Below are positions 1 to 64,000 of a stretch of 64,000 bases of DNA, in pieces (the stretch's first letter is position 1; every line of letters starts with the position of its first letter). The translations under genes were made by a program, and so were the position numbers. The notes under the pieces were generated by a model. That model worked only from the letters and a program-made list of their open reading frames with translations, was not told the origin of the DNA and ran no database searches. This DNA is from Acidobacteriota bacterium (GTDB taxonomy: Bacteria > Acidobacteriota > UBA6911): assembly GCA_963664705.1 (NCBI GenBank), contig OY761556.1:4224001-4288000 (forward strand), given 5' to 3'.

Positions 1-627
1 CTGATAGACCTCGCAGATCAATTGCATGTCCCCGTATTCAATTCCGTTATGGACCATTTTTACAAAATGGCCGGCACCATCCTCGCCCACCCAATCACAG
101 CACGGCGTGCCATCATCCAGCTTTGCGGCGATAGCCTGCAGGATCGGCTTTACATGAGGCCACGCGGCGGGAGACCCGCCAGGCATGATCGAAGGTCCGA
201 GCAGGGCACCTTCCTCCCCTCCCGAAACGCCGGTGCCGATGAAGAGCATGGATTTGGATTCGAGATATTTTGTCCGGCGAATAGTATCGGGAAAGTGCGA
301 ATTCCCTCCATCGATCAGGATGTCACCGGGATCAAGGAGCGGCAACAATTGCTCGATCAGTTCATCGACCGGTTTCCCCGCCTTTACCATCATCATGATC
401 TTGCGCGGAACCGCAAGAGAGCGTACAAACTCTTCGATGGTCGCAGAGCCGATGAAGTTCTTCCCGGCGCCGCGTCCGCCGGTAAACCGTTCAACCACTC
501 CTTCTTCCACGCCGGGCACTGTGCGGTTGTACACCGCTACCGTGAAGCCTTTGTCTTCCATATTGAGGGCAAGGTTTTCGCCCATAACCGCTAGCCCGAT
601 CATCCCGATATCCGCTTTGTCCTTCAT
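1..627 (-). CDS. gndA: NADP-dependent 6-phosphogluconate dehydrogenase, decarboxylating (5' part; runs off the window's left edge)
   Basis: Absent from the ORF track. The minus strand from ATG at 627 reads [36 protein letters not shown], the Gnd N-terminus (GLAVMG, YNRT). GGAGGA RBS at 631-636. Confidence 0.93.
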
Positions 628-695
628 GTTTCCTCCGGACGAATTTCAGATTTCCAATCTCAGACCTAAAATTTATTGCTCTATGTCCTGATCTT

Positions 696-2009
696 TTACC
701 TATTCCCGGCTTTGAATTCCGAATCCTGGTCTTTGATCGGCTCAAAACGATCTCGATGGGCCCAAAGGCCGAGTGCAGGATTGGAAATGAAAAAGATTTC
801 CTCGCCGCCTGGTAATCGATTGAACCCCTCGCTCAGCTTTTCCGGGTTGTATTTCTCCATCATTGCGTTCAGATCCGCATAACGGAAATGGACCGCTTCA
901 ATTTCCCTCCGGCTGAGTTTTCCGGGGCAATAAGTGATGCTGAACCGGCCTTCCGAGGATCCATGAATCAAGTGGGCAGCCGTTCCCAGGTTCTCGCTCA
1001 GATCCTGCTGCTCCCGGACCAGCCTCAATATTTTTGGCGTACCCACATATCCGTACTTGCGAATCAGCTGGTCAATTCGATCGTCTTCTCCGAATCTTGC
1101 AAGACCAGGAGCAAGAACAATAAGCTCGGCATTATCCGCAAGCGCCATCCTTGTTCTATAGATGCTTTTATTGCCGAGCCATGTGCTTTTGAATTCCGAA
1201 GGATCAAGGTATACGACCGCCTTCCGAATCGGAGTCTCAAGCATCTGAAAATTTACTTCTGCGGAAAGCTCCGCCGCTCGCCGGAAACACTCTACGTCAT
1301 CACCGATAAAGAGTCCTTTGATCGCAAGGTTTCCTCTCTCGTCCCTGGCAACCACCGTTAGAACATAAATGATCGGCAAATGGCGCGCATATCGCTCAGA
1401 AGCATAGTTAAAAACTTTTCGTACGGGAGTATCCGCGCGCCCCATCATGCGCTCCATCCCGTAGACGGCCCCGAGGAAATGTGTTTTGTTAATCCCCTCG
1501 GATCCTCCGGCCCCCACAAAGATATTCTTGTTATACCCGGCCATGCCGATCACTTCGTGCGGAACAATCTGTCCGATGGAAAGAATTAAGTCATGATTGC
1601 CTTCTCCGAGCAGTTGAGCAACCTGGATCGGGATGGAATAGTCTATTCGGCCCTCTGAGATCTCCTTTATGAAGGAACCCGGCACTTCTCCCAGCGTGGT
1701 CAATCCATCGCGCCAGTCGTGAACACGGAACAGTTCGCGCGGCACATTGCCAAACATGGTCCGGATCTCCTGATCCGTCATCGGAAAGTGCGTGCCGATG
1801 GCAGGCAGGACATCCACCAGCGATTCGCCATAGTATTCCCAGACCATTTCCGTCAGAAGTCCCGCCTGGGAATGGAATCTCGTGAAATCGGGGGGAACCG
1901 CAAGCACGCGCTTTTTCTTGCCTAGCTGTGCCAGGGCATCCGATAACGCCTGTCGGACGGCATGAGCAGACAACGTGCTATTTCGTGAACCACTGCTGAA
2001 ATAAATCAT
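696..2009 (-). CDS. LarA (lactate racemase / DUF2088) family epimerase, probably D-mannonate/D-gluconate 2-epimerase
   Basis: Motifs PPDFTR, AIGTH and PHEVIGMAGYNKNI fit the LarA superfamily. Substrate inferred from its position between uxaE and gnd. Confidence 0.75.
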   Translation of the reverse strand: MIYFSSGSRNSTLSAHAVRQALSDALAQLGKKKRVLAVPPDFTRFHSQAGLLTEMVWEYYGESLVDVLPAIGTHFPMTDQEIRTMFGNVPRELFRVHDWRDGLTTLGEVPGSFIKEISEGRIDYSIPIQVAQLLGEGNHDLILSIGQIVPHEVIGMAGYNKNIFVGAGGSEGINKTHFLGAVYGMERMMGRADTPVRKVFNYASERYARHLPIIYVLTVVARDERGNLAIKGLFIGDDVECFRRAAELSAEVNFQMLETPIRKAVVYLDPSEFKSTWLGNKSIYRTRMALADNAELIVLAPGLARFGEDDRIDQLIRKYGYVGTPKILRLVREQQDLSENLGTAAHLIHGSSEGRFSITYCPGKLSRREIEAVHFRYADLNAMMEKYNPEKLSEGFNRLPGGEEIFFISNPALGLWAHRDRFEPIKDQDSEFKAGNR

Positions 2010-2059
2010 TGAGGCCTGTTCCTGATCTGATTATCAATTATGATTTTCAGATCCCAGTT

Positions 2060-3316
2060 TCAGATTCCAAAAAGAGGTCTGATATGTCGCTCGAAAAGAT
2101 TCGTAGTAACATTTTCCTCAACAATCTTCTTGTTTTCGTTGATGAGTTCGGTCAAACGATCTTTCTTCTCGGCCGCAATTTTGAACCCGATGTGGAAAAG
2201 CTGGCGCAGATGGCGATTATACTTCGCACAGGATTGATCATGTCTCAGGGCAAGCACAAATTCTTCAGGCCCCCAGGAGGATACAATCTCAGGCGCCGGA
2301 AGTCTGGAGGGATCGATATCGATGATCGCGACATAAGGCTTGCACAGCGCTTCGCAGCGCACATAGGATTCCGCATAGATCTGTTTTGCAAATTCCAATC
2401 CGGCTCCGCCGGAGGCAGCAATACCAGCCAGTTCTTCCAGCCACGTGGTTCCCGCGGTTTTCAGATGAACCCCGGCGTCAACGTTGCGGATGGCCCTGCA
2501 TATCAAAGGATACAGGCTGAACTTATCGCTCCCGGTATGGATGCTCATCTTCAGGTTGCCCGGGAGTCCGAAATTCCTGACCGCATAGGCAATCACCGCC
2601 AGATCATCTGCAAAATCCCGGGCAAATTGCTGTGGGTCGCCGACATAATCCACTCCCTTCAGGAAAGCTCCAGGAAATTTTGGAGCAATCGTCTGGACCG
2701 GAACTCCTTCATGCGCCAGGCCTATCAGGATGAGCAATAATTCCACCGCAGTCTGCGGCGTGCGCGCCTCATCAAAGGAGACTTCCGTAACAAACCGGTC
2801 TGTATCCATCTTTTCCCGGATATGCCGGTACAAAACACCGGCATCTGCAATGCCGCTCAGGTAATTGGCGGCAAAACTCTCAAGAACCGCGTCGGTGATT
2901 TCCACTTGCCGGCTCAACCCCGGGATCGCGTGCGATCCCTTATGGGGAACCATGGCATTGAAATAAGCGGATTTCAAAGAGCCTTCGGCCGGCTTGCCGA
3001 TTGCATCGGCAATATCAATGGTGAAGAAGTCGGAACAGGGAAGATAGCCTTCCACGGTGGACATCGTAATGTGGTCCGCATCCACATAATAGGAGTCCTT
3101 CCACCCGGTGACCCGCACGGCGTCATCGGCTTCCACGCGGGTTGATTCCGGTGCGGTTCCCACAATCGCATGTTCACGATTCGATTTGTTCCACACCGGC
3201 ACAGCGCGGATTCCGGCTGCGGCCGCCTTCTGCAACGCTCTTAATTGCGCGGCGCCTTCCAACCCGAACCTGTCTCCAACTCCAAATGAATACTTTTCTA
3301 TTTGCATAGTCTCCAT
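2060..3316 (-). CDS. uxaE: Tagaturonate/fructuronate epimerase
   Basis: SFGVGDRFG, VDADH, MSIHTGSDKFS and HLKTAGTTWLEE motifs of the UxaE family. Start taken at ATG 3316 (alternative 3307). Confidence 0.85.
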   Translation of the reverse strand: METMQIEKYSFGVGDRFGLEGAAQLRALQKAAAAGIRAVPVWNKSNREHAIVGTAPESTRVEADDAVRVTGWKDSYYVDADHITMSTVEGYLPCSDFFTIDIADAIGKPAEGSLKSAYFNAMVPHKGSHAIPGLSRQVEITDAVLESFAANYLSGIADAGVLYRHIREKMDTDRFVTEVSFDEARTPQTAVELLLILIGLAHEGVPVQTIAPKFPGAFLKGVDYVGDPQQFARDFADDLAVIAYAVRNFGLPGNLKMSIHTGSDKFSLYPLICRAIRNVDAGVHLKTAGTTWLEELAGIAASGGAGLEFAKQIYAESYVRCEALCKPYVAIIDIDPSRLPAPEIVSSWGPEEFVLALRHDQSCAKYNRHLRQLFHIGFKIAAEKKDRLTELINENKKIVEENVTTNLFERHIRPLFGI

Positions 3317-3432
3317 TATACAATCGCGCCGTCTGACCGATACCCAAAAGAGCAAAGTGCCACGAATTTCGCAATGCGAAACGAAAACTGCCTGCAGCGC
3401 TCCAAGTTTCCGCTTTGCTCGCTCCCATCAAT

Positions 3433-5463
3433 TCATCGTGGCCCATAATGTGGCAATGGTTTCCCTGTCTCGTACGCACCCAAATCCGGCATTTTCCCCG
3501 CATAATCGTCGTTGATGGTCGGCAGCAGCATTCCCGCATCAATGGCCGCCGAGCCAGGGCGCAATCTGAAGTCGCACTCATCCGGCCGGTAGAGTCGTTG
3601 CGGATCATCCTTATCGGGTATTTTCACGTTTATGAAGACATCATAGTCAACCAGAACACTGTGTTTATCCTGTCCCGTGGCCTGGCTATATTCCGCCAGC
3701 GATCCATATTGCCGGGCTTCAAGCTTATTCGCATAATCAGCTAACCGGCCGAAAGGAGGTGATATCCACTCAAACGCCACCTTCCCTCCCGGCGACGGAT
3801 GAAATCCGTTGTAATCGGAACTGGAATAGTTGGTAAAGGTCGTCATGGTCAGTGCCGGATCAAACCAGCCATCGCTCAAAATCAGGTTGTTTCTATAATG
3901 AAGGTTGGAGGCCGAAGTCGTGCCATGCGCCGCCCCGATAAATGTATTCTGATACACCAGAATTCCGGAAGGCGTGTCGATGTACTTGATGGCTCCGCCG
4001 GTTGTCGTATTGTAAACGATGTTCCGGAATATATAGTTCGGCCCGCCAAAAATGGGCTGGGAACTCAGGCCTCCGCCTGTGGAATTGAAGCAGCGGTTCT
4101 GGAAAACGCGCGTATTTCGCGCGCTTCCATCGGACTCGATGCAGTTATCCGCGGTGTTGGAGATGTCATTATTATAGATATCGATCGACATCGGCACGCG
4201 GTCATCATTTGCGACAGCAGTTCCATCCGGGGCTGTGCCATCCGGATTACCATAGGTGGCCACCGTGATGCCATCATGCCATCCGCTGGCATAGTTGTGC
4301 GCCACCACATGTCCCTGCCCATACACCTTGACGGCATAATCCGAAGTAATCACGGCCGGAAAATTTTCAAATTTGCCCCACACTTCCTGCCACCACCAGC
4401 TCAGGAGCCGTTTCGGATCATGCCGGCCGATGAAGGTATTATCGGCAATAAAGAAGTTCTTCGAGCCCGACCAATCCGCCTGAACGCCGCGCCCGATATT
4501 TTCCAGCCGGCAGCGTTTCAAGGTAAAGCCGCTCGCCCCGATAATGTTTTTCTGGCCAACCAGGAAGGCAAGATTCGTATTCCTAACCGTAATCCCTTCG
4601 AAATAGTTGTAATCGGCCGCAAGCAGATTGAATAGGGTCTGGCACCCATCTCCGTCAAAAACGACTTCGCCGTCTCCAGCGGCTTTGATAACAATCGGTC
4701 GATCGCGGGTCCCTTTACTGGTCAGATAGTATGTGCCGTCAAACGGAGTCCCATAGGCAGCTTCATTCGGATAAAAGCCGCTATAATGAAAGCGGTTGTC
4801 TTTATAGAGTCCGGCGTGCACAAGGATCGTATCCCCGGCCTGGGCCCGCGGGCCAAAAGAATTCGCATGATCGGAGTGATTCGATCCCGCGTAATAGGCC
4901 GCCAATAGCCCGACAAAGGCGGGTTCCTGTTTGGGGCCTTTATACCCATACGGGTAGACATGATATACATGCCCTTCTTTGGCGGGTTGCGGCTCCGTGC
5001 GCGTACGTGCAAAGACCTTCTTTTCCGACGGACCTTTAACGCCATCCGGATCGGATAAAACAAACCGGCATTCATATTCGGTCCCGGGCTGCAGATTCAG
5101 AATGCTCCCCGAAAACATGTTGGGAACGGTATAGTGGAAGGGGCTGACATACCCTGTTCCGTCCGACGCCGGCGGTTTTGGGTATCCCGGGCCCACGGGA
5201 TCTCCAATCTGTTCATGCTGCAACCGCAGGAGAGGAAGCGCAGGACGCCATCGCGACTCCCCCTTCATCCTATAGGAAACCTCAACGCGCGCATTGCGAT
5301 TATCGTCTCCTGATATTCTCCAGTCAAAACCGAGTGCTGTCAGGGTGGGGGGCTCCACGGAGAAGCCTCCGGTGTTTGTCGAATTCTGTGCGCTGCGGGC
5401 TGCGCCTTGCAGTGCAAACATACAAACCAGCAACAGCAGGGTGCTCTGCCCTCTGACTTTCAT
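3433..5463 (-). CDS. Secreted right-handed parallel beta-helix protein with N-terminal Fn3-like domain (pectate lyase-like fold)
   Basis: Signal peptide, Fn3-like ILNLQPGTEYE, repeated IxNN/xFxN beta-helix coils, and a DFRL..SAAIDAG..PDLGAYE C-terminus. Start moved to ATG 5463. Confidence 0.7.
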   Translation of the reverse strand: MKVRGQSTLLLLVCMFALQGAARSAQNSTNTGGFSVEPPTLTALGFDWRISGDDNRNARVEVSYRMKGESRWRPALPLLRLQHEQIGDPVGPGYPKPPASDGTGYVSPFHYTVPNMFSGSILNLQPGTEYECRFVLSDPDGVKGPSEKKVFARTRTEPQPAKEGHVYHVYPYGYKGPKQEPAFVGLLAAYYAGSNHSDHANSFGPRAQAGDTILVHAGLYKDNRFHYSGFYPNEAAYGTPFDGTYYLTSKGTRDRPIVIKAAGDGEVVFDGDGCQTLFNLLAADYNYFEGITVRNTNLAFLVGQKNIIGASGFTLKRCRLENIGRGVQADWSGSKNFFIADNTFIGRHDPKRLLSWWWQEVWGKFENFPAVITSDYAVKVYGQGHVVAHNYASGWHDGITVATYGNPDGTAPDGTAVANDDRVPMSIDIYNNDISNTADNCIESDGSARNTRVFQNRCFNSTGGGLSSQPIFGGPNYIFRNIVYNTTTGGAIKYIDTPSGILVYQNTFIGAAHGTTSASNLHYRNNLILSDGWFDPALTMTTFTNYSSSDYNGFHPSPGGKVAFEWISPPFGRLADYANKLEARQYGSLAEYSQATGQDKHSVLVDYDVFINVKIPDKDDPQRLYRPDECDFRLRPGSAAIDAGMLLPTINDDYAGKMPDLGAYETGKPLPHYGPR

Positions 5464-5598
5464 ACCCACCCCCATCGGAAAACTTAGAATCTTTGAGCCC
5501 TTCAGGTTTACAATGGCTGCCTGTATCATCGGGTCACATTGATAGTCAGGCTATCCTATTACGAAACGTTGTGAAACGACCACACAGGAGTTAACAAA

Positions 5599-6918
5599 AT
5601 GGACGAGAAACTGACGCCGGAACTGAAACGGGAACAGCGGTTCGAACGGTGGTTGAATCCCCAGCACGTGCAGTTTTCAAATGAGCAATCAAAGGGGAAG
5701 TATCAGGCCAGGGTCAATCGGTTTATTAAGGCCATCAAGCTGGAAAAGCCCGACCGTGTACCGGTCATTCTGCCGGCGGGATCCTTTCCTCTCTATTATT
5801 CCGGGATGACGTTGAAAGAGGCAATGCACGACAATCAGCGCCTCATCCTGGCTTACCGGAAATTCCTGGCGGATTTTGAATCGGATACATTCAGCAGTCC
5901 CATGATGGTGGGTTCGTCAAAAGCATCAGAAATGATCAACGTGCTCAACCTGAAATGGCCGGGCCACGGATTGCCGGACAACGCCTCCATGCCGCAATTC
6001 GTTGAAGGCGAGTACATGAAAGCGGACGAATACGATCTATTCCTTGAAGATCTCAGCGACTTCTGCCTCCGCCGTTACCTCCCCCGCAGCATCGGAGCCC
6101 TTGCGCCGTTTGCGAACTTTTCCCCAACGCCATTCATTCTCGGGATGGCCAATCGATTCCTGACCCCTGCGGTCATGCCGCAAGTCCGGGCGGCCTACCA
6201 GGCTATCATTGACTATGGGATTGAAACGGCAAACTGGATGGGCCCGATGATGCAGTTCAATCATGAGGCCACGGCAGCAGGTTACCCGTCGTTTTTTGGC
6301 GGCCAGTCCCACGCCCCCTTCGATATTCTTGCGGACACGCTGCGAGGAACCAAAGGCATCCTCCTCGACATGTATCGCCAACCGGACAATATCCTGAAGG
6401 CCATGGACAAGATCGTCAAAATGAATATTGACGTCGGCCTGGATGGCATCAATATGTCCGGAGTTCCGCTCGTCTTCTTCGCCTTGCACAAGGGAGACGA
6501 TACGTTCATGTCCAGCAAACAATATCAGAAGTTCTACTGGCCGACCTTCCAGAAGGTCATCCTTGGACTGATTGAGGACGGTGCTGTTCCGCTGCTGTTT
6601 GCAGAAGGTAGATATGACAACCGCCTCGATATTATCAAGGACCTGCCACGCGGCAAGGTCATCTGGTATTTTGACCGGACCGACATGTTCCAAGCCAAAA
6701 AGGTGTTGGGAGATGTAGCCTGCATTTCCGGCAATGTGCCCGCATCGCTGCTGATCACGGGCACGCCTAAAGAGGTCAAGGAATACTGCAGGAAACTGAT
6801 TGAAGTTTGCGGCGAAGGCGGCGGCTTTATCCTGACCGGAGGCGCAAGCATTGATAAGGGCGATCCAAACAACCTGCGTGCGATGACCGAAGCAGCTATG
6901 GAATACGGGGTCTACTAG
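5599..6918 (+). CDS. Uroporphyrinogen decarboxylase / MtaA-CmuA methyltransferase-like family protein
   Basis: PDRVPV near the N-terminus; C-terminal ISGNVP..LLITGTPKEV..GGGFIL; AGGAG RBS. Confidence 0.75.
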   Translation: MDEKLTPELKREQRFERWLNPQHVQFSNEQSKGKYQARVNRFIKAIKLEKPDRVPVILPAGSFPLYYSGMTLKEAMHDNQRLILAYRKFLADFESDTFSSPMMVGSSKASEMINVLNLKWPGHGLPDNASMPQFVEGEYMKADEYDLFLEDLSDFCLRRYLPRSIGALAPFANFSPTPFILGMANRFLTPAVMPQVRAAYQAIIDYGIETANWMGPMMQFNHEATAAGYPSFFGGQSHAPFDILADTLRGTKGILLDMYRQPDNILKAMDKIVKMNIDVGLDGINMSGVPLVFFALHKGDDTFMSSKQYQKFYWPTFQKVILGLIEDGAVPLLFAEGRYDNRLDIIKDLPRGKVIWYFDRTDMFQAKKVLGDVACISGNVPASLLITGTPKEVKEYCRKLIEVCGEGGGFILTGGASIDKGDPNNLRAMTEAAMEYGVY

Positions 6919-6928
6919 AATCAAACAG

Positions 6929-6969
6929 TTCGTGGGGGCTCGCAGCGAACATCCGCGAATCCCCACGAA
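6929..6969. terminator. GC-rich inverted repeat between convergent genes (terminator or REP-like)
   Basis: ttcgtgggggctcgc...gcgaatccccacgaa pairs almost fully and lies just after the URO-D stop. Confidence 0.5.
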
Positions 6970-7156
6970 TCCCGGGTTCGCAAATCTGCCGTACCGAAGC
7001 GCCACCTACCGGGAAAAAGCAAGAAGGCCGAGGGAAACCGATCGGAAACCGGGCCATCGCTCAACCTGTCCCTTTGTATCGCGGAAGTAATTTCCATTGC
7101 CTCGAATTATGGGAATCTACCGATGCCGTTCCGGCATCGGCTATAAAGGAACTCCT

Positions 7157-8236
7157 TCACTGGAGCGGAGAAAGACAAAACATCGAGGCCGTCAATTGGC
7201 CTGTGATTCTGCGTATTTTCAATGTAGTCACGTCAACCGCGTATAAATTCCAATCCCCTTCGTGGGGAGACCGGAAAATGACCTCCTTGCCGTCAGGCGC
7301 AAAAACGGCATCCTTGGGTTCAATGGTTCCTCCGGTCAGATTCACGGTTCGGTTGTCATTCACATAAACCAGAGCCAACCCACCGGGCGATTGAACCAGG
7401 AGAGCCTTCCCATCAGGAGCCCAGGAAACCTCCTGCGCCGGCATCATCCCCACATGTTTCCTGTTCGTACCATCCGCATTGACAACGCAGGCGGATGAAA
7501 CGCCCCCTTCCGCTTGAGGAGAAATGCTGATGTAGGCAATCCGATTTGAATCCGGGGACCAAACCGGTTTGATATCGATGGCCTGCGATTCCTCATCCAC
7601 ACGCTTCGAATGACGTCCGTCGAGACTCACAAGGTAAATTTCCGTGCTCTGTTCATTGCCAAAACTGAGCGCCAGGCGCGTCCCATCCGGCGAAAACGAT
7701 CCATAGCAGTTTTGACCAAACCCGGTAACGCGTTTCTTTTCACCCGTCCGCAGATTGACCAGATAGGCGGCGCTCATTGGAGGTCTCTTCGCACTCACTA
7801 CATCCAAATCATCATGCGCCGGGTCTTCATAAGCTGAGACCACCAGCAACTGCCGGCTGTCCGGTGACCATTCGAAACGGCTGACAGGAAAATCGAGAAG
7901 GCGATTGCGGTTAGCTCCTGATGCATCCATCCAATACAGGGGAAGATGCATGGGCATGCGATACTTGGTCAGCATCTGGGAATCCTCATGCCGGGCGGCA
8001 AAAAACAGAATCTTTTTCCCATCAGGAGACCAGGAGGAGGTTCGCAACTGGGCAGTCGCATCCGACGTCACGAGTTTCCCCCCCGTGGTGTCGGAATTGA
8101 TCACAAAGATGCCATGCTGTCCGGACCGGGCGGGGACCAGCGCGATTTTGTATTCGTCCTTTTTTCGGGAAACGGGAGAACAAGACAGAAGAAAAGTCAG
8201 TCCGGCCAAAGCCAGGCAGAACTTCAGTTTGGTCAT
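7157..8236 (-). CDS. TolB-like PD40 beta-propeller lipoprotein
   Basis: Lipobox LLSC; repeated WSPDG/FSPDG/WAPDG units. Confidence 0.8.
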   Translation of the reverse strand: MTKLKFCLALAGLTFLLSCSPVSRKKDEYKIALVPARSGQHGIFVINSDTTGGKLVTSDATAQLRTSSWSPDGKKILFFAARHEDSQMLTKYRMPMHLPLYWMDASGANRNRLLDFPVSRFEWSPDSRQLLVVSAYEDPAHDDLDVVSAKRPPMSAAYLVNLRTGEKKRVTGFGQNCYGSFSPDGTRLALSFGNEQSTEIYLVSLDGRHSKRVDEESQAIDIKPVWSPDSNRIAYISISPQAEGGVSSACVVNADGTNRKHVGMMPAQEVSWAPDGKALLVQSPGGLALVYVNDNRTVNLTGGTIEPKDAVFAPDGKEVIFRSPHEGDWNLYAVDVTTLKIRRITGQLTASMFCLSPLQ

Positions 8237-8281
8237 AATTACTCCTCACCCGCACACTGCCGGGAGGCTCTGTTCATTGGA

Positions 8282-11200
8282 TCATTGATGCAGAACCACT
8301 GTCGCCTTGCGCTCAACCCTGGCCCAACCAACCGCGCCGCCGCGAATAGCAGCAAGCATGGATTTAATGGCAATGTAATACATGACCTGTCGGTACAGAA
8401 GGCGCTGCCAAAGCAACCAGAACAGCAATTTCCAATCCTCTTTCCGTTCCAAGGCAAATGCCACAATACAGGAAAGGTAATCTATCGCAAGAAACATCAG
8501 GTAATAGCCGGCCAGCCGCAGAAGATTTGAGCTGCTATATGAATTGCCGTGATAGTAGCGCTGCAGCTGGTAAATGCCGACGGACATCAGGACCAGCAGG
8601 TCCATCAATGGCGAAATTAACGGAAACAGCAATTGAAAGATCACAATATTGGGAAGTGCGATGAATCCCAGGGAGCCATAGCGGCGACGAAACAACGTGT
8701 CGCGGTGCTTCCAGACGGATTGAAGCGTTCCGAAACTCCAGCGGAATCGCTGTTTCAGGAAGTTGCGAAGGCTATGCGGCGCCTCGGTATACGCAATAGC
8801 TTTATCCTCGTAAGCAATGTCGTATCCCATACGGCGAATGGCAATTGTCAAATCCGTATCTTCGGCAAGCGTGTCATTGGTAAATCCGCCGGCTTTCAAT
8901 ACCAGCTCACGCCGCCAGGCCCCAATGGCGCCGGGAACAACAGTAATGCAGTTGAGTGCATCGAATGCACGCCGGTCCAGGTTTTGCGAGGTGATGTACT
9001 CCAGCGCCTGCCAGCGTGTAAGCATATTGATCCTGTTCCCGACCTTGGCATTGCCGGCCACCGCTCCTACTTCCTGCACCTCAAAGCGTCGTACCAACTT
9101 CTGGATTGTGTCCTTCTGGAAGAGCGTGTCTGCATCCATGGCGATCACAATGTCCGCCCTGGACTGGCTGATCCCATAATTCAGCGCTTCCGCCTTCCCC
9201 TGGTTCTCCCGCTGGAACAAACGCACGCGAGGATCTCCACCGAATGCGCGTTTGACTTCGGCTCCCGTAGCATCGGTTGAGCCGTCATCGACCACAATGA
9301 CTTCAAAGCTGGGATATTCGGAATGCAGCAGTGCGGCAAGGGTCCGGACAATTACCTTTTCTTCATTGCGAGCCGGGACAATGACGCTGACAAAGGGAGT
9401 GAATGAATCATTATAGCGTTCCCGATGACGAATGATCTCCTCGATCAGGGCAAGCGTTCCAATAAAAACGAATCGGCCAATGCCAAAAATGATGCCGATA
9501 ATAAACAGCCACTGGAAAGTCCTGTTTAGCGCCCCGAACAGCCAGAATGCAATCAGATCAAGGCGCGCTCTCCACAAATCGGAACTCGGAATAGGAGGCA
9601 TTACCTGGGCTCGAGTACGGCCGATCAAAGAGGCCAATGATACGATTTCGTATCCGCGCTTGCGCAGTTCGGTGATAATCCTCGGCAGGGCTTGCACGGT
9701 TGCAGACCGGTCCCCTCCAGCGTCGTGCAAAAGAAGGACATTCCCGCGGGTCGCATCGCTGAGCGTCGCTTCGACGATGCGATCGGGATCGCGAACATAC
9801 TCCCAATCTCGCGCATCGGGACGCTCCCCCACCAGCAGGTACCCCATCGCCTGGGCAACTTCCAACAACTGTACTTCGGAAGGCACCTCCGGTTCGGAGT
9901 CGAGGCTGTAGGGAGGCCGGAAGTACAGCGACTGAATCCCCAAGCGAGATTCAAACAGGCGTTGCGTGAGATTCAACTCGATTTCAACCTGCCGCACGGA
10001 ACTGCCATCGATGTTTGGATGCGTGAAGGTGTGGTTCCCTATCTCATGTCCTTCAGCAATCATCCTTTTGACCAGTCCGATATTCTCTTCCGCTGCCAGT
10101 CCGACCAGAAAAAAAATGCCGGGCGCCTTGTACTCCTTCAAAATATCAAGAATTTGCGGAGTGTACCGCGGATCAGGTCCATCATCGAACGAGATTGCCA
10201 TTTTCTTTGGGTGCCGGCCGTGGCGATCGAGCAGATACCCAAGGGGAATCCTGGGGAATGCTTCATCGGTAATCAAATTCAAATCCGGATTGAGCCTGAA
10301 GGTTCGCTGGCCCGTCCTGGGCGTTTCTTCGATACGGAGAAGCTCGCCATACCCGTTAAAGTCGATATCGTAGCCATAGGTAAGCAGCTTCATACGCTCG
10401 GCAACTTTTTCTTCCGTGTCGAACCGGCTGAAGACATGCCATGCGCTTGGATCCTCCAATCCGAGTCGCCACAAAGCATAGCCGCGCGGGGAAAATTTCT
10501 TTGTTTCCGAAATCTGGTTATAAATTGTAACTCCGTCCAGAAACCATACGTGATGAATCCGACGGTGTTCATCGTAGTAGTCGAACGTGGGGTTTAACGT
10601 ATCCGGATCCATTTCCGGATTGGCATCCGATTCCGCAGCGGTTCGCATAGCCTGCTGAAACGAGAGCGGAATGGATTCATATTTCTTGCCGCCCAATTCC
10701 GTCCAGTCATACCCATAGTTGGCCAGAGCAATGACCAGTTTGTTGGACGGAATGTCCTCGAGCCGTTTCTGAACGTTCTTCAGAAACCAGTCCTGAGGAG
10801 CCACCGGACCGGGAGGAGATGTTTCCCAATGCAAATCGTAATTCATCAGTACGATGAAATCGTTGACGCCCGCATAGTACTTGTAGTCAAAATCCGGAGA
10901 TGCCGCCGGAAGATCCTGGGAGACAAGAAGGTTTTGCGCGCGACACGCTTCATACAGTTCGCGCATAAAGGTACGCAAATGCGGCTGAGTGGCGCGCGGA
11001 ATATCCTCAAAATCGACGTTCACGCCAAGATAGCCATTCCTTTTCAGATACAGAGTGACATTTTCTATGAGCCGCCGTCTCGAATCGGGAGAGGCAAGAA
11101 CCTGTGCGACCAGGTTGCCCTGCCACACCTGCCCATTGAAGTTATTCAGGAGGGGCATGATCTTCACATCAATCTGCTCCCGCTTGATAAAATCGCGGAC

Positions 11201-11704
11201 AGCTCGGGCATTCTCCTCTTCATCCTTAATAATGACGCTGCCGTCGCCCCGGTCCGCTAACTGCAGCCACTCCGGCACCAACACATCCACATTGTCGTGG
11301 TGCTCGCGGAAAGCGGTCAGGCTGGGTGTATCCCAGTTCACGAAAAATGCCACCATGAGCGCCGTCGATTCATTGATCGAAGTATCGACCGGGTGTTGCC
11401 CGGGCGGAATCTCTTTCCCTTTATTCAGGTTATCAAGGCGCGCAATCATTCGGGAAAGCCGATGATTGCGCTGCTCCGCAATAGACAGCTTGGATTTGGT
11501 AGATTCCGGGATCGCGTGCAAAATCCTTCCCTGATAAGGGAGCTCCAGAGTGGCAAGACGAGGCCTGTTCAATACATTCAGAAGGAACGCCACAATCAGC
11601 GCGGCCAGAATAAGAGCAATGACAAAAAAGGCCTGGCGCCAACGCCACCAGCGCTTTTGAAAAGGATCGAAGAAAATCTGCCGACGAGGAGATTCTGACG
11701 TCAT
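8282..11704 (-). CDS. GH18 - polysaccharide deacetylase (CE4) - GT2 glycosyltransferase fusion
   Basis: GH18 GVNVDFE and MNYD; CE4 SFDDGP, HTFTH, FRPPY, LLHD; processive GT2 DDGSTD, DAD, AEDTD, QRFRW; C-terminal TM helices. Confidence 0.85.
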   Translation of the reverse strand: MTSESPRRQIFFDPFQKRWWRWRQAFFVIALILAALIVAFLLNVLNRPRLATLELPYQGRILHAIPESTKSKLSIAEQRNHRLSRMIARLDNLNKGKEIPPGQHPVDTSINESTALMVAFFVNWDTPSLTAFREHHDNVDVLVPEWLQLADRGDGSVIIKDEEENARAVRDFIKREQIDVKIMPLLNNFNGQVWQGNLVAQVLASPDSRRRLIENVTLYLKRNGYLGVNVDFEDIPRATQPHLRTFMRELYEACRAQNLLVSQDLPAASPDFDYKYYAGVNDFIVLMNYDLHWETSPPGPVAPQDWFLKNVQKRLEDIPSNKLVIALANYGYDWTELGGKKYESIPLSFQQAMRTAAESDANPEMDPDTLNPTFDYYDEHRRIHHVWFLDGVTIYNQISETKKFSPRGYALWRLGLEDPSAWHVFSRFDTEEKVAERMKLLTYGYDIDFNGYGELLRIEETPRTGQRTFRLNPDLNLITDEAFPRIPLGYLLDRHGRHPKKMAISFDDGPDPRYTPQILDILKEYKAPGIFFLVGLAAEENIGLVKRMIAEGHEIGNHTFTHPNIDGSSVRQVEIELNLTQRLFESRLGIQSLYFRPPYSLDSEPEVPSEVQLLEVAQAMGYLLVGERPDARDWEYVRDPDRIVEATLSDATRGNVLLLHDAGGDRSATVQALPRIITELRKRGYEIVSLASLIGRTRAQVMPPIPSSDLWRARLDLIAFWLFGALNRTFQWLFIIGIIFGIGRFVFIGTLALIEEIIRHRERYNDSFTPFVSVIVPARNEEKVIVRTLAALLHSEYPSFEVIVVDDGSTDATGAEVKRAFGGDPRVRLFQRENQGKAEALNYGISQSRADIVIAMDADTLFQKDTIQKLVRRFEVQEVGAVAGNAKVGNRINMLTRWQALEYITSQNLDRRAFDALNCITVVPGAIGAWRRELVLKAGGFTNDTLAEDTDLTIAIRRMGYDIAYEDKAIAYTEAPHSLRNFLKQRFRWSFGTLQSVWKHRDTLFRRRYGSLGFIALPNIVIFQLLFPLISPLMDLLVLMSVGIYQLQRYYHGNSYSSSNLLRLAGYYLMFLAIDYLSCIVAFALERKEDWKLLFWLLWQRLLYRQVMYYIAIKSMLAAIRGGAVGWARVERKATVVLHQ

Positions 11705-11967
11705 AAAGCATCACCCATCTTATTCTACTTTAATAAAGCCAATATTATAGCTCAGAGTGCCCTAATAGATGAGGATGGCGTTTTAATGGAGTCTTCGGCT
11801 CTGAATTGGCGCTGATGCTGCCGGGACAGCTGATGCCGCATACTATTTGTCGAGGGGCGCGCCTTTTTGCAAATAATCCGCGGCATTAGCCGGAAATGGC
11901 GGCGCCATTGTATTACCTGGAGATTATGGTTTTTTATCCGCCTGGCCGACACAATGCAGTCAATGGA

Positions 11968-14900
11968 TTACCATTCCATTCTTACCCCGAACTGAACAAC
12001 CCTGGGAGTCCCGGTAACGGTTGTTACATAGCCAAACGTTGTTGCATTCCCTAAGTTGGTATTCGGGTCGGCAAAGTGATGCCGGTTGAAGACATTCAAA
12101 AATTCCGCCCGCAACTGCAGTTTTGATGATTCTGCAATCCTGAGGTTCTTGATCAACCCCAGGTCTTCATTGGCATATCCAAAACCGCGCAGTTCCGCGT
12201 AGAACCTCTTCCCATTGCCCAATTGGTGCCCACCCGGATTGGAAAATGCCGTCGGATTGAAATATCGATTCGCCGGTGCATTTTGCACCTTCGGATTGAA
12301 CCGCGTGCTGTCAAACTGGCCATTCAGATCGGCGTGAGGATCAAAATTGGCGTATACAGCCCCCTCCCACCCCGGATACCAGACGCTGGAATAGACCGCC
12401 AGGGGATTCCCCGAGTTGTATCGAAAAATGCCCGTAATGTTCCACCCCGATATGACCGAGTTCAGAATGCGATTGGTCCCGGCAGAAATCCTGCGGCCTT
12501 TCCCAAAAGGGAGCTGCATCGAGATCTGTCCCTTGAATATGTGCTTTTGATCGTAGCTGACCACGGTTCGCGCAGATTCCGACAGATCATACATGTCCTG
12601 GATGCCACCACTCGGATCCCATGTCTCATCGAATCCTGTTTCAGCATTTCCGACCGCCCTGGACAGGCTATAGGAAAGTTGGAATGACATATTGCTGGAG
12701 GATCTTCGCGTAACCGACACATGCAGGGCCTTATAGCCTGAGGATCCTGCCGGTGTCCCCGCAAAGTAGACCGGCCCGCCTGTTTCTGAAGCGATATGGG
12801 GGTAGGGTTGAAGCGCAACGCCGGCAAAATTGGAAAATCCGGCATATGGGTAAGCCACGCCCGCGGCCGATGCACTATCCGCATCCCACACCCAGGCCCA
12901 TGGGTCTACCAGAGGATTCTCATAGGACTCTCTGCGCGGTTGATTGCGGCGCAATGACCCGTTGTGCAGCCTCCTTCCCTGATTGCCCATGAATACCGCT
13001 TCCACAATCGTGTCTCTGCCGGGCTCGAACTGCACTCCGAAATTGTATTGATGAACATATCCGGAAAAGAGGCTGCGCGGATCAATGGAGACCATTCCAT
13101 ACACCAGGGAATTGGAGTCTTTGGACGGAGCTTGATAGTTATCAGGATAGCCACTATCCCAATTGAACCGGGGCAGATTCTGCGTGGCTTTCTGAAGATT
13201 CGTTCCGCGATATCCAGGAGCAAAACCATAGGGGACGCCGCTCCAGTAATTCATTCCCGGAGCAATGAAGGAGATCCCATATCCCGCGCGCGCAACAAAG
13301 CGGCTATTGAATCGATAGGCCGTCCCGATTCGTGGCCCAAACTCCTTCCAATCCCGCACCTTTTCGAAGGTGTCTCCAGGGCTGTCCAGAAATTCCAACG
13401 CGCCGGCTACGTTCAGATTCGTATTCTTGAGCTCGGGATTGAAGCTGGCCCAACGCCCATATTTTTCTCTCAAAGGCTGTGGCTGTTCCCACCGCAAACC
13501 CATATTGAGCGTCCAGGCATTGCGGACACGGTAGTTATCCTGAAAGAAGATACCCACATATTTCCTCCGGCCATACAGGTCGAAAGGAACCGTCTTGCTT
13601 CCGCTTTCCGCTTCTCCCAGGAAGAAACTGGCAAAGCCGAATCCCGTGCGATTGGACCATGAATAGCCGGGAATACCTGTTTGCGTGGAGGAAAACCCAA
13701 AGTTCAAGGTATCGAGACCGGCATGGCTATTCATCTGCTGCCCCCAGAATTCGCCGCCAATCTTTATGCTATGAGACCCGTGAATCCAATCCACCGTTCC
13801 GGAGGTTACGAAATTTTCGGCTACGGAATAGTTGGAGCTTCCATAGCCGACGTCGGTAGTTTTGATTCCGTTTACCGCAGACCCAAAGCTGATCTCCGGA
13901 AAAAGGCCGGATCCGGTGGAGCCCTGAAGCCCAAGATAGTACTGCCATTTACCATCCGCCTGGGCCGAAAGGCTCGGGTTTCGATACCTGTTATAGACAA
14001 ACGAACCCGTCCCCACCACATTGGGGCTGATATTCCAGTTCGCCGTCAGTCTCAACGCGCGGCTGGTGACTTCCTGCTTTCGCGCGCGGGCCAGAGGACC
14101 GCCGGCTGCTTCAGGCGCAAGAGGATCCCAAATGCCGCCCTGATCCAGCAGTATTCTCGGCCGCTCGGTCCAGATGAGTGATCCTGTCAATTTAAGTGCG
14201 GGCGTTATCGTGTGATCCACCTTCAGAGTCAATTGGCTCTGGTGAAACCATGGGCTTTCATATTGCGGCCCCGCAGAGTTGTTGGTCAACACCCCCTCGA
14301 TCATCGGTTTGTATTGTGCCCTGAAAAGATCGATGACCCTGCCGGATACAGCGCTCATTCGTTTGAGCGGAATGCGGTTGTTCGGAAAGGGATCGGACAC
14401 CCAGCTGCTGCCGACCCGGCGCATCGTCAGTGGATCAAAAATCTGGCCGGCATAGATAGCCCGACCGAGCACATCCCTGGCAATCTCCGTAGTGGTCAGC
14501 AAACGGCTAAAATCCCCGTCCAGGAATTCCGGAATCGGCACGGTTCGATTCAACGCCCCTACCTGTGTCTGCTGCTGTCGGAAATGCTCAAAGGCGCCAA
14601 AAATCAAAGTCCTGCTTCTTCCATCATATAAGCCAGGAAGAAAAACCGGCCCGCCCGCACTACCCCCAAAAACCAGTTGTCGGTCTCTTGCCCGCTGGTA
14701 CAGCGGATTTCTCGGGTCCTGGCTCTTCTGCCAATTATTCATCCAGGTATTGGCGTTGAGCGCTTCATTGCGGCCAAGGTAATAGGCGCCGCCGTTGAAC
14801 GTATTGGTTCCGTGCGCCAGTGCAAAATTGAATACTCCGCCGCCGGCATGTCCATATTCGGCAGAGAGCCCGCCGGTTTGAATGCTGAATGCCTGAATCG

Positions 14901-15576
14901 ATTCCATCGTGGGGCTCGATTCAAAAACGTTCCCCTGAATCTGCGACGTGGCGGAGAGGCCGTCAATCAACACTTCCTTTGTAAATGCCGGAGCCCCTGC
15001 AATGTGAGAACTCCATCCATTCCCTTCCACGGCAGGTGAAAGCGCGTAAGCAAAGCTCTCCACCAGGCGCCCCCCGGAAATGGTGAGCGGCAGATTCCTG
15101 ATTACCGCTCCCTCGATGGCGGTCGCCAACAGGGAATCTTCCGATCGCAGCAATGCCAGATCCGATGTGATGGAAATGGTCTCCTGAATCTCGCCGGTCT
15201 CCAGCAAAACATCGATTCGAATTGTTTGGGCTACGGGAACTGCAAAGCGGGGCTGATCTGCGGTCTTGAATCCTTTCATCTCGACAGTCAGCTTGTACAA
15301 TCCCGCCGGCAGATTGCGAACCGCATAAAACCCCGTATCATCCGAAAGGGCTTCATTCGAAGCGCCGGATTCCAGGCTGGCAATGGCTATATGCGCTTTG
15401 GGAATCACTGCCCCGCTACGGTCCGTTATTCGCCCGACAACACCGCCGCGATCCACCTGCGCCATAGCCTCAGGCAACAAAGCGCTCAGCAGCAACAGGA
15501 GAAAAGTCAATGAAAGTGCCCTGGCGACAGTTCGCGACTGTCGCCCGACAAAGCCCGAGGCGTCTGCACTGGACAT
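11968..15576 (-). CDS. Oar-like TonB-dependent receptor with carboxypeptidase regulatory-like N-terminal domain
   Basis: Signal peptide, GRITDRSGAVIP, SAEYG and LQLRAEFLNVFN..PRVVQFGVRMEW. Start set at ATG 15576 because the longer ORF overlaps the upstream gene. Confidence 0.85.
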   Translation of the reverse strand: MSSADASGFVGRQSRTVARALSLTFLLLLLSALLPEAMAQVDRGGVVGRITDRSGAVIPKAHIAIASLESGASNEALSDDTGFYAVRNLPAGLYKLTVEMKGFKTADQPRFAVPVAQTIRIDVLLETGEIQETISITSDLALLRSEDSLLATAIEGAVIRNLPLTISGGRLVESFAYALSPAVEGNGWSSHIAGAPAFTKEVLIDGLSATSQIQGNVFESSPTMESIQAFSIQTGGLSAEYGHAGGGVFNFALAHGTNTFNGGAYYLGRNEALNANTWMNNWQKSQDPRNPLYQRARDRQLVFGGSAGGPVFLPGLYDGRSRTLIFGAFEHFRQQQTQVGALNRTVPIPEFLDGDFSRLLTTTEIARDVLGRAIYAGQIFDPLTMRRVGSSWVSDPFPNNRIPLKRMSAVSGRVIDLFRAQYKPMIEGVLTNNSAGPQYESPWFHQSQLTLKVDHTITPALKLTGSLIWTERPRILLDQGGIWDPLAPEAAGGPLARARKQEVTSRALRLTANWNISPNVVGTGSFVYNRYRNPSLSAQADGKWQYYLGLQGSTGSGLFPEISFGSAVNGIKTTDVGYGSSNYSVAENFVTSGTVDWIHGSHSIKIGGEFWGQQMNSHAGLDTLNFGFSSTQTGIPGYSWSNRTGFGFASFFLGEAESGSKTVPFDLYGRRKYVGIFFQDNYRVRNAWTLNMGLRWEQPQPLREKYGRWASFNPELKNTNLNVAGALEFLDSPGDTFEKVRDWKEFGPRIGTAYRFNSRFVARAGYGISFIAPGMNYWSGVPYGFAPGYRGTNLQKATQNLPRFNWDSGYPDNYQAPSKDSNSLVYGMVSIDPRSLFSGYVHQYNFGVQFEPGRDTIVEAVFMGNQGRRLHNGSLRRNQPRRESYENPLVDPWAWVWDADSASAAGVAYPYAGFSNFAGVALQPYPHIASETGGPVYFAGTPAGSSGYKALHVSVTRRSSSNMSFQLSYSLSRAVGNAETGFDETWDPSGGIQDMYDLSESARTVVSYDQKHIFKGQISMQLPFGKGRRISAGTNRILNSVISGWNITGIFRYNSGNPLAVYSSVWYPGWEGAVYANFDPHADLNGQFDSTRFNPKVQNAPANRYFNPTAFSNPGGHQLGNGKRFYAELRGFGYANEDLGLIKNLRIAESSKLQLRAEFLNVFNRHHFADPNTNLGNATTFGYVTTVTGTPRVVQFGVRMEW

Positions 15577-15583
15577 GATTACC

Positions 15584-16537
15584 TCACTCTGGAGCGGAAG
15601 CAGGTGTTGACGGTCCGATAGAAATTGCTTTGGCTTCGCGGTAGGCGTGCCGGCATGCTTCCACTTGATATGCCGGGCCAAGAGCGTAGGCCGCGCTAGC
15701 CAAAAACCATATGAACCAGGTGAGGGAGCTATATGGCCAGGGAATATAGTTATGGTTGGTAGTAGCCCATAATCCGATATCTCCGAGAGATGTAAACAGA
15801 ATCCCCACGGAAAACGCCCCCCAGGACTTGGCAAGTAATCCCCAGCCCGTCTGAACGGCAGAGCGCCGAATCAATATCGCCTCCAGAAGGAGTACGCAGA
15901 GAAGCAGATCGCTGGGCCAGGCCAGTATCTTGTATAGATCATAGGGGGCGTACAGCCCAACGATCTCCTTCGCAATCTCATAGATCTGTCGCAAGGTAAA
16001 AGCAATGACGGCGGAAATGAGGAGGATATCCATTGGCCGCAGGCGGGTGAGTATGCGAAGTCTCCGCAGCATCTTCACGACCCGAAAGAGTCCGACCGCC
16101 AGAATCGCCATGCTAAGCGGGCCGCCAAGGATCAATCCGAATTGCTTGCATGCCTGATAGTAGGCCGCATTCCGGGCACCCCACAGGATATAAACAGGAT
16201 TCAAGTAGGACTCGGTACACAGGATCTGGCTGAAGATATATCCAATGAAGCGATAGAGAGAAGCGAGCACAATGAAAAGCCACGCGGTATACATTGGCTC
16301 GCCGCGTGAAAACTGGCGAAATGAGGTCCAGGCAAGGAGCAACTCCGCGGCGGCACAAAGAACAAAGAACAGACTGCCCTGGTATTGAAAAAACAGATCG
16401 ATTCGGGCGTTATTGCCCTCAATGCGCCAGAGCAGGAAAATGACGCCGCAGACGATCATGTGAACAGCGGTAACCCAAAGGATGCCGTCCACGATCGGCG
16501 TGTGCACCTTGTTGATACTTCCAGGATTCCTGATCAC
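15584..16537 (-). CDS. Polytopic membrane protein of unknown function
   Basis: About 8 hydrophobic segments; 4-nt overlap with the upstream anti-sigma gene. Confidence 0.6.
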   Translation of the reverse strand: MIRNPGSINKVHTPIVDGILWVTAVHMIVCGVIFLLWRIEGNNARIDLFFQYQGSLFFVLCAAAELLLAWTSFRQFSRGEPMYTAWLFIVLASLYRFIGYIFSQILCTESYLNPVYILWGARNAAYYQACKQFGLILGGPLSMAILAVGLFRVVKMLRRLRILTRLRPMDILLISAVIAFTLRQIYEIAKEIVGLYAPYDLYKILAWPSDLLLCVLLLEAILIRRSAVQTGWGLLAKSWGAFSVGILFTSLGDIGLWATTNHNYIPWPYSSLTWFIWFLASAAYALGPAYQVEACRHAYREAKAISIGPSTPASAPE

Positions 16538-17013
16538 GATATGGACGATCCTTTGATCCGCACTAATCTGGATTCAATTGCTTTCGCGCTCTTTTTCCCA
16601 AGCAGAGTCCGCAGCAGGGCATCGGCAGATTCCAGCCCGTCATATGCGTGTGCGCCGGGCGCCACCTGCCCGGTAAGGACGGCCGCCGCCGCCCGCTTCC
16701 CCAAATAAACCTCCAGCACAGCCGCCATCTGCTTCCTGGCATCATCCGAACCCGGCGCCATTCGAATGGTATTCTGCATACTTTCAGCCAGTTCGGCTTT
16801 CGAAATGCCGGTTTCAATTGCGGCGTTCAGAGCTGAGAGGTGTGTCCATTCCTGACTGATTTGAGCTGCCTTTGACTGACACTCAAAACAGCGCTGGAGA
16901 TGGTCATGGATACGCGCCCGGACTTTGTCACTAACCTCGCCGTCATGATAGGCGATAAGCAGCCGCTCGCCGGGGTGTTGCCACAAATGCAGCCAGATGT
17001 GAGGGAAAGTCAT
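16534..17013 (-). CDS. Zinc-finger (zf-HC2, ZAS) anti-sigma factor, apparently soluble
   Basis: LIAYHDGEV..HLQRCFEC (HxxxCxxC); overlaps the sigma gene stop; no TM helix. Confidence 0.8.
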   Translation of the reverse strand: MTFPHIWLHLWQHPGERLLIAYHDGEVSDKVRARIHDHLQRCFECQSKAAQISQEWTHLSALNAAIETGISKAELAESMQNTIRMAPGSDDARKQMAAVLEVYLGKRAAAAVLTGQVAPGAHAYDGLESADALLRTLLGKKSAKAIESRLVRIKGSSIS

Positions 17014-17597
17014 TCTGAACTCCTTATAAATAGGTTGCTGTGACGCATCTTTCTTAATGCTCGTGCAAGCAACGCCGAGACCGTTCCAGATCGGATTTCA
17101 AGCATTTGCGCGATCTCGTCATACCCAAAGCCTTCAAGACGCAACTGCATGCACTCTCTTTCCCGCGGAGAAAGCTCCGAGAGAGCCCTGCGGAAATTCT
17201 CATGATGCTGGTATGCAGCTTCCAAATCCTGCCGGACGTCGATTACCTGAGCGGCGGCTTCCAGGTCCATGGATGCCCTGGAATAGTCTTTGCGTTTGCA
17301 ATCCACCAGATAGTTGCGCAAAACACGGAAAAGCCACGCACGTACATTCTCGATTTGCTGTCCATCTGCCCGAATAAGGAAATATCGCAGAAAAACCTCC
17401 TGGATACCATCCTGTGCAATGGCGCGATCACGAGTCATGGCAATAGCATAGCGTGATAATGAGGACGAGTGCTTATTCAGCATCTCGAGCACTTCCGCTT
17501 CCAGCTTTTCCCTGTGGGCATCGTGGCGCAAGTCCTTTACAGACACCTCTTCAGTCAGGCTGGAGACAGCATTGATGAGACCTTTGTCGGAAGTCAT
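17010..17597 (-). CDS. ECF sigma-70 factor
   Basis: Region 2 AQDGIQEVFL..RAWLFRVLRN; region 4 LSPRERE..GFGYDEIAQML..GTV. Confidence 0.9.
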   Translation of the reverse strand: MTSDKGLINAVSSLTEEVSVKDLRHDAHREKLEAEVLEMLNKHSSSLSRYAIAMTRDRAIAQDGIQEVFLRYFLIRADGQQIENVRAWLFRVLRNYLVDCKRKDYSRASMDLEAAAQVIDVRQDLEAAYQHHENFRRALSELSPRERECMQLRLEGFGYDEIAQMLEIRSGTVSALLARALRKMRHSNLFIRSSE

Positions 17598-18398
17598 ACC
17601 TGCGGGAAACCTCTACATCCCGAAATAGATCAATCTCTGAAACCTCGAAGCCATGGGGGATATCCATTCATCATAATACAAAGACATCGGCCGGCAACTG
17701 GTTTTTCCGTATTGGAGATTTGATCCACAAAAATATTTTTCTCCGTGTAATGAAAATGCTCAATCCATACGTCTTACTATAATGGGCAAATTTCATCGAT
17801 CGCGGTCAGGTGAGGGAGGCGAATGACACGCAGCGGGATATAGAATACAGGATGATCGTTCGACGGGCAATCAAATGTATCGAAGTTGCTTATTCCCTTT
17901 ATTTTATGGGATTGTCCCGGTATAGGCTCTGACCATCAATGGAAGAGTCCCAAGCTGTGGATATCCGGCTGCATCTCATACATAGTATTCATTTGACTCC
18001 CGGCGGGTATCCGATGATGATAATTTACTAATGTCCCGATCAGCGCACGCCGAATTAGGAAGTTTGTTTTGATCATAAAATTACCCCCGGCATTATGTAA
18101 AGAAAATACCTGCTTCCTGCGTCTTATCTGAGAGGGCAAATTCCAAGCTCGCGAGGAAAGCCCGCATATGGGTTGCCGGACTGAATCCCCAGTTTTCACC
18201 CCTGCCAATCATTCCAGAAAAAAGAATTAATGTTCTAAACACTCGATACCGATAAAGGGCATATGGAGTAGTAGGCATATTTTTGATTGCGCGTGTTGGG
18301 GCCCCCGGGTGCCATCCTCAACACCTGACCGGAATATGTCAGTGCATCAACAACCATGCCCGCAGCTTGGCAGGGCGGGCCAGAGTTGGAGCAAAAAC

Positions 18399-18965
18399 GT
18401 GTCAACATTCAATAGGGATCGCGACGACGGTTTCAGCCTGATTGAGATAGCTATCTGCCTCATGTTCATGTGTGTCCTGGGCGGGATTGCAGTCTTGAAC
18501 ATGAATGGAATTATGCCGGGTCTGAAGGCAAACAAGGCGATGTATCAAACGATCGCTCAATTGCGTCGCGGGAGAGAACTGGCAATTTCTCAGCGTCGAC
18601 TGATCGAGCTGCAATTCAACTCGACCAATCAGATTCAGCTCCTGCGTATTGAAGAACCGGCTCATACAAAAACGTTGATTGCCACGGCCACGCTTGATGG
18701 TCACTGCGAATTCAGGAAATTCAGCAGCATCGGGTCAGACACTCCGGACGGCTTTGGCAACAGCAGCGCGATCGACTTCGGAAGCGCAGACAAGCTGATT
18801 TTCTCAACCGAGGGAACATTGATCGACGAATCGGGTGATCCCGTCAGCGGCACTGTCTTCCTCGGCATTGATCAACACCCGGAGGCGGCACGGGCCGTTA
18901 CGGTCCTCGGATCGACCGGGCGTATCAAAAGCTATCGATGGGCAGGAGACAAATGGATTCCCTGA
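18399..18965 (+). CDS. FimT/GspH-like minor pilin
   Basis: Prepilin motif G|FSLIE; C-terminal AVTVLGSTGRI. GTG start chosen after GGAG (ORF track starts at 18309). Confidence 0.75.
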   Translation: MSTFNRDRDDGFSLIEIAICLMFMCVLGGIAVLNMNGIMPGLKANKAMYQTIAQLRRGRELAISQRRLIELQFNSTNQIQLLRIEEPAHTKTLIATATLDGHCEFRKFSSIGSDTPDGFGNSSAIDFGSADKLIFSTEGTLIDESGDPVSGTVFLGIDQHPEAARAVTVLGSTGRIKSYRWAGDKWIP

Positions 18966-18975
18966 AGAGGAACAC

Positions 18976-19512
18976 ATGAGAATCAATGAGCACCCACTCA
19001 CGACACAATCCGGATTCACGCTTGTGGAGGCGCTGATTGCTCTGGCCATCCTGAGCGGCGGGCTTCTTGCCCTTGCCTCCGCGCTTGGGCAAGGCATGCT
19101 CCTTGTATCCGGATCGCATTATCATCAGATGGCGAAAGAAAAAGCCTCGGAGGCTATGGAAAGTGTGTTTACCGCCCGGGATGCGCGGAAAATCCCGAGT
19201 TGGGACAATATCCAAAATGTCGGTCAATCCGCGGACGGCATTTTCCTGGATGGCCCGCAGCCGATTTGCGCGCCAGGCGACGACGGCCTGGTAAATACAG
19301 ACGACGACGGCGATCTCGAAACACTCCCGGGGAAGGACGGTGTTTTCGGGACGACGGATGACGAGATCCTCACGGCAGACAGGTTTTCCAGGGAGATCGA
19401 GATACGGAATATCAGTTCGAATCTACGGCAGATTCGAGTCATCGTACGCTATCGGGCCGGCAACGCACAGCATCAGTATCAATTGACTTCCTACATTTCG
19501 CCTTTTGCTTGA
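18976..19512 (+). CDS. PilV-like minor pilin
   Basis: G|FTLVE prepilin motif; GAGG RBS before ATG 18976. Confidence 0.75.
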   Translation: MRINEHPLTTQSGFTLVEALIALAILSGGLLALASALGQGMLLVSGSHYHQMAKEKASEAMESVFTARDARKIPSWDNIQNVGQSADGIFLDGPQPICAPGDDGLVNTDDDGDLETLPGKDGVFGTTDDEILTADRFSREIEIRNISSNLRQIRVIVRYRAGNAQHQYQLTSYISPFA

Positions 19513-19556
19513 TCACGGCTGCGGTATCGCAGCCAAAGCCCGGCGATAGAGGCATT

Positions 19557-20567
19557 ATGCGAGAAGAACATGGAATAAGCTCGGTGGAACTGCTGATTGC
19601 CTCGGCAATCGCGCTCATAATTCTGGCCGGAACGCTGGGTTCGTTGAACGGAAGCCTGAAACTGAACGAACAGGCGGCTTTGGCAACGGACCTTGAACAG
19701 AATCTCCGCGCCGGCATGAATTTTCTTGTAAAGGACTTTGTGACGGCAGGCTGGGGCATCCCTACCGGCGGTATCCCCATCCCCTCCGGAACGGGCGCCC
19801 AGCCGGTTCATCGTCCAGGTCCTCCCGGATCGGATTATCACTTTGCCTCAGAAACATTGGCCGCAGTAAACCCGGGCGCAGGCCTGGGCGCGGCATGGAA
19901 TGGACAGCCCACCGATATTGTCAACATCCTGTGTGCCGACAGTCTCATCCCGCTGAACGAATGGCCACTCACCGCCATCAGCATTTCGGGAGGCGCGTCC
20001 CAGATCACCGTTGATTCCAAGACGCAGATATCGGGAATTGACGGTGCGATTCGAGAGGGGGATCTGATCGCGCTGAGCAATGCAAACGGCAGCACGCTGC
20101 AATATGTTACCTCCGTTGCAGGTCAGACCATTAATTTTGGAAGTGGGGACCCTCTCAACCTGAATCAGCCCAATGCGCCCCAGGGATCGATCTCCCTGCT
20201 CCAGAATGCGGGGGTGTTTCCGCCGACAACGGCCACCCGCGTATGGCTGATCACATACTACCTGGACTACACGTTTGATGCAGACAAACCTCGACTGATC
20301 CGCAGAATCAATGACGGAACAGGACATCCGATCGCACTTGTCCTGGAGGATCTGCAGCTGACCTATGACCTGGTGGATGGAGATACAAATCCAACAGATA
20401 TTGATTCCCCGGTAGCCCCCAATTCAAACAATCAGATTCGCAAGGCCAACATCCTTCTTTCCGGACGATCGGGTGAAAGAACTCGGGATTCGCATGAATT
20501 CATGCGCCGAAGTCTGAGAACCCAGGTCAGCCTTCGAAGTCTGTCTTTTATGGACCGTTATCGATAA
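19557..20567 (+). CDS. PilW-like minor pilin
   Basis: G|ISSVELLI prepilin motif; DFVTAG; LEDLQLTY; C-terminal VSLRSL. Confidence 0.72.
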   Translation: MREEHGISSVELLIASAIALIILAGTLGSLNGSLKLNEQAALATDLEQNLRAGMNFLVKDFVTAGWGIPTGGIPIPSGTGAQPVHRPGPPGSDYHFASETLAAVNPGAGLGAAWNGQPTDIVNILCADSLIPLNEWPLTAISISGGASQITVDSKTQISGIDGAIREGDLIALSNANGSTLQYVTSVAGQTINFGSGDPLNLNQPNAPQGSISLLQNAGVFPPTTATRVWLITYYLDYTFDADKPRLIRRINDGTGHPIALVLEDLQLTYDLVDGDTNPTDIDSPVAPNSNNQIRKANILLSGRSGERTRDSHEFMRRSLRTQVSLRSLSFMDRYR

Positions 20568-20581
20568 CCCGTGAGGGAAAT

Positions 20582-23026
20582 ATGAAGATACGAAACGAGT
20601 CGGGTGTTGCCCTCATCAGCGCGCTGCTGATCCTTATACTATTGGGTGTATTACTCGAGGGCTTCTTTCTTTCAGTAAACTCAGATCAGAATCTGATGGC
20701 CGTGGACCGGGATCAAAACCGCTCCTTTTACGCTGCACTTGCAGGCCTGGAGAAGCTCACCGCCAGTCTCGGTACCCTGTATAACCAAAATTACTCGCCT
20801 ACCGTCGCGCAGATCACGGCCCTGACTACCACTCCGCCGAGTTTGCCCTATACAAGCTATGTTTCGCCTGGAGGTGGATCCGGATATCAAATCCAGTATC
20901 CTACGACGAGCAGTGGAAAGCCGAAAGCGGACAACCGGACTGTCCCCACAGGCCCCTACGAGGGACTTGTCGGGATGATGACTCCATTCACAATGACCGT
21001 TACGGCACGAACCGTCTCCGGGGGAGAGGTCAGGATGCGGCGCACACTGCAGACGGTTGAAGTCCCGGTGTTTCAATTCGGCATATTCTCCGAAACCGAC
21101 CTGAGTTTCTTTGCCGGCCCGAATTTTGATTTCGGCGGACGCGTCCATACCAACGGCAACCTGTTTCTGGCGGAGGGCAATGGAAGTATCCTTACCATGA
21201 AAGACCGTGTCACGGCCGTTGGCGAAGTGATCCGAACAAATTTGAACAACGGATGGAACACCAACAGCAACTACACGGGGACTGTCAAAGTCATTACATC
21301 CCCCGGCGCGGATCGACCTCTCGCGCGCACGGAAGGCAGTTTGACCGGGACTCTCGGCTCATCCAAAAACACCGGATGGACCAATATCTCCATCGGTTCC
21401 TATAACGGAAATATCCGGAATGGAGATACGGGAGCACGGCGAATGGATCTTCCGCTGGTGAGCATGCAAGCCGAGCCGATAGATCTGATTCGACGCCCCG
21501 CCCAGAATTCCAATGAAAACACCACCAATGCCGAGGTATACAACCAACGCTATTATTCCCTGGCGAGCCTGAGGATTCTGTTATCCGATGAAGCCTCCGA
21601 TCTCAACTCTCTGCCGACCAGAACAACGGCGAATCCGGTACACCTTGTCAATCCCCTCGGGATTGGATCGCAATTCATCGGCGAATCCAAAAGAAACTCC
21701 GATACCGATTTCAGGAGTCCGAACGGCACCTCCCTTGTCGGCGGGTATATCAAGATTGAGTTGCAGGACAGCGACAAGGTCTGGCACGACGTGACCCAGG
21801 AAATATTGGCCTTTGGACTCTCCGGCCGGGATCTGACGGCAGTATCCGGCTGCTCCGGATTCAACCCCAACTCCATCATCAGGGTTCAGCGGTTGAAGGA
21901 CAGCCCTGCAACAAGCCCCTGCGGAGGTTCATCCAACCAGCAGTATCAGTATTGGCCCAACGCGCTTTATGACACGCGGGAAGGTGTGGCAAGAGACAAT
22001 ATTTCTACCAGCGATGGCCGCATCTATCTGGGCGGAGTCATTCATTACATCGAGCTCGATGTTAATAATCTCGCCCGCTGGTTCCGCGGGACCCTTGCTG
22101 GAAGCGGCACAAGTGCCATCAATGAAACCGGCTATGTGGTGTATTTCTCCGATCGACGGACAAACCGGAATGCTGCCAATCAGGAAACCGGAGAGTACGG
22201 CCACGAGGATTTCGTGAATCCGGGAGATGTCGCAAACGGGGCTCCCAGTGGATCCCTGGAAACAGGAGAAGATGTTAATCAGAACGAAAGTCTTGATACC
22301 TACGGGGAAACACCACAGGCTCCCGGAGGTATTTCCCCGCTGGATAGCAATGCCCGTCCCTGGACCTATAGCAGCGTAACAGCGGCTATGGCGAGAAAAA
22401 ACCGGCCTATATTCTTCCGGCGGGCTTTAAAACTTGTAAACGGGCAAACCTTCGACCTGGGCAGCGATTCGGACGGAATACCCTATGGGCTGACCATCGC
22501 CTCGGAAAATCCGGTATATGTGCACGGAAACTACAATGCCGCCGGCGCGTTTGACTCCAACCATCGAGCCTGTTCCGTGATTGCAGACGCCGTTACGCTT
22601 CTTTCCAATGCGTGGAACGATGCCAATTCCTTTTCCAGTCCCAACAACCCGGGAGGACGCGTCGCAAGCGATTCGTGGTACAGAATGGCCGTGATTGCGG
22701 GCAAGGGCGTCCCTTTTCCGAACATCAATATGGCCGATGTCGACAAGAGAGATTTCGGCACCGATGGGGGAGTCCACAACTTCCTGCGCTATCTCGAAAA
22801 CTGGGGAGGCAGGAGTCTGCGTTACAAGGGATCCATTGTCAGCCTGTTCTTCAACCGGCAGGCCACAGGGACGTATAAATGCTGCACAAATGTATATTCG
22901 CCCCCCGATCGCGGCTATAGCTTTGACGTGGAATTTCTGGAGCCCAGTCTGTTGCCGCCGCGCACGCCGATGTTTCACGACGTGAACATCACGGGATTCA
23001 CACAAATACGAATGCCGAACAAATAG
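20582..23026 (+). CDS. Large PilX N-terminal domain protein (814 aa)
   Basis: ESG|VALISALLIL lacking Glu5, as in PilX/GspK; FYAALAGLE; GRVHTNGNL; long C-terminal domain. Confidence 0.75.
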   Translation: MKIRNESGVALISALLILILLGVLLEGFFLSVNSDQNLMAVDRDQNRSFYAALAGLEKLTASLGTLYNQNYSPTVAQITALTTTPPSLPYTSYVSPGGGSGYQIQYPTTSSGKPKADNRTVPTGPYEGLVGMMTPFTMTVTARTVSGGEVRMRRTLQTVEVPVFQFGIFSETDLSFFAGPNFDFGGRVHTNGNLFLAEGNGSILTMKDRVTAVGEVIRTNLNNGWNTNSNYTGTVKVITSPGADRPLARTEGSLTGTLGSSKNTGWTNISIGSYNGNIRNGDTGARRMDLPLVSMQAEPIDLIRRPAQNSNENTTNAEVYNQRYYSLASLRILLSDEASDLNSLPTRTTANPVHLVNPLGIGSQFIGESKRNSDTDFRSPNGTSLVGGYIKIELQDSDKVWHDVTQEILAFGLSGRDLTAVSGCSGFNPNSIIRVQRLKDSPATSPCGGSSNQQYQYWPNALYDTREGVARDNISTSDGRIYLGGVIHYIELDVNNLARWFRGTLAGSGTSAINETGYVVYFSDRRTNRNAANQETGEYGHEDFVNPGDVANGAPSGSLETGEDVNQNESLDTYGETPQAPGGISPLDSNARPWTYSSVTAAMARKNRPIFFRRALKLVNGQTFDLGSDSDGIPYGLTIASENPVYVHGNYNAAGAFDSNHRACSVIADAVTLLSNAWNDANSFSSPNNPGGRVASDSWYRMAVIAGKGVPFPNINMADVDKRDFGTDGGVHNFLRYLENWGGRSLRYKGSIVSLFFNRQATGTYKCCTNVYSPPDRGYSFDVEFLEPSLLPPRTPMFHDVNITGFTQIRMPNK

Positions 23027-23041
23027 CGGGCGGAATTTCCA

Positions 23042-23084
23042 ATTCCAGATTCAGGATTTCAGATCAAAATCCTGAATCTGGAAT
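23042..23084. terminator. Perfect 18-bp inverted repeat between convergent pilX and pspA
   Basis: attccagattcaggattt-cagatca-aaatcctgaatctggaat. Confidence 0.65.
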
Positions 23085-23092
23085 CCCGAATC

Positions 23093-23743
23093 CTAGAGCC
23101 GCCGCCGCGCCTTCAATTCTGAGAGCATCTTGTTGATCTCATCCTCTTTTTCCATCGAGGCAAACTTGTCGTCAACGTCGTCTCCCATCAACTCAGTCTT
23201 CGCGCGGCTCATGGAATCGGTATGCAGGACTCCTTCTTCGAGATGATCCAGATTGGATTTGCCTTCTGATCCCGCCTGCGCTTCTCCCGCCTTGTTCATC
23301 GATCGCGCTCTGCGGTGCCGCGCAATCAGAAGATCGCGTTTGTTGTGGGCTTCAGCCAGCTTGTCCCCCAATCGCTTCAGGGAGCCTTTGAGGACTTCTG
23401 CCTGTGCCTTCTGGTCCGCTTCCTGTGTTTTGAGGCTTTCCGCCATTTTTTGATGAGCCACCGAGCGTTCCAGTGCCGCGCGCGCGAGGTCGTCCTTTTC
23501 CTTATCCACAGCCAGTTCTGCCTTCTGCAGCCATTCCGCGGCCTTTTGTTCAATTTCCTTGCGCTTCTTTTCGAGCACATGTTGATCGGCGAGAGCCACC
23601 GCGACCTGCGTCTTCACCTGGATTAGTTGATTTTCCATATCCATGATGACCTGTTTGATCATCTTCTCGGGCTCTTCCGCCTTATCGATCAAGTCGTTCA
23701 GGTTGGCCCGAATCAGGGTTGTAACTCTCTCCAGCAATCCCAT
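23093..23743 (-). CDS. pspA: PspA/IM30 family protein
   Basis: MGLLERVTTLIRANLNDLIDKAEEPEKMIKQ..DDLARAAL; coiled coil. Confidence 0.9.
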   Translation of the reverse strand: MGLLERVTTLIRANLNDLIDKAEEPEKMIKQVIMDMENQLIQVKTQVAVALADQHVLEKKRKEIEQKAAEWLQKAELAVDKEKDDLARAALERSVAHQKMAESLKTQEADQKAQAEVLKGSLKRLGDKLAEAHNKRDLLIARHRRARSMNKAGEAQAGSEGKSNLDHLEEGVLHTDSMSRAKTELMGDDVDDKFASMEKEDEINKMLSELKARRRL

Positions 23744-23824
23744 TGCAGTACTCCTTTCCTCCGGAGCACGCTCCCGGCGATGCCGGGAGCGTATCGACTC
23801 GCTCCAGAGTGTTCCCCATGGTTA

Positions 23825-25273
23825 TTACACGGCAGAGGTGGTCTTATCCCTATTTTCTGCCATGTCCTTATCTTTAGCCTTCGCTTTGCCTATTTCCTTT
23901 ACCTTGCCCAGCAAGTCGGAAATCTGCATTCCGGACAGCGTCTCGAACAGGGCGGGCACCTGGGCCGCAATTTGAGTAATGTCCCCGGTAATCTTATGCA
24001 TGCCGGCGGAATCTCCATTGCCGGTCGAGACGATAGTGATCTTGTCGACGTTAGCCAGGGGCGATGCCAATGCACGGACAACATCGGGCATCCCGCTGAG
24101 CAACTTGTCAACCACGGCAGCCTGGTTCCATTCCTGATAGGCCTCCGCTTTGACATTCATAGCCTTGGCTTCCGCTTCGCCTTTTTTGAAAATGACATCG
24201 GCTTCGGCCTCACCCTGGACGCGGATGGCGGCCGCGCGGCCTTCGGCTTCAACGATCAGCCTCTGCTTTTCCGCGTTCGCCAGAGCCTCAATCCTGCGCC
24301 GCTCTATTTCCGCCGGCTTGAGCACGGTAGCGATCAATTCGCGCTCCCGCCTCTCAATCTCCGCATCCTGCACGTTGATCTCGTTTTCCTTCCCGACCCG
24401 CTGGATCTTGACGGCTTCGACGACTACCTGCTGCTGCATAACGTTGGTTTGGATTTCATATGATTTATCGGCCGTTGCCTGCTGCCGCTTGGTGGTTTCC
24501 AGGTACTGCGCCCTTTTGATGGCCAGATCCCGTTCAGCTTCCGCCTGCTTTGCCTGGGAAAGCGTCTCGGCAAGGACGCGTTCCTGGTCCGCCTGAGCCT
24601 TTGCTACCGCCGAGGCACGCTGCGCTTCGGCACGCTTGATGGCCGTGTCCCGTTCAGCTTCCGCCGTTGCAACATCGGCATCTTTCTTGATTCTTGCGAC
24701 GTCAGGGCGACCCATGTTTGTGATGTACTCGTTCTGATCCTTCACTTCTTTGATCGTGAACGAGATGACCTCAAGGCCCATCTTGTTCATATCTTCAGCA
24801 CATGTGGACCGCATGCGGTCGGCAACCATTTCGGGTTGCTTGACAATTTCCTCAACCGTCAACTGCCCGATAATGCCGCGCAGATGCCCTTCCATCACCA
24901 GTCGAATCAGGGCTTCGCGCTCCTGTTCCGTCTTGGTCAAAAACTGCTCCGCCGCGGTCTGAATGGACTCCGGATCCGATTTCACCTTGATCTGGGAAAC
25001 CGCCTCCACAGTGACCGCCACACCCTGTTTGGTGTACAGATCCTGTTTTGGAGCCACATCGAATGACATCAATTCCAGCGAGAGCTCACGGCAGCTCTCC
25101 ACCATGGGAAAAATCACCGTCCCGTGCCCCTTAACGATCCTTGTTCCGCGGAACCCGTACACCACAAGCGCTTCATGCGGACCGGCCTTCCGATATAAAC
25201 CCGTAAAAAGCGCAAGAAGAATGAAGATGACCAGTACCATCAGACCAGCCATCACAAAAACTCCCGTCGGCAT
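23825..25273 (-). CDS. Flotillin-like SPFH domain protein
   Basis: N-terminal TM; SPFH core (AAEQFL, EGHLRGIIGQLTVEEI, DMNKMGL); AE-rich coiled coil; ANVDKITIVS. Confidence 0.9.
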   Translation of the reverse strand: MPTGVFVMAGLMVLVIFILLALFTGLYRKAGPHEALVVYGFRGTRIVKGHGTVIFPMVESCRELSLELMSFDVAPKQDLYTKQGVAVTVEAVSQIKVKSDPESIQTAAEQFLTKTEQEREALIRLVMEGHLRGIIGQLTVEEIVKQPEMVADRMRSTCAEDMNKMGLEVISFTIKEVKDQNEYITNMGRPDVARIKKDADVATAEAERDTAIKRAEAQRASAVAKAQADQERVLAETLSQAKQAEAERDLAIKRAQYLETTKRQQATADKSYEIQTNVMQQQVVVEAVKIQRVGKENEINVQDAEIERRERELIATVLKPAEIERRRIEALANAEKQRLIVEAEGRAAAIRVQGEAEADVIFKKGEAEAKAMNVKAEAYQEWNQAAVVDKLLSGMPDVVRALASPLANVDKITIVSTGNGDSAGMHKITGDITQIAAQVPALFETLSGMQISDLLGKVKEIGKAKAKDKDMAENRDKTTSAV

Positions 25274-25313
25274 AGATCCTCCCTATAACGTTGAATTCAT
25301 GATCCGATCTGTA

Positions 25314-25988
25314 TTACTCCGATTTTGACAACTCATCCCATGGACGCACATAGGCGATCCCGTTCTGGTACCGCGTGACCAGCACCTCGGTCCCCTTTGC
25401 GATCGCCTTCCCATCCTCACTGCGGGCTCCGCAGGTACGCCGCGTCCCTTCCTGCGAATAGATGATTTCACCAGTCCCCTGTTCGCGAATTGAACTCGAA
25501 ACGCGACCCAGAACGCCCGTCATTCGATAATCCGCCGGATCCAGATTGCGCTCCCGCCCAACCAGGACTTTGGCCAGGAACCAGAAAACCACGGAAGCCC
25601 CCGCCAGGCCGGTCAGGATCGAAAGCAGCAGCGACCATACAAACCACAAGGGTGAATAGGCCGTCAGCAGATATCCCGCTCCTCCGAACCAGGCCAAAAA
25701 AGCAGCAATTGTTCCAAGATTCAAAGGAGAAACGCTGGCCGCACGCATGCGATCCGAACTGGCCGCATCATGCACATGATCCCCATGTGCCAGATCATGG
25801 CCGCCGTGATGAAAGACATCCCCATGATGGAGGCCTCCGCCGTGATGCAACGCACCATGATGCAAAAACCCGCCCGAATCCCCGTCATGAAACGGGAGAT
25901 TGATATGAAGATGCCCAATCAACAGCGACAGAAGACTCCAAAAGAAACCAACCAGAAAACAGAACAGATAAAAATTTTGCCATGTCAT
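25314..25988 (-). CDS. NfeD-like membrane protein with His-rich loop
   Basis: TM helices plus C-terminal OB-fold (GRVSSSI..GEI..CGARSEDG..GTEVLV..AYV); adjacent to flotillin. Confidence 0.8.
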   Translation of the reverse strand: MTWQNFYLFCFLVGFFWSLLSLLIGHLHINLPFHDGDSGGFLHHGALHHGGGLHHGDVFHHGGHDLAHGDHVHDAASSDRMRAASVSPLNLGTIAAFLAWFGGAGYLLTAYSPLWFVWSLLLSILTGLAGASVVFWFLAKVLVGRERNLDPADYRMTGVLGRVSSSIREQGTGEIIYSQEGTRRTCGARSEDGKAIAKGTEVLVTRYQNGIAYVRPWDELSKSE

Positions 25989-26521
25989 CGATCACGCCTC
26001 CGCGATATGGAGGTCCCACCATTGGGAGCATGGGAGCTGTCACTCTTTCGCTCCGGCGCAGAACTCAGGACTTCGGACAGCCGCTCAAACAGTCCCGGCG
26101 TATCCAGTATGTCCGCCAGAAGCAAAAGACATTTGCGGCTGTCGGAATGCCGCGCCAGCGCGAGCAACGCTGTGTGTAGCGCGTTATCGCGACTGAAGCG
26201 CTCCGCCCCTTCTACGAGCCACAGATCCAGCCTGTCTTCTGCCGCCCGCAGATCCGAGAGCAACTCCGGGTGATACCCTTCAGGATCATCCACAAGGTAG
26301 CCTGGATGGACCTTGAAGAAACGGGCCAGAAGAAGTCTCGTGGTATTGGTGAGGTGTGGACGTCGACCGCTTTCAATCTGGGAAAGATAAGACTGACTGA
26401 TCGCCTTCCCCATCTCTTTCTTGATGGCATCCACGACTTCCAACTGCGTCATTTCACGCCCTAACCCGCGCAACGCTCCTTCCAGCTCACGCATGTACCG
26501 AATCTTTTCCCCTAGATTCAT
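25985..26521 (-). CDS. XRE-family HTH transcriptional regulator
   Basis: LGEKIRYMRE..MTQLEV..ISQSYLSQIESG..LARFFKV. Confidence 0.85.
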   Translation of the reverse strand: MNLGEKIRYMRELEGALRGLGREMTQLEVVDAIKKEMGKAISQSYLSQIESGRRPHLTNTTRLLLARFFKVHPGYLVDDPEGYHPELLSDLRAAEDRLDLWLVEGAERFSRDNALHTALLALARHSDSRKCLLLLADILDTPGLFERLSEVLSSAPERKSDSSHAPNGGTSISRRRDR

Positions 26522-26543
26522 AATTCAGCCCTATCACAAAATG

Positions 26544-26577
26544 AAATAGTTATATTGCTATTTGTAATATCTGTCAA
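26544..26577 (-). promoter_or_regulatory. Sigma70 promoter of the XRE operon with overlapping palindromic operator
   Basis: Minus strand TTGACA (26577-26572) - 17 bp - TATAAC (26554-26549). Palindrome AAATAG-N8-CTATTT at 26544-26563. Confidence 0.7.
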
Positions 26578-26881
26578 GCAAAAAAATATTCCCTTGTCCG
26601 GTACCTGCCTGCCGCATTGCGCAAACCGCGCTGATTACAAATAACTTGTGGGTATACCTTCAGATGTTGGATCGCGGCAGCGCCCCTGCGCATGACTATT
26701 TCTGCCCTATGCAGCCTGGGACGACACTTGCCGATCTGAGATAGGATACTATTGCGACCGCCTTTCACGTTTGTAACACGAATGAAACCGTGCGTAATAG
26801 TGTATCGAGCTGACCAGGCTTGGATATGAAACCCGCTTTTGTTGCAGTTTGAAGTTATCACGCTTTGCAAAAGGAAGGTCC

Positions 26882-29173
26882 ATGCACATTTTTGCCAGAG
26901 CAGTCTTTATCTGTTTTTCATCTCTCGTCTTCAACGCCTCGTTATTCCTGTTGCCGGTCTTTGCCGAGGAAGACAACAAGGTCCGGGTGCGCCCATTGTC
27001 CGGGAAGATTCAAATTGACGGCATTTTGAATGAGCCGGCCTGGCAGGAGAGCCCATCCATACCCAACCTCACCCAGGTGGAACCGCGTCCGGGCGAACCG
27101 CCATCGGAGCAGACAAAGGTTTGGGTCGCATATACAAAGGATGCGCTCTACGTTGCAGTCCGCTGCGCGGATCGGCTACCAAAGCAGGTGGTGGCAACCG
27201 AGATGAAGCGCGATGCCTTTTTAATGGACAACGATAATATTGAAATCATACTCGATACCTATCATGACCACCGCAACGCCTATTTCTTTTCAACCAACCC
27301 GGCGGGAGCGCTCCTGGATGGTCGTGTGACGGAGAATCAGGAAGCCGCATTGGAGTGGGATGGAATATGGAACGTTCGGACTTCCACGGACGACCAGGGA
27401 TGGAGCGCGGAATTCGAGATCCCCTTTAAGACAATCGGGTTCAATCCGAGGCTGACGGAATGGGGATTCAACCTCTCGCGCTTTCTTGCCCGCGGACGAG
27501 AGACTTCCCGCTGGGCTTCGCCTACGCTGGACACAAAGCTATTCCAGACATCCAAGGCGGGGCACATCACCGGCATCGAAAACCTGACGCAAGGCATCGG
27601 CATCGACATCAAGCCTTACGGAATCACAGGCTTTACCAGAGACATTGCCAGGAAGAACATGCTGTCTCCATCCGGCGCGATAACGGATGATTCGCTGAAC
27701 TCAAAGATCAGCGGCGGCGCGGACATTTTCTGGCGTCTGACCGCCAATTTTGTCTCCAGCACAACGATCAATACGGACTTTGCGGAGACCGAAACGGATA
27801 CCCGCCAGGTCAACTTGACGCGGTTTGCGCTTTTTTTCCCAGAGAAACGCTCCTTCTTCCTCGAAGATGCGGGCATTTTCGAATTTGCCAAGGTCCCGCG
27901 CGATGGGCCTCCCGGCTTCGACATGGGCGGGGATTTGATACCATTTTTTTCAAGGCGCATTGGGCTGGTCGGCGATCCCATGAACACCGGCGACTATTAC
28001 GAGGTTCCCTTGCGTGTGGGAGAAAAACTGACCGGCAAGATCGGGAGATTCGATATCGGGCTGCTGGATGTCCAAACCGGCCGATTCGAGGAACCCGACC
28101 GATCGGGCAAACCGGGATTCCAACTGGCCAGCAAGAACCTTGCCGTCGGGCGGATAAAGGCAAACTTCCTGAATCAATCCTACATCGGAGCCATGTTCAC
28201 CAATGGAGATCCCACAGGGGAGACAGCGAACCAGATGGGTGGCATCGATCTGAAGTTGGCGACCTCCAACTTTCTCGGCAAGGGGAAAAATGCCAGTTTG
28301 ATGCTCTTTGGAACCAAAACCAGGACAACCGGCGTCGACAAGCGTGATGCCGCGTATGGTGGCGTCGTCTCGTATCCGAACGATTTGGTCCAGCTTCAGT
28401 ATAAGTGGATGAATATCGGGCAGAACTATAATCCGGGCCTCGGCTTTGTACCACGCACGGGGGTCAGAATTTCATCCGTAAGCGGCGAATATGCCCCGCG
28501 GCCGGAATTCTGGAACATACGGCAGATGTCATTCGAGTTCTCCTACGATGACTATTACAGCACGACCTTTGGCGACTGGGAAACCAAACAACTGGTTGTG
28601 ACCCCTTTTCAGTGGCACATGAATAGCGGCGACATGATCGGCTATGAATTCACCCATTCCAAAGAACAGCTCTTTTACCCGTGGCAGATCAGCGAGCACG
28701 AAGGAATCACCATTCCGACCGGCAAGTACGATTTCAATCTGAACACCATCATGTTTGTAAGTTCGCAAGGCCGGCCATTCTCCATCATGAGCAGCTTTGG
28801 CACCGGATCCTTTTTCTCCGGACCCCGCAGGCGCTACGATGCCGAGATTACATGGAGAAAAAACAGCCACTTCACCACATCATTTCGTATTGAGCAGAAC
28901 TGGCTGGATTTGAAGGAAGGCAAATTCAACACGAGCCTGGTTTCATACCGTCTGGACTATGCCTTCACCCCTTTCATCTCGCTGGCAAATTTTGTTCAGT
29001 ATGATACGGAGTCAAGGAATGTGGGGCTGCAGAGCCGGCTTCGATGGATTTTAAAGCCGGGAAACGAGTTCTTTATTGTGCTCAACCACGGCTGGCAGGA
29101 AAATCAGCTGGATCGGTTTGAATCTGCCCAAACCCGTTTCCGCCTTAAATTCAACTACACTTTCCGGTTTTAG
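26882..29173 (+). CDS. CBM9/DOMON-like + DUF5916 outer-membrane protein
   Basis: IDGILNEPAW, LDTYHDHRNAYFF, WSAEFEIPFKTI, NTDFAETETD, FPEKRSFFLE; terminal Phe. Confidence 0.75.
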   Translation: MHIFARAVFICFSSLVFNASLFLLPVFAEEDNKVRVRPLSGKIQIDGILNEPAWQESPSIPNLTQVEPRPGEPPSEQTKVWVAYTKDALYVAVRCADRLPKQVVATEMKRDAFLMDNDNIEIILDTYHDHRNAYFFSTNPAGALLDGRVTENQEAALEWDGIWNVRTSTDDQGWSAEFEIPFKTIGFNPRLTEWGFNLSRFLARGRETSRWASPTLDTKLFQTSKAGHITGIENLTQGIGIDIKPYGITGFTRDIARKNMLSPSGAITDDSLNSKISGGADIFWRLTANFVSSTTINTDFAETETDTRQVNLTRFALFFPEKRSFFLEDAGIFEFAKVPRDGPPGFDMGGDLIPFFSRRIGLVGDPMNTGDYYEVPLRVGEKLTGKIGRFDIGLLDVQTGRFEEPDRSGKPGFQLASKNLAVGRIKANFLNQSYIGAMFTNGDPTGETANQMGGIDLKLATSNFLGKGKNASLMLFGTKTRTTGVDKRDAAYGGVVSYPNDLVQLQYKWMNIGQNYNPGLGFVPRTGVRISSVSGEYAPRPEFWNIRQMSFEFSYDDYYSTTFGDWETKQLVVTPFQWHMNSGDMIGYEFTHSKEQLFYPWQISEHEGITIPTGKYDFNLNTIMFVSSQGRPFSIMSSFGTGSFFSGPRRRYDAEITWRKNSHFTTSFRIEQNWLDLKEGKFNTSLVSYRLDYAFTPFISLANFVQYDTESRNVGLQSRLRWILKPGNEFFIVLNHGWQENQLDRFESAQTRFRLKFNYTFRF

Positions 29174-29186
29174 TGAGCTTCGGCCT

Positions 29187-29250
29187 CTTTTTGGCTTCTA
29201 AGAAGCTCCGTCTTGTTAGGCGGCATGTACGCTTCCTGGAAGCCAAAAAG
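29187..29250. terminator. Inverted repeat between convergent DUF5916 and tyrA genes
   Basis: ctttttggcttctaagaagc...gcttcctggaagccaaaaag. Confidence 0.5.
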
Positions 29251-29295
29251 GCAGCAAAAATCCGGCCCCAAGGCCTTATTCAGCCACTGTAGCCC

Positions 29296-30438
29296 TCACT
29301 TGTCTTCCTTCGGTCCGTCCCCGGCAGACTGGATACGGGAGCTGTGTTTCATGATGACGGCGAATAATTCGTCTACCAACTCCAGCGGCAGGCCCAGTGA
29401 TTTTCCCCATTCCTGACGAGGAGCCATCATGCGCCTTTCACGATCGGGGTCCACGACAGGTGTCGACTGGTTCATTTTGATCTTCCCGATCTTCCGCACA
29501 ACTTCAATGCGGTGACCCAGGGCCGAGAGTATCTGCTTATCATAGCGATCAACCATACTGCGCAGATCATGTTTGCGCGGCCGATTCAGGCTGTCCGGCA
29601 TCATTTTGCGCCGATGCCGTCCTGCCTGTTCCCAGGCAAGCGCCATTTCTCCACCAGACATTGCACCATTCAATTGCAGAAGCGTCCGGCCGAAACGATC
29701 AACTGCCTGCCTGATCGCTTCCTGGTTGGTGTCGAGGATTCCCTTCCACATGGAGTAATCTGATGCCGCCAGTCGTGTCATGTCGAGAAACCCTCTGCCG
29801 GCGATTTTATCCAGCATGCCATGCTCGGCATCACCCGCACGTGCAGTCTGCATCAGGGCGACCGAGATGAGCTGGGGAAGATGACTGACCATCGCCATGA
29901 TACGGTCGTGCTCTTCCGGATCCAGGGTGATGGGGATTGCCAGGAGGCTCTCAACTAGACCGATCAGGGTAATCAGCGCATCGGGTGGCGTATCCGGATA
30001 GGGACAGATCGCATAAACGCGATCGCTGAACAGAAGCGGGTCTGCGGCCTCCACGCCGGAACGCTCCGATCCCGCAACAGGATGCCCTCCGATAAAGTGC
30101 ACCCCGGGAGGGAGCAGCCCGCATGCACTTGCCATGATTGCTTTCTTGGTACTCCCCACATCAGTAACAATGGTGCCTTCGCGCAGGAATGGACGGAGCT
30201 GTTCAATCACGCCCAAAACAGACTGTACAGGAGTTGCCACAACAACGATGGAGCTTTCGGGTATATGGGCAGAAAAATCATCCATGGACCCAACCTGATC
30301 CGTCACCCCCGCCTCCCGTATAGCCGGAATGCGCTCAGGCAGATCAAGGCAGGCGATCGAATAATCCGGCCGCCTTCTTTTCAAAGCCAGCGCCAGAGAT
30401 CCTCCGATTAAGCCGCACCCGATAATCGTGATTTTCAT
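29296..30438 (-). CDS. tyrA: Prephenate dehydrogenase with C-terminal chorismate mutase (AroQ) domain
   Basis: GCGLIGGS, TDVGSTK, GGHPVAGSE, EEHD..SHLP, DMTRLA; C-terminal LRSMVDRYDKQIL..R..K..DPDRE. Confidence 0.88.
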   Translation of the reverse strand: MKITIIGCGLIGGSLALALKRRRPDYSIACLDLPERIPAIREAGVTDQVGSMDDFSAHIPESSIVVVATPVQSVLGVIEQLRPFLREGTIVTDVGSTKKAIMASACGLLPPGVHFIGGHPVAGSERSGVEAADPLLFSDRVYAICPYPDTPPDALITLIGLVESLLAIPITLDPEEHDRIMAMVSHLPQLISVALMQTARAGDAEHGMLDKIAGRGFLDMTRLAASDYSMWKGILDTNQEAIRQAVDRFGRTLLQLNGAMSGGEMALAWEQAGRHRRKMMPDSLNRPRKHDLRSMVDRYDKQILSALGHRIEVVRKIGKIKMNQSTPVVDPDRERRMMAPRQEWGKSLGLPLELVDELFAVIMKHSSRIQSAGDGPKEDK

Positions 30439-30453
30439 TTCAAATCTCTCCGT

Positions 30454-31482
30454 TTATTTTGCCTTGCCAAGCCGCCGGCCAAGAGTTGTGGCAATAATGC
30501 GGCATCGATTCATCAAGAGTCCGAATTCCTCGAAGGTCAAAGATTGCGGCCCATCGGACAGAGCCTTGTCGGGGTTAGGATGGATTTCCACCATGATACC
30601 ATCGGCGCCCGCGGCCACAGCTGCCCTGGCCATGGCGGCGACGAATCGACGGGTTCCCACGCCATGGCTTGGATCCGCAATAATCGGCAAATGCGAGAGG
30701 TGCTTCACGACGGGAATCGCTGATAGATCCAGCGTGTTTCGTGTGGCGGTCTCAAATGTGCGAATGCCTCTTTCGCACAAAATGACATCCGGGTTCCCTT
30801 CTGTCAGGATGTATTCAGCGCTCATCAGCAATTCCTGGATAGTTGCAGACAAACCCCGCTTCAGGAGAACCGGTTTGCCCGCATGCCCGAGGGCCGTCAG
30901 CAGCGGATAATTCTGCATATTGCGGGCACCGACCTGAAGGAGATCCGCATACTGCGCAACGGTATCAATCATTTCGATTGTCATGACTTCCGTAACCACC
31001 GCCAGTCCATGCCGGTCCGCCGCTTTCCGCAGAAGTTTCAGTCCTTCAAGCCCAAGTCCCTGGTAGGAATATGGGGATGACCGCGGCTTGAAAGCGCCTC
31101 CTCTTAATATCTGCGCTCCGCTTGCCGCCACCATCTCCGCACTGGCTTCAATTTGCTCCTCCGTTTCCACAGCACAGGGCCCGGCCATCACGGCCACCTC
31201 CATCCCGCCCACCAGGACATTTTCGCCGACACGGACTACCGTGTTTTCAGGGTGAAACTCATGGCTTGCGAGCTTATAGGGCGTGGAAACCAGGACTACA
31301 TCGCGAACTCCCGGCATTAGGGAAAAGGACCCGATGTCGAGTCGATTGCGATCACCCACCACACCCAGGATCGTGTGTTCTGTACCATCGGACCGATGCA
31401 CGAGCAGGCCGGCGTCCTTAATTTTCTGCTCCACAGCCTGGATCTGCGCCTCTGTGGCCTTTGCCTCACATACGACGATCAT
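30454..31482 (-). CDS. aroF: DAHP synthase type I-beta with N-terminal ACT-like regulatory domain
   Basis: [48 protein letters not shown] 31482 after GGAG. Confidence 0.92.
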
Positions 31483-31495
31483 AAAAATTCTCCCC

Positions 31496-31598
31496 AAAAA
31501 TACGAACGGCCCACCGGTTTCCCTGGTGAGCCGTTCTTTCTCTTCTGTTCTGAATGCGACGAAGAAAGGAAAAGACGAGGCCCTCAGGGGTCGGTCTT
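31496..31598 (-). promoter_or_regulatory. Transcription attenuator (pause, antiterminator and terminator hairpins) of aroF-tyrA
   Basis: Terminator stem GAACGGCUCACC/GGUGGGCCGUUC (31536-31504) followed by GUAUUUUU; hairpin over the leader stop (31598-31572); complementary pyrimidine and purine tracts between them. Confidence 0.75.
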
Positions 31599-31637
31599 AT
31601 ATGAGCGGTAATAGTAAAGAGAATAGCAAATGCTCAT
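31584..31637 (-). CDS. Tyrosine-rich leader peptide (17 aa, [17 protein letters not shown])
   Basis: ATG AGC ATT TGC TAT TCT CTT TAC TAT TAC CGC TCA TAT AAG ACC GAC CCC TGA, preceded by GAAGGAAG; 5 Tyr codons including YYY; lies upstream of aroF-tyrA. Confidence 0.8.
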
Positions 31638-31802
31638 TTCATCTTCCTTCAGCGTTATATAGTACCAGAAATCAGCGTCCGCTGTTAGCAGTTAGTATGG
31701 AGTCGGTCTATCCTGACATCTGCCCGGCAATTCTCCCCTGGAAACAACACCTCGTCTATCGCACTGTATTCCAAGGAATTCAGACTAAGGAGGATGTGAT
31801 GT

Positions 31803-32198
31803 ATGGCCACATGGGGACTTGTCGAATACCGCGATGCCTCACCCGAGGTGCGCGCAATCTATGATGACATTATGGCGACGCGGAAAGTGGACTGGATCAA
31901 CAATTTCTGGAAAGCTCTCGCCCACGATCCTGCCACGTTAAAGCGGACGTGGCAAAGCATCAAGGAAATCATGGCACCGGGCAGACTGGATCCGCTGGTG
32001 AAGGAAATGTTGTATCTCGCGGTCAGCGCCACAAACCAGTGCGGGTACTGCATTGCATCGCACACGGCCGCCGCAAGAAAGGCAGGAATGACGGAGGAAA
32101 TGTTTGCCGAACTCATGGCGGTTGTCGGGATGGCAAATGAAACGAATCGCCTCGCCAGCGGATACCAGGTGGAAATCGATCCTCGGTTTAAAACCTAA
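31803..32198 (+). CDS. Carboxymuconolactone decarboxylase / AhpD family protein
   Basis: KEMLYLAVSATNQCGYCIASH (CxxC..H); AGGAGG RBS. Confidence 0.85.
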   Translation: MATWGLVEYRDASPEVRAIYDDIMATRKVDWINNFWKALAHDPATLKRTWQSIKEIMAPGRLDPLVKEMLYLAVSATNQCGYCIASHTAAARKAGMTEEMFAELMAVVGMANETNRLASGYQVEIDPRFKT

Positions 32199-32313
32199 TT
32201 TCGACTCGACGGCGCATACGCTCCAAAGGCTCAAAGTCTCTGCGCTGGCTCAAAACACCTGAGTCAAGTATGATGGTGAGGGCATCAGACCAAAATTAAC
32301 CGGAGAAAACAAA

Positions 32314-32946
32314 GTGCTTGTCAGACAATTCGAAGTCGGGAATTTCAATATATTCAGCTACCTCGTGGCAGATGAACAGACCAAGGAAGCGTTATTCATT
32401 GATCCGTCTGCGGAACAGGATCTTCTTCTCAAGGAAGCCGCCGTTCACGGCCTGACGATCAAATATATTGTCAATACGCATCACCACATTGACCATACCA
32501 TGGGCAACAGGGAGATGGCCGGCAGAACCGGCGCCAAAATAATCATCCACGAATTGGATGCCCCTGAGCTTCAGTCTACTCCCCGCGAAATGCTGGAAAT
32601 GTTCGGGGCCCAGCAATCGCCGCCCGCGGACATCCTGGTCGCAGACAACCAGCAGATCCAGGTCGGAAGCATAGCGCTCCAGGTCATTCATACACCAGGA
32701 CACACGCCAGGAGGTATGTGCCTGTACACTGACGGCATGGTTTTCACCGGCGACACACTGTTTGTGGGATCAATCGGCAGAACCGATTTCCCGGGCGGTT
32801 CTTGGGATCAACTGGAGCAGTCAGTGAAGACCAGGCTCTATACGCTCCCTGGAAATACCGTGGTTTTTCCGGGACACAATTATGGGATGCAGCCCAGTTC
32901 CACCATTGATCTGGAACGGCGAACAAACCAATTCATTCGCGGATAG
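32314..32946 (+). CDS. MBL-fold metallo-hydrolase (glyoxalase II-like)
   Basis: THHHIDH, HTPGHTPG, FTGDTLF, GRTDFPGG, PGH. Confidence 0.88.
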   Translation: MLVRQFEVGNFNIFSYLVADEQTKEALFIDPSAEQDLLLKEAAVHGLTIKYIVNTHHHIDHTMGNREMAGRTGAKIIIHELDAPELQSTPREMLEMFGAQQSPPADILVADNQQIQVGSIALQVIHTPGHTPGGMCLYTDGMVFTGDTLFVGSIGRTDFPGGSWDQLEQSVKTRLYTLPGNTVVFPGHNYGMQPSSTIDLERRTNQFIRG

Positions 32947-33003
32947 CTATTCGAGGCAGTTGCCCTAGGGACCGTTGACTGCCAATCCAAAAGGAGTGTG
33001 TGG

Positions 33004-34719
33004 ATGAAAGCATATGCTGCCGCGACATTGGCTATTCTCTGTGCGCTGGCGCTGTCCTTTTCTGCAGCAGCAACGGCACCGGCTTCCAACCTCATTGTGC
33101 AGGTGCTCCGGGATGAATTGAACCGGGCCATGGCAGTTCTGCGCACGCAAAGCGACCCTGCCTACTTTCTATCCTATGAAGTGACGGATCTCAGCGGCAC
33201 GAACATCGATGCCAATCTCGGTGCACTGCGTTCCAGCCGGACCAGCCATGCCCGCTACCTCGATATCGAAGTTCGGATCGGAGACTATGGATTCGACAAC
33301 ACTCACCAGATCCGTGGGGCTCGCGGCGGCAGTTCTGCCCCTGCCTACTCGGATCCGGTTATCATGCCGATCGAGGATGACGTCTACGCTCTGAAAAGCG
33401 TGATTTGGCTGGAGACCGATCGCAGATACAAGGCGGCTGTCGAGCGTTGGATCCAGGTAAAGGCCAATCGTGCGATCAAAGTGGAAGAGGACAACATTTC
33501 GTCCGATTTATCCCTGGAGAATGCCCAGACAGCCTCGCTTCCATTGGCCAGCGTTCCTGTCAATTCAGGCGACTGGGAAAACAGGGCGAGAAAATACTCC
33601 TCGCTCTTCGCCCAATACCCCGAATTGCTCGAGGGCTCCGTGTCGTTCACTTCCACCGCCACCAACAAATACCTTGTGAATAGCGAAGGCACGTCGATTC
33701 AATACGGGAAACCGTCATTTCGACTGGGTATCTATGGGAGAACCAAGGCCGAAGATGGTATGGAGTTATATCGATTCGAGGCCTTTGATGCGCTGTCCGT
33801 ATCGGGAATGCCTGAAGACGCCGTTGTCTACAATGCGGTCGAGCGCATCGCCAAAGATCTAAAAGCACTTCGCTCGGCTCCCATGATCGAACCCTACACC
33901 GGACCGGCAATTTTATCAGGCCGCGCGGCCGGCGTTTTCTTCCACGAAATCTTTGGTCATCGGATTGAAGGACAGCGGCAAAAGAACGATGATGAAGGCC
34001 AGACCTTCAGCAGGCAAATCAACAAGCCCGTGCTTCCCGAATTCCTTTCCGTTATCGACGACCCGACCTCAAGACAATCCGTCGGGATCGATCTGAACGG
34101 TTATTATCCCTTTGACGACGAGGGAGTCGCCGCCCACGCGGTCCCGATCGTGGAAAACGGCATCCTGAAAAACTTCCTGATGTCGCGCCTTCCCCTTCCC
34201 GGATTTGCTCAATCCAATGGCCATGGACGCAAAGCCCCCGGATACCGGCCGGCCGGCCGCCAGGGCAATCTCATGGTCGTGGCATCCCGGTCGGTTTCGA
34301 ATGCACGCCTGCGTGAAATGCTGATTGAAGAGGTCAAGAAACAGGGCAAACCATTCGGGCTGTTCTTCGACGACATCTCCGGCGGATTCACTACAACGAG
34401 CCGCTCCAGCCCCCAGGCATTCCAGGTAACTCCTATTATGGTTTACCGTATATATGCGGATGGCCGCCCGGACGAGCTGGTCCGTGGCGTGGACCTGATT
34501 GGTACGCCTTTGACTTCTTTCAGCAAGATCGTGGCGGCGGGAGACCGACAGGAAGTTTTCAACGGCTTCTGTGGAGCCGAATCCGGATCGGTCCCGGTAT
34601 CAGCCGTCGCCCCCGCGATTCTGACCACGCAGATCGAGGTTCAGAAAAAGCCGAAATCGGCAGAACGCCTGCCCATCCTGCCGCCGCCTCCGGCAACACC
34701 AGAGGGAGGACGGCCATGA
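33004..34719 (+). CDS. TldD-like metalloprotease with signal peptide
   Basis: FHEIFGHRIEG (HExxxH), FDDEGV, SNGHGR, GFCGAESG; N-terminal signal peptide. Confidence 0.82.
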   Translation: MKAYAAATLAILCALALSFSAAATAPASNLIVQVLRDELNRAMAVLRTQSDPAYFLSYEVTDLSGTNIDANLGALRSSRTSHARYLDIEVRIGDYGFDNTHQIRGARGGSSAPAYSDPVIMPIEDDVYALKSVIWLETDRRYKAAVERWIQVKANRAIKVEEDNISSDLSLENAQTASLPLASVPVNSGDWENRARKYSSLFAQYPELLEGSVSFTSTATNKYLVNSEGTSIQYGKPSFRLGIYGRTKAEDGMELYRFEAFDALSVSGMPEDAVVYNAVERIAKDLKALRSAPMIEPYTGPAILSGRAAGVFFHEIFGHRIEGQRQKNDDEGQTFSRQINKPVLPEFLSVIDDPTSRQSVGIDLNGYYPFDDEGVAAHAVPIVENGILKNFLMSRLPLPGFAQSNGHGRKAPGYRPAGRQGNLMVVASRSVSNARLREMLIEEVKKQGKPFGLFFDDISGGFTTTSRSSPQAFQVTPIMVYRIYADGRPDELVRGVDLIGTPLTSFSKIVAAGDRQEVFNGFCGAESGSVPVSAVAPAILTTQIEVQKKPKSAERLPILPPPPATPEGGRP

Positions 34720-36401
34720 AGACACTGATCCGATTCGCGCAATCCATATTTGGCCTGCTTTTCCTGTGTCTCGCACTGGCTCCTGTCGCTTCTGGACAGA
34801 ATCAGTCGCCCCGTGGGGATGCAGTCATGAACGCAATGAGCGACGAGCTCAGCCGCTCCATGGCTGAACTCCAGTTGAAGGATTTGGGGAAGCCCTATTT
34901 TGTGCAATACACCGTGATGGACGAAGAAGAGTATGCCGGGCAGGCCACGTTTGGAGCATTGACATCCTGGGAGTGCGTACGGCAGCGCGTAATGCAGGCG
35001 CAGGTTCGGGTGGGCTCTTATCAGCTCGACAGTTCGGACTTCCTATCGAGCCGCGGCGAATCCTCCGGGACACAGTTGGTCCAGACCGCGGTGGACAATG
35101 ACTATCGGGAACTCCGACATTCATTGTGGCTGGCAACGGATGCCGCCTACAAACAGTCTGCGGAGATGCTGGCACGCAAACGAGCCTTTCTGCAAAACAA
35201 GGTTCAGGAGGACCAGACCCCGGATTTCTCAAAGGAAAAAGCGCTTCAGTCGATAAAGGCTCGGCAGAATCTCAAGTTCAACACCGCTGAAATGCAGGAG
35301 CGCTTGAGAGATTGGTCCCGCCTGTTCCAGCTGTATCCCGAAATACAGAAATCGCGAGTGGGCATGATTTTGCGTCTTACTCATCGATATCTTGTGAATA
35401 GCGAAGGGACGCATGTCCTGCAGCCTTCCCTGCTGCTTATCGTTGAAATTGAGGCGAGTGCGCAGGCTGCCGACGGCATGCAGATCACACAATCGATCCC
35501 ATTCTACGCCCGAAGTTTCAATGCACTTCCCTCAGCCAAAAAAATCGAGTCTTCCATTGAGGAAATGGCTGAGCAGATGAAGCAGCTTCGTGCGGCCCCT
35601 CTCTTGAAGGAGGATTACTCCGGTCCGGTACTCTTGACCGGGACCGCATCCCCCGATTTTTTTGCCCGTGTCCTGGCTTCAAATCTCACCGGTCAGCGGG
35701 GCCCGATGACGGACCGGATGCAGCAGGCCGCACGCACGAGCGATCTTCTGGATCGTATGAATAGGCCCATTTTGCCGGTATATATCTCTGTTTACGATGA
35801 CCCCGCCATGGACCGTTTTGGCAATGAGCCTCTGATCGGAAGCTATGACATCGATGATCAGGGAGTTCCCGCACAACGTGTTTCACTCGTCGAATCGGGA
35901 ATTCTCACTGATTTTCTGATGGCTCGCCGACCCATTCCCGGCCATCTGCAATCCAACGGGCATGGCCGGTCCGGCTTCCCCGGCCGGGAGACGGCGACCA
36001 TCAGCAACCTGATCCTGACCGCGGAAAAGGGGAAGAGCTATTCGGACCTCAAACAGGAACTGATTCGGTTATGCAGGGAGGAAAGACTATCCTATGGCAT
36101 CGTGATCAAGGCTCTCGGCCCCGTATCAAACGGGCTTTTTCCATTTCTCGTCTATAGGGTCAATGTTGCGGATGGTTCGGAAGAGCTGATTCGCGGCGTG
36201 AATCCGGCCGGCTTTGCGGTTCGGTCGCTGCGTCACATTCAGGCCGCCGGAGATACCATTGTAGTGGCGAATCGTCTGATGGGTACGCCGGGAGCGGAAA
36301 CTCCTGTCAGCGTCGCGGCTCCCGCGGTATTACTTGAGGAAATGGAACTGAAGCGATTCACCGGCGCCCAGCAGCGTCCTTCAATTCTGTCCAGGCCCTA
36401 A
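34716..36401 (+). CDS. TldE/PmbA-like non-catalytic partner with signal peptide
   Basis: Paralog of the upstream gene (DDQGV, SNGHGR) lacking HExxxH; ATGA overlap. Confidence 0.78.
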   Translation: MKTLIRFAQSIFGLLFLCLALAPVASGQNQSPRGDAVMNAMSDELSRSMAELQLKDLGKPYFVQYTVMDEEEYAGQATFGALTSWECVRQRVMQAQVRVGSYQLDSSDFLSSRGESSGTQLVQTAVDNDYRELRHSLWLATDAAYKQSAEMLARKRAFLQNKVQEDQTPDFSKEKALQSIKARQNLKFNTAEMQERLRDWSRLFQLYPEIQKSRVGMILRLTHRYLVNSEGTHVLQPSLLLIVEIEASAQAADGMQITQSIPFYARSFNALPSAKKIESSIEEMAEQMKQLRAAPLLKEDYSGPVLLTGTASPDFFARVLASNLTGQRGPMTDRMQQAARTSDLLDRMNRPILPVYISVYDDPAMDRFGNEPLIGSYDIDDQGVPAQRVSLVESGILTDFLMARRPIPGHLQSNGHGRSGFPGRETATISNLILTAEKGKSYSDLKQELIRLCREERLSYGIVIKALGPVSNGLFPFLVYRVNVADGSEELIRGVNPAGFAVRSLRHIQAAGDTIVVANRLMGTPGAETPVSVAAPAVLLEEMELKRFTGAQQRPSILSRP

Positions 36402-37746
36402 ACCTGGACACCCACTATTTTTGAATATTTCTTCGCTCAATTCCCATGGTTCGCCATTAGTAACTATGCGAGGAGGCAAACCATGGGATTGGCAAGAAAC
36501 AACTATGTCATCGAAGGGGAGGAAGGTGTTTATCACTGCATCAGCCGATGCGTCCGCAGAGCTTATCTTTGCGGATATGACCCGCTTAGCGGCCGGGACT
36601 TCTCCCATCGCAAAAAATGGATTCTCGATCGTTTGAAACATCTTGCCGGCATCTTCGCCATCGACGTATGCGCTTACGCCATCATGGAAAACCACGTGCA
36701 TTCCATCTTGCGCACTCGACCCGACATTCTTCGCTCCTGGTCTGATTCCGATGTCGCCGCTCGCTGGCTTGAGCTTTGCCCCCGAAAATCCTGCATCGGC
36801 AAAAAACCCCTTCCTCCTCGGGCTGAACAGATCCAGGCCTTAACCGATTGTCCGGAACACATTGCGGTTCTGCGCAAGCGGTTGGGCAGCTTGAGTTGGT
36901 TCATGTCCAAATTCAATGAATTCATCGCGCGCAAGGCCAACAAGGAGGATATCGTCAAGGGCCGCTTCTGGGAATCCCGCTTCAAATGCCAGGCACTCCT
37001 GGATGGCCCCGCTATCACAGCCTGCATGGTCTATGTTGATTTGAATCTGGTCCGGGCCGGTATTGCTTCTACTCCCGAAGACAGCGACTTCGCCAGCATC
37101 CAGGAGCGTCTCCGCGCCTGGCATCGCCAATCCTTGTCCCAGCAACCAGCCTCTCAACCCAGTGATTCGGACCCGGCTTTCGATCATTCTCCACTTGAAA
37201 CTGCTTCCGACAGCTGGCTGGCTCCGATTCAGTCCACCCCCGGTCGACGGGGCATCCTCGACATATCCGCAGCCGAATATTTTGATCTGGTCGACCGATC
37301 GGGACGCGTGATTCGCTCTGATAAGCCCGGGTTCATCGACGCCCGCCTTGCCCCGATCCTGAATCGCATCGGAGCTGTTCCCAAGGAATGGAGGGAAACC
37401 ATATCTCATTTTGGTTCCACATTCCTGCTGGCCGCTGGCAGCCTGACCCACATGCGTGAATTCGCAGACCGGCTCAACCGGCATTGGTTCAAAGGCTTGT
37501 CGACCGCTCGATCCGTTTTCGCATAGTCCGGAGTATTCTGGACTCAGCGCATTTTCGGGATTAATCCAATGTCCGCCTGCCTACCCGCGTAAAATACTCT
37601 CGAATAGCTCATCAACTACGAAGAACATCACAATTCTTCTTATGGTATTCTCCAACAGCTCGCATCGAAAGTCGGAGCTTTTCTACCGGGATCTTTCCCG
37701 AAACTCCTCGCTCGGTTTTCCGAACAAATCATGGGTGTCCAGGTTT
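36400..37746 (+). mobile_element. RAYT-like HUH transposase element bounded by 15-bp inverted repeats
   Basis: aaacctggacaccca (36400-36414) and its exact reverse complement (37732-37746). Confidence 0.7.
36483..37526 (+). CDS. REP-associated tyrosine transposase-like (Y1 HUH) protein
   Basis: YHCISRCVRRAYLCG, AYAIMENHVH (HUH), GRFWESRFK, MVYVDLN; GGAGG RBS. Confidence 0.85.
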   Translation: MGLARNNYVIEGEEGVYHCISRCVRRAYLCGYDPLSGRDFSHRKKWILDRLKHLAGIFAIDVCAYAIMENHVHSILRTRPDILRSWSDSDVAARWLELCPRKSCIGKKPLPPRAEQIQALTDCPEHIAVLRKRLGSLSWFMSKFNEFIARKANKEDIVKGRFWESRFKCQALLDGPAITACMVYVDLNLVRAGIASTPEDSDFASIQERLRAWHRQSLSQQPASQPSDSDPAFDHSPLETASDSWLAPIQSTPGRRGILDISAAEYFDLVDRSGRVIRSDKPGFIDARLAPILNRIGAVPKEWRETISHFGSTFLLAAGSLTHMREFADRLNRHWFKGLSTARSVFA

Positions 37747-37753
37747 CCAGGCC

Positions 37754-38395
37754 TTACTTAACTGCGGCTAGAATTTTGTTCAGGAATGCCGCCTCAGGAC
37801 CAGACCCTTCAATGGAGTGATTCTCATTGATGACGGTTTTCGGCACACCTCGAATGCTGTATTTCTGAGCCAGGTGCGGAAATTCCGAAACCTCCACGGC
37901 ATCCACCGTAATCAGTCGATTTTCCATGGCGGCTTGATGCGCCAGCTGCACCGCAGCCGGGCAATACGGTCAGGTAGGGGTAACAAAAACCTGGAGATGA
38001 ACCGGAACATCTATCTCCTTCAATAGCTGCCTGCTCTCCGGAGACAGGTTCGAATCACCCTGCGAAACCATAATGATGCTGTGCAGAAATGACGAGAACT
38101 CATATCCGGCGGGTATGCCATAAAAGCGAATACCGACCCCGACCCCGTTCTCCACTACGGTGGCCGGGACCTTGTCAATTTTATACTTCGAGACCATTTC
38201 CTGGTCGGCTTTAAAATCAAACACTTGCAGTTTGATTCTGTCCTCGATGGCGCACAGCTCTTCCAACAACTCGCGGTTATCTTTGCAATAATCGCAGTCC
38301 ATCTCCTGGGTGAAATAGCTGAGCGTAACCTCCGATTTCATTTCACTTAAAGCCCGTTTGATTTCGGGTTTGTCGGAATCCTGGATGAATGCCAT
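37754..38395 (-). CDS. Protein disulfide oxidoreductase (AhpF N-terminal-like, two thioredoxin folds), predicted selenoprotein with Sec at 37972-37970
   Basis: ORFs 37970-38443 and 37754-37951 are in frame and separated only by a TGA in VFVTPT-TGA-PYCPAAV; first motif CDYC; GIPAGYEFSSF; GGAGG RBS before ATG 38395. Confidence 0.88.
37938..37969 (-). promoter_or_regulatory. Bacterial SECIS-like hairpin
   Basis: UGA-CCGUAUUGC-CCGGCUGC-GGU-GCAGCUGG: 8-bp stem with a G-first loop starting 17 nt after the UGA. Confidence 0.65.
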
Positions 38396-38442
38396 CCGCA
38401 CCTCCATTCCTATGGTTGAGGTCAACGAGTTTTGCAGAAACA

Positions 38443-40446
38443 CTAACCCTGATAGATTTTGCGCATCAGATCGGCAAATTGTCCGAAGCGCAAGGCCTGC
38501 GGACCATCGCTGAGCGCCTTTTCCGGTTCAGGGTGAATTTCAACGACCAATCCGTGAGGCCCTACCGCGTGCGCGGCAAGTGCGAGCGGAATGACCAGAT
38601 CTCTTTTGCCTGCCGCATGCGACGGATCCACGATGATCGGCAAATGTGTCAGACTTTTCAGAATAGGGATAGAGCCGAGATCGAGCGTATTCCGAGTAGC
38701 GGTCTCAAAGGTCCGGATGCCCCGTTCACACAGGATCACCTGGTGATTGCCCCGATCAAGAATGTACTCGGCCGCACTCAGAAATTCCTCCATCGTCGAC
38801 ATCATCCCGCGTTTGAGAAGCACCGGGCGATTGGACCGGCCCACTTCGCTCAGAAGGCTGAAATTCTGCATATTGCGTGCTCCGATTTGCAGCACGTCCG
38901 CGTATCGCGAGACCGGCTCCACATCCGAGGGCGAAAGAACTTCAGTCACAATAGGCAGGTCATATTCTTTACCGGCCTCAGCCAACAACTCCAGCCCTTC
39001 AAAGCCCATCCCCTGAAAACTGTAGGGACTTGTTCTCGGCTTGAAACAACCGCCCCGCAACAATTGTCCGCCACACTCTTTCACATAGCGCGCGCACTTG
39101 TGGATCTGTTCTCTCGACTCCACGGCACATGGGCCGGCAATGACCACAAACCCCGGCCCCCCAATCCTCACACCACCGATGGATATGATGGTGTCATCCG
39201 GCTTGTGCCCACGGCTCGCCAGTTTATAGCTGCCGGATTCTTTCTTGGCCGGAGCCTGCTCGGGAACCTCCTCCGGCTCTGCAGCACCCGATGCAAGAAC
39301 CTCAACCCTGGGAGAAGTCTTGGCCCGATGCTGCGCCGGATAGGAGCCAAGCACTTTCAGCGAAGTGGTTGCCGAGCGAAGCTGAGCAACAGCTCGGGCA
39401 ATTCTCTCCTCCCCGATATTGCCTTCGAAATCGAGGTAGAACATATATTGAAAAGGCATGCCCGGAATTGGACGGCTTTCCAGTTTCGAAAGATTGATCT
39501 GATATTCGTGCAACAGGGTTAGCGCTTGCAGCAATGATCCCTCTTCGTGCGACGTTGCCATGATCAGCGATGTCTTGCAGGGAATTCGCAGGTCCACAGT
39601 CGCGGGTTTCTTCGCCAATATCAGGAACCGCGTATAGTTGTTCTGCTGATCTTCAATATTCCGGCGAATCACTTTCAAACCATACAACCTTGCAGCTTCC
39701 TCACTGGCAATGGCCGCGACACTCGGATCCTTGGCATCCTTCACCTTGAGGACAGCCATTGCCGAGTCCGTATAGGGCATCGCCTGACAATTTGGAAGCT
39801 TGGCCACAAATTTCATACACTCCGCCAGCGCCTGGGGATGGGAGTAAATTTGCCGAACGCTGGCCAGCGGGACCTCGTCGAGACCTAGCAGGCAGTGCTC
39901 CACACGCAAAACCTCTTCACCCACAATGGAGAGCTGGGCAATCGACAGCAGATCGTATACCTCGTTAATGCTGCCAGCCGCCGTATTCTCAACCGGAACA
40001 AGCCCATAGTCCACATCGCCGTCCTCTACAGCATTAACAACCTGCTCCAGTGTATCGACACCGACAAAAACAGTCTTATCGAGATAGGGAGAAAAATACT
40101 TGCGCCCGGCCAATTCGCTATAAGCCCCTTCGATCCCCTGAAAGGCAACACGCTTCAATTCCGACTTGTCATAATCGAGAAGATGCAGTTGCTGGGAACG
40201 GATTGAATCATCGATGATCTCATGAAAGACTCGTGTAACGAGATGCGCATCGAGACCCTGGCCGCGCCCCTTGGCAATCAGTCCATCAAGCAGCTGCTCT
40301 TCCCTGCCGGCATCGCGTATCGGCGATCCGAGCTGATCCTTGGCTTCAATGATTCTTTCCGCCAACTTGCGCCGGTCGGCCAAAGCCTTTAGTATTCGTT
40401 CATCAACGGAGTTTATTTCACCTCTGATTTTCTCAAGATCGTCCAT
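38443..40446 (-). CDS. pheA: Trifunctional chorismate mutase - prephenate dehydratase (ACT) - DAHP synthase
   Basis: [19 protein letters not shown]; PDT VAFQG..GAYS, PVEN, SHPQAL, NYTRF; [13 protein letters not shown]; [28 protein letters not shown]. Confidence 0.88.
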
Positions 40447-40708
40447 GCCGGCTCCTTCCAGGAAATCGTGTATCCACAGGAAACGTTCATTGTCCCACAG
40501 AATAGCTCCGTCTAGAATAGTAAGTCGTTGTCACGAGTCGGCAGCGGTCATCCTCAGCCCGCTCAACGAACGGTACAAGGATATGAATAAATACCTTTTA
40601 TCGTGGGGGTAATGTTCCTGCTCGCCGGAATTTTCTGGTTGGCCGGAGCCCGATTTCTGCAGCGCGATACCGTCAACCCACAAAGTTCTTGAAGCAATGC
40701 AAGGCAGC

Positions 40709-40767
40709 AAAAAAGCGGAGAACCCGGAAGCTCTCGAACCGGGCTTTCAAGCTTCCAGGTTCTCCGC
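40709..40767 (-). terminator. Intrinsic terminator after the GH3 gene
   Basis: gcggagaacc(c)ggaagct...agcttcc(a)ggttctccgc with a T6 tail on the minus strand. Confidence 0.75.
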
Positions 40768-40780
40768 CGCACAATCTGTG

Positions 40781-43090
40781 TTACTTCACTCTCAAAATCG
40801 CTTTTTGCAGATCCTCATCACGAGAGGAATTCCCTGTCATGATCTCGAATTCGCCCGGCTCGACCACATATCTCATGTTGATATCATAAAAGGCCAGATG
40901 CTCCGGCGTGATTTCGAAAACCACGGTCTCGGTCTGTCCGGGTTCCAGGGAGATTCGACCAAACCCTTTGAGTTCCTTGACCGGGCGCGTAACGGAACTG
41001 AACTTGTCGCGGATGTACATTTGAACGACCTCATCACCCGCCACCGCGCCGTTGTTTGTCACCTCCACGCGCACAACCGTGGATTCGTTCTTTTTGATCA
41101 CCTGTTTTTCCAATCTCGGCGCACCGAACTGGAAAGTCGTATAACTAAGGCCAAACCCGAAGGAATATAGAGGCCGCACGTCGTCGAAAAGATATCCACG
41201 GCGCGCAGCGGGTTTGTAATTGTAATAGGCCGGCAGGTGTCCAACCGACCGCGGAATCGTAATAGGAAGCTTGCCGCCCGGGTTTATATCTCCAAAAAGC
41301 GCCTCGGCAACTGCGGTACCCGTCTCCTGGCCAAGATACCAGCATTCAAAAATAGCCGCAGCCCTCTCCGTCAGGTTTCTTATGGAAAGTGGACGGCCGT
41401 TGAACAGCAATGCAACAATCGGCTTTCCTGTTGCAGCCAACGCATCGACGAGTTCGTCCTGGAGTCCAACCATCTCGAGCGACGTGCGGTCGCCCATGTG
41501 GTTCAGCGCCCAGGCTTCGCGCGAGGTCTGTTCATTACCGCCAATCGCAAGCACAACAATATCCGCGCGTTTTGCAACTTCCACTGCTTCCGTAATGCTT
41601 TTGCGATCATCGTCAGGATTGCTTGGAACAACCTCGTCCTGCTGCCAGGATCCGCCGATTGTGATCTTGCAGCCTTCGTGATACAAAACCTCAATCGCGC
41701 CAGCCCTGCGGCGAATCCCCTGAAGAACGGTTGTTCCGTACCGGGGTTTCCCGCTGTATCCGCCCAGGAGTTCCCGATCGGCGTTGGGACCGATAACCGC
41801 TATCGTCTTTATTTTTGCTGCATCCAGCGGAACAACCTTATCCTGGTTCTTGAGAAGCGTGATGGTCTTGCGGGCCGACTGCAAGGCAAGTTCGCGATGG
41901 CCCTCGCAGGCAACAATGCGGTCCGCCTCATTCGGATCAACATAGGGATCTTCAAAAAGTCCAAGCCTAAATTTCCACAGCAGCATGGGGGCAATCAACT
42001 CATCCAGGAGGGACTCCTTCACTTCACCTTTCCGGACCAACTCCACCAGGTGTGGATAGCAGTCCGCGTCCGGAAGCTCAATATTGACGCCGGCCTTCAC
42101 AGCCAGTGCGGCAGCCTGCTTCCCATCTTCGGCCAGATAGTTGCCGAAGAACCCGGAACGCTCGTTCAATTCCCGGATGGCAAAATAGTCGGAAACCACA
42201 AATCCTCTGAAGCCCCACTCTTTGCGCAATACATCCCGCAACAGCCACTTGTTTGCGTGCGATGGCACTCCATCGATTTCGTTATAGGAAGCCATTACGC
42301 TGATGGCTCCCCCTTTTTTGATTGCCTGCTTGAAGGTTGTCAGAAACACCTCGCGAAGGATCCGCTCCGATACATTCACGGGCGCGATGTTGGTACCTGA
42401 TTCGGGCTGACCGTGAGCTGCGAAGTGTTTGAGTGTGGCAATGACGTGCTTTTTATCCTTGAATGAAGCATCCCCCTGAAATCCCTGGACGGCGGCGATG
42501 GCCATACTGGAAACCAGGTAGGGATCTTCGCCATAGGTTTCCTCGACACGCCCCCAGCGTGGTTCGCGTGCAACATCCACCACGGGGGTCAAAGCCTGAT
42601 GTGTCCCCCGCACGCGTGCCTCTTCGGCGGTCATTTCAAAAAGCCTGCGCACAAGTTCGGGATCAAAAGTGGCGCCCAGGCCTATCGGCTGTGAAAAACT
42701 GGTCCCATCCACGGCGGCATGACCATGCAGGCATTCCTCGTGGAAAAACACCGGAATTTTCAGTCGGCTGTTTTCCAGGAAAAACTTTTGAATGGCATTT
42801 GTCAGCTCCGCCATCTGTCTTGCATTCCTGCCGCCGCCGGCGTCACTGGGGCGCCCGACCTGTCCCAACCCCAGGCGATCTTTGAAAGAGGCTTTTGCTT
42901 TCTGCGGATCAAAGTTCCCCTGCGCATCGAGCATGGTGCTCGATTTTTTATCCCAGATGCAGAGCATCTGCGCGACCTTTTCCTTCAGCGTCATGCGCGA
43001 CAGAAGATCGCGCACCCGGCGCTCTGGAGGTATTGCAGGATTCAGATAGGCCGGCTTCTGTTTTTTGCTGGATTTAGTTCTGGGTTTCAT
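40781..43090 (-). CDS. GH3 beta-glucosidase/xylosidase (BglX-like), no signal peptide seen
   Basis: EECLHG, REPRWGRVEETYGED, KHFAAHG, VVSDY, FGFGLSYT, Fn3-like tail. Confidence 0.9.
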   Translation of the reverse strand: MKPRTKSSKKQKPAYLNPAIPPERRVRDLLSRMTLKEKVAQMLCIWDKKSSTMLDAQGNFDPQKAKASFKDRLGLGQVGRPSDAGGGRNARQMAELTNAIQKFFLENSRLKIPVFFHEECLHGHAAVDGTSFSQPIGLGATFDPELVRRLFEMTAEEARVRGTHQALTPVVDVAREPRWGRVEETYGEDPYLVSSMAIAAVQGFQGDASFKDKKHVIATLKHFAAHGQPESGTNIAPVNVSERILREVFLTTFKQAIKKGGAISVMASYNEIDGVPSHANKWLLRDVLRKEWGFRGFVVSDYFAIRELNERSGFFGNYLAEDGKQAAALAVKAGVNIELPDADCYPHLVELVRKGEVKESLLDELIAPMLLWKFRLGLFEDPYVDPNEADRIVACEGHRELALQSARKTITLLKNQDKVVPLDAAKIKTIAVIGPNADRELLGGYSGKPRYGTTVLQGIRRRAGAIEVLYHEGCKITIGGSWQQDEVVPSNPDDDRKSITEAVEVAKRADIVVLAIGGNEQTSREAWALNHMGDRTSLEMVGLQDELVDALAATGKPIVALLFNGRPLSIRNLTERAAAIFECWYLGQETGTAVAEALFGDINPGGKLPITIPRSVGHLPAYYNYKPAARRGYLFDDVRPLYSFGFGLSYTTFQFGAPRLEKQVIKKNESTVVRVEVTNNGAVAGDEVVQMYIRDKFSSVTRPVKELKGFGRISLEPGQTETVVFEITPEHLAFYDINMRYVVEPGEFEIMTGNSSRDEDLQKAILRVK

Positions 43091-43164
43091 CGGATCTCCT
43101 GACTCCTCAGAGCGCTTTGAATGCAGATGAATGCTGTCGCTTTCGAGGGCATCTCTTTCAACTG

Positions 43165-44652
43165 TTAGCCGGCAACCGGCTGTACCTTGTTTCGCCGTTC
43201 CGCCAGTTCATCCTGAATCCGAATATTCAATTGCTTGCTGATCCCATAAAAGGACAGACAAATTACAATAATCAAAAAGAAGACAGCCGGATAGATGCTG
43301 ATTGTCATCCGAATGCCCAACAGTGCCTGGGATGTCTGCGCCACATTCGCCTTGTATCCGTACCATGACAGGAGCCATCCAGCCATCGCACCGCCAAGGC
43401 TTAATCCGGTCTTCAAAGCAAACATGATGGTTGCATAGATCACTCCGGTGGTGCGACGGCCCGTCTTCCATTCGGCATAGTCGGCAACATCAGCAAACAT
43501 TGCCCAAAGCAGCGGGATGGTTGGAGCGTAAGCCAGAGCGCGGAGATATTCCAATGCGAAGGTTGCCCCGACAGCGTCCGCCGGAAGGAAGATGAATGCC
43601 GCCATCAAAAGGGTTGTGAGACCGAATCCAACCTGCACCACCGCTTTCTTGCCATACCGCATCGACAGGGCTGTAGCGCACAGAACGCCGATCACCGTTA
43701 CAAACTGGCTCGACATATTGAAGAGACTGAAACCCACCGATGCCACGTTTTTTTTATCCGCATCGACAATCAATCCGAAGGTATTGAGCAGACTGTGCCA
43801 AATGCCGCTGCTCCCCGCCTGTGTCAACCCCAGGCTCTGCAGCAGGCCGAACAGCCGGTCATGGTTAACGTAGTACTGAAAATAGTACAAAACTGTGCCG
43901 CCGCGCATTGCCGCAACAATAAAGTGAGCCAGGGTGACGATAAACATTGCGATCCAGGGGCCGTTTTTGAGCAGATTTCCAAAGTCCTTCTTCGCATCCA
44001 TTTTTTGATGCGGATCAGGCTGGATGCGTTCTCGCGTGGTGACAAAAGTAAGCACGAACAGAATCACACATACGACAGCCCAGAGGCTTATCGTCATCTG
44101 CCAGCCTTTTGCATTGTCGCCTTGACCGAACTTCGCTACCAGGGGCAGGGTGAACCCGCCGATGATCAGTTGAGCAATCATGGCAGATACAAAACGATAG
44201 GAGGAAAGGCTCGTACGTTCATTAACATTGCCGGTCATTACGCCGGTCATCGCGGAATAAGGCGTATTATTGATGGAATACAGCGTCATCAGGAGGATAT
44301 TGGTAACGCAGGCCCATATTATCTTGCCCATCGTTGTATAGTTCGGCGTGGTATACGCAAGAATCATCACGACGCCCCAGGGCAATGCAGACCAAAGAAC
44401 CCACGGCCTGAATTTCCCCCAACGGGTGTTGGTCCGATCGGCAATGACTCCCATCATGGGATCAAAGAACCCATCCCATAGCCGGCCGACCAAAAGCAGA
44501 GATCCTGCGATGGCGGCGGCAATCCCCATGGTATCGGTATAAAAATTGAGCTGAAAGAGAATCATGGTCTGAAAAACAAAGTTCGCCGCCGCATCGCCAA
44601 AGCTGTAGCCGATTTTTTCCAGAACAGGCAGCTTCGAGGTATCCGATTTCAT
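43165..44652 (-). CDS. GPH-family (glycoside-pentoside-hexuronide) MFS symporter
   Basis: EKIGYSFGDAA, DPMMGVIADRTNTRWGKFRPW, ADVADYAEWKTGRR. Confidence 0.9.
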   Translation of the reverse strand: MKSDTSKLPVLEKIGYSFGDAAANFVFQTMILFQLNFYTDTMGIAAAIAGSLLLVGRLWDGFFDPMMGVIADRTNTRWGKFRPWVLWSALPWGVVMILAYTTPNYTTMGKIIWACVTNILLMTLYSINNTPYSAMTGVMTGNVNERTSLSSYRFVSAMIAQLIIGGFTLPLVAKFGQGDNAKGWQMTISLWAVVCVILFVLTFVTTRERIQPDPHQKMDAKKDFGNLLKNGPWIAMFIVTLAHFIVAAMRGGTVLYYFQYYVNHDRLFGLLQSLGLTQAGSSGIWHSLLNTFGLIVDADKKNVASVGFSLFNMSSQFVTVIGVLCATALSMRYGKKAVVQVGFGLTTLLMAAFIFLPADAVGATFALEYLRALAYAPTIPLLWAMFADVADYAEWKTGRRTTGVIYATIMFALKTGLSLGGAMAGWLLSWYGYKANVAQTSQALLGIRMTISIYPAVFFLIIVICLSFYGISKQLNIRIQDELAERRNKVQPVAG

Positions 44653-44784
44653 ACAGGTCCTTTCTTCACTTCTTCTGGAAGACTGGGGATGACCGTTCCT
44701 TGTTCGTGTACGTTAACGGAGTGCTATGGTAGCACAATGCCTCTTGCGATGGACGATTTACGAATGATGATTTGACGTAAAAAA

Positions 44785-45390
44785 TTACTTCCGGGTGACG
44801 CGGCCTTTGTCGTCCATCCTCTCAAGGCTGAACTGGATCCGCTGGATGTAGTTGATCGTCTCCTGATGCCGCCAGCCAGGGACATCCGGAGCAACATTCC
44901 GGATGTTCAGCCACAACTGCTCATCAAGCGATTTCCCAAGGGCTACTTTTTGCGCCCGCAAAATGGTGGATCGACCGGCATTATAGCTGCCGAACATGAA
45001 GTGGGGGCGATCTGTGGTGGCCGCCCCGGCCCCCCACTGCCGCCATAGCTGCCGGTTGTAGTAGATTCCGGCGGCGATATTCCATTCAGGATCATCAATA
45101 TTTTTAAAGTCGGGATTCCTGGACTGGACGCTTTCGAAAGTGGACGGCATCAGTTGCATGATTCCACGCGCGCCAACCCAACTGACGGCATTGGGGTTGA
45201 GATTACTCTCGGTCATGCTCTGGGCTTTGAAAACTCTCCAGTCAAAAGCGGGACCGAAGTAGCGCTTGGCATACTTGCGAAATACATCGTCATAGCGGTC
45301 CGAAACGGTTAACTGAGCATGTACCGTCCCTGTCCCTGCCAGGCAGAGCAGAATTGCGATGGCAGTGACCTTTATCGCCCGATTCATCAA
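44785..45390 (-). CDS. Exported lytic transglycosylase (SLT domain, MltF-like)
   Basis: TESNLNP, GIMQLMP, YNAG, ETINY; signal peptide. Confidence 0.85.
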   Translation of the reverse strand: MMNRAIKVTAIAILLCLAGTGTVHAQLTVSDRYDDVFRKYAKRYFGPAFDWRVFKAQSMTESNLNPNAVSWVGARGIMQLMPSTFESVQSRNPDFKNIDDPEWNIAAGIYYNRQLWRQWGAGAATTDRPHFMFGSYNAGRSTILRAQKVALGKSLDEQLWLNIRNVAPDVPGWRHQETINYIQRIQFSLERMDDKGRVTRK

Positions 45391-45590
45391 TGCAGTGCTC
45401 CTCCGATTACCAGAGCGATGGAAATGAAAATAGCAGCAATAAAAATTCCGACCGCGACATTCCCCTTCTTCAGTTCTTCAGCAAAATCCACCTGCGGCGT
45501 GAGCCAGTCGATCACACGGTAGGCCGCAAACATCAGCGCAACGCCAAGAATCGCATAAACGAAATTGAGTGCAACGATTCTCCATTCCAT
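45387..45590 (-). CDS. DUF350 small membrane protein
   Basis: Two TM helices with DWLTP..EELKKGNVAVG; AGGAG RBS. Confidence 0.8.
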   Translation of the reverse strand: MEWRIVALNFVYAILGVALMFAAYRVIDWLTPQVDFAEELKKGNVAVGIFIAAIFISIALVIGGALH

Positions 45591-45695
45591 CGATCGCTTC
45601 TCCTATGTCAGGGCCTGAGCCCATCCATTCCATGCATTACGTTAATCTCACCGATTTGGTTTCATTCTGATCCAAGATCAGATTCAGGTACAGCC

Positions 45696-46247
45696 CTACT
45701 GTAACTGATAAACCCCAATGATCACATATGGCTTTTCGCCCGGCTTCAGCTGCGGAACCGTAAGGGTTCCAAGAAAAACGGCATGATTCAGGTAGTCATA
45801 GGGACTGTTCAGCGGGGCTTCGATATCCAGGACAGAACGGATATACCGACCCCCCTTTCCCGCGGAGCCGGTTACATGAAGCAGGGCACGATTGATCACG
45901 TGGATCAAATACCCGTCGTTTGTCTTCAGTATGTACCGCGCCTGCAGCTCTGTGTCCCCATCGGGACGAACCAGCTGCCAGTCCTCACCCATTGGAAGCA
46001 CTGTCCCTTCGATCTTGGGTCCTTTGAACGTACCGCCCAGGATGGGAATCACTCGCCGCTGGCCATGTTTGCTTGGAGCCAAAGCGATTGCATCGCCGAT
46101 AAGAGCTTTGGTTTCCCACGCCAGCCCGGTTTTGAATACCTGGCTATCGGAATTGGCCGTTTGACAATAGACGCTCTGCCGGATTCCTGATATCAGAAGC
46201 AGAATCAGGGCACCGCAATAAAATATTCGTTTCATCGCGCCAATCAT
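45696..46247 (-). CDS. DUF3237 family protein with signal peptide
   Basis: GQRRVIPILGGTFKGP..GEDW..ARYILKTNDG..YDYLN. Confidence 0.8.
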   Translation of the reverse strand: MIGAMKRIFYCGALILLLISGIRQSVYCQTANSDSQVFKTGLAWETKALIGDAIALAPSKHGQRRVIPILGGTFKGPKIEGTVLPMGEDWQLVRPDGDTELQARYILKTNDGYLIHVINRALLHVTGSAGKGGRYIRSVLDIEAPLNSPYDYLNHAVFLGTLTVPQLKPGEKPYVIIGVYQLQ

Positions 46248-46350
46248 TGGATTTCCTCCTGGAGCCCCCTCAGTTTAAAACAAATCGACGAAATTCGATG
46301 CAAATTCATCAGACAGCTGCGCAATCATGCCCGGGTGCCATATCCTATCC

Positions 46351-46380
46351 TTGACATTCGCAGGGATGGAGTTCTACTTT
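46351..46380 (+). promoter_or_regulatory. Candidate sigma70 promoter for the ABC pair
   Basis: TTGACA - 18 bp - TACTTT. Confidence 0.4.
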
Positions 46381-46453
46381 TTCTTTGGGCTTGGTTCGCC
46401 TCGAGTTTCGCGAGCAGACAGTGCAGCATCCAGCAAATAGGCCTATCATTTTC

Positions 46454-48172
46454 ATGAAACCTCTTCGATTCAGCCCGGCTTTTTTCCGAACCTCTCGATT
46501 CGACATAGCAGATATCTTCATACTGCTTGTTCTGTTAACTTTCCTGTACATTGGGATCCGTGTATCCATCCATGCTCCTGCTGTGATTTCCGGGCCTAAC
46601 ATCTCTTTGTCCTTATGGGCTTTGCCCTGGTATACAGCTCTTTCTGTCGGCCGCATGTTCATTGCCTACCTGATATCGCTGGCTTTCACGCTGGTATACG
46701 GCTATGTAGCTGCGCGCAGCCGCACAGCAGAAAAAATCATGATGCCGACCCTGGACATTCTTCAGAGTGTGCCAATCCTATCCTTCCTGCCGGTCGTTCT
46801 ATTGAGCTTGAGCACCATATTGCCGGAGGGCTTTGCCGCAGAGCTGGCAGCCATCATTTTGATCTTCACTTCGCAAGCCTGGAACATGACCTACAGCTTC
46901 TTTCAGTCGGTCACCACGGTGCCGCATGAGCTTCGCGAGGCATCCGAAATATTCAGACTCAACCACTGGCTTCGCTTCAGGGTGGTTGAACTCCCATTTT
47001 CGGCATTAGGCCTTATCTGGAACAGCATGATGAGTTGGGCCGGCGGCTGGTTTTTTCTTATGGCATCAGAGATCTTTACGGTCGGGGCCAGGGATTTCAG
47101 GCTGCCCGGAATTGGAGCGTACCTCCAGACCGCCGCCAGCACAGGAAATATTCATGCAGTCGTATTGGGTATCCTTGCCCTTGTGCTCACGATCATCCTG
47201 TTGGATCAGCTTCTTTGGCGGCCTATTCTGGCATGGGCGGAAAAATTCAAGGTTGAAATGGTTGCAGGAGAACGGACCGCACAATCCTTCGTGCGCGATT
47301 TTATGTCCCGCTCCTGGCTTTTCGAGCAGTTGACAACGCGGGCAATTGAGCCCTTTGTCGAATGGCTGGATTCGAGATTGGGTCAGGAACCCCGGAATAC
47401 GGAACTGCGCCGAACCAATAAATCCTCCACGTCCTATCCTCTGATCGTTTTGGCTGTGGTAACCGGGTCCGTTGGGCTCATTGGCATTTATAAAATGGGC
47501 TGGATGCTTAGAGCTCTCCACTCTGCTGATTGGATTGCCGTGGCACTGGGCACACTTACTACATTCCTGCGGGTCGTATTGGCACTGATCATTGCCCTTG
47601 CCTGGACGGTTCCCGTTGGAGTTGCCATCGGTTCCAATCGCAAACTGGCCGGAATCCTGCAACCAGTGGTTCAAATAACCGCCTCAGTACCCGCAACGGC
47701 CTTGTTCCCAGTCCTACTTTTGATGCTGGTGCGATTACCCGGAGGACTGAACATCGCTGCGGTGGTGTTAATGCTGATGGGAACTCAATGGTACCTGCTA
47801 TTCAATGTCATTGCCGGTGCCGCGGCAATTCCACAGGACCTGCGCGATACGACGGCGCTCCTGAAGCTTTCAGTGGTGGATAAATGGCGCAACCTGATAT
47901 TGCCGTCGATATTCCCTTATCTCATCACGGGATCGATTACCGCCGGTGGCGGAGCCTGGAATGCCAGTATCGTGGCCGAACATGTCCAATTTGGCGGGCG
48001 GACTCTTGCCACAAGCGGCATCGGAGCATTGATTGCATCGGCGACAGGTAAAGGCAACTATCCGCTGCTGCTGGCATCCACACTGGCATTAATCCTTACC
48101 GTCGTAAGCATCAACCGCCTTTTCTGGCGTCGATTGTACCGAATGGCGGAAGAACGATATCGAATGGAGTAA
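46454..48172 (+). CDS. NitT/TauT-type ABC permease (duplicated TMD)
   Basis: LDILQSVPILSFLP, SMMSWAGGWFFL, GGAWNASIVAE. Confidence 0.85.
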   Translation: MKPLRFSPAFFRTSRFDIADIFILLVLLTFLYIGIRVSIHAPAVISGPNISLSLWALPWYTALSVGRMFIAYLISLAFTLVYGYVAARSRTAEKIMMPTLDILQSVPILSFLPVVLLSLSTILPEGFAAELAAIILIFTSQAWNMTYSFFQSVTTVPHELREASEIFRLNHWLRFRVVELPFSALGLIWNSMMSWAGGWFFLMASEIFTVGARDFRLPGIGAYLQTAASTGNIHAVVLGILALVLTIILLDQLLWRPILAWAEKFKVEMVAGERTAQSFVRDFMSRSWLFEQLTTRAIEPFVEWLDSRLGQEPRNTELRRTNKSSTSYPLIVLAVVTGSVGLIGIYKMGWMLRALHSADWIAVALGTLTTFLRVVLALIIALAWTVPVGVAIGSNRKLAGILQPVVQITASVPATALFPVLLLMLVRLPGGLNIAAVVLMLMGTQWYLLFNVIAGAAAIPQDLRDTTALLKLSVVDKWRNLILPSIFPYLITGSITAGGGAWNASIVAEHVQFGGRTLATSGIGALIASATGKGNYPLLLASTLALILTVVSINRLFWRRLYRMAEERYRME

Positions 48173-48177
48173 ACCAC

Positions 48178-49476
48178 ATGCCCGCAAACGTCGCGTCGCC
48201 TTCATCCGTTGCGCTGCTGGAGCTTCAGGACATCTACAAAAGCTATGGGTCCGGAAACCGCCAGTTCGTCGCACTTCAAGATATAAACCTGCGAATTCGA
48301 GCGGGTGAATTTGTGTCTCTTTTGGGCCCTTCCGGTTGCGGGAAATCGACCCTGCTGCGCATATTGACAGGACTGAATTCGGCAAGTTCCGGCAGGGTTT
48401 TGTACAATGGGCAACCCCTGGTCGGCATCAACCCGCATGCCACGATCGTCTTTCAGACTTTTGCATTGTATCCATGGCTGACAGTTCAGGAAAATGTGGA
48501 GCTTGCTCTGAAAGCGCGCGGCGTTGAGCGCAGGGCCCGTCAATCCAAAGCTGTAAAGCTCATCGATACAGTCGGCCTGGACGGCTTTGAATCGGCATAT
48601 CCCCGCGAGCTGTCGGGGGGAATGCGTCAAAAGGTGGGGTTTGCACGCGCCATGGCGGTTGAACCCGAGCTTCTCTGTCTCGATGAGCCCTTTTCAGCTT
48701 TGGATGTCCTCTCAGCAGAAGCGTTGCGCGGCGAGTTAATGGAGCTTTGGCTGAACAAATCCATCCCGACTCAAGCCATCCTCATGGTCACCCATAACAT
48801 TGAGGAGGCGGTTTTCATGGCAGACCGCCTGGTTATCATGGATAAAGATCCGGGCCGTATTGTGGCCGAAATGCCGGTCAGTCTGCGGCATCCGCGTCAG
48901 CGAAAAGATACGGCCTTCCAGGCAATTGTGGATAGAGTATACGCCGCAGTTGCAGGGAAGACTCTCCCTGAGGCGGAGGAATTAGGACAGGCCCCTGGCA
49001 AAGGAAAGACGCGGCGCCTGCCGCAGGCGCGCCTCAATGCACTGGCAGGATTACTGGAAAAACTATCGGACGACGGAGGCCGAGCCGACATTTACCGCCT
49101 GGCCGCAGATGTCGTCATGGAACTGGATGATCTGTTGCCAATTGTGGAAGCGGGCGAATTACTCGGTTTTGTCAACGTTCAGGAGGGGGACCTGCAGCTG
49201 ACGCCCCTGGGCCGGGCATATGCAGAGGCCAGCGTGCTTGGACGCAAAGAGATGTTTGCCGGGCGCGTGCTGCGGTTGCCACTCATCAGCTGGATATATG
49301 AAACACTGCAACAGGACGATAATCAGCGCGTCTCGAAGGAATATTATCTTGATAAACTCCGCCCCGATTTTCACGATCGGACAGAACGGCAGCTGGAGCG
49401 CGCCATCAACTGGGGACGATTCGCAGAGCTTTTTGCATTTGATGATGATACGGACGAACTATATCTCGAACAGTAA
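48178..49476 (+). CDS. NitT/TauT-type ABC ATPase with C-terminal AAA-associated domain
   Basis: [32 protein letters not shown]; C-terminal WGRFAELF. Confidence 0.87.
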   Translation: MPANVASPSSVALLELQDIYKSYGSGNRQFVALQDINLRIRAGEFVSLLGPSGCGKSTLLRILTGLNSASSGRVLYNGQPLVGINPHATIVFQTFALYPWLTVQENVELALKARGVERRARQSKAVKLIDTVGLDGFESAYPRELSGGMRQKVGFARAMAVEPELLCLDEPFSALDVLSAEALRGELMELWLNKSIPTQAILMVTHNIEEAVFMADRLVIMDKDPGRIVAEMPVSLRHPRQRKDTAFQAIVDRVYAAVAGKTLPEAEELGQAPGKGKTRRLPQARLNALAGLLEKLSDDGGRADIYRLAADVVMELDDLLPIVEAGELLGFVNVQEGDLQLTPLGRAYAEASVLGRKEMFAGRVLRLPLISWIYETLQQDDNQRVSKEYYLDKLRPDFHDRTERQLERAINWGRFAELFAFDDDTDELYLEQ

Positions 49477-49485
49477 GATTGCGAA

Positions 49486-50157
49486 CTAGTTACTATCCTT
49501 GATTTCCTGCCGGTGCCGCACCTCGCGTCCTTCCACAAGATAGATGACTTCCTCGGCAATATTTGTGGCATGATCACCGACTCGCTCCAAATTCCTCGAC
49601 ATGAGAATCAGCGAAAGCGCTCGCTCGATCGTTCCGGGATCCGCCATCATATAAGTCAAGAGCACACGAAAGATCTGGTCGCGAAAAAGATCGACTTCCT
49701 TTTCGTCTTCCAAAACCGCCCGCGCTGCTGCGCAGTCCCTGTTGACCAGGGCTTCAAGGCTCTTACGCACCATATTTTCCGCCAATTCTCCCATGCGCGG
49801 CAAGTCAACCAGAGGCTTCAGCGGCGACGATTTCAGGACGTAATGTGCATTCTGGCATATATTGACAGCCTGGTCGCCAATGCGTTCCAGCTCGGTAGCA
49901 ATGCGAGAAGCCATGAACAGGAAACGGACATCACTGCCAACCGGCTGCTGCAGTGCCGTGAGCTTAACCGCCCGGTCATCAATTTCGAGCTGAAGATCGT
50001 TGACCTCCATCTCCTTCTTCTGGACATCCTGGGAAAGGGATTCATTCCGCTCAATCAGGACGCGAAGTGCAAGCTGGACCATGGACTCTGCAAGCCGCCC
50101 CATAAGAACCAGTTTTTCCAGCAAGCCTTGAATCTGTTCATCGAAGTGGCGCTGCAT
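49486..50157 (-). CDS. phoU: Phosphate signalling protein PhoU (copy 1)
   Basis: LQQPVGSDVR..LERIGD..LERVGDHATNIAEEV. Confidence 0.92.
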   Translation of the reverse strand: MQRHFDEQIQGLLEKLVLMGRLAESMVQLALRVLIERNESLSQDVQKKEMEVNDLQLEIDDRAVKLTALQQPVGSDVRFLFMASRIATELERIGDQAVNICQNAHYVLKSSPLKPLVDLPRMGELAENMVRKSLEALVNRDCAAARAVLEDEKEVDLFRDQIFRVLLTYMMADPGTIERALSLILMSRNLERVGDHATNIAEEVIYLVEGREVRHRQEIKDSN

Positions 50158-50159
50158 CT

Positions 50160-50924
50160 TTATCCAAACCTCCCTGAAATATACTGTTCCGTCCGCGGAT
50201 CGGATTGCAGAGTAAAGATGGTTTGCGTTTCCCCAACCTCAACAAGTTCCCCCAGCAGCATAAACGCGGTGTAATCAGAAATTCGAGCGGCCTGTTGCAT
50301 ATTGTGCGTAACGATAACAATTGTGTACGCGCTCTTCAGGTCAATAAGCAACTCTTCAATGCGCGCCGTGGCAATGGGATCCAGAGCCGACGTCGGCTCA
50401 TCCATCAGCAAAACTTCCGGCTCAACTGCAAGCAACCGGGATATACAGACCCGTTGCTGTTGCTCCGGGGACAGAGACAATGCGGAGTCATGCAATCGAT
50501 CCTTTAATGAATCCCAAAGCCCTGTCTGGCGGAGAGCCTTTTCTACCCTCACATCCAGATCACCGTCGGCCAGGCCATGGATCTTTGGACCATAGGCAAT
50601 ATTTTCGAAGACGGAAAGAGGGAATGGATTAGGGCGTTGAAACACCATGCCTACGCGCTTGCGCAATTGCCGCAGGTCGATGCGCGGATCATAAATGGAT
50701 TGCCCCTCGAGAAGAACATCACCCAAAACACGGATCCCCCGGATGGAATCATTCATACGGTTGAAGACACGCACAAGCGTGGATTTTCCGCAGCCGGACG
50801 GCCCGATAATGGCCGTAATAGCGCTCGGTCTTATAGACAGCGACACGCCAGTCAACGCGTGAAACTTGCCATACCAGAGGTCCAGCGATTTGGTCTCCAG
50901 CTTATACTGCACCGTATCTCCCAT
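50160..50924 (-). CDS. pstB: Phosphate ABC ATPase with degenerate signature (LSPEQ)
   Basis: [47 protein letters not shown]. Confidence 0.9.
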
Positions 50925-50930
50925 GAGTAA

Positions 50931-51731
50931 CTATCCGAATCTGCCCGAAATGTAGTCCGCGGTCTGTTTCTCTCTGGGCGTGGTAAAAAGATCCTCTGTC
51001 TTCTGCAATTCAATAAGCTTGCCGAACAAAAAAAACGCGGTTCTGTCAGAAGCTCGGGCTGCCTGCTTGACATTGTTGGTAACCAGAACAACCGTGAGGT
51101 CCTTTTTCAACTGTTGAAGCGCGTCTTCGATTCTCCGTGTCGAAATCGGATCCAGACCGGAACAGGGTTCATCCAGTAAAAGTACCGAGGGCTCCAAAGT
51201 TAATGTTCTTGCCAGGCAAAGCCGCTGTTGCTGGCCTCCAGACAAGTTGCCGGCCGGCTCATCGAGCCTGTCTTTAACTTCTTCCCAAAGATAGGCCTCA
51301 CGAAGAGCCTTCTCGACTCTTTCGTCCCGCCGGCTTCTCTCGTTCTGGCGCAAATTCAGACCGAATGTGAGATTCCGGTAAATTGTCATCGGCAAGGTCA
51401 CAGGGACCGAAAAAACCATACCAACCTTGCGTCGCAGCACAGCCACGGGAATAGTGCGATCATAAACCGATTGGCCATTCAGGAGAACTTCGCCGGAAAT
51501 CCGCCAGTCAGGATCCAAATCCAGCATCCGGTTAAGGCTGCGCAGAAATGTGGTTTTGCCGGCGCCTGCCGGACCAATAACAGACAGAATCTCGCCTCTG
51601 CGAGCATCCAGGGTGATGCCGCTGAGAATTTCGGCGGATCCATACTGCACACGCAGGTCCCGCGAACATATTCCCGAAAACAGCTGCGGGTCGGATTCGG
51701 GTTTGAGTGCCCGTTCAATGTTATCGTCCAT
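50931..51731 (-). CDS. pstB: Phosphate ABC ATPase with degenerate Q-loop and H-loop
   Basis: GPAGAGKT, GMVFSVP, LSGGQQQR, LLDEPCSGLDP, VTNN, YISGRFG. Confidence 0.85.
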   Translation of the reverse strand: MDDNIERALKPESDPQLFSGICSRDLRVQYGSAEILSGITLDARRGEILSVIGPAGAGKTTFLRSLNRMLDLDPDWRISGEVLLNGQSVYDRTIPVAVLRRKVGMVFSVPVTLPMTIYRNLTFGLNLRQNERSRRDERVEKALREAYLWEEVKDRLDEPAGNLSGGQQQRLCLARTLTLEPSVLLLDEPCSGLDPISTRRIEDALQQLKKDLTVVLVTNNVKQAARASDRTAFFLFGKLIELQKTEDLFTTPREKQTADYISGRFG

Positions 51732-52644
51732 CGCGAAGCTTCTTACGAATGCGAGCCCGTATCAGGATCGCGGTGAAGTTCAGCAGAAACGTGAGCATTA
51801 ACAGAACCAATACAGTCGAGTACAGAGCCGGCTTGGTCGCCTCAACATCAAACGCCTGCGTACTCATGACATATACGTGATATCCAAGTTCCATGAACTG
51901 ATGGTGCAGCTGCGTTGGAAGCTGGGGCAGTGAATAGGCAGCACCGGTAAACATGACCGGAGCGACCTCTCCCGAGCCGCGACTGACCGCAAGAATGCCA
52001 CCCGTCAATATCCCACCGGCAGCCTGCGGCAGAATAACGCGCGAAATCATCTGCCACCGTGTTGCACCCAATGAATAGGCAACCTCCCGGTAGCTCGCCG
52101 GTATCGCTCTCAGCGCTTCTTCGGTGGCGACGACCACTGTCGGAAGGGTAAGCAGCGCCATTGTCAGCGCCGACCAAAGGATTGCGGGCTGACCATATAC
52201 AAGTCTCCCTCCATACAAGCCCTTGTCCAGCCCACGTCCGACAAATTCGATGAAGAAACCAACGCCGAAGAGGCCAAAAACAATCGCAGGCACTCCCGCA
52301 AGATTTTGAATCGCAAGGCGCACCACGTGAACCAGCCGTGAACGCTTGGGAGCATATTCATGCATATAAACAGCGGTGGCAACGCCAAGCGGAATCACAG
52401 CAATCGTCATGAGAATAACCAGCGCCGCTGTCCCGAAAATTGCCGGGAAAATGCCTCCCTTTGTAAAATGCTCTCTCGGTGGTTCGGAGAGGAATTCCCA
52501 GGTGAGTTTCTGGGTACCATGCAAGACAATATTGCCGATGATTATCGCAACAATGACGATGATTATCAGGCAGGCAAAAGCTGTCAGGCCCTTCATTGCT
52601 CCGCCCGTAAGCCGGGTCCGTTCCAGCCAATTCGAACGAATCAT
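51721..52644 (-). CDS. pstA: Phosphate ABC permease PstA (copy 1)
   Basis: [29 protein letters not shown]; ATGA overlap with pstC. Confidence 0.9.
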   Translation of the reverse strand: MIRSNWLERTRLTGGAMKGLTAFACLIIIVIVAIIIGNIVLHGTQKLTWEFLSEPPREHFTKGGIFPAIFGTAALVILMTIAVIPLGVATAVYMHEYAPKRSRLVHVVRLAIQNLAGVPAIVFGLFGVGFFIEFVGRGLDKGLYGGRLVYGQPAILWSALTMALLTLPTVVVATEEALRAIPASYREVAYSLGATRWQMISRVILPQAAGGILTGGILAVSRGSGEVAPVMFTGAAYSLPQLPTQLHHQFMELGYHVYVMSTQAFDVEATKPALYSTVLVLLMLTFLLNFTAILIRARIRKKLRDGR

Positions 52645-53561
52645 GCCGCCCCCTGCAGTCTCTTCTGAAGTTTGCCCACCCACCAGCGGCCAATCAGGTT
52701 AATGACGAAGGTAATGACAAAGAGGAAGGCGCCGATGAAAAACAGAACATGATAATGAGGGCTCCCTTGCACCAGTTCGCCTAGTTCGGCGGCAATTGTC
52801 GCCGAAAAAGTGCGCATGGAGTCGACAGGAGACCATGAAATCACAGGTGCATTCCCGGACGCCATCAGCACGATCATTGTTTCTCCAATGGCTCGCCCGA
52901 ATCCAAGAACGCAGGCAGCCAGCACGCCGGGCATTGCCGCAGGAAGCACAACACGCGATGCGGTCTGCCACGAAGATGCACCCATTGCCACGGACCCTTC
53001 ACGGAAAGCCTGGGGTACGGACGAGAACGCATCTTCCGATACCGTGTACACAATAGGAATGACAGCAAGACTGAGCCCGATGCCAGCCGTCAGCGCATTC
53101 AGTCGAAACGTCCAGCCAAAGGCACCTTGAAGCCAACTAGCGATTACCATGAGACAGAAAAACCCGACAACAACACTGGGAATGCCCGCCAGGATTTCAA
53201 TGCATGGCTTGATGGTTTCTCGTGCCCAGGTAGGTGCAAATTCCGATGTGAACAGAGCGGCGGCGACCGCCAGTGGAATTGCAATCAGCACGGCAATGAC
53301 GGTTACCTTCAGCGTCCCGATGAAAAGAGGCAACAACGAATATTTTGGAGTTTCCGATATAGGTTGCCAGTCGAATTCAGCAGCCTTGCCCTGCGCCTGT
53401 TGAGGCAGGAAAAGCCTGGAAAGGCTAGCCTCTTTCTGAACCTCGTGCGAAGTCAGGACCGGCAGCGCCTCTTTGCCAATAAAGATAAATATCAGGATAA
53501 GCGAAAGGATCGCAATAAATGCGCTTCCCTTAATGGCCCACGAGGCCACCGTGTCGCTCAT
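52641..53561 (-). CDS. pstC: Phosphate ABC permease PstC (copy 1)
   Basis: EILAGIPSVVVG, GRAIGETMIVLMASGN. Start uncertain (ATG 53561 after GGAG). Confidence 0.88.
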   Translation of the reverse strand: MSDTVASWAIKGSAFIAILSLILIFIFIGKEALPVLTSHEVQKEASLSRLFLPQQAQGKAAEFDWQPISETPKYSLLPLFIGTLKVTVIAVLIAIPLAVAAALFTSEFAPTWARETIKPCIEILAGIPSVVVGFFCLMVIASWLQGAFGWTFRLNALTAGIGLSLAVIPIVYTVSEDAFSSVPQAFREGSVAMGASSWQTASRVVLPAAMPGVLAACVLGFGRAIGETMIVLMASGNAPVISWSPVDSMRTFSATIAAELGELVQGSPHYHVLFFIGAFLFVITFVINLIGRWWVGKLQKRLQGAA

Positions 53562-53593
53562 ATCTCCCGGTCGCCGCCAAATCGGAACGGATA

Positions 53594-54451
53594 CTACTTC
53601 TGCACGATAGGGTAATACCCCACTGATTCGCATAGCTTTTGTCCTTCAGCACCAAGTACCCAGTCGACAAAGGATTTCGTGTTTCCGGAAGGCTCGCCAA
53701 CTGTGTAGAAGTAGAGGTTTCTGGACAAAGGGTATTGCCCGCTCTTTACCGTAGCTAACGAGGGTGCAAACGGTTCACTGCCTGCATCTTTTCGGATCGG
53801 AACCACGCGTATACCCGAGGCGTACGCTATGCCACCGTAGCCAATGGATGCGGCATCTTTCGAAACGGCATTAACAATTGCACCGGTTCCCGGCAGCGTC
53901 TGGACCTCCCGGGCAAAATCCTCTTTGCCCAGAACATGCTCCTTGAAGAACTGATACGTACCCGAACTGTTTTCCCGGCCGTATACCACAATCCTGGTAT
54001 CCTTGCCGCCCAGCTCGCGCCAGTTTGTGATTTTTCCGGTATAGACATCTTTGATCTGAGCCTGCGTGAGCTCCTTGATTGGATTGGATTGGCTGACATA
54101 GATAGCCAGTCCGTCCAAAGCAACAGCGATTTCCTTGACCGGTTTCCCCTGCCGACTGCTGACCTGCTCCCGCTCAACGCCCTTCATGGGACGCGAAGCT
54201 TCGCAAATATCGGTTCCGCCATTGATCAATGCGGCAATCCCAACTCCGGAGCCCCCGCCGGTGACTTGAATCGTCAGACCAGGATGCTCTTTCATATAAT
54301 TCTCAGCCCAGCTTTGCGCAAGAATAACCATGGTATCCGAACCCTTTACCGTTACGGGCTTGAGATCAGCGCCGGAATCGGAACCACCACCGCAACCAGT
54401 AACCACCAGCATCAATGCCAAAAGGATACAAAGCACGATATACCTGTTCAA
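53594..54451 (-). CDS. pstS: Phosphate-binding lipoprotein PstS (copy 1)
   Basis: Lipobox VTGC; KGSDTM, GGGSGVG, ASR, GRENSSGT. TTG start after GGAGG. Confidence 0.9.
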   Translation of the reverse strand: MNRYIVLCILLALMLVVTGCGGGSDSGADLKPVTVKGSDTMVILAQSWAENYMKEHPGLTIQVTGGGSGVGIAALINGGTDICEASRPMKGVEREQVSSRQGKPVKEIAVALDGLAIYVSQSNPIKELTQAQIKDVYTGKITNWRELGGKDTRIVVYGRENSSGTYQFFKEHVLGKEDFAREVQTLPGTGAIVNAVSKDAASIGYGGIAYASGIRVVPIRKDAGSEPFAPSLATVKSGQYPLSRNLYFYTVGEPSGNTKSFVDWVLGAEGQKLCESVGYYPIVQK

Positions 54452-54487
54452 ATCACCACCTCCCGACAAAGATGATAGGCTTCTTAT

Positions 54488-54527
54488 GTAAAGATATGAC
54501 GAGGGTTGTATTAAGATTCGATTAAGA
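54488..54527 (-). promoter_or_regulatory. Candidate Pho box (11-bp-period direct repeats) before pstS copy 1
   Basis: Minus strand TCTTAAT-cgaa-TCTTAAT..TCTTTAC; a similar motif lies at 63323-63356. Confidence 0.55.
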
Positions 54528-54712
54528 ATGAATTTTCCGGATTCAATATTTGAAATTTCGGATTAATCTTGATTTGGAAATCCCTAAGCCGAGGAATATC
54601 TGCACGGTTTCCTGGCATGGCAGGCAAAGGGTAATAGTCCAGTATCGTGCAGTTGCGGCGGGCACAGGAACCGCGCAGCAACATCTCCGGCAACAAGAGG
54701 ATAATGAGAAAC

Positions 54713-56467
54713 ATGGCGTCGACTCCAAGGCCAAAAAACCGACTTTTCTGGAAAATCGGCTTTATTTGTCTATTGATGTTGCTTGTGGTTCTTTTTGTTT
54801 TGGACACATACGTCGTTCAGGCGCTGAAACGCGAGTATCTGGAGGCAGCGTTCTCCCAGTTGGAGTCACTTGCAAACCTGGCTCTCACTAAGCCTCCTGA
54901 ATTGGCTAACATTGCGGACTGGTCTCACTGGCTGTCCCGAAGCGGGGTACGAGTCACCATAGTAATGTCGGACGGGACTGTCATCGCTGATTCCAACGAG
55001 AATCCGGCGAAGATGGAAAATCACCGGGAACGGCCTGAGATACGGAATGCCTTTGAGAATGGCTCCGGGCGGGCCGTGCGTTACAGCGCAACTCTCAAAC
55101 ATGACCTGGTCTATTTTGCCCAGCGATTTGAAACCGCTTCATCCCAAATAGTCCTGCGCTTATCCATTCCCGTCTATCGTCTGAACGAAGGAGTCGCGGG
55201 TTTTCGACGGAGGCTCTGGAGTGTCTCGCTACTGCTATTAGCCCTGACCGGGGGCCTTTCGCTTCTTCTCTTTCGCCGGATTTCGAATCGCATCGGACGG
55301 CTGACCGATTTTTCCCGTCGAGTTGCAGAAGGCGATTTCCGACTGATGCCCATTGAAAAGAGCAATGACGAATTGGGAGACCTTTCCAAAAGCCTGAATC
55401 AATCTGCGCAGCAACTGGATCGAACCATCCTCAGTCTGACTGAAGAGCGAAACCAGTCTGCCGCCATTCTCGCAAGCATGGAAGAAGGCGTTGTGGTGAT
55501 TGGTACCGACCAGCGGGTAAGCTTCTGCAATAGAGCATTCCGCCAGGCGGCTGGCATTGCGGAATCAATGTGGGAGGGCCGGCCGGCCGTGGAATTGATC
55601 GCTCACTCGGATCTATTGTCCATTATTCGGAAGGCGCTGGAGAGCAAGTCCATCATGCATGGAGAAGTGGTTGTCGGGTCGATCCGAACCAGGAGTTTTG
55701 CCGTAACCTCGACTCCCATCCGTTCCGGCGCGCATATATCAGGCGCCGTCATGGTACTGCACGATATCAGCGAAATACGGAGGCTGGAGCGGGCCCGCCG
55801 GGATTTTGTCGCGAATGTCTCCCACGAATTCAAAACACCTCTGACTGCCATACAGGGTTTTTCCGAAACCCTACTGGAAGGAGCGCTTGAAGATGAAGCA
55901 AATCGACGGCGCTTTATAGAAATCATACACGATCATTCTTTGCGGTTGGGACGACTGACCAACGATCTGCTTCGGCTGGCACAAATGGAAGCCGGACAGC
56001 TCCGCCCGGAGCTCAAACCGGTTCGGGTAGAGGAAATCATCGAGGGATGCCTGGATACATCTCGTGTAAAAGCAGCACAAAAACAGCTGGGATTGGAAAT
56101 TCATTCCACGCAAGGACTGCCGGCTGTATCCGGAGATCTCGGCCTCCTGCAGGGTGTTTTGCAGGAACTACTGGATAACGCAATACGCTACTCGTTGCCG
56201 GATGGCATGATCACAATACAAACACTTCGACAGAACAATTCCGTCGTCATATCGATATCGGATACGGGAATAGGCATTCCCAAGGCCGATCAGGAAAGGA
56301 TATTTGAAAGATTCTACAGAACGGATCCGGCACGATCGCGAGAGTCGGGAGGAACGGGATTAGGTCTTTCAATTGCCAAGCACCTGATCGAGCTGCATGG
56401 TGGACGCATTCAGGTTGAAAGCGAGGTAGGTAAGGGCTCTACTTTTTCGATCTTCCTGCCGATCTAG
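54713..56467 (+). CDS. phoR: Phosphate regulon sensor kinase (HAMP-PAS-HisKA-HATPase)
   Basis: MENHRERPE, DFVANVSHEFKTPLT, IFERFYR, GGTGLGLSI. Confidence 0.88.
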   Translation: MASTPRPKNRLFWKIGFICLLMLLVVLFVLDTYVVQALKREYLEAAFSQLESLANLALTKPPELANIADWSHWLSRSGVRVTIVMSDGTVIADSNENPAKMENHRERPEIRNAFENGSGRAVRYSATLKHDLVYFAQRFETASSQIVLRLSIPVYRLNEGVAGFRRRLWSVSLLLLALTGGLSLLLFRRISNRIGRLTDFSRRVAEGDFRLMPIEKSNDELGDLSKSLNQSAQQLDRTILSLTEERNQSAAILASMEEGVVVIGTDQRVSFCNRAFRQAAGIAESMWEGRPAVELIAHSDLLSIIRKALESKSIMHGEVVVGSIRTRSFAVTSTPIRSGAHISGAVMVLHDISEIRRLERARRDFVANVSHEFKTPLTAIQGFSETLLEGALEDEANRRRFIEIIHDHSLRLGRLTNDLLRLAQMEAGQLRPELKPVRVEEIIEGCLDTSRVKAAQKQLGLEIHSTQGLPAVSGDLGLLQGVLQELLDNAIRYSLPDGMITIQTLRQNNSVVISISDTGIGIPKADQERIFERFYRTDPARSRESGGTGLGLSIAKHLIELHGGRIQVESEVGKGSTFSIFLPI

Positions 56468-56473
56468 CCTGGA

Positions 56474-57157
56474 TTATTCCTTGAAGCGGTAGCCAAAACC
56501 ACGAACTGTCTCGATGCACTCTCCACAGGAGCCCAGCTTTTTTCTCAATCCCGTGATGTGAACATCGATAGTGCGATCCACGACGGAAATTTCCCTGCCC
56601 AGCGCGCCATCAATCAACTCGGACCTGGAAAATACCTGCCCCGGATGATCCGCAAGAAAATGCAACAGCCGAAACTCAGACGCCGTCACAGGAATCGCCT
56701 TCCCATCACAACTTATTTCGCGCCGTGACAGATCAATCGCAAGTGCGCCGTGGCGGATTACCGGCAGAATCGAAGCCTGTCCGGCCGTACGACGCAACAC
56801 TGCCTTGACTCTCGCTGCCAGTTCGCGCGGACTGAACGGTTTGGTGACATAATCATCCGCTCCAAGTTCCAGGCCGACAATGCGGTCGGATTCCGCAGAC
56901 TTGGCCGTCAACATGATTATTGGAATTCCACCGGTTTTGGTGTCTGCGCGCAGCCGACGGCAAACCTCCAGGCCATCGATACCCGGCAGCATCAGATCCA
57001 CGATTACCAGGTCCGGAATATCCCGCTGAACCGCCGATACGCCGGATTCGCCATCGATGGCGCCTTTGATAAGATACCCCTCCTTCTCCAGGCTATATTT
57101 AACCAGTTCGATGATGTCCCGTTCATCGTCTATAACAAGTACCGTACCTTTCGGCAT
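56474..57157 (-). CDS. phoB: PhoB/OmpR-family response regulator
   Basis: DLMLPGIDG, MLTAK, GADDYVTKPFSP, RTIDVHI, ETVRGFGY; context inside the pst cluster. Confidence 0.85.
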   Translation of the reverse strand: MPKGTVLVIDDERDIIELVKYSLEKEGYLIKGAIDGESGVSAVQRDIPDLVIVDLMLPGIDGLEVCRRLRADTKTGGIPIIMLTAKSAESDRIVGLELGADDYVTKPFSPRELAARVKAVLRRTAGQASILPVIRHGALAIDLSRREISCDGKAIPVTASEFRLLHFLADHPGQVFSRSELIDGALGREISVVDRTIDVHITGLRKKLGSCGECIETVRGFGYRFKE

Positions 57158-57237
57158 ATAAGTCACTCCAATTCGCGCTCCAACTAATACCACAAATGGC
57201 CTTCACTGGATAGGAAATCAGAAGGAGGAATGATCCA

Positions 57238-57912
57238 TCAAAACGCCTTGATAGGAACCTGTTGGGCATGGTGCCTTACATCGATACCCTGCATAAAAAA
57301 AAGCACGTCTTCCGCAATGTTGGTGGCATGATCGGCCAGCCGCTCCAGCCCTCTTGCGACGAACAAATAATCGATACCCGGATGAATTCTGCTGGAATCT
57401 GCCTCCATATAGAGGACGATTTCGCTATACATTTCATCTCGCAGACGATCTACGGCGTCATCCGAGGTCAAAACCTCCTTCGCCAATTCGGTGTCTTTGC
57501 GCATAAAGGCATCAATACTGTTCCGAATCATATCTTCGGCCAGACGGGCCATATAGGGAATGTCAATTTTCGGAACAACGGCAGGCAAGTTCAACAACGA
57601 TACCGCGCGTTGAGCAATATTGACGGCGATATCACCCATCCTCTCCAGGTTATTGTTTATCTTCATCGACATCGTCACAAACCGCAGATCCACAGCTACC
57701 GGCTGCTGCAACGCCAACAGCCGGATTGCTGAATTGTCAATCAGGATCTCCAACTGGTTAATGCGGGATTCATTCTCAAATACCCTGTGAGCGGACGTCT
57801 CGTCGTGCTGAACGACTGCAATCACACTGCGGTGGATGGAGTCTTCCACCAAACCGGTCATCTCGAGCAGGTGCCCGTTCAGGGCTTCCAGTTCTTCAAA
57901 AAAGTGCTGCAA
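57238..57912 (-). CDS. phoU: PhoU (copy 2)
   Basis: LQQPVAVDLR..LERMGD..LERLADHATNIAEDV. Confidence 0.92.
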   Translation of the reverse strand: MQHFFEELEALNGHLLEMTGLVEDSIHRSVIAVVQHDETSAHRVFENESRINQLEILIDNSAIRLLALQQPVAVDLRFVTMSMKINNNLERMGDIAVNIAQRAVSLLNLPAVVPKIDIPYMARLAEDMIRNSIDAFMRKDTELAKEVLTSDDAVDRLRDEMYSEIVLYMEADSSRIHPGIDYLFVARGLERLADHATNIAEDVLFFMQGIDVRHHAQQVPIKAF

Positions 57913-57933
57913 TTTGATAGTCCTCCCCTATTA

Positions 57934-58779
57934 TTAGCCGAATCGTCCGGTGATATAATCTTCGGTCCGCTTATCTCTCGGGTTGGTGAAAATCAGGTCG
58001 GTAGGTCCGAACTCGACAAGTTCTCCCTGCAGGAAAAAGGCCGTGTAGTCGCTGACCCTGGCAGCCTGCTGCATGTTATGGGTCACGATCACAATGGTGT
58101 AGTCTTTCTTCAGCTTGAAGATCAGATCTTCGATCTTCGCAGTGGAAATCGGATCCAGGGCCGATGCCGGTTCATCCATCAGCAGGATCTGCGGACGCAC
58201 TGCCAAGGCACGTGCGATGCAGAGACGCTGCTGCTCCCCACCCGACATGCTCAGGGCACTCTTATGCAGACGCCCCTGGACCTCATCCCAAATGGCCGCC
58301 TGGCGCAGCGCCTCCTCTATCCGGGATTCCCTATCCGATGCGGATTTGGTCAGGTTGTTAATGCGCAGACCATAGGCAACATTCTCAAAGATCGTCTTGG
58401 GAAATGGATTCGGCTGCTGAAAGACCATCCCGATATTCCGACGCAAAGCCACAACATCAATATCCGAACCGATAATGTTCTGCCCATCTACCAGTATCTG
58501 ACCTTCCATCCGGACATTCGGAATTACATCATTCATTCGGTTTAACGAACGCAGAAATGTGGACTTTCCGCAGCCGGAAGGCCCGATAATGGATGTGACC
58601 TGCCGAGCATAAATATCCATGTTGATGCCGCGCAGAGCCTTCCGGGAGCCGTACCAGAAGTTAAAGTCCTTCACGGCAACGCGAACATCCCGAATCCCTG
58701 CATTCTCCGATCCGGAGAGACGGCTGGGCACCTCGGTACGAATGCCCTGAAATTGAGTGTTTGCAGCACTGGAAATCAT
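57934..58779 (-). CDS. pstB: Phosphate ABC ATPase (motifs essentially intact)
   Basis: [39 protein letters not shown]. Confidence 0.93.
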
Positions 58780-59687
58780 TAGAGGCTCCGATGGGCCACA
58801 CGCATGCGTGCCCGGATGGCAACAGCGACGGCATTCAGAAGGAATGTCAACGCCAACAGAACAAAAACGGTGGAATAGAGAATCGGCTTGGTCGCATCCA
58901 CGTCGGGGGACTGGGTGGACATGATGAATACGTGATATCCCAGGTTCATGAACTGGTCATTGAGCCGCGTGGGAATCTTCGGCAGGTAATAAGCCGCCCC
59001 GACGAATAGTATCGGCGCCACTTCCCCGGCTGCCCGGCTGATTGCCAGAATGGAGCCGGTAAGAACACCGGGCATGGCGTGCGGCAACACTACGCGGAAC
59101 ACAGCCTGGGATTTGGTGGAGCCCAATGCATAGCTGGCCTCTCGATAGCTCCGCGGGACCGATTGCAGCGCCTCTTCCACGCTGACAATGACAACCGGCA
59201 AGGTCAGGACAGCCATGGTCAGGGCGCCCCAGATAATCGCCGGCTGCCCAAATGCCATTTCGCCATGATTGAAAGCCCGGTCCATTCCTTTGCCCAGGAA
59301 TTGAACAAAAAAGCCCAAACCGTAAAGGCCGAATACAATGGAGGGCACACCGGCCAGGTTATTCACAGCCTGTCGCGAAATATGATAGAACCAGGATCGC
59401 CTGTTCGCATATTCGGAGAAGTAGATTGCAACGAAAACACCGGCCGGAGCTACGATGATGGTCATCAGAAAAACCAGAGCCGAGGTTCCGAAAATGGCCG
59501 GAAAAATACCGCCCCCGGTCATTCCATCTGAAGGCGCGGATGCAAGGAATTTCCAGGACAGCCTCTCCCAACCATTGTAGAAAATGATCCCAACCATAAC
59601 TGCAAGAATGGCAATAATGAAAACTCCGGCCAGCGCGGTCAGCCAGCGATTCACCCGATCGAACATAAGTCTCTGCTGATCGTTCAC
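58779..59687 (-). CDS. pstA: PstA (copy 2)
   Basis: [30 protein letters not shown]. Confidence 0.9.
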
Positions 59688-60701
59688 TTAGGATTCTCCC
59701 AACAACCGAGTTTTAAGGTGGTTGATGACCCAGGCCCCCGCACTGTTCAGGACAAAGGTTATCAGGAACAACAAAAGACCCAGGAAAAACAGGACGCGGT
59801 AATGCGGGCTTCCGAAAACTACCTCAGCCAATTCCGCAGCAATGGTGGCAGGAAGTGTACGTGCCGAGTCCGTGAACAGCCATGAGGAGATTGCCGCATT
59901 ACCGGAAGCCATCAGTACAATCATGGTTTCACCGATGGCCCGGCCAAACCCAAGAACAATGCCGGCAAAGATGCCCGGCATGGCCGCAGGGATGACTACA
60001 CGGATTGTGGTTTCCGTTCGCGTTGCGCCCAGAGCCCACGAGGCTTCCCGAAGCTTGCGCGGGACGGCCGAGAGCGCATCTTCACAGACCGTATAGATAA
60101 TCGGGATTACCGCAAGGCTGAGCGCTATCCCTGCGGTAAAGGCATTCAGCCTGTAATCAAAATTAAAGAGGTCCTGAAACCAGGATGCCAGCACAATCAG
60201 GGCAAAGAATCCCAAAACTACAGACGGAAAGCCGGCAAGCAATTCAACAACGGGCTTGAAAACCTCGCGCGTCCATTTGCGCGCAAATTCGGCTGTATAG
60301 ACCGCAGCCGCGAGGGAAATGGGAACTGAGAAAAGCATCGCCACGAGCGTGACTTTCAAGGTTCCCTGGAGGAGGGGCATCAAGCTGTATTTCGGCTCCG
60401 TTGATACGGGATGCCATGAATACCGCAGGGGCGCCTCGGGAGTACCGTAGCTCTGCGGCATAAAGAGGCGCCCCCACCCCACTTCCTTGACCGATGCCGG
60501 CTCGTAAAAGAGCGGAATAGCTTCTTTGGCAATAAACACCAGGATAAGAAACATGATCGCGATGGAAAGCCAGGCACTCAGGCGAATAAAGCGCTCGATA
60601 GCCCAATCCCGCGCTTTCTGCATGCTGATTCCGCGTTTGCGAAGTTGCAGGACCGGCACAACGGTTTCAGAATTTACAGTATTCGTTTGCATTGTTCTCA
60701 T
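59688..60701 (-). CDS. pstC: PstC (copy 2)
   Basis: ELLAGFPSVVLG, GRAIGETMIVLMASGN. Confidence 0.9.
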   Translation of the reverse strand: MRTMQTNTVNSETVVPVLQLRKRGISMQKARDWAIERFIRLSAWLSIAIMFLILVFIAKEAIPLFYEPASVKEVGWGRLFMPQSYGTPEAPLRYSWHPVSTEPKYSLMPLLQGTLKVTLVAMLFSVPISLAAAVYTAEFARKWTREVFKPVVELLAGFPSVVLGFFALIVLASWFQDLFNFDYRLNAFTAGIALSLAVIPIIYTVCEDALSAVPRKLREASWALGATRTETTIRVVIPAAMPGIFAGIVLGFGRAIGETMIVLMASGNAAISSWLFTDSARTLPATIAAELAEVVFGSPHYRVLFFLGLLLFLITFVLNSAGAWVINHLKTRLLGES

Positions 60702-60741
60702 CGCTTTTCACGTTTCGAAGTCCTGCTCGATCGTATATCCG

Positions 60742-61659
60742 CTATTTTTTCCCTGCCGCCGGCTTTGCCTTGGCCGGAGTCGCAGCAGATGTCAGTTTGG
60801 CTATGACATCCGCAGGCAACGGATAGTAGCCGACTTCACTGATCACGGCCTGACCTTCACCGGTGAGCACCCAGTCAGCCAGCTTCCTGATCTGATCCTT
60901 GGGTTGACCTGCCATGTACCAATAGAGGAACCGGCTGATCGGATAAATATTCCTTTGCACGTTATCCAGGGTCGGTTCCACACCCGGTGTTGATGCGTTC
61001 TTCTTGACCTTCAAAGCTTTTACGCCCTTCAAATAGGCGATCCCGCCGTATCCGATGCCGCGGAAGTCTTTCGATACGGCATTGATGACCGCAGCCGTTC
61101 CCGGAAGTGTTTGTGTGGTGGGGTAGTAGTCTGCGTTTTCGAGCACATGCTCTTTGAAGTAGGAGTAGGTGCCGGAGCTGTTTTCTCGTCCGTACAGGAT
61201 GATGCGTTCATCCGCACCACCGACTTCCTTCCAGTTCTTCACGGCACCGGTGTAGATCTTCTTCAACTGTTCCAGCGTCAGTTCAGTCAAAGGATTTCTT
61301 TCATGCACATATACGGCGAGTCCATCCAGAGCAACCGGAAGCTCGAAGGCAGGAAGGCTGCGGTTCTTCATCAACTGCTCTTTCTCCGAATCCTTCATCG
61401 GGCGAGAGGCCTCGGCAATGTCGGTTGTTCCATTGATCAGAGCCGAAAGTCCTACGCCGGAACCGCCACCCGTGACCTGAATCGTCACCCCCGCATTCTT
61501 CTTCATGTAAGTCTCTGCCCAGCGCTGACCGAGCAAAACCATGGTGTCGGATCCTTTGACCGAGATATTGCGTCCCTGGGCCGAAGCCGGGATGGACGCT
61601 GCTGTGCCGAGGAGGATACAGAGTCCCAGCATAGCTAGAGTTGCAATCATTCTTTTCAT
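60742..61659 (-). CDS. pstS: PstS (copy 2)
   Basis: KGSDTM, GGGSGVG, GRENSSGTY; Sec-type signal ending ASA. Confidence 0.9.
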   Translation of the reverse strand: MKRMIATLAMLGLCILLGTAASIPASAQGRNISVKGSDTMVLLGQRWAETYMKKNAGVTIQVTGGGSGVGLSALINGTTDIAEASRPMKDSEKEQLMKNRSLPAFELPVALDGLAVYVHERNPLTELTLEQLKKIYTGAVKNWKEVGGADERIILYGRENSSGTYSYFKEHVLENADYYPTTQTLPGTAAVINAVSKDFRGIGYGGIAYLKGVKALKVKKNASTPGVEPTLDNVQRNIYPISRFLYWYMAGQPKDQIRKLADWVLTGEGQAVISEVGYYPLPADVIAKLTSAATPAKAKPAAGKK

Positions 61660-61707
61660 TTCTAATCTCCTATTCAGATGAGAGGCTGGTTTCATTCAGC
61701 TCGTTCC

Positions 61708-63243
61708 CTAGAACTTGTAGATAATGTCGAACTGGAGTCGCTTCAACCATGGGTCGCGGCAGTTGGATACATCGGATCCCGTGCAGGCAGCACGCACACC
61801 AGCCGGAACCAGGTCCGTGTTGTACGGGGGATTGGCCAGTTTCCCGATCCACGCTGTGAACTGACCGGTGACGTTGTTATGGAACATGTATGCAATCTGC
61901 AGTTTGTTCTGCCGAATATTTGTCGACGCCCGCAGATCGCTTTCATTAAATGCGGAGATAACGGCATCCTTCTCAATTCTCGCGAAGGTATAGCCAAACT
62001 GAAGGTCTTTGGCTTCTTTTTGTCGTCCAACCGTCAATTCCGCCCAGTAGCCGCTTCTCTCCTTGGGTCCGCGAACATTGTTGACGAAATCAAAGAGGAT
62101 GGTGGTGGGAAACTTGGGGTGCGTGTCCAGTTCCAGCTTCATGATCGCATCCAGGTACGCGAACTTGGATTCATATCCCACTACGGTGCCGCTGCTGTTA
62201 CGCCGCAATGAATTGGAGTTGTTCAAGCTTCCGACAAGAGTCCCGGCCACGCGTCCCGCTGCCGCAACGCCCAATGGATCTGTCCGGAGGAAGTTGAGAC
62301 CGGCGCCATAGAGAGCCAGCCGCGCCTTTGAGCTAAGCCGCCACTGTGTCTGAACCTGTCCGCCAACAATGAAGCTGTCCGGCCCACCGGAGACCTCGTT
62401 GATTGGCAATTGGAAACCAACAATCGTGATATTCCTGAGCGGCGACGAAGAGGGCTTCACATCAAAGGAGAGGGTCTGGGCAAAGCCCTCGGGGTTTACG
62501 TCGCTGTCAAACGTCATCGGCGTCCGGTACCACGGAAAGGCGAACTTGCCGGCATCCAGCTTCAGGAATTTTGCATATTTGGGCTTATAGGAGATGAAGG
62601 CTTTATCAATACCGATATTCTTCCGGTTGAGAAAACCGGTAAATGTCTGGTTGGTGGAAACGGGATCATCCAGCGTCCCCGTCGCCAGCGAGAACCCGGC
62701 ATTGAATTCGTCGGAAAGCTTTGTCGTTACATTGAAGCGGAGCCGGATGCGCTCACGATTCCGGTCGGGGGCTCCTTCCTGAAAAAAGGGTTCGAAGCGC
62801 ACGCGCGCATCGCCTCCGAAAGAAATGTTGCCAAGCTGCTTCAATTTGGAATCATTCGATTTATTGTAAGCCGTCGAATCGGTTTCAATCTTAGTGATTC
62901 TCTGATTGGCCTGGGCGGCACTGTCGGACACGGCCGCAAGCTCTCCTTTGACAATCTCCAGATCATTGAGTTGAGCGTTCGCATTGCCGGCCGGAGCCGC
63001 TGTGTTTGTGTTGCCCGATGCCTGCTGGGCAAGAATCGCCTGGAGTTTTTCTATCTGCTTCTGCTGATTTTCAATCCGATCCTTCATGGCTTCGAGTTCG
63101 GCCGCCATCGTTGCCGCAGTCATGGCTGCATTCCCGGAATTTCCCGCAGGTCCATCTGCTGCCCGCAATGGAATGGTTCGAACGGAGAAAAGCACCGCCA
63201 GAATGCAGTAGATGAGACCCGAAATTCTGCTACGCTTGCGCAT
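61708..63243 (-). CDS. Putative porin with N-terminal coiled coil (probably phosphate-related)
   Basis: Signal peptide, coiled coil, GDARVRFE..RNRERIRLR..STNQT..FDSDVNPEG, terminal IYKF; directly upstream of pstS. Confidence 0.7.
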   Translation of the reverse strand: MRKRSRISGLIYCILAVLFSVRTIPLRAADGPAGNSGNAAMTAATMAAELEAMKDRIENQQKQIEKLQAILAQQASGNTNTAAPAGNANAQLNDLEIVKGELAAVSDSAAQANQRITKIETDSTAYNKSNDSKLKQLGNISFGGDARVRFEPFFQEGAPDRNRERIRLRFNVTTKLSDEFNAGFSLATGTLDDPVSTNQTFTGFLNRKNIGIDKAFISYKPKYAKFLKLDAGKFAFPWYRTPMTFDSDVNPEGFAQTLSFDVKPSSSPLRNITIVGFQLPINEVSGGPDSFIVGGQVQTQWRLSSKARLALYGAGLNFLRTDPLGVAAAGRVAGTLVGSLNNSNSLRRNSSGTVVGYESKFAYLDAIMKLELDTHPKFPTTILFDFVNNVRGPKERSGYWAELTVGRQKEAKDLQFGYTFARIEKDAVISAFNESDLRASTNIRQNKLQIAYMFHNNVTGQFTAWIGKLANPPYNTDLVPAGVRAACTGSDVSNCRDPWLKRLQFDIIYKF

Positions 63244-63322
63244 CTGATACTCCTTCATAGGTAAGCAAACCAACCAGTTTCGTTTCACCAAACGAGCGGA
63301 ATGGTACATGACGAATATTTGG

Positions 63323-63356
63323 AAGATATGAAACGGGGATTAATATTCTGTTAAGA
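63323..63356 (-). promoter_or_regulatory. Candidate Pho box before the porin-pst operon
   Basis: Minus strand TCTTAAC-agaa-TATTAAT-cccc-GTTTCAT-atctt, 11-bp period. Confidence 0.55.
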
Positions 63357-63443
63357 GTTGGGAGGTGAAGCTGAGGAGCAACCTATGCCAAGGATACAAA
63401 GGAGATACTTCGGTCCGCCAGGCGTTCCCTGGGAGCGCCCGGC

Positions 63444-63486
63444 AAAAAAAATCCCGTAGAGACGGATTAAGCCATCCCTACGGGAT
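63444..63486 (-). terminator. Intrinsic terminator after the TonB receptor gene
   Basis: atcccgtag...ctacgggat with a T8 tail on the minus strand. Confidence 0.75.
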
Positions 63487-63513
63487 CTTGTTAATCTAAG
63501 CTAGTCGAATCCG

Positions 63514-64000
63514 TTAGAAAACGAAACGGACGCCGAACTGAGCCTGAGCGCGCGACTGGAGATCGTATCGCGTGAAAACGCCCTGGAAGGTTGACGAATT
63601 GATGGTCGACAGGTTGTACTTCATTTTGCCGGTCGAATCGAGGCCGCCGTAGCCAAACACATTGGTCGACGGGAAGGACCCGAAGTATTTCCATCCCCAA
63701 TCCCGATTGAGCAGGTTCAGGAAATTAAACACATCGATCGTAGCTTCTGCGTGCATCTTTTCGCCGCAGGGAATGCGGATTCCATAACGAACATCCATCT
63801 GGTTCGTCCATTTGGCGCGTCCGCCATACCGCGGGAAAATCTGGCCGCGATAATCCTTTGCCGCCGTGCTCTCGATGATCGCATTGAACTGATCCCAGGT
63901 TGCAGACTGGCCCGAGGTGGAACTGTAAAGGGCAATCTGGCTCGGATCGGACGGAACAAAGAGCAGATCGTTGTTGGTAACGCCATCGGCATTGACTTCC
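63514..64000 (-). CDS. TonB-dependent (Oar-like) receptor, C-terminal part; continues beyond the window
   Basis: NADGVTNNDLLFVP..DVFNFLNLLNRDWG..QFGVRFVF. Confidence 0.8.
   Translation of the reverse strand, partial: EVNADGVTNNDLLFVPSDPSQIALYSSTSGQSATWDQFNAIIESTAAKDYRGQIFPRYGGRAKWTNQMDVRYGIRIPCGEKMHAEATIDVFNFLNLLNRDWGWKYFGSFPSTNVFGYGGLDSTGKMKYNLSTINSSTFQGVFTRYDLQSRAQAQFGVRFVF

What the first reader, a model, noticed from the sequence alone, without database searches (positions are those of the whole stretch)
31496..31670. Tyrosine-sensing ribosome-mediated attenuator upstream of aroF-tyrA
Seen: an unannotated 17-codon ORF (31637-31584, [17 protein letters not shown]) with 5 Tyr codons including YYY, and a purine-rich RBS. 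It is followed by a hairpin over its stop (AAGA-C-CGA-C-CCC-UGA-GGG-CC-UCG-UCUU), a pyrimidine tract (31577-31561) roughly complementary to a purine tract (31545-31531) that overlaps the terminator's 5' arm, and a 12-bp terminator with a U-run ending about 14 nt before the aroF ATG. Established: this is the layout of the trp, his, pheA, thr and leu attenuators, whereas tyrosine genes are classically controlled by TyrR or T-boxes. Inference: stalling on Tyr codons masks strand 1 and allows antitermination into the genes for the Tyr branch. I know of no characterised Tyr leader-peptide attenuator, but novelty needs a literature check.
Basis: partly seen in the sequence, partly recalled or inferred. 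Interest (0 to 1): 0.9.

Follow-up and report, generated by a model that had tools for sequence, protein, structure and literature searches.

The report
Tyrosine-codon leader attenuator of aroF-tyrA
A conserved mini-gene packed with tyrosine codons, followed by competing RNA hairpins, sits in front of the tyrosine-making genes of a group of uncultured Acidobacteriota and likely switches them on when charged tyrosine-tRNA runs short: the textbook trp-operon mechanism applied to an amino acid for which I found proposals but no tested example.

Summary
The 17-codon ORF (31637-31584, five Tyr, no Phe), its ribosome-binding site and the hairpins are there, ahead of a DAHP synthase and a prephenate dehydrogenase-chorismate mutase fusion. 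The leader is conserved in 35 of 137 genomes of the class (three genera, one family). Tyr sits 10 and 9 codons before a Pro-stop in 32 of 35 leaders each, with TAT/TAC swapping. A Tyr-blind metagenome search gave 28 aroF leaders, all Tyr-rich.

One correction: the conserved stall site is too far upstream to mask the hairpin over the stop. Folding predicts a long antiterminator that includes the Pro-stop codons and the GGGCC behind them. It forms in 31-34 of 35 leaders with the ribosome on the Tyr run, in 0 of 35 with it at the stop, but also in 23 of 35 with no ribosome.

Weak points: poor U-tract, no covariation support for the antiterminator core, no expression data. Closest published cases: C. 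glutamicum aroR (Phe-Tyr-Phe, Phe-responsive only), Acholeplasma uORFC-13-1, and an untested tyr-tRNA attenuator label for aroF. This scan noted Tyr leaders before (99 notes, at least 97 genomes). New variant of a known kind; interest 0.5.

The parts
31659..31667 (-). Extended -10-like promoter box (TG-n-TACTAT); predicted start of the leader RNA near 31652
   Evidence: Sequence; a loose extended -10 pattern lies 28-33 nt before the leader start in 27 of 35 leaders (no shuffle control). The sigma-70 scan found no full promoter.
31643..31650 (-). Ribosome-binding site of the leader ORF (GAAGGAAG); predicted to pair with the pyrimidine tract when no ribosome is bound
   Evidence: A purine-backed start codon lies in the Tyr frame in 34 of 35 leaders, against 4 and 3 in the other frames; folds; duplex means.
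31584..31637 (-). Leader ORF, 17 codons, [21 protein letters not shown]
   Evidence: 16-21 codons in 35 leaders, all ending in Pro then a stop (TGA 32, TAA 2, TAG 1).
31608..31616 (-). Control codons Tyr8-Tyr9-Tyr10 (10, 9 and 8 codons before the stop)
   Evidence: Tyr at -10 in 32 of 35 and at -9 in 32 of 35; TAT 16 and TAC 16 at -9; Tyr at -9 in 20 of 20 and at -10 in 17 of 20 new metagenome leaders.
31587..31598 (-). Strand 1 (last four codons); forms the small hairpin over the stop with strand 2; its CCC also joins the antiterminator
   Evidence: Folds; the two inner C-G pairs hold in 35 of 35 but never vary.
31572..31583 (-). Strand 2 (GGGCCUCGUCUU), right behind the stop; pairs with strand 1 or with strand 3
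   Evidence: 2:3 duplex mean -12.3 kcal/mol against -8.2 for shuffles, below the 5% level in 15 of 35.
31537..31575 (-). Pyrimidine tract, spacer and purine tract: inner helix that brings strand 2 next to strand 3
   Evidence: Mean pairing probability about 0.85 in nascent RNA with a ribosome on the ORF; no better than shuffles or cross-leader pairs as an isolated duplex.
31504..31536 (-). Terminator-like hairpin 3:4 (12 bp plus a 2-bp cap); the CAGGG at the top of its 5' side is predicted to pair with CCCUG (Pro codon and stop) in the antiterminator
   Evidence: Core pairs hold in 34-35 of 35; an A-U/G-C swap at one position (16/9); own arms pair better than arms of other leaders in 27 of 35; mean -24.0 kcal/mol.
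31496..31503 (-). U-tail (GUAUUUUU), weak for an intrinsic terminator
   Evidence: 4-6 T in the 8 nt after GGGCCG in 32 of 35 leaders.
30454..31482 (-). aroF: DAHP synthase type I-beta with N-terminal ferredoxin-like domain
   Evidence: NF006421 E 6.7e-146, above cut-off; PF00793 and PF18152.
29296..30438 (-). tyrA: prephenate dehydrogenase fused to a C-terminal chorismate mutase
   Evidence: PF02153, PF20463, PF01817; prephenate dehydrogenase models match below their equivalog cut-offs.
31803..32198 (+). Divergent AhpD/CMD-family gene; shows that the hairpin cannot be the terminator of an upstream gene on the minus strand

Best explanation
The leader carries a conserved Tyr-codon mini-gene and mutually exclusive RNA helices, and it likely works as a ribosome-coupled transcription attenuator that lets RNA polymerase into aroF-tyrA when Tyr-tRNA is scarce.

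Shown: the ORF, the Tyr codons 10 and 9 codons before a Pro-stop, their conservation, the hairpin and the downstream tyrosine-branch genes.

Predicted by folding: (1) With little Tyr-tRNA the ribosome stalls on the Tyr run. It covers the ribosome-binding site and start region, which frees the pyrimidine tract, and it leaves the Pro-stop stretch uncovered. CCCUG-A-GGGCC and the pyrimidine tract then pair with the purine tract, the terminator's 5' arm and the start of its loop before strand 4 leaves the polymerase, so the terminator cannot form. (2) With enough Tyr-tRNA the ribosome reaches the Pro-stop and covers strands 1 and 2, hairpin 3:4 forms, and transcription likely ends near 31496-31503.

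Inferred: the Pro-stop (Asp-Pro in 21 of 35) slows peptide release and holds the ribosome on strand 2 long enough. With no translation, helices 1:2 and RBS:pyrimidine tract form first and termination is the default; this step is kinetic and only partly supported.
For: Conservation: 19 of 21 same-genus aroF loci carry the leader directly; one is cut by a contig end and one by an intron, with its leader on another contig. An RNA model finds it in 35 of 137 class genomes, once each except one with two, and once in the own genome.

Coding signature: Tyr 32 of 35 at both -10 and -9, first codon base invariant, third base free between T and C; three different stop codons; purine-backed start in this frame in 34 of 35 against 4 and 3.

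Independent test: a metagenome pattern without Tyr codons or aroF gave 76 hits. All 28 with aroF directly downstream have at least 2 Tyr in codons -12 to -7; 47 of the other 48 do not, and the last is cut 30 nt after the match.

Folding: with RNA exposed to 13 nt past the start of strand 3, the antiterminator dominates in 32, 31 and 34 of 35 leaders for A-sites -10, -9 and -8, and in 0 of 35 at Pro or stop; 17, 16 and 0 of 20 held-out leaders. The stop codon's U can pair with the terminator loop in 34 of 35 (U-A 20, U-G 14) and 20 of 20.

Output looks transcriptional: the hairpin never includes the aroF start site and lies 20-96 nt from the ATG in the 19 leaders measured. A group II intron is inserted just behind it in G016; IIC introns typically sit behind terminators (abstract of PMC1702495).

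Genome context: Trp-, Leu-, Ile- and Cys-rich leaders before trpE, leuA, citramalate synthase and a sulfhydrylase-like gene; no T-box, no TyrR match.
Against: No expression, 3'-end or ribosome data.

The U-tail is weak: 4 T of 8 in 15 of 35 leaders, commonest tail TTCGCATT, while the trp, Ile and Cys leaders of this genome have long T-runs.

Covariation does not support helices 1:2, 2:3 or the pyrimidine:purine helix: own partners beat partners from other leaders in only 15, 17 and 13 of 35. RNAalifold kept only 12 pairs, 1 with a two-sided change.

The folding result depends on the assumed RNA end. At +10 the antiterminator wins in only 19-21 of 35 with the ribosome on the Tyr run; at +13 it also wins without a ribosome in 23 of 35, and in the own leader at P = 0.92. 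On full-length RNA the terminator wins at every ribosome position (mean P 0.89 or more), so the switch must be kinetic.

C. glutamicum aroR has a Tyr codon yet is reported not to respond to Tyr (review PMC11802643). The 35 leaders are kin and not independent.
Confidence: 0.76

Rival explanations
1. The same Tyr-codon switch, but the output is not intrinsic termination: hairpin 3:4 acts as a pause for factor-assisted (Rho, NusA/NusG) termination, or the fold controls aroF translation or mRNA stability.
For: Weak U-tail in most leaders. The pyrimidine tract can pair with the aroF start region (mean -6.7 against -4.0 kcal/mol for shuffles, below 5% in 11 of 35). The aroF ribosome-binding site follows the tail at once in most leaders.
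Against: The hairpin never includes the aroF site. In 5 of the 19 leaders measured it lies 43-96 nt upstream of the ATG, and four of these five have T-rich tails. That pairing is no better for own partners than for those of other leaders (18 of 35). Intron insertion behind the hairpin.
Confidence: 0.1
2. The nascent peptide senses free tyrosine, TnaC-like: Tyr residues in the exit tunnel plus the C-terminal Pro arrest the ribosome at the stop when Tyr is high, masking strand 2 and forcing termination.
For: All 35 peptides end in Pro-stop, 21 in Asp-Pro-stop, against 188 and 6 of 3508 long ORFs of the genome (ORFs called mechanically). The Tyr pair keeps a fixed distance to the C-terminus while the N-terminus varies. 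Pro-stop and Asp-Pro slow release, and TnaC arrests at Pro-stop (review PMC3985003, passages).
Against: The CC of the Pro codon is also needed for two RNA helices, so its conservation has an RNA explanation. The metagenome pattern fixed CCC and cannot test it. Residues between the Tyr run and the Pro vary widely. Tandem end-product codons are the mark of tRNA sensing (established knowledge).
Confidence: 0.06
3. The signal is phenylalanine, mixed aromatic supply or general translation speed rather than tyrosine.
For: Phe is present in 23 of 35 leaders and replaces Tyr at -5 in 9 and at -10 in 2 (5 of 28 metagenome hits at -10); Cys is also common. aroR of C. glutamicum answers to Phe only. Leaders in other lineages are mixed Phe/Tyr.
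Against: The own leader has no Phe codon; 12 of 35 have none and all have at least 2 Tyr. In codons -14 to -7 of 55 leaders Tyr is 205 of 440, Phe 39, Cys 34. The operon holds the Tyr-branch enzyme; the Phe branch is a separate fusion gene without such a leader.
Confidence: 0.06
4. No regulation: a chance ORF over a conserved constitutive hairpin, or the terminator of a neighbouring gene.
For: Whole-leader folding z-score is only -2.05. In several relatives a pheA fusion lies directly upstream on the same strand.
Against: The upstream gene here is divergent. Codon-level conservation and the Tyr-blind test.
Confidence: 0.02

Closest known systems
Classical leader-peptide attenuators of enteric bacteria (trpL, pheL, hisL, thrL, leuL, ilvL)
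   Same: Short uORF with tandem end-product codons, hairpin over the ORF end, competing antiterminator and terminator ahead of the biosynthetic operon (mechanism as described in PMC11802643 and PMC2659441, passages).
   Different: Control codons are Tyr; no Rfam leader family matches; the stalled ribosome is predicted to leave strand 1 free and the antiterminator to include the Pro-stop codons; weak U-tail; host is Acidobacteriota.
aroR-aroF attenuator of Corynebacterium glutamicum (Neshat et al. 2014, as cited in PMC11802643; leader first noted in PMC4046766)
   Same: uORF with a Tyr codon ahead of a DAHP synthase gene; experimentally supported attenuation.
   Different: Phe-Tyr-Phe motif, responds to Phe and reportedly not to Tyr; here runs of Tyr, often without Phe, and tyrA is in the operon. 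The primary paper was not read.
uORFC-13-1 motif of Acholeplasma (Brewer et al. 2021, PMC8632094)
   Same: uORF and terminator always upstream of aroF; attenuation proposed from comparative data (passage).
   Different: Read by its authors as Phe-sensing; other phylum; I did not compare the RNAs (figure not held, supplements not opened). An earlier scan note (e1-9840183) says it is Tyr-rich; I did not test that.
Proposed tyr-tRNA attenuator of aroF-tyrA (Camakaris et al. 1980 for E. coli, cited; Table 3 of Xu et al. 2009, PMC2659441, for Shewanella aroF; Table 7 of Song et al. 2005, PMC1173090, e.g. Thermus aroA-Ibeta > tyrA)
   Same: The idea of attenuation of aroF-tyrA by Tyr-tRNA, and predicted attenuators before the same gene pair.
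   Different: The passages I saw name no Tyr-codon leader peptide and report no test; other lineages.
Tyr T-boxes and TyrR
   Same: Same end product sensed.
   Different: Neither found in this genome, which is 98% complete; no Rfam T-box match in the leader.

Membership tests
Classical ribosome-mediated amino-acid attenuator | Short translatable uORF with its own ribosome-binding site in the operon leader | tested here: met
   (34 of 35 in frame against 4 and 3). Translation itself not shown.
Classical ribosome-mediated amino-acid attenuator | Tandem control codons for the end product of the downstream pathway | tested here: met
   Tyr 32 of 35 at -10 and at -9; downstream DAHP synthase and prephenate dehydrogenase-chorismate mutase.
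Classical ribosome-mediated amino-acid attenuator | Mutually exclusive antiterminator and terminator sharing strand 3, chosen by ribosome position | tested here: met
   In silico only: 31-34 of 35 with the ribosome on the Tyr run, 0 of 35 at the stop; sensitive to the assumed RNA end; no covariation support.
Classical ribosome-mediated amino-acid attenuator | Intrinsic terminator: G+C hairpin followed by a U-tract | tested here: inconclusive
   Hairpin strong (mean -24.0 kcal/mol) and covarying; U-tract weak, 4-6 T of 8 in 32 of 35.
Classical ribosome-mediated amino-acid attenuator | trp-type geometry (not universal in the family): the stalled ribosome covers strand 1 of the 1:2 hairpin | tested here: not met
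   With footprints of 12-15 nt from the P-site, a ribosome at -10 or -9 leaves codons -5 to -1 free; only Tyr13 (Tyr in 15 of 35) would cover them. Footprint sizes are recalled values. This lowers 'trp-type layout', not 'works by attenuation'.
Classical ribosome-mediated amino-acid attenuator | Amino-acid-dependent premature termination in vivo | not testable with these tools
   No RNA data at hand.
Rfam amino-acid leader families (Trp, Phe, His, Leu, Thr leaders) | Match to the covariance model | tested here: not met
   Only two weak ctRNA_pGA1 matches (E 0.12 and 0.95) on the hairpin.
T-box riboswitch (RF00230) | Match to the T-box model | tested here: not met
   None in the leader or the genome (the control search rang in 5 of 14 reference genomes).
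TnaC-type arrest peptide | Pro-stop C-terminus with conserved tunnel residues and arrest caused by the free amino acid | tested here: inconclusive
   Pro-stop in 35 of 35, but explained equally by RNA pairing; arrest not testable here.
uORFC-13-1 / aroR | Sequence or structure homology to those leaders | not tested

The most novel reading that the evidence does not exclude
The element is a tyrosine-specific attenuator with a hybrid design. The conserved Tyr pair and the invariant (Asp/Gly)-Pro-stop make the peptide itself part of the sensor: starvation stalls the ribosome on Tyr codons and opens the operon, while a programmed, possibly Tyr-stimulated, dwell at the Pro-stop clamps the antiterminator strand and makes up for a weak terminator. 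That would join tRNA-sensing attenuation and TnaC-like nascent-chain control in one 17-codon leader.
Probability: 0.1. Interest if true: 0.75.

Novelty: new variant of a known kind. Interest (0 to 1): 0.5.

Why it matters
Classical attenuation is established for Trp, Phe, His, Leu, Ile/Val and Thr; tyrosine genes are usually described under TyrR or T-boxes, and the one tested aroF leader with a Tyr codon reportedly ignores tyrosine. A Phe-free, Tyr-run leader ahead of a self-contained tyrosine branch is a clean case to test whether Tyr-tRNA can drive attenuation, a proposal cited back to 1980 for E. coli. It also shows that this Acidobacteriota lineage likely runs several amino-acid operons (Trp, Leu, Ile, Cys, Tyr) by leader peptides, and it offers a roughly 160-nt part for a Tyr-tRNA reporter. 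The mechanism is textbook and such leaders seem widespread, so the gain is a filled gap and a testable geometry, not a new principle.

Tried and rejected
Rfam scan of the leader: no family. T-box and TyrR searches of the genome: none.

RNA runs: no RNA holder listed; no reads were laid.

RNAalifold on the MAFFT alignment recovered only the 3-bp hairpin and 9 terminator pairs, so helices were counted from anchors in scripts instead. Cross-leader controls gave no covariation signal for 1:2, 2:3 or the pyrimidine:purine helix, and a modest one for start:codons -8 to -4 (26 of 35) and RBS:pyrimidine tract (25 of 35).

A Phe leader before the CM-prephenate dehydratase-DAHP synthase fusion (window 40446-38443) was sought and not found, here or in the 7 other loci whose alignment reached the fusion's start (one of them had only 30 nt upstream). 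No leader before hisG, thrC or the third DAHP synthase; for ilvB only the 520 nt before the gene, mostly ilvN, were read, so its operon leader is unchecked.

The first family pattern also hit chance sites: of 16 hits fetched, 7 were leaders and 9 were not. The genome-wide uORF-plus-terminator scan gave 14 candidates but missed the trp, Leu and Ile leaders, so it is not a census. The aroF test returned zero through a wrong BLAST option and was redone.

Five family members with an unfused tyrA and seven of eight class-level aroF loci showed no Tyr leader in up to 1.5 kb upstream (one of the seven had only 431 nt). The Phycisphaerales locus with the same fused tyrA has none either. A sequence look-up of earlier scan notes found no look-alike of this leader.

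Full report
OBSERVATION. On the minus strand, 31637-31584 reads [21 protein letters not shown] with five Tyr and no Phe codons, behind GAAGGAAG at 31650-31643 and a TG-n-TACTAT box at 31667-31659. The minimum-energy fold of 31700-31480 shows the hairpin over the stop, a pyrimidine:purine helix and a 12-bp hairpin with a 2-bp cap (z = -2.05, 6 of 200 shuffles as stable). The tail is GUAUUUUU and ends 13 nt before the ATG at 31482. The downstream genes are a type I-beta DAHP synthase with a ferredoxin-like domain and a prephenate dehydrogenase fused to a chorismate mutase. The gene upstream is divergent, so the hairpin is not the end of an upstream transcript here. Of the genome's ATG-started ORFs of 8-35 codons, only this one has at least 4 Tyr, 25% Tyr and a YY; 13 pass at 20%. 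Rfam has no match.

DISTRIBUTION. A search of 41 genomes with AroF gave 21 same-genus orthologue loci including the own one. Nineteen carry the leader; one starts inside aroF at a contig end; one has a group II intron end in front of aroF, with its leader on another contig. Family-wide searches added more, giving 35 distinct leaders from 34 genomes. A covariance model built from 19 of them finds the element in 35 of 137 genomes of the class, all in three genera of one family (25 of 29, 8 of 9 and 1 of 1, plus the own genome), once each except one genome with two. The unpublished genome G034 counts only in these denominators. Named homologues of the fused TyrA are Acidobacteriota records, one labelled Terriglobia. 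Family members with an unfused tyrA lack the element.

CODING SIGNATURE. The 35 ORFs are 16-21 codons long and all end in Pro and a stop (TGA 32, TAA 2, TAG 1). Tyr occupies codon -10 in 32 and codon -9 in 32; at -9 TAT and TAC occur 16 times each. Every peptide has 2-7 Tyr; 12 have no Phe. A purine-backed start lies in this frame in 34 of 35, against 4 and 3 in the other frames. The script required two Tyr, and the loci are kin, so I made a blind test: a metagenome scan with a pattern covering only the Pro-stop, the pyrimidine tract and strand 3. Of 76 hits, 28 have aroF directly downstream and all 28 have at least two Tyr in codons -12 to -7; 47 of the other 48 do not, and the remaining one is cut 30 nt after the match. 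Twenty of the 24 distinct aroF leaders are new; Tyr is at -9 in 20 of 20 and at -10 in 17 of 20.

RNA SWITCH. The GGG right behind the stop resembles the terminator's 3' arm, so it can pair with strand 1 or with the terminator's 5' arm. I folded each leader with the part under a ribosome held unpaired (footprints of 9-15 nt from the P-site are recalled values). On full-length RNA the terminator wins at every position (mean P 0.89 or more), as expected for a kinetic switch. On nascent RNA ending 10 nt into strand 3, the antiterminator dominates in 19-21 of 35 with the ribosome on the Tyr run, 10 of 35 with no ribosome and 0 of 35 at Pro or stop. With three more bases exposed the figures are 31-34, 23 and 0 of 35, and 16-17, 8 and 0 of 20 for the new leaders. 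The gain comes from CCCUG (Pro codon and stop) pairing with CAGGG at the top of the terminator hairpin; the U of the stop can pair there in 34 of 35 (U-A 20, U-G 14) and 20 of 20. So the conserved stall site lies far enough upstream to leave the Pro-stop stretch free, and what the stalled ribosome covers is the ribosome-binding site and start region, which otherwise pair with the pyrimidine tract and with codons -8 to -4.

RESULTS AGAINST. In the own leader the antiterminator reaches P = 0.92 even without a ribosome once the RNA is 13 nt into strand 3, so default termination without translation is not shown. Own strands pair no better than strands of other leaders for 1:2 (15 of 35), 2:3 (17 of 35) and the pyrimidine:purine helix (13 of 35); only the terminator (27 of 35), the start helix (26 of 35) and the RBS helix (25 of 35) lean the right way. 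The U-tail is weak (4 T of 8 in 15 of 35), unlike the trp, Ile and Cys leaders of the same genome. For a transcriptional output speak the variable hairpin-to-ATG distance (20-96 nt in 19 leaders) and the intron inserted just behind the hairpin in G016. IIC introns typically sit behind terminators (start of the abstract of PMC1702495); my assignment of this intron to IIC rests on recalled end motifs.

GENOME CONTEXT. No T-box and no TyrR match in a genome 98% complete. It has a WCWW leader with a strong terminator before trpE, an ILLL-ending leader before leuA, an Ile-rich leader with terminator before citramalate synthase and a CCC leader before a sulfhydrylase-like gene (the last gene named from its sequence start, not scanned). 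The Phe branch is a separate CM-prephenate dehydratase-DAHP synthase fusion at window 40446-38443 without a Phe leader. This fits Tyr as the signal for aroF-tyrA.

OTHER LINEAGES. Among 80 tyrA loci from named genomes, Tyr- or Tyr/Phe-rich uORFs followed by hairpin and T-run precede aroF or CM-aroF in a KSB1 record (L110), three Spirochaetota (L114, L126, L129) and two unassigned bacteria (L096, L108) (read by eye, no control). A different-family class member has an FYYFF leader (L027). Their RNAs do not resemble this one. Earlier notes of this scan report Tyr leaders before aroF-tyrA in 99 findings from at least 97 genomes; these are unchecked AI notes and are not counted as evidence. None is a sequence look-alike of this leader.

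LITERATURE. Eight searches of the held library bear on novelty; none returned a tested Tyr-responsive leader-peptide attenuator. Passages read: PMC11802643 (aroR of C. glutamicum, Phe-Tyr-Phe, Phe-responsive, Tyr without effect), PMC4046766 (same leader), PMC8632094 (uORFC-13-1 before aroF in Acholeplasma, read as Phe), PMC2659441 (table entry 'attenuator sensing tyr-tRNA' for Shewanella aroF, citing Camakaris 1980), PMC1173090 (predicted attenuators before tyrA operons, including Thermus aroA-Ibeta > tyrA), PMC3985003 (Pro-stop and Asp-Pro slow release). Neshat 2014 and Camakaris 1980 are known to me only through these citations. No supplements were opened; that of Brewer 2021 may list Tyr-rich leaders. 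Subscription-journal surveys of attenuators are outside the library and may already predict Tyr leaders.

VERDICT. A real, conserved regulatory element; most likely a Tyr-tRNA-sensing transcription attenuator (0.76). It works like trpL/pheL/hisL attenuation, belongs to no Rfam leader family, and differs in amino acid, host and predicted geometry. New variant of a known kind; interest 0.5.

Noticed in passing
G000:C1:630383-630472 (+), L149: Trp leader (WCWW, ending Pro-stop) with a strong terminator before trpE.
   Followed up: partly
G000:C1:6084745-6084671 (-), L154: Ile-rich 24-codon leader with terminator before citramalate synthase (cimA), a less usual attenuator target.
   Followed up: partly
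G000:C1:1280090-1280152 (+), L153: Leader ending in ILLL before leuA, with a hairpin but no clear U-tract; possibly a non-terminator type of attenuation.
   Followed up: partly
G000:C1:5000005-4999898 (-): 35-codon uORF with CCC, ending Pro-stop, plus hairpin and T-run before an O-acetylhomoserine sulfhydrylase-like gene (name from the sequence start only): candidate Cys-sensing attenuator; conservation not checked.
   Followed up: no
window 40446-38443 (-): Three-domain fusion chorismate mutase-prephenate dehydratase-DAHP synthase; directly upstream of the Tyr leader in several relatives, 7 kb away here; short 5' region with a conserved TGTGGGACAAT box and no Phe leader.
   Followed up: partly
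L031 and L012 (G016): Group II intron (RF02001, RF00029) inserted in the U-tail between the attenuator hairpin and the aroF ribosome-binding site.
   Followed up: partly
L110, L114, L126, L129, L096, L108, L027: Unrelated Tyr- or Tyr/Phe-rich uORFs with hairpin and T-run before aroF or CM-aroF-tyrA in KSB1, Spirochaetota, unassigned bacteria and another family of the class.
   Followed up: partly
L083: A Phycisphaerales record has the same aroF (72% identity) and fused tyrA (52%) but no Tyr leader: the operon may have moved without its attenuator or lost it.
   Followed up: no
window 31642-31634 (-): An out-of-frame ATG-AAA-TGA overlaps the leader start; too close to the ribosome-binding site to be a likely start.
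   Followed up: no
window 32998-36401 (+): Tandem TldD/PmbA-like metalloprotease genes with signal-peptide-like N-termini.
   Followed up: no
G017 (L009, L034): Two copies of the leader-aroF unit on different contigs; duplication or a mixed bin.
   Followed up: no
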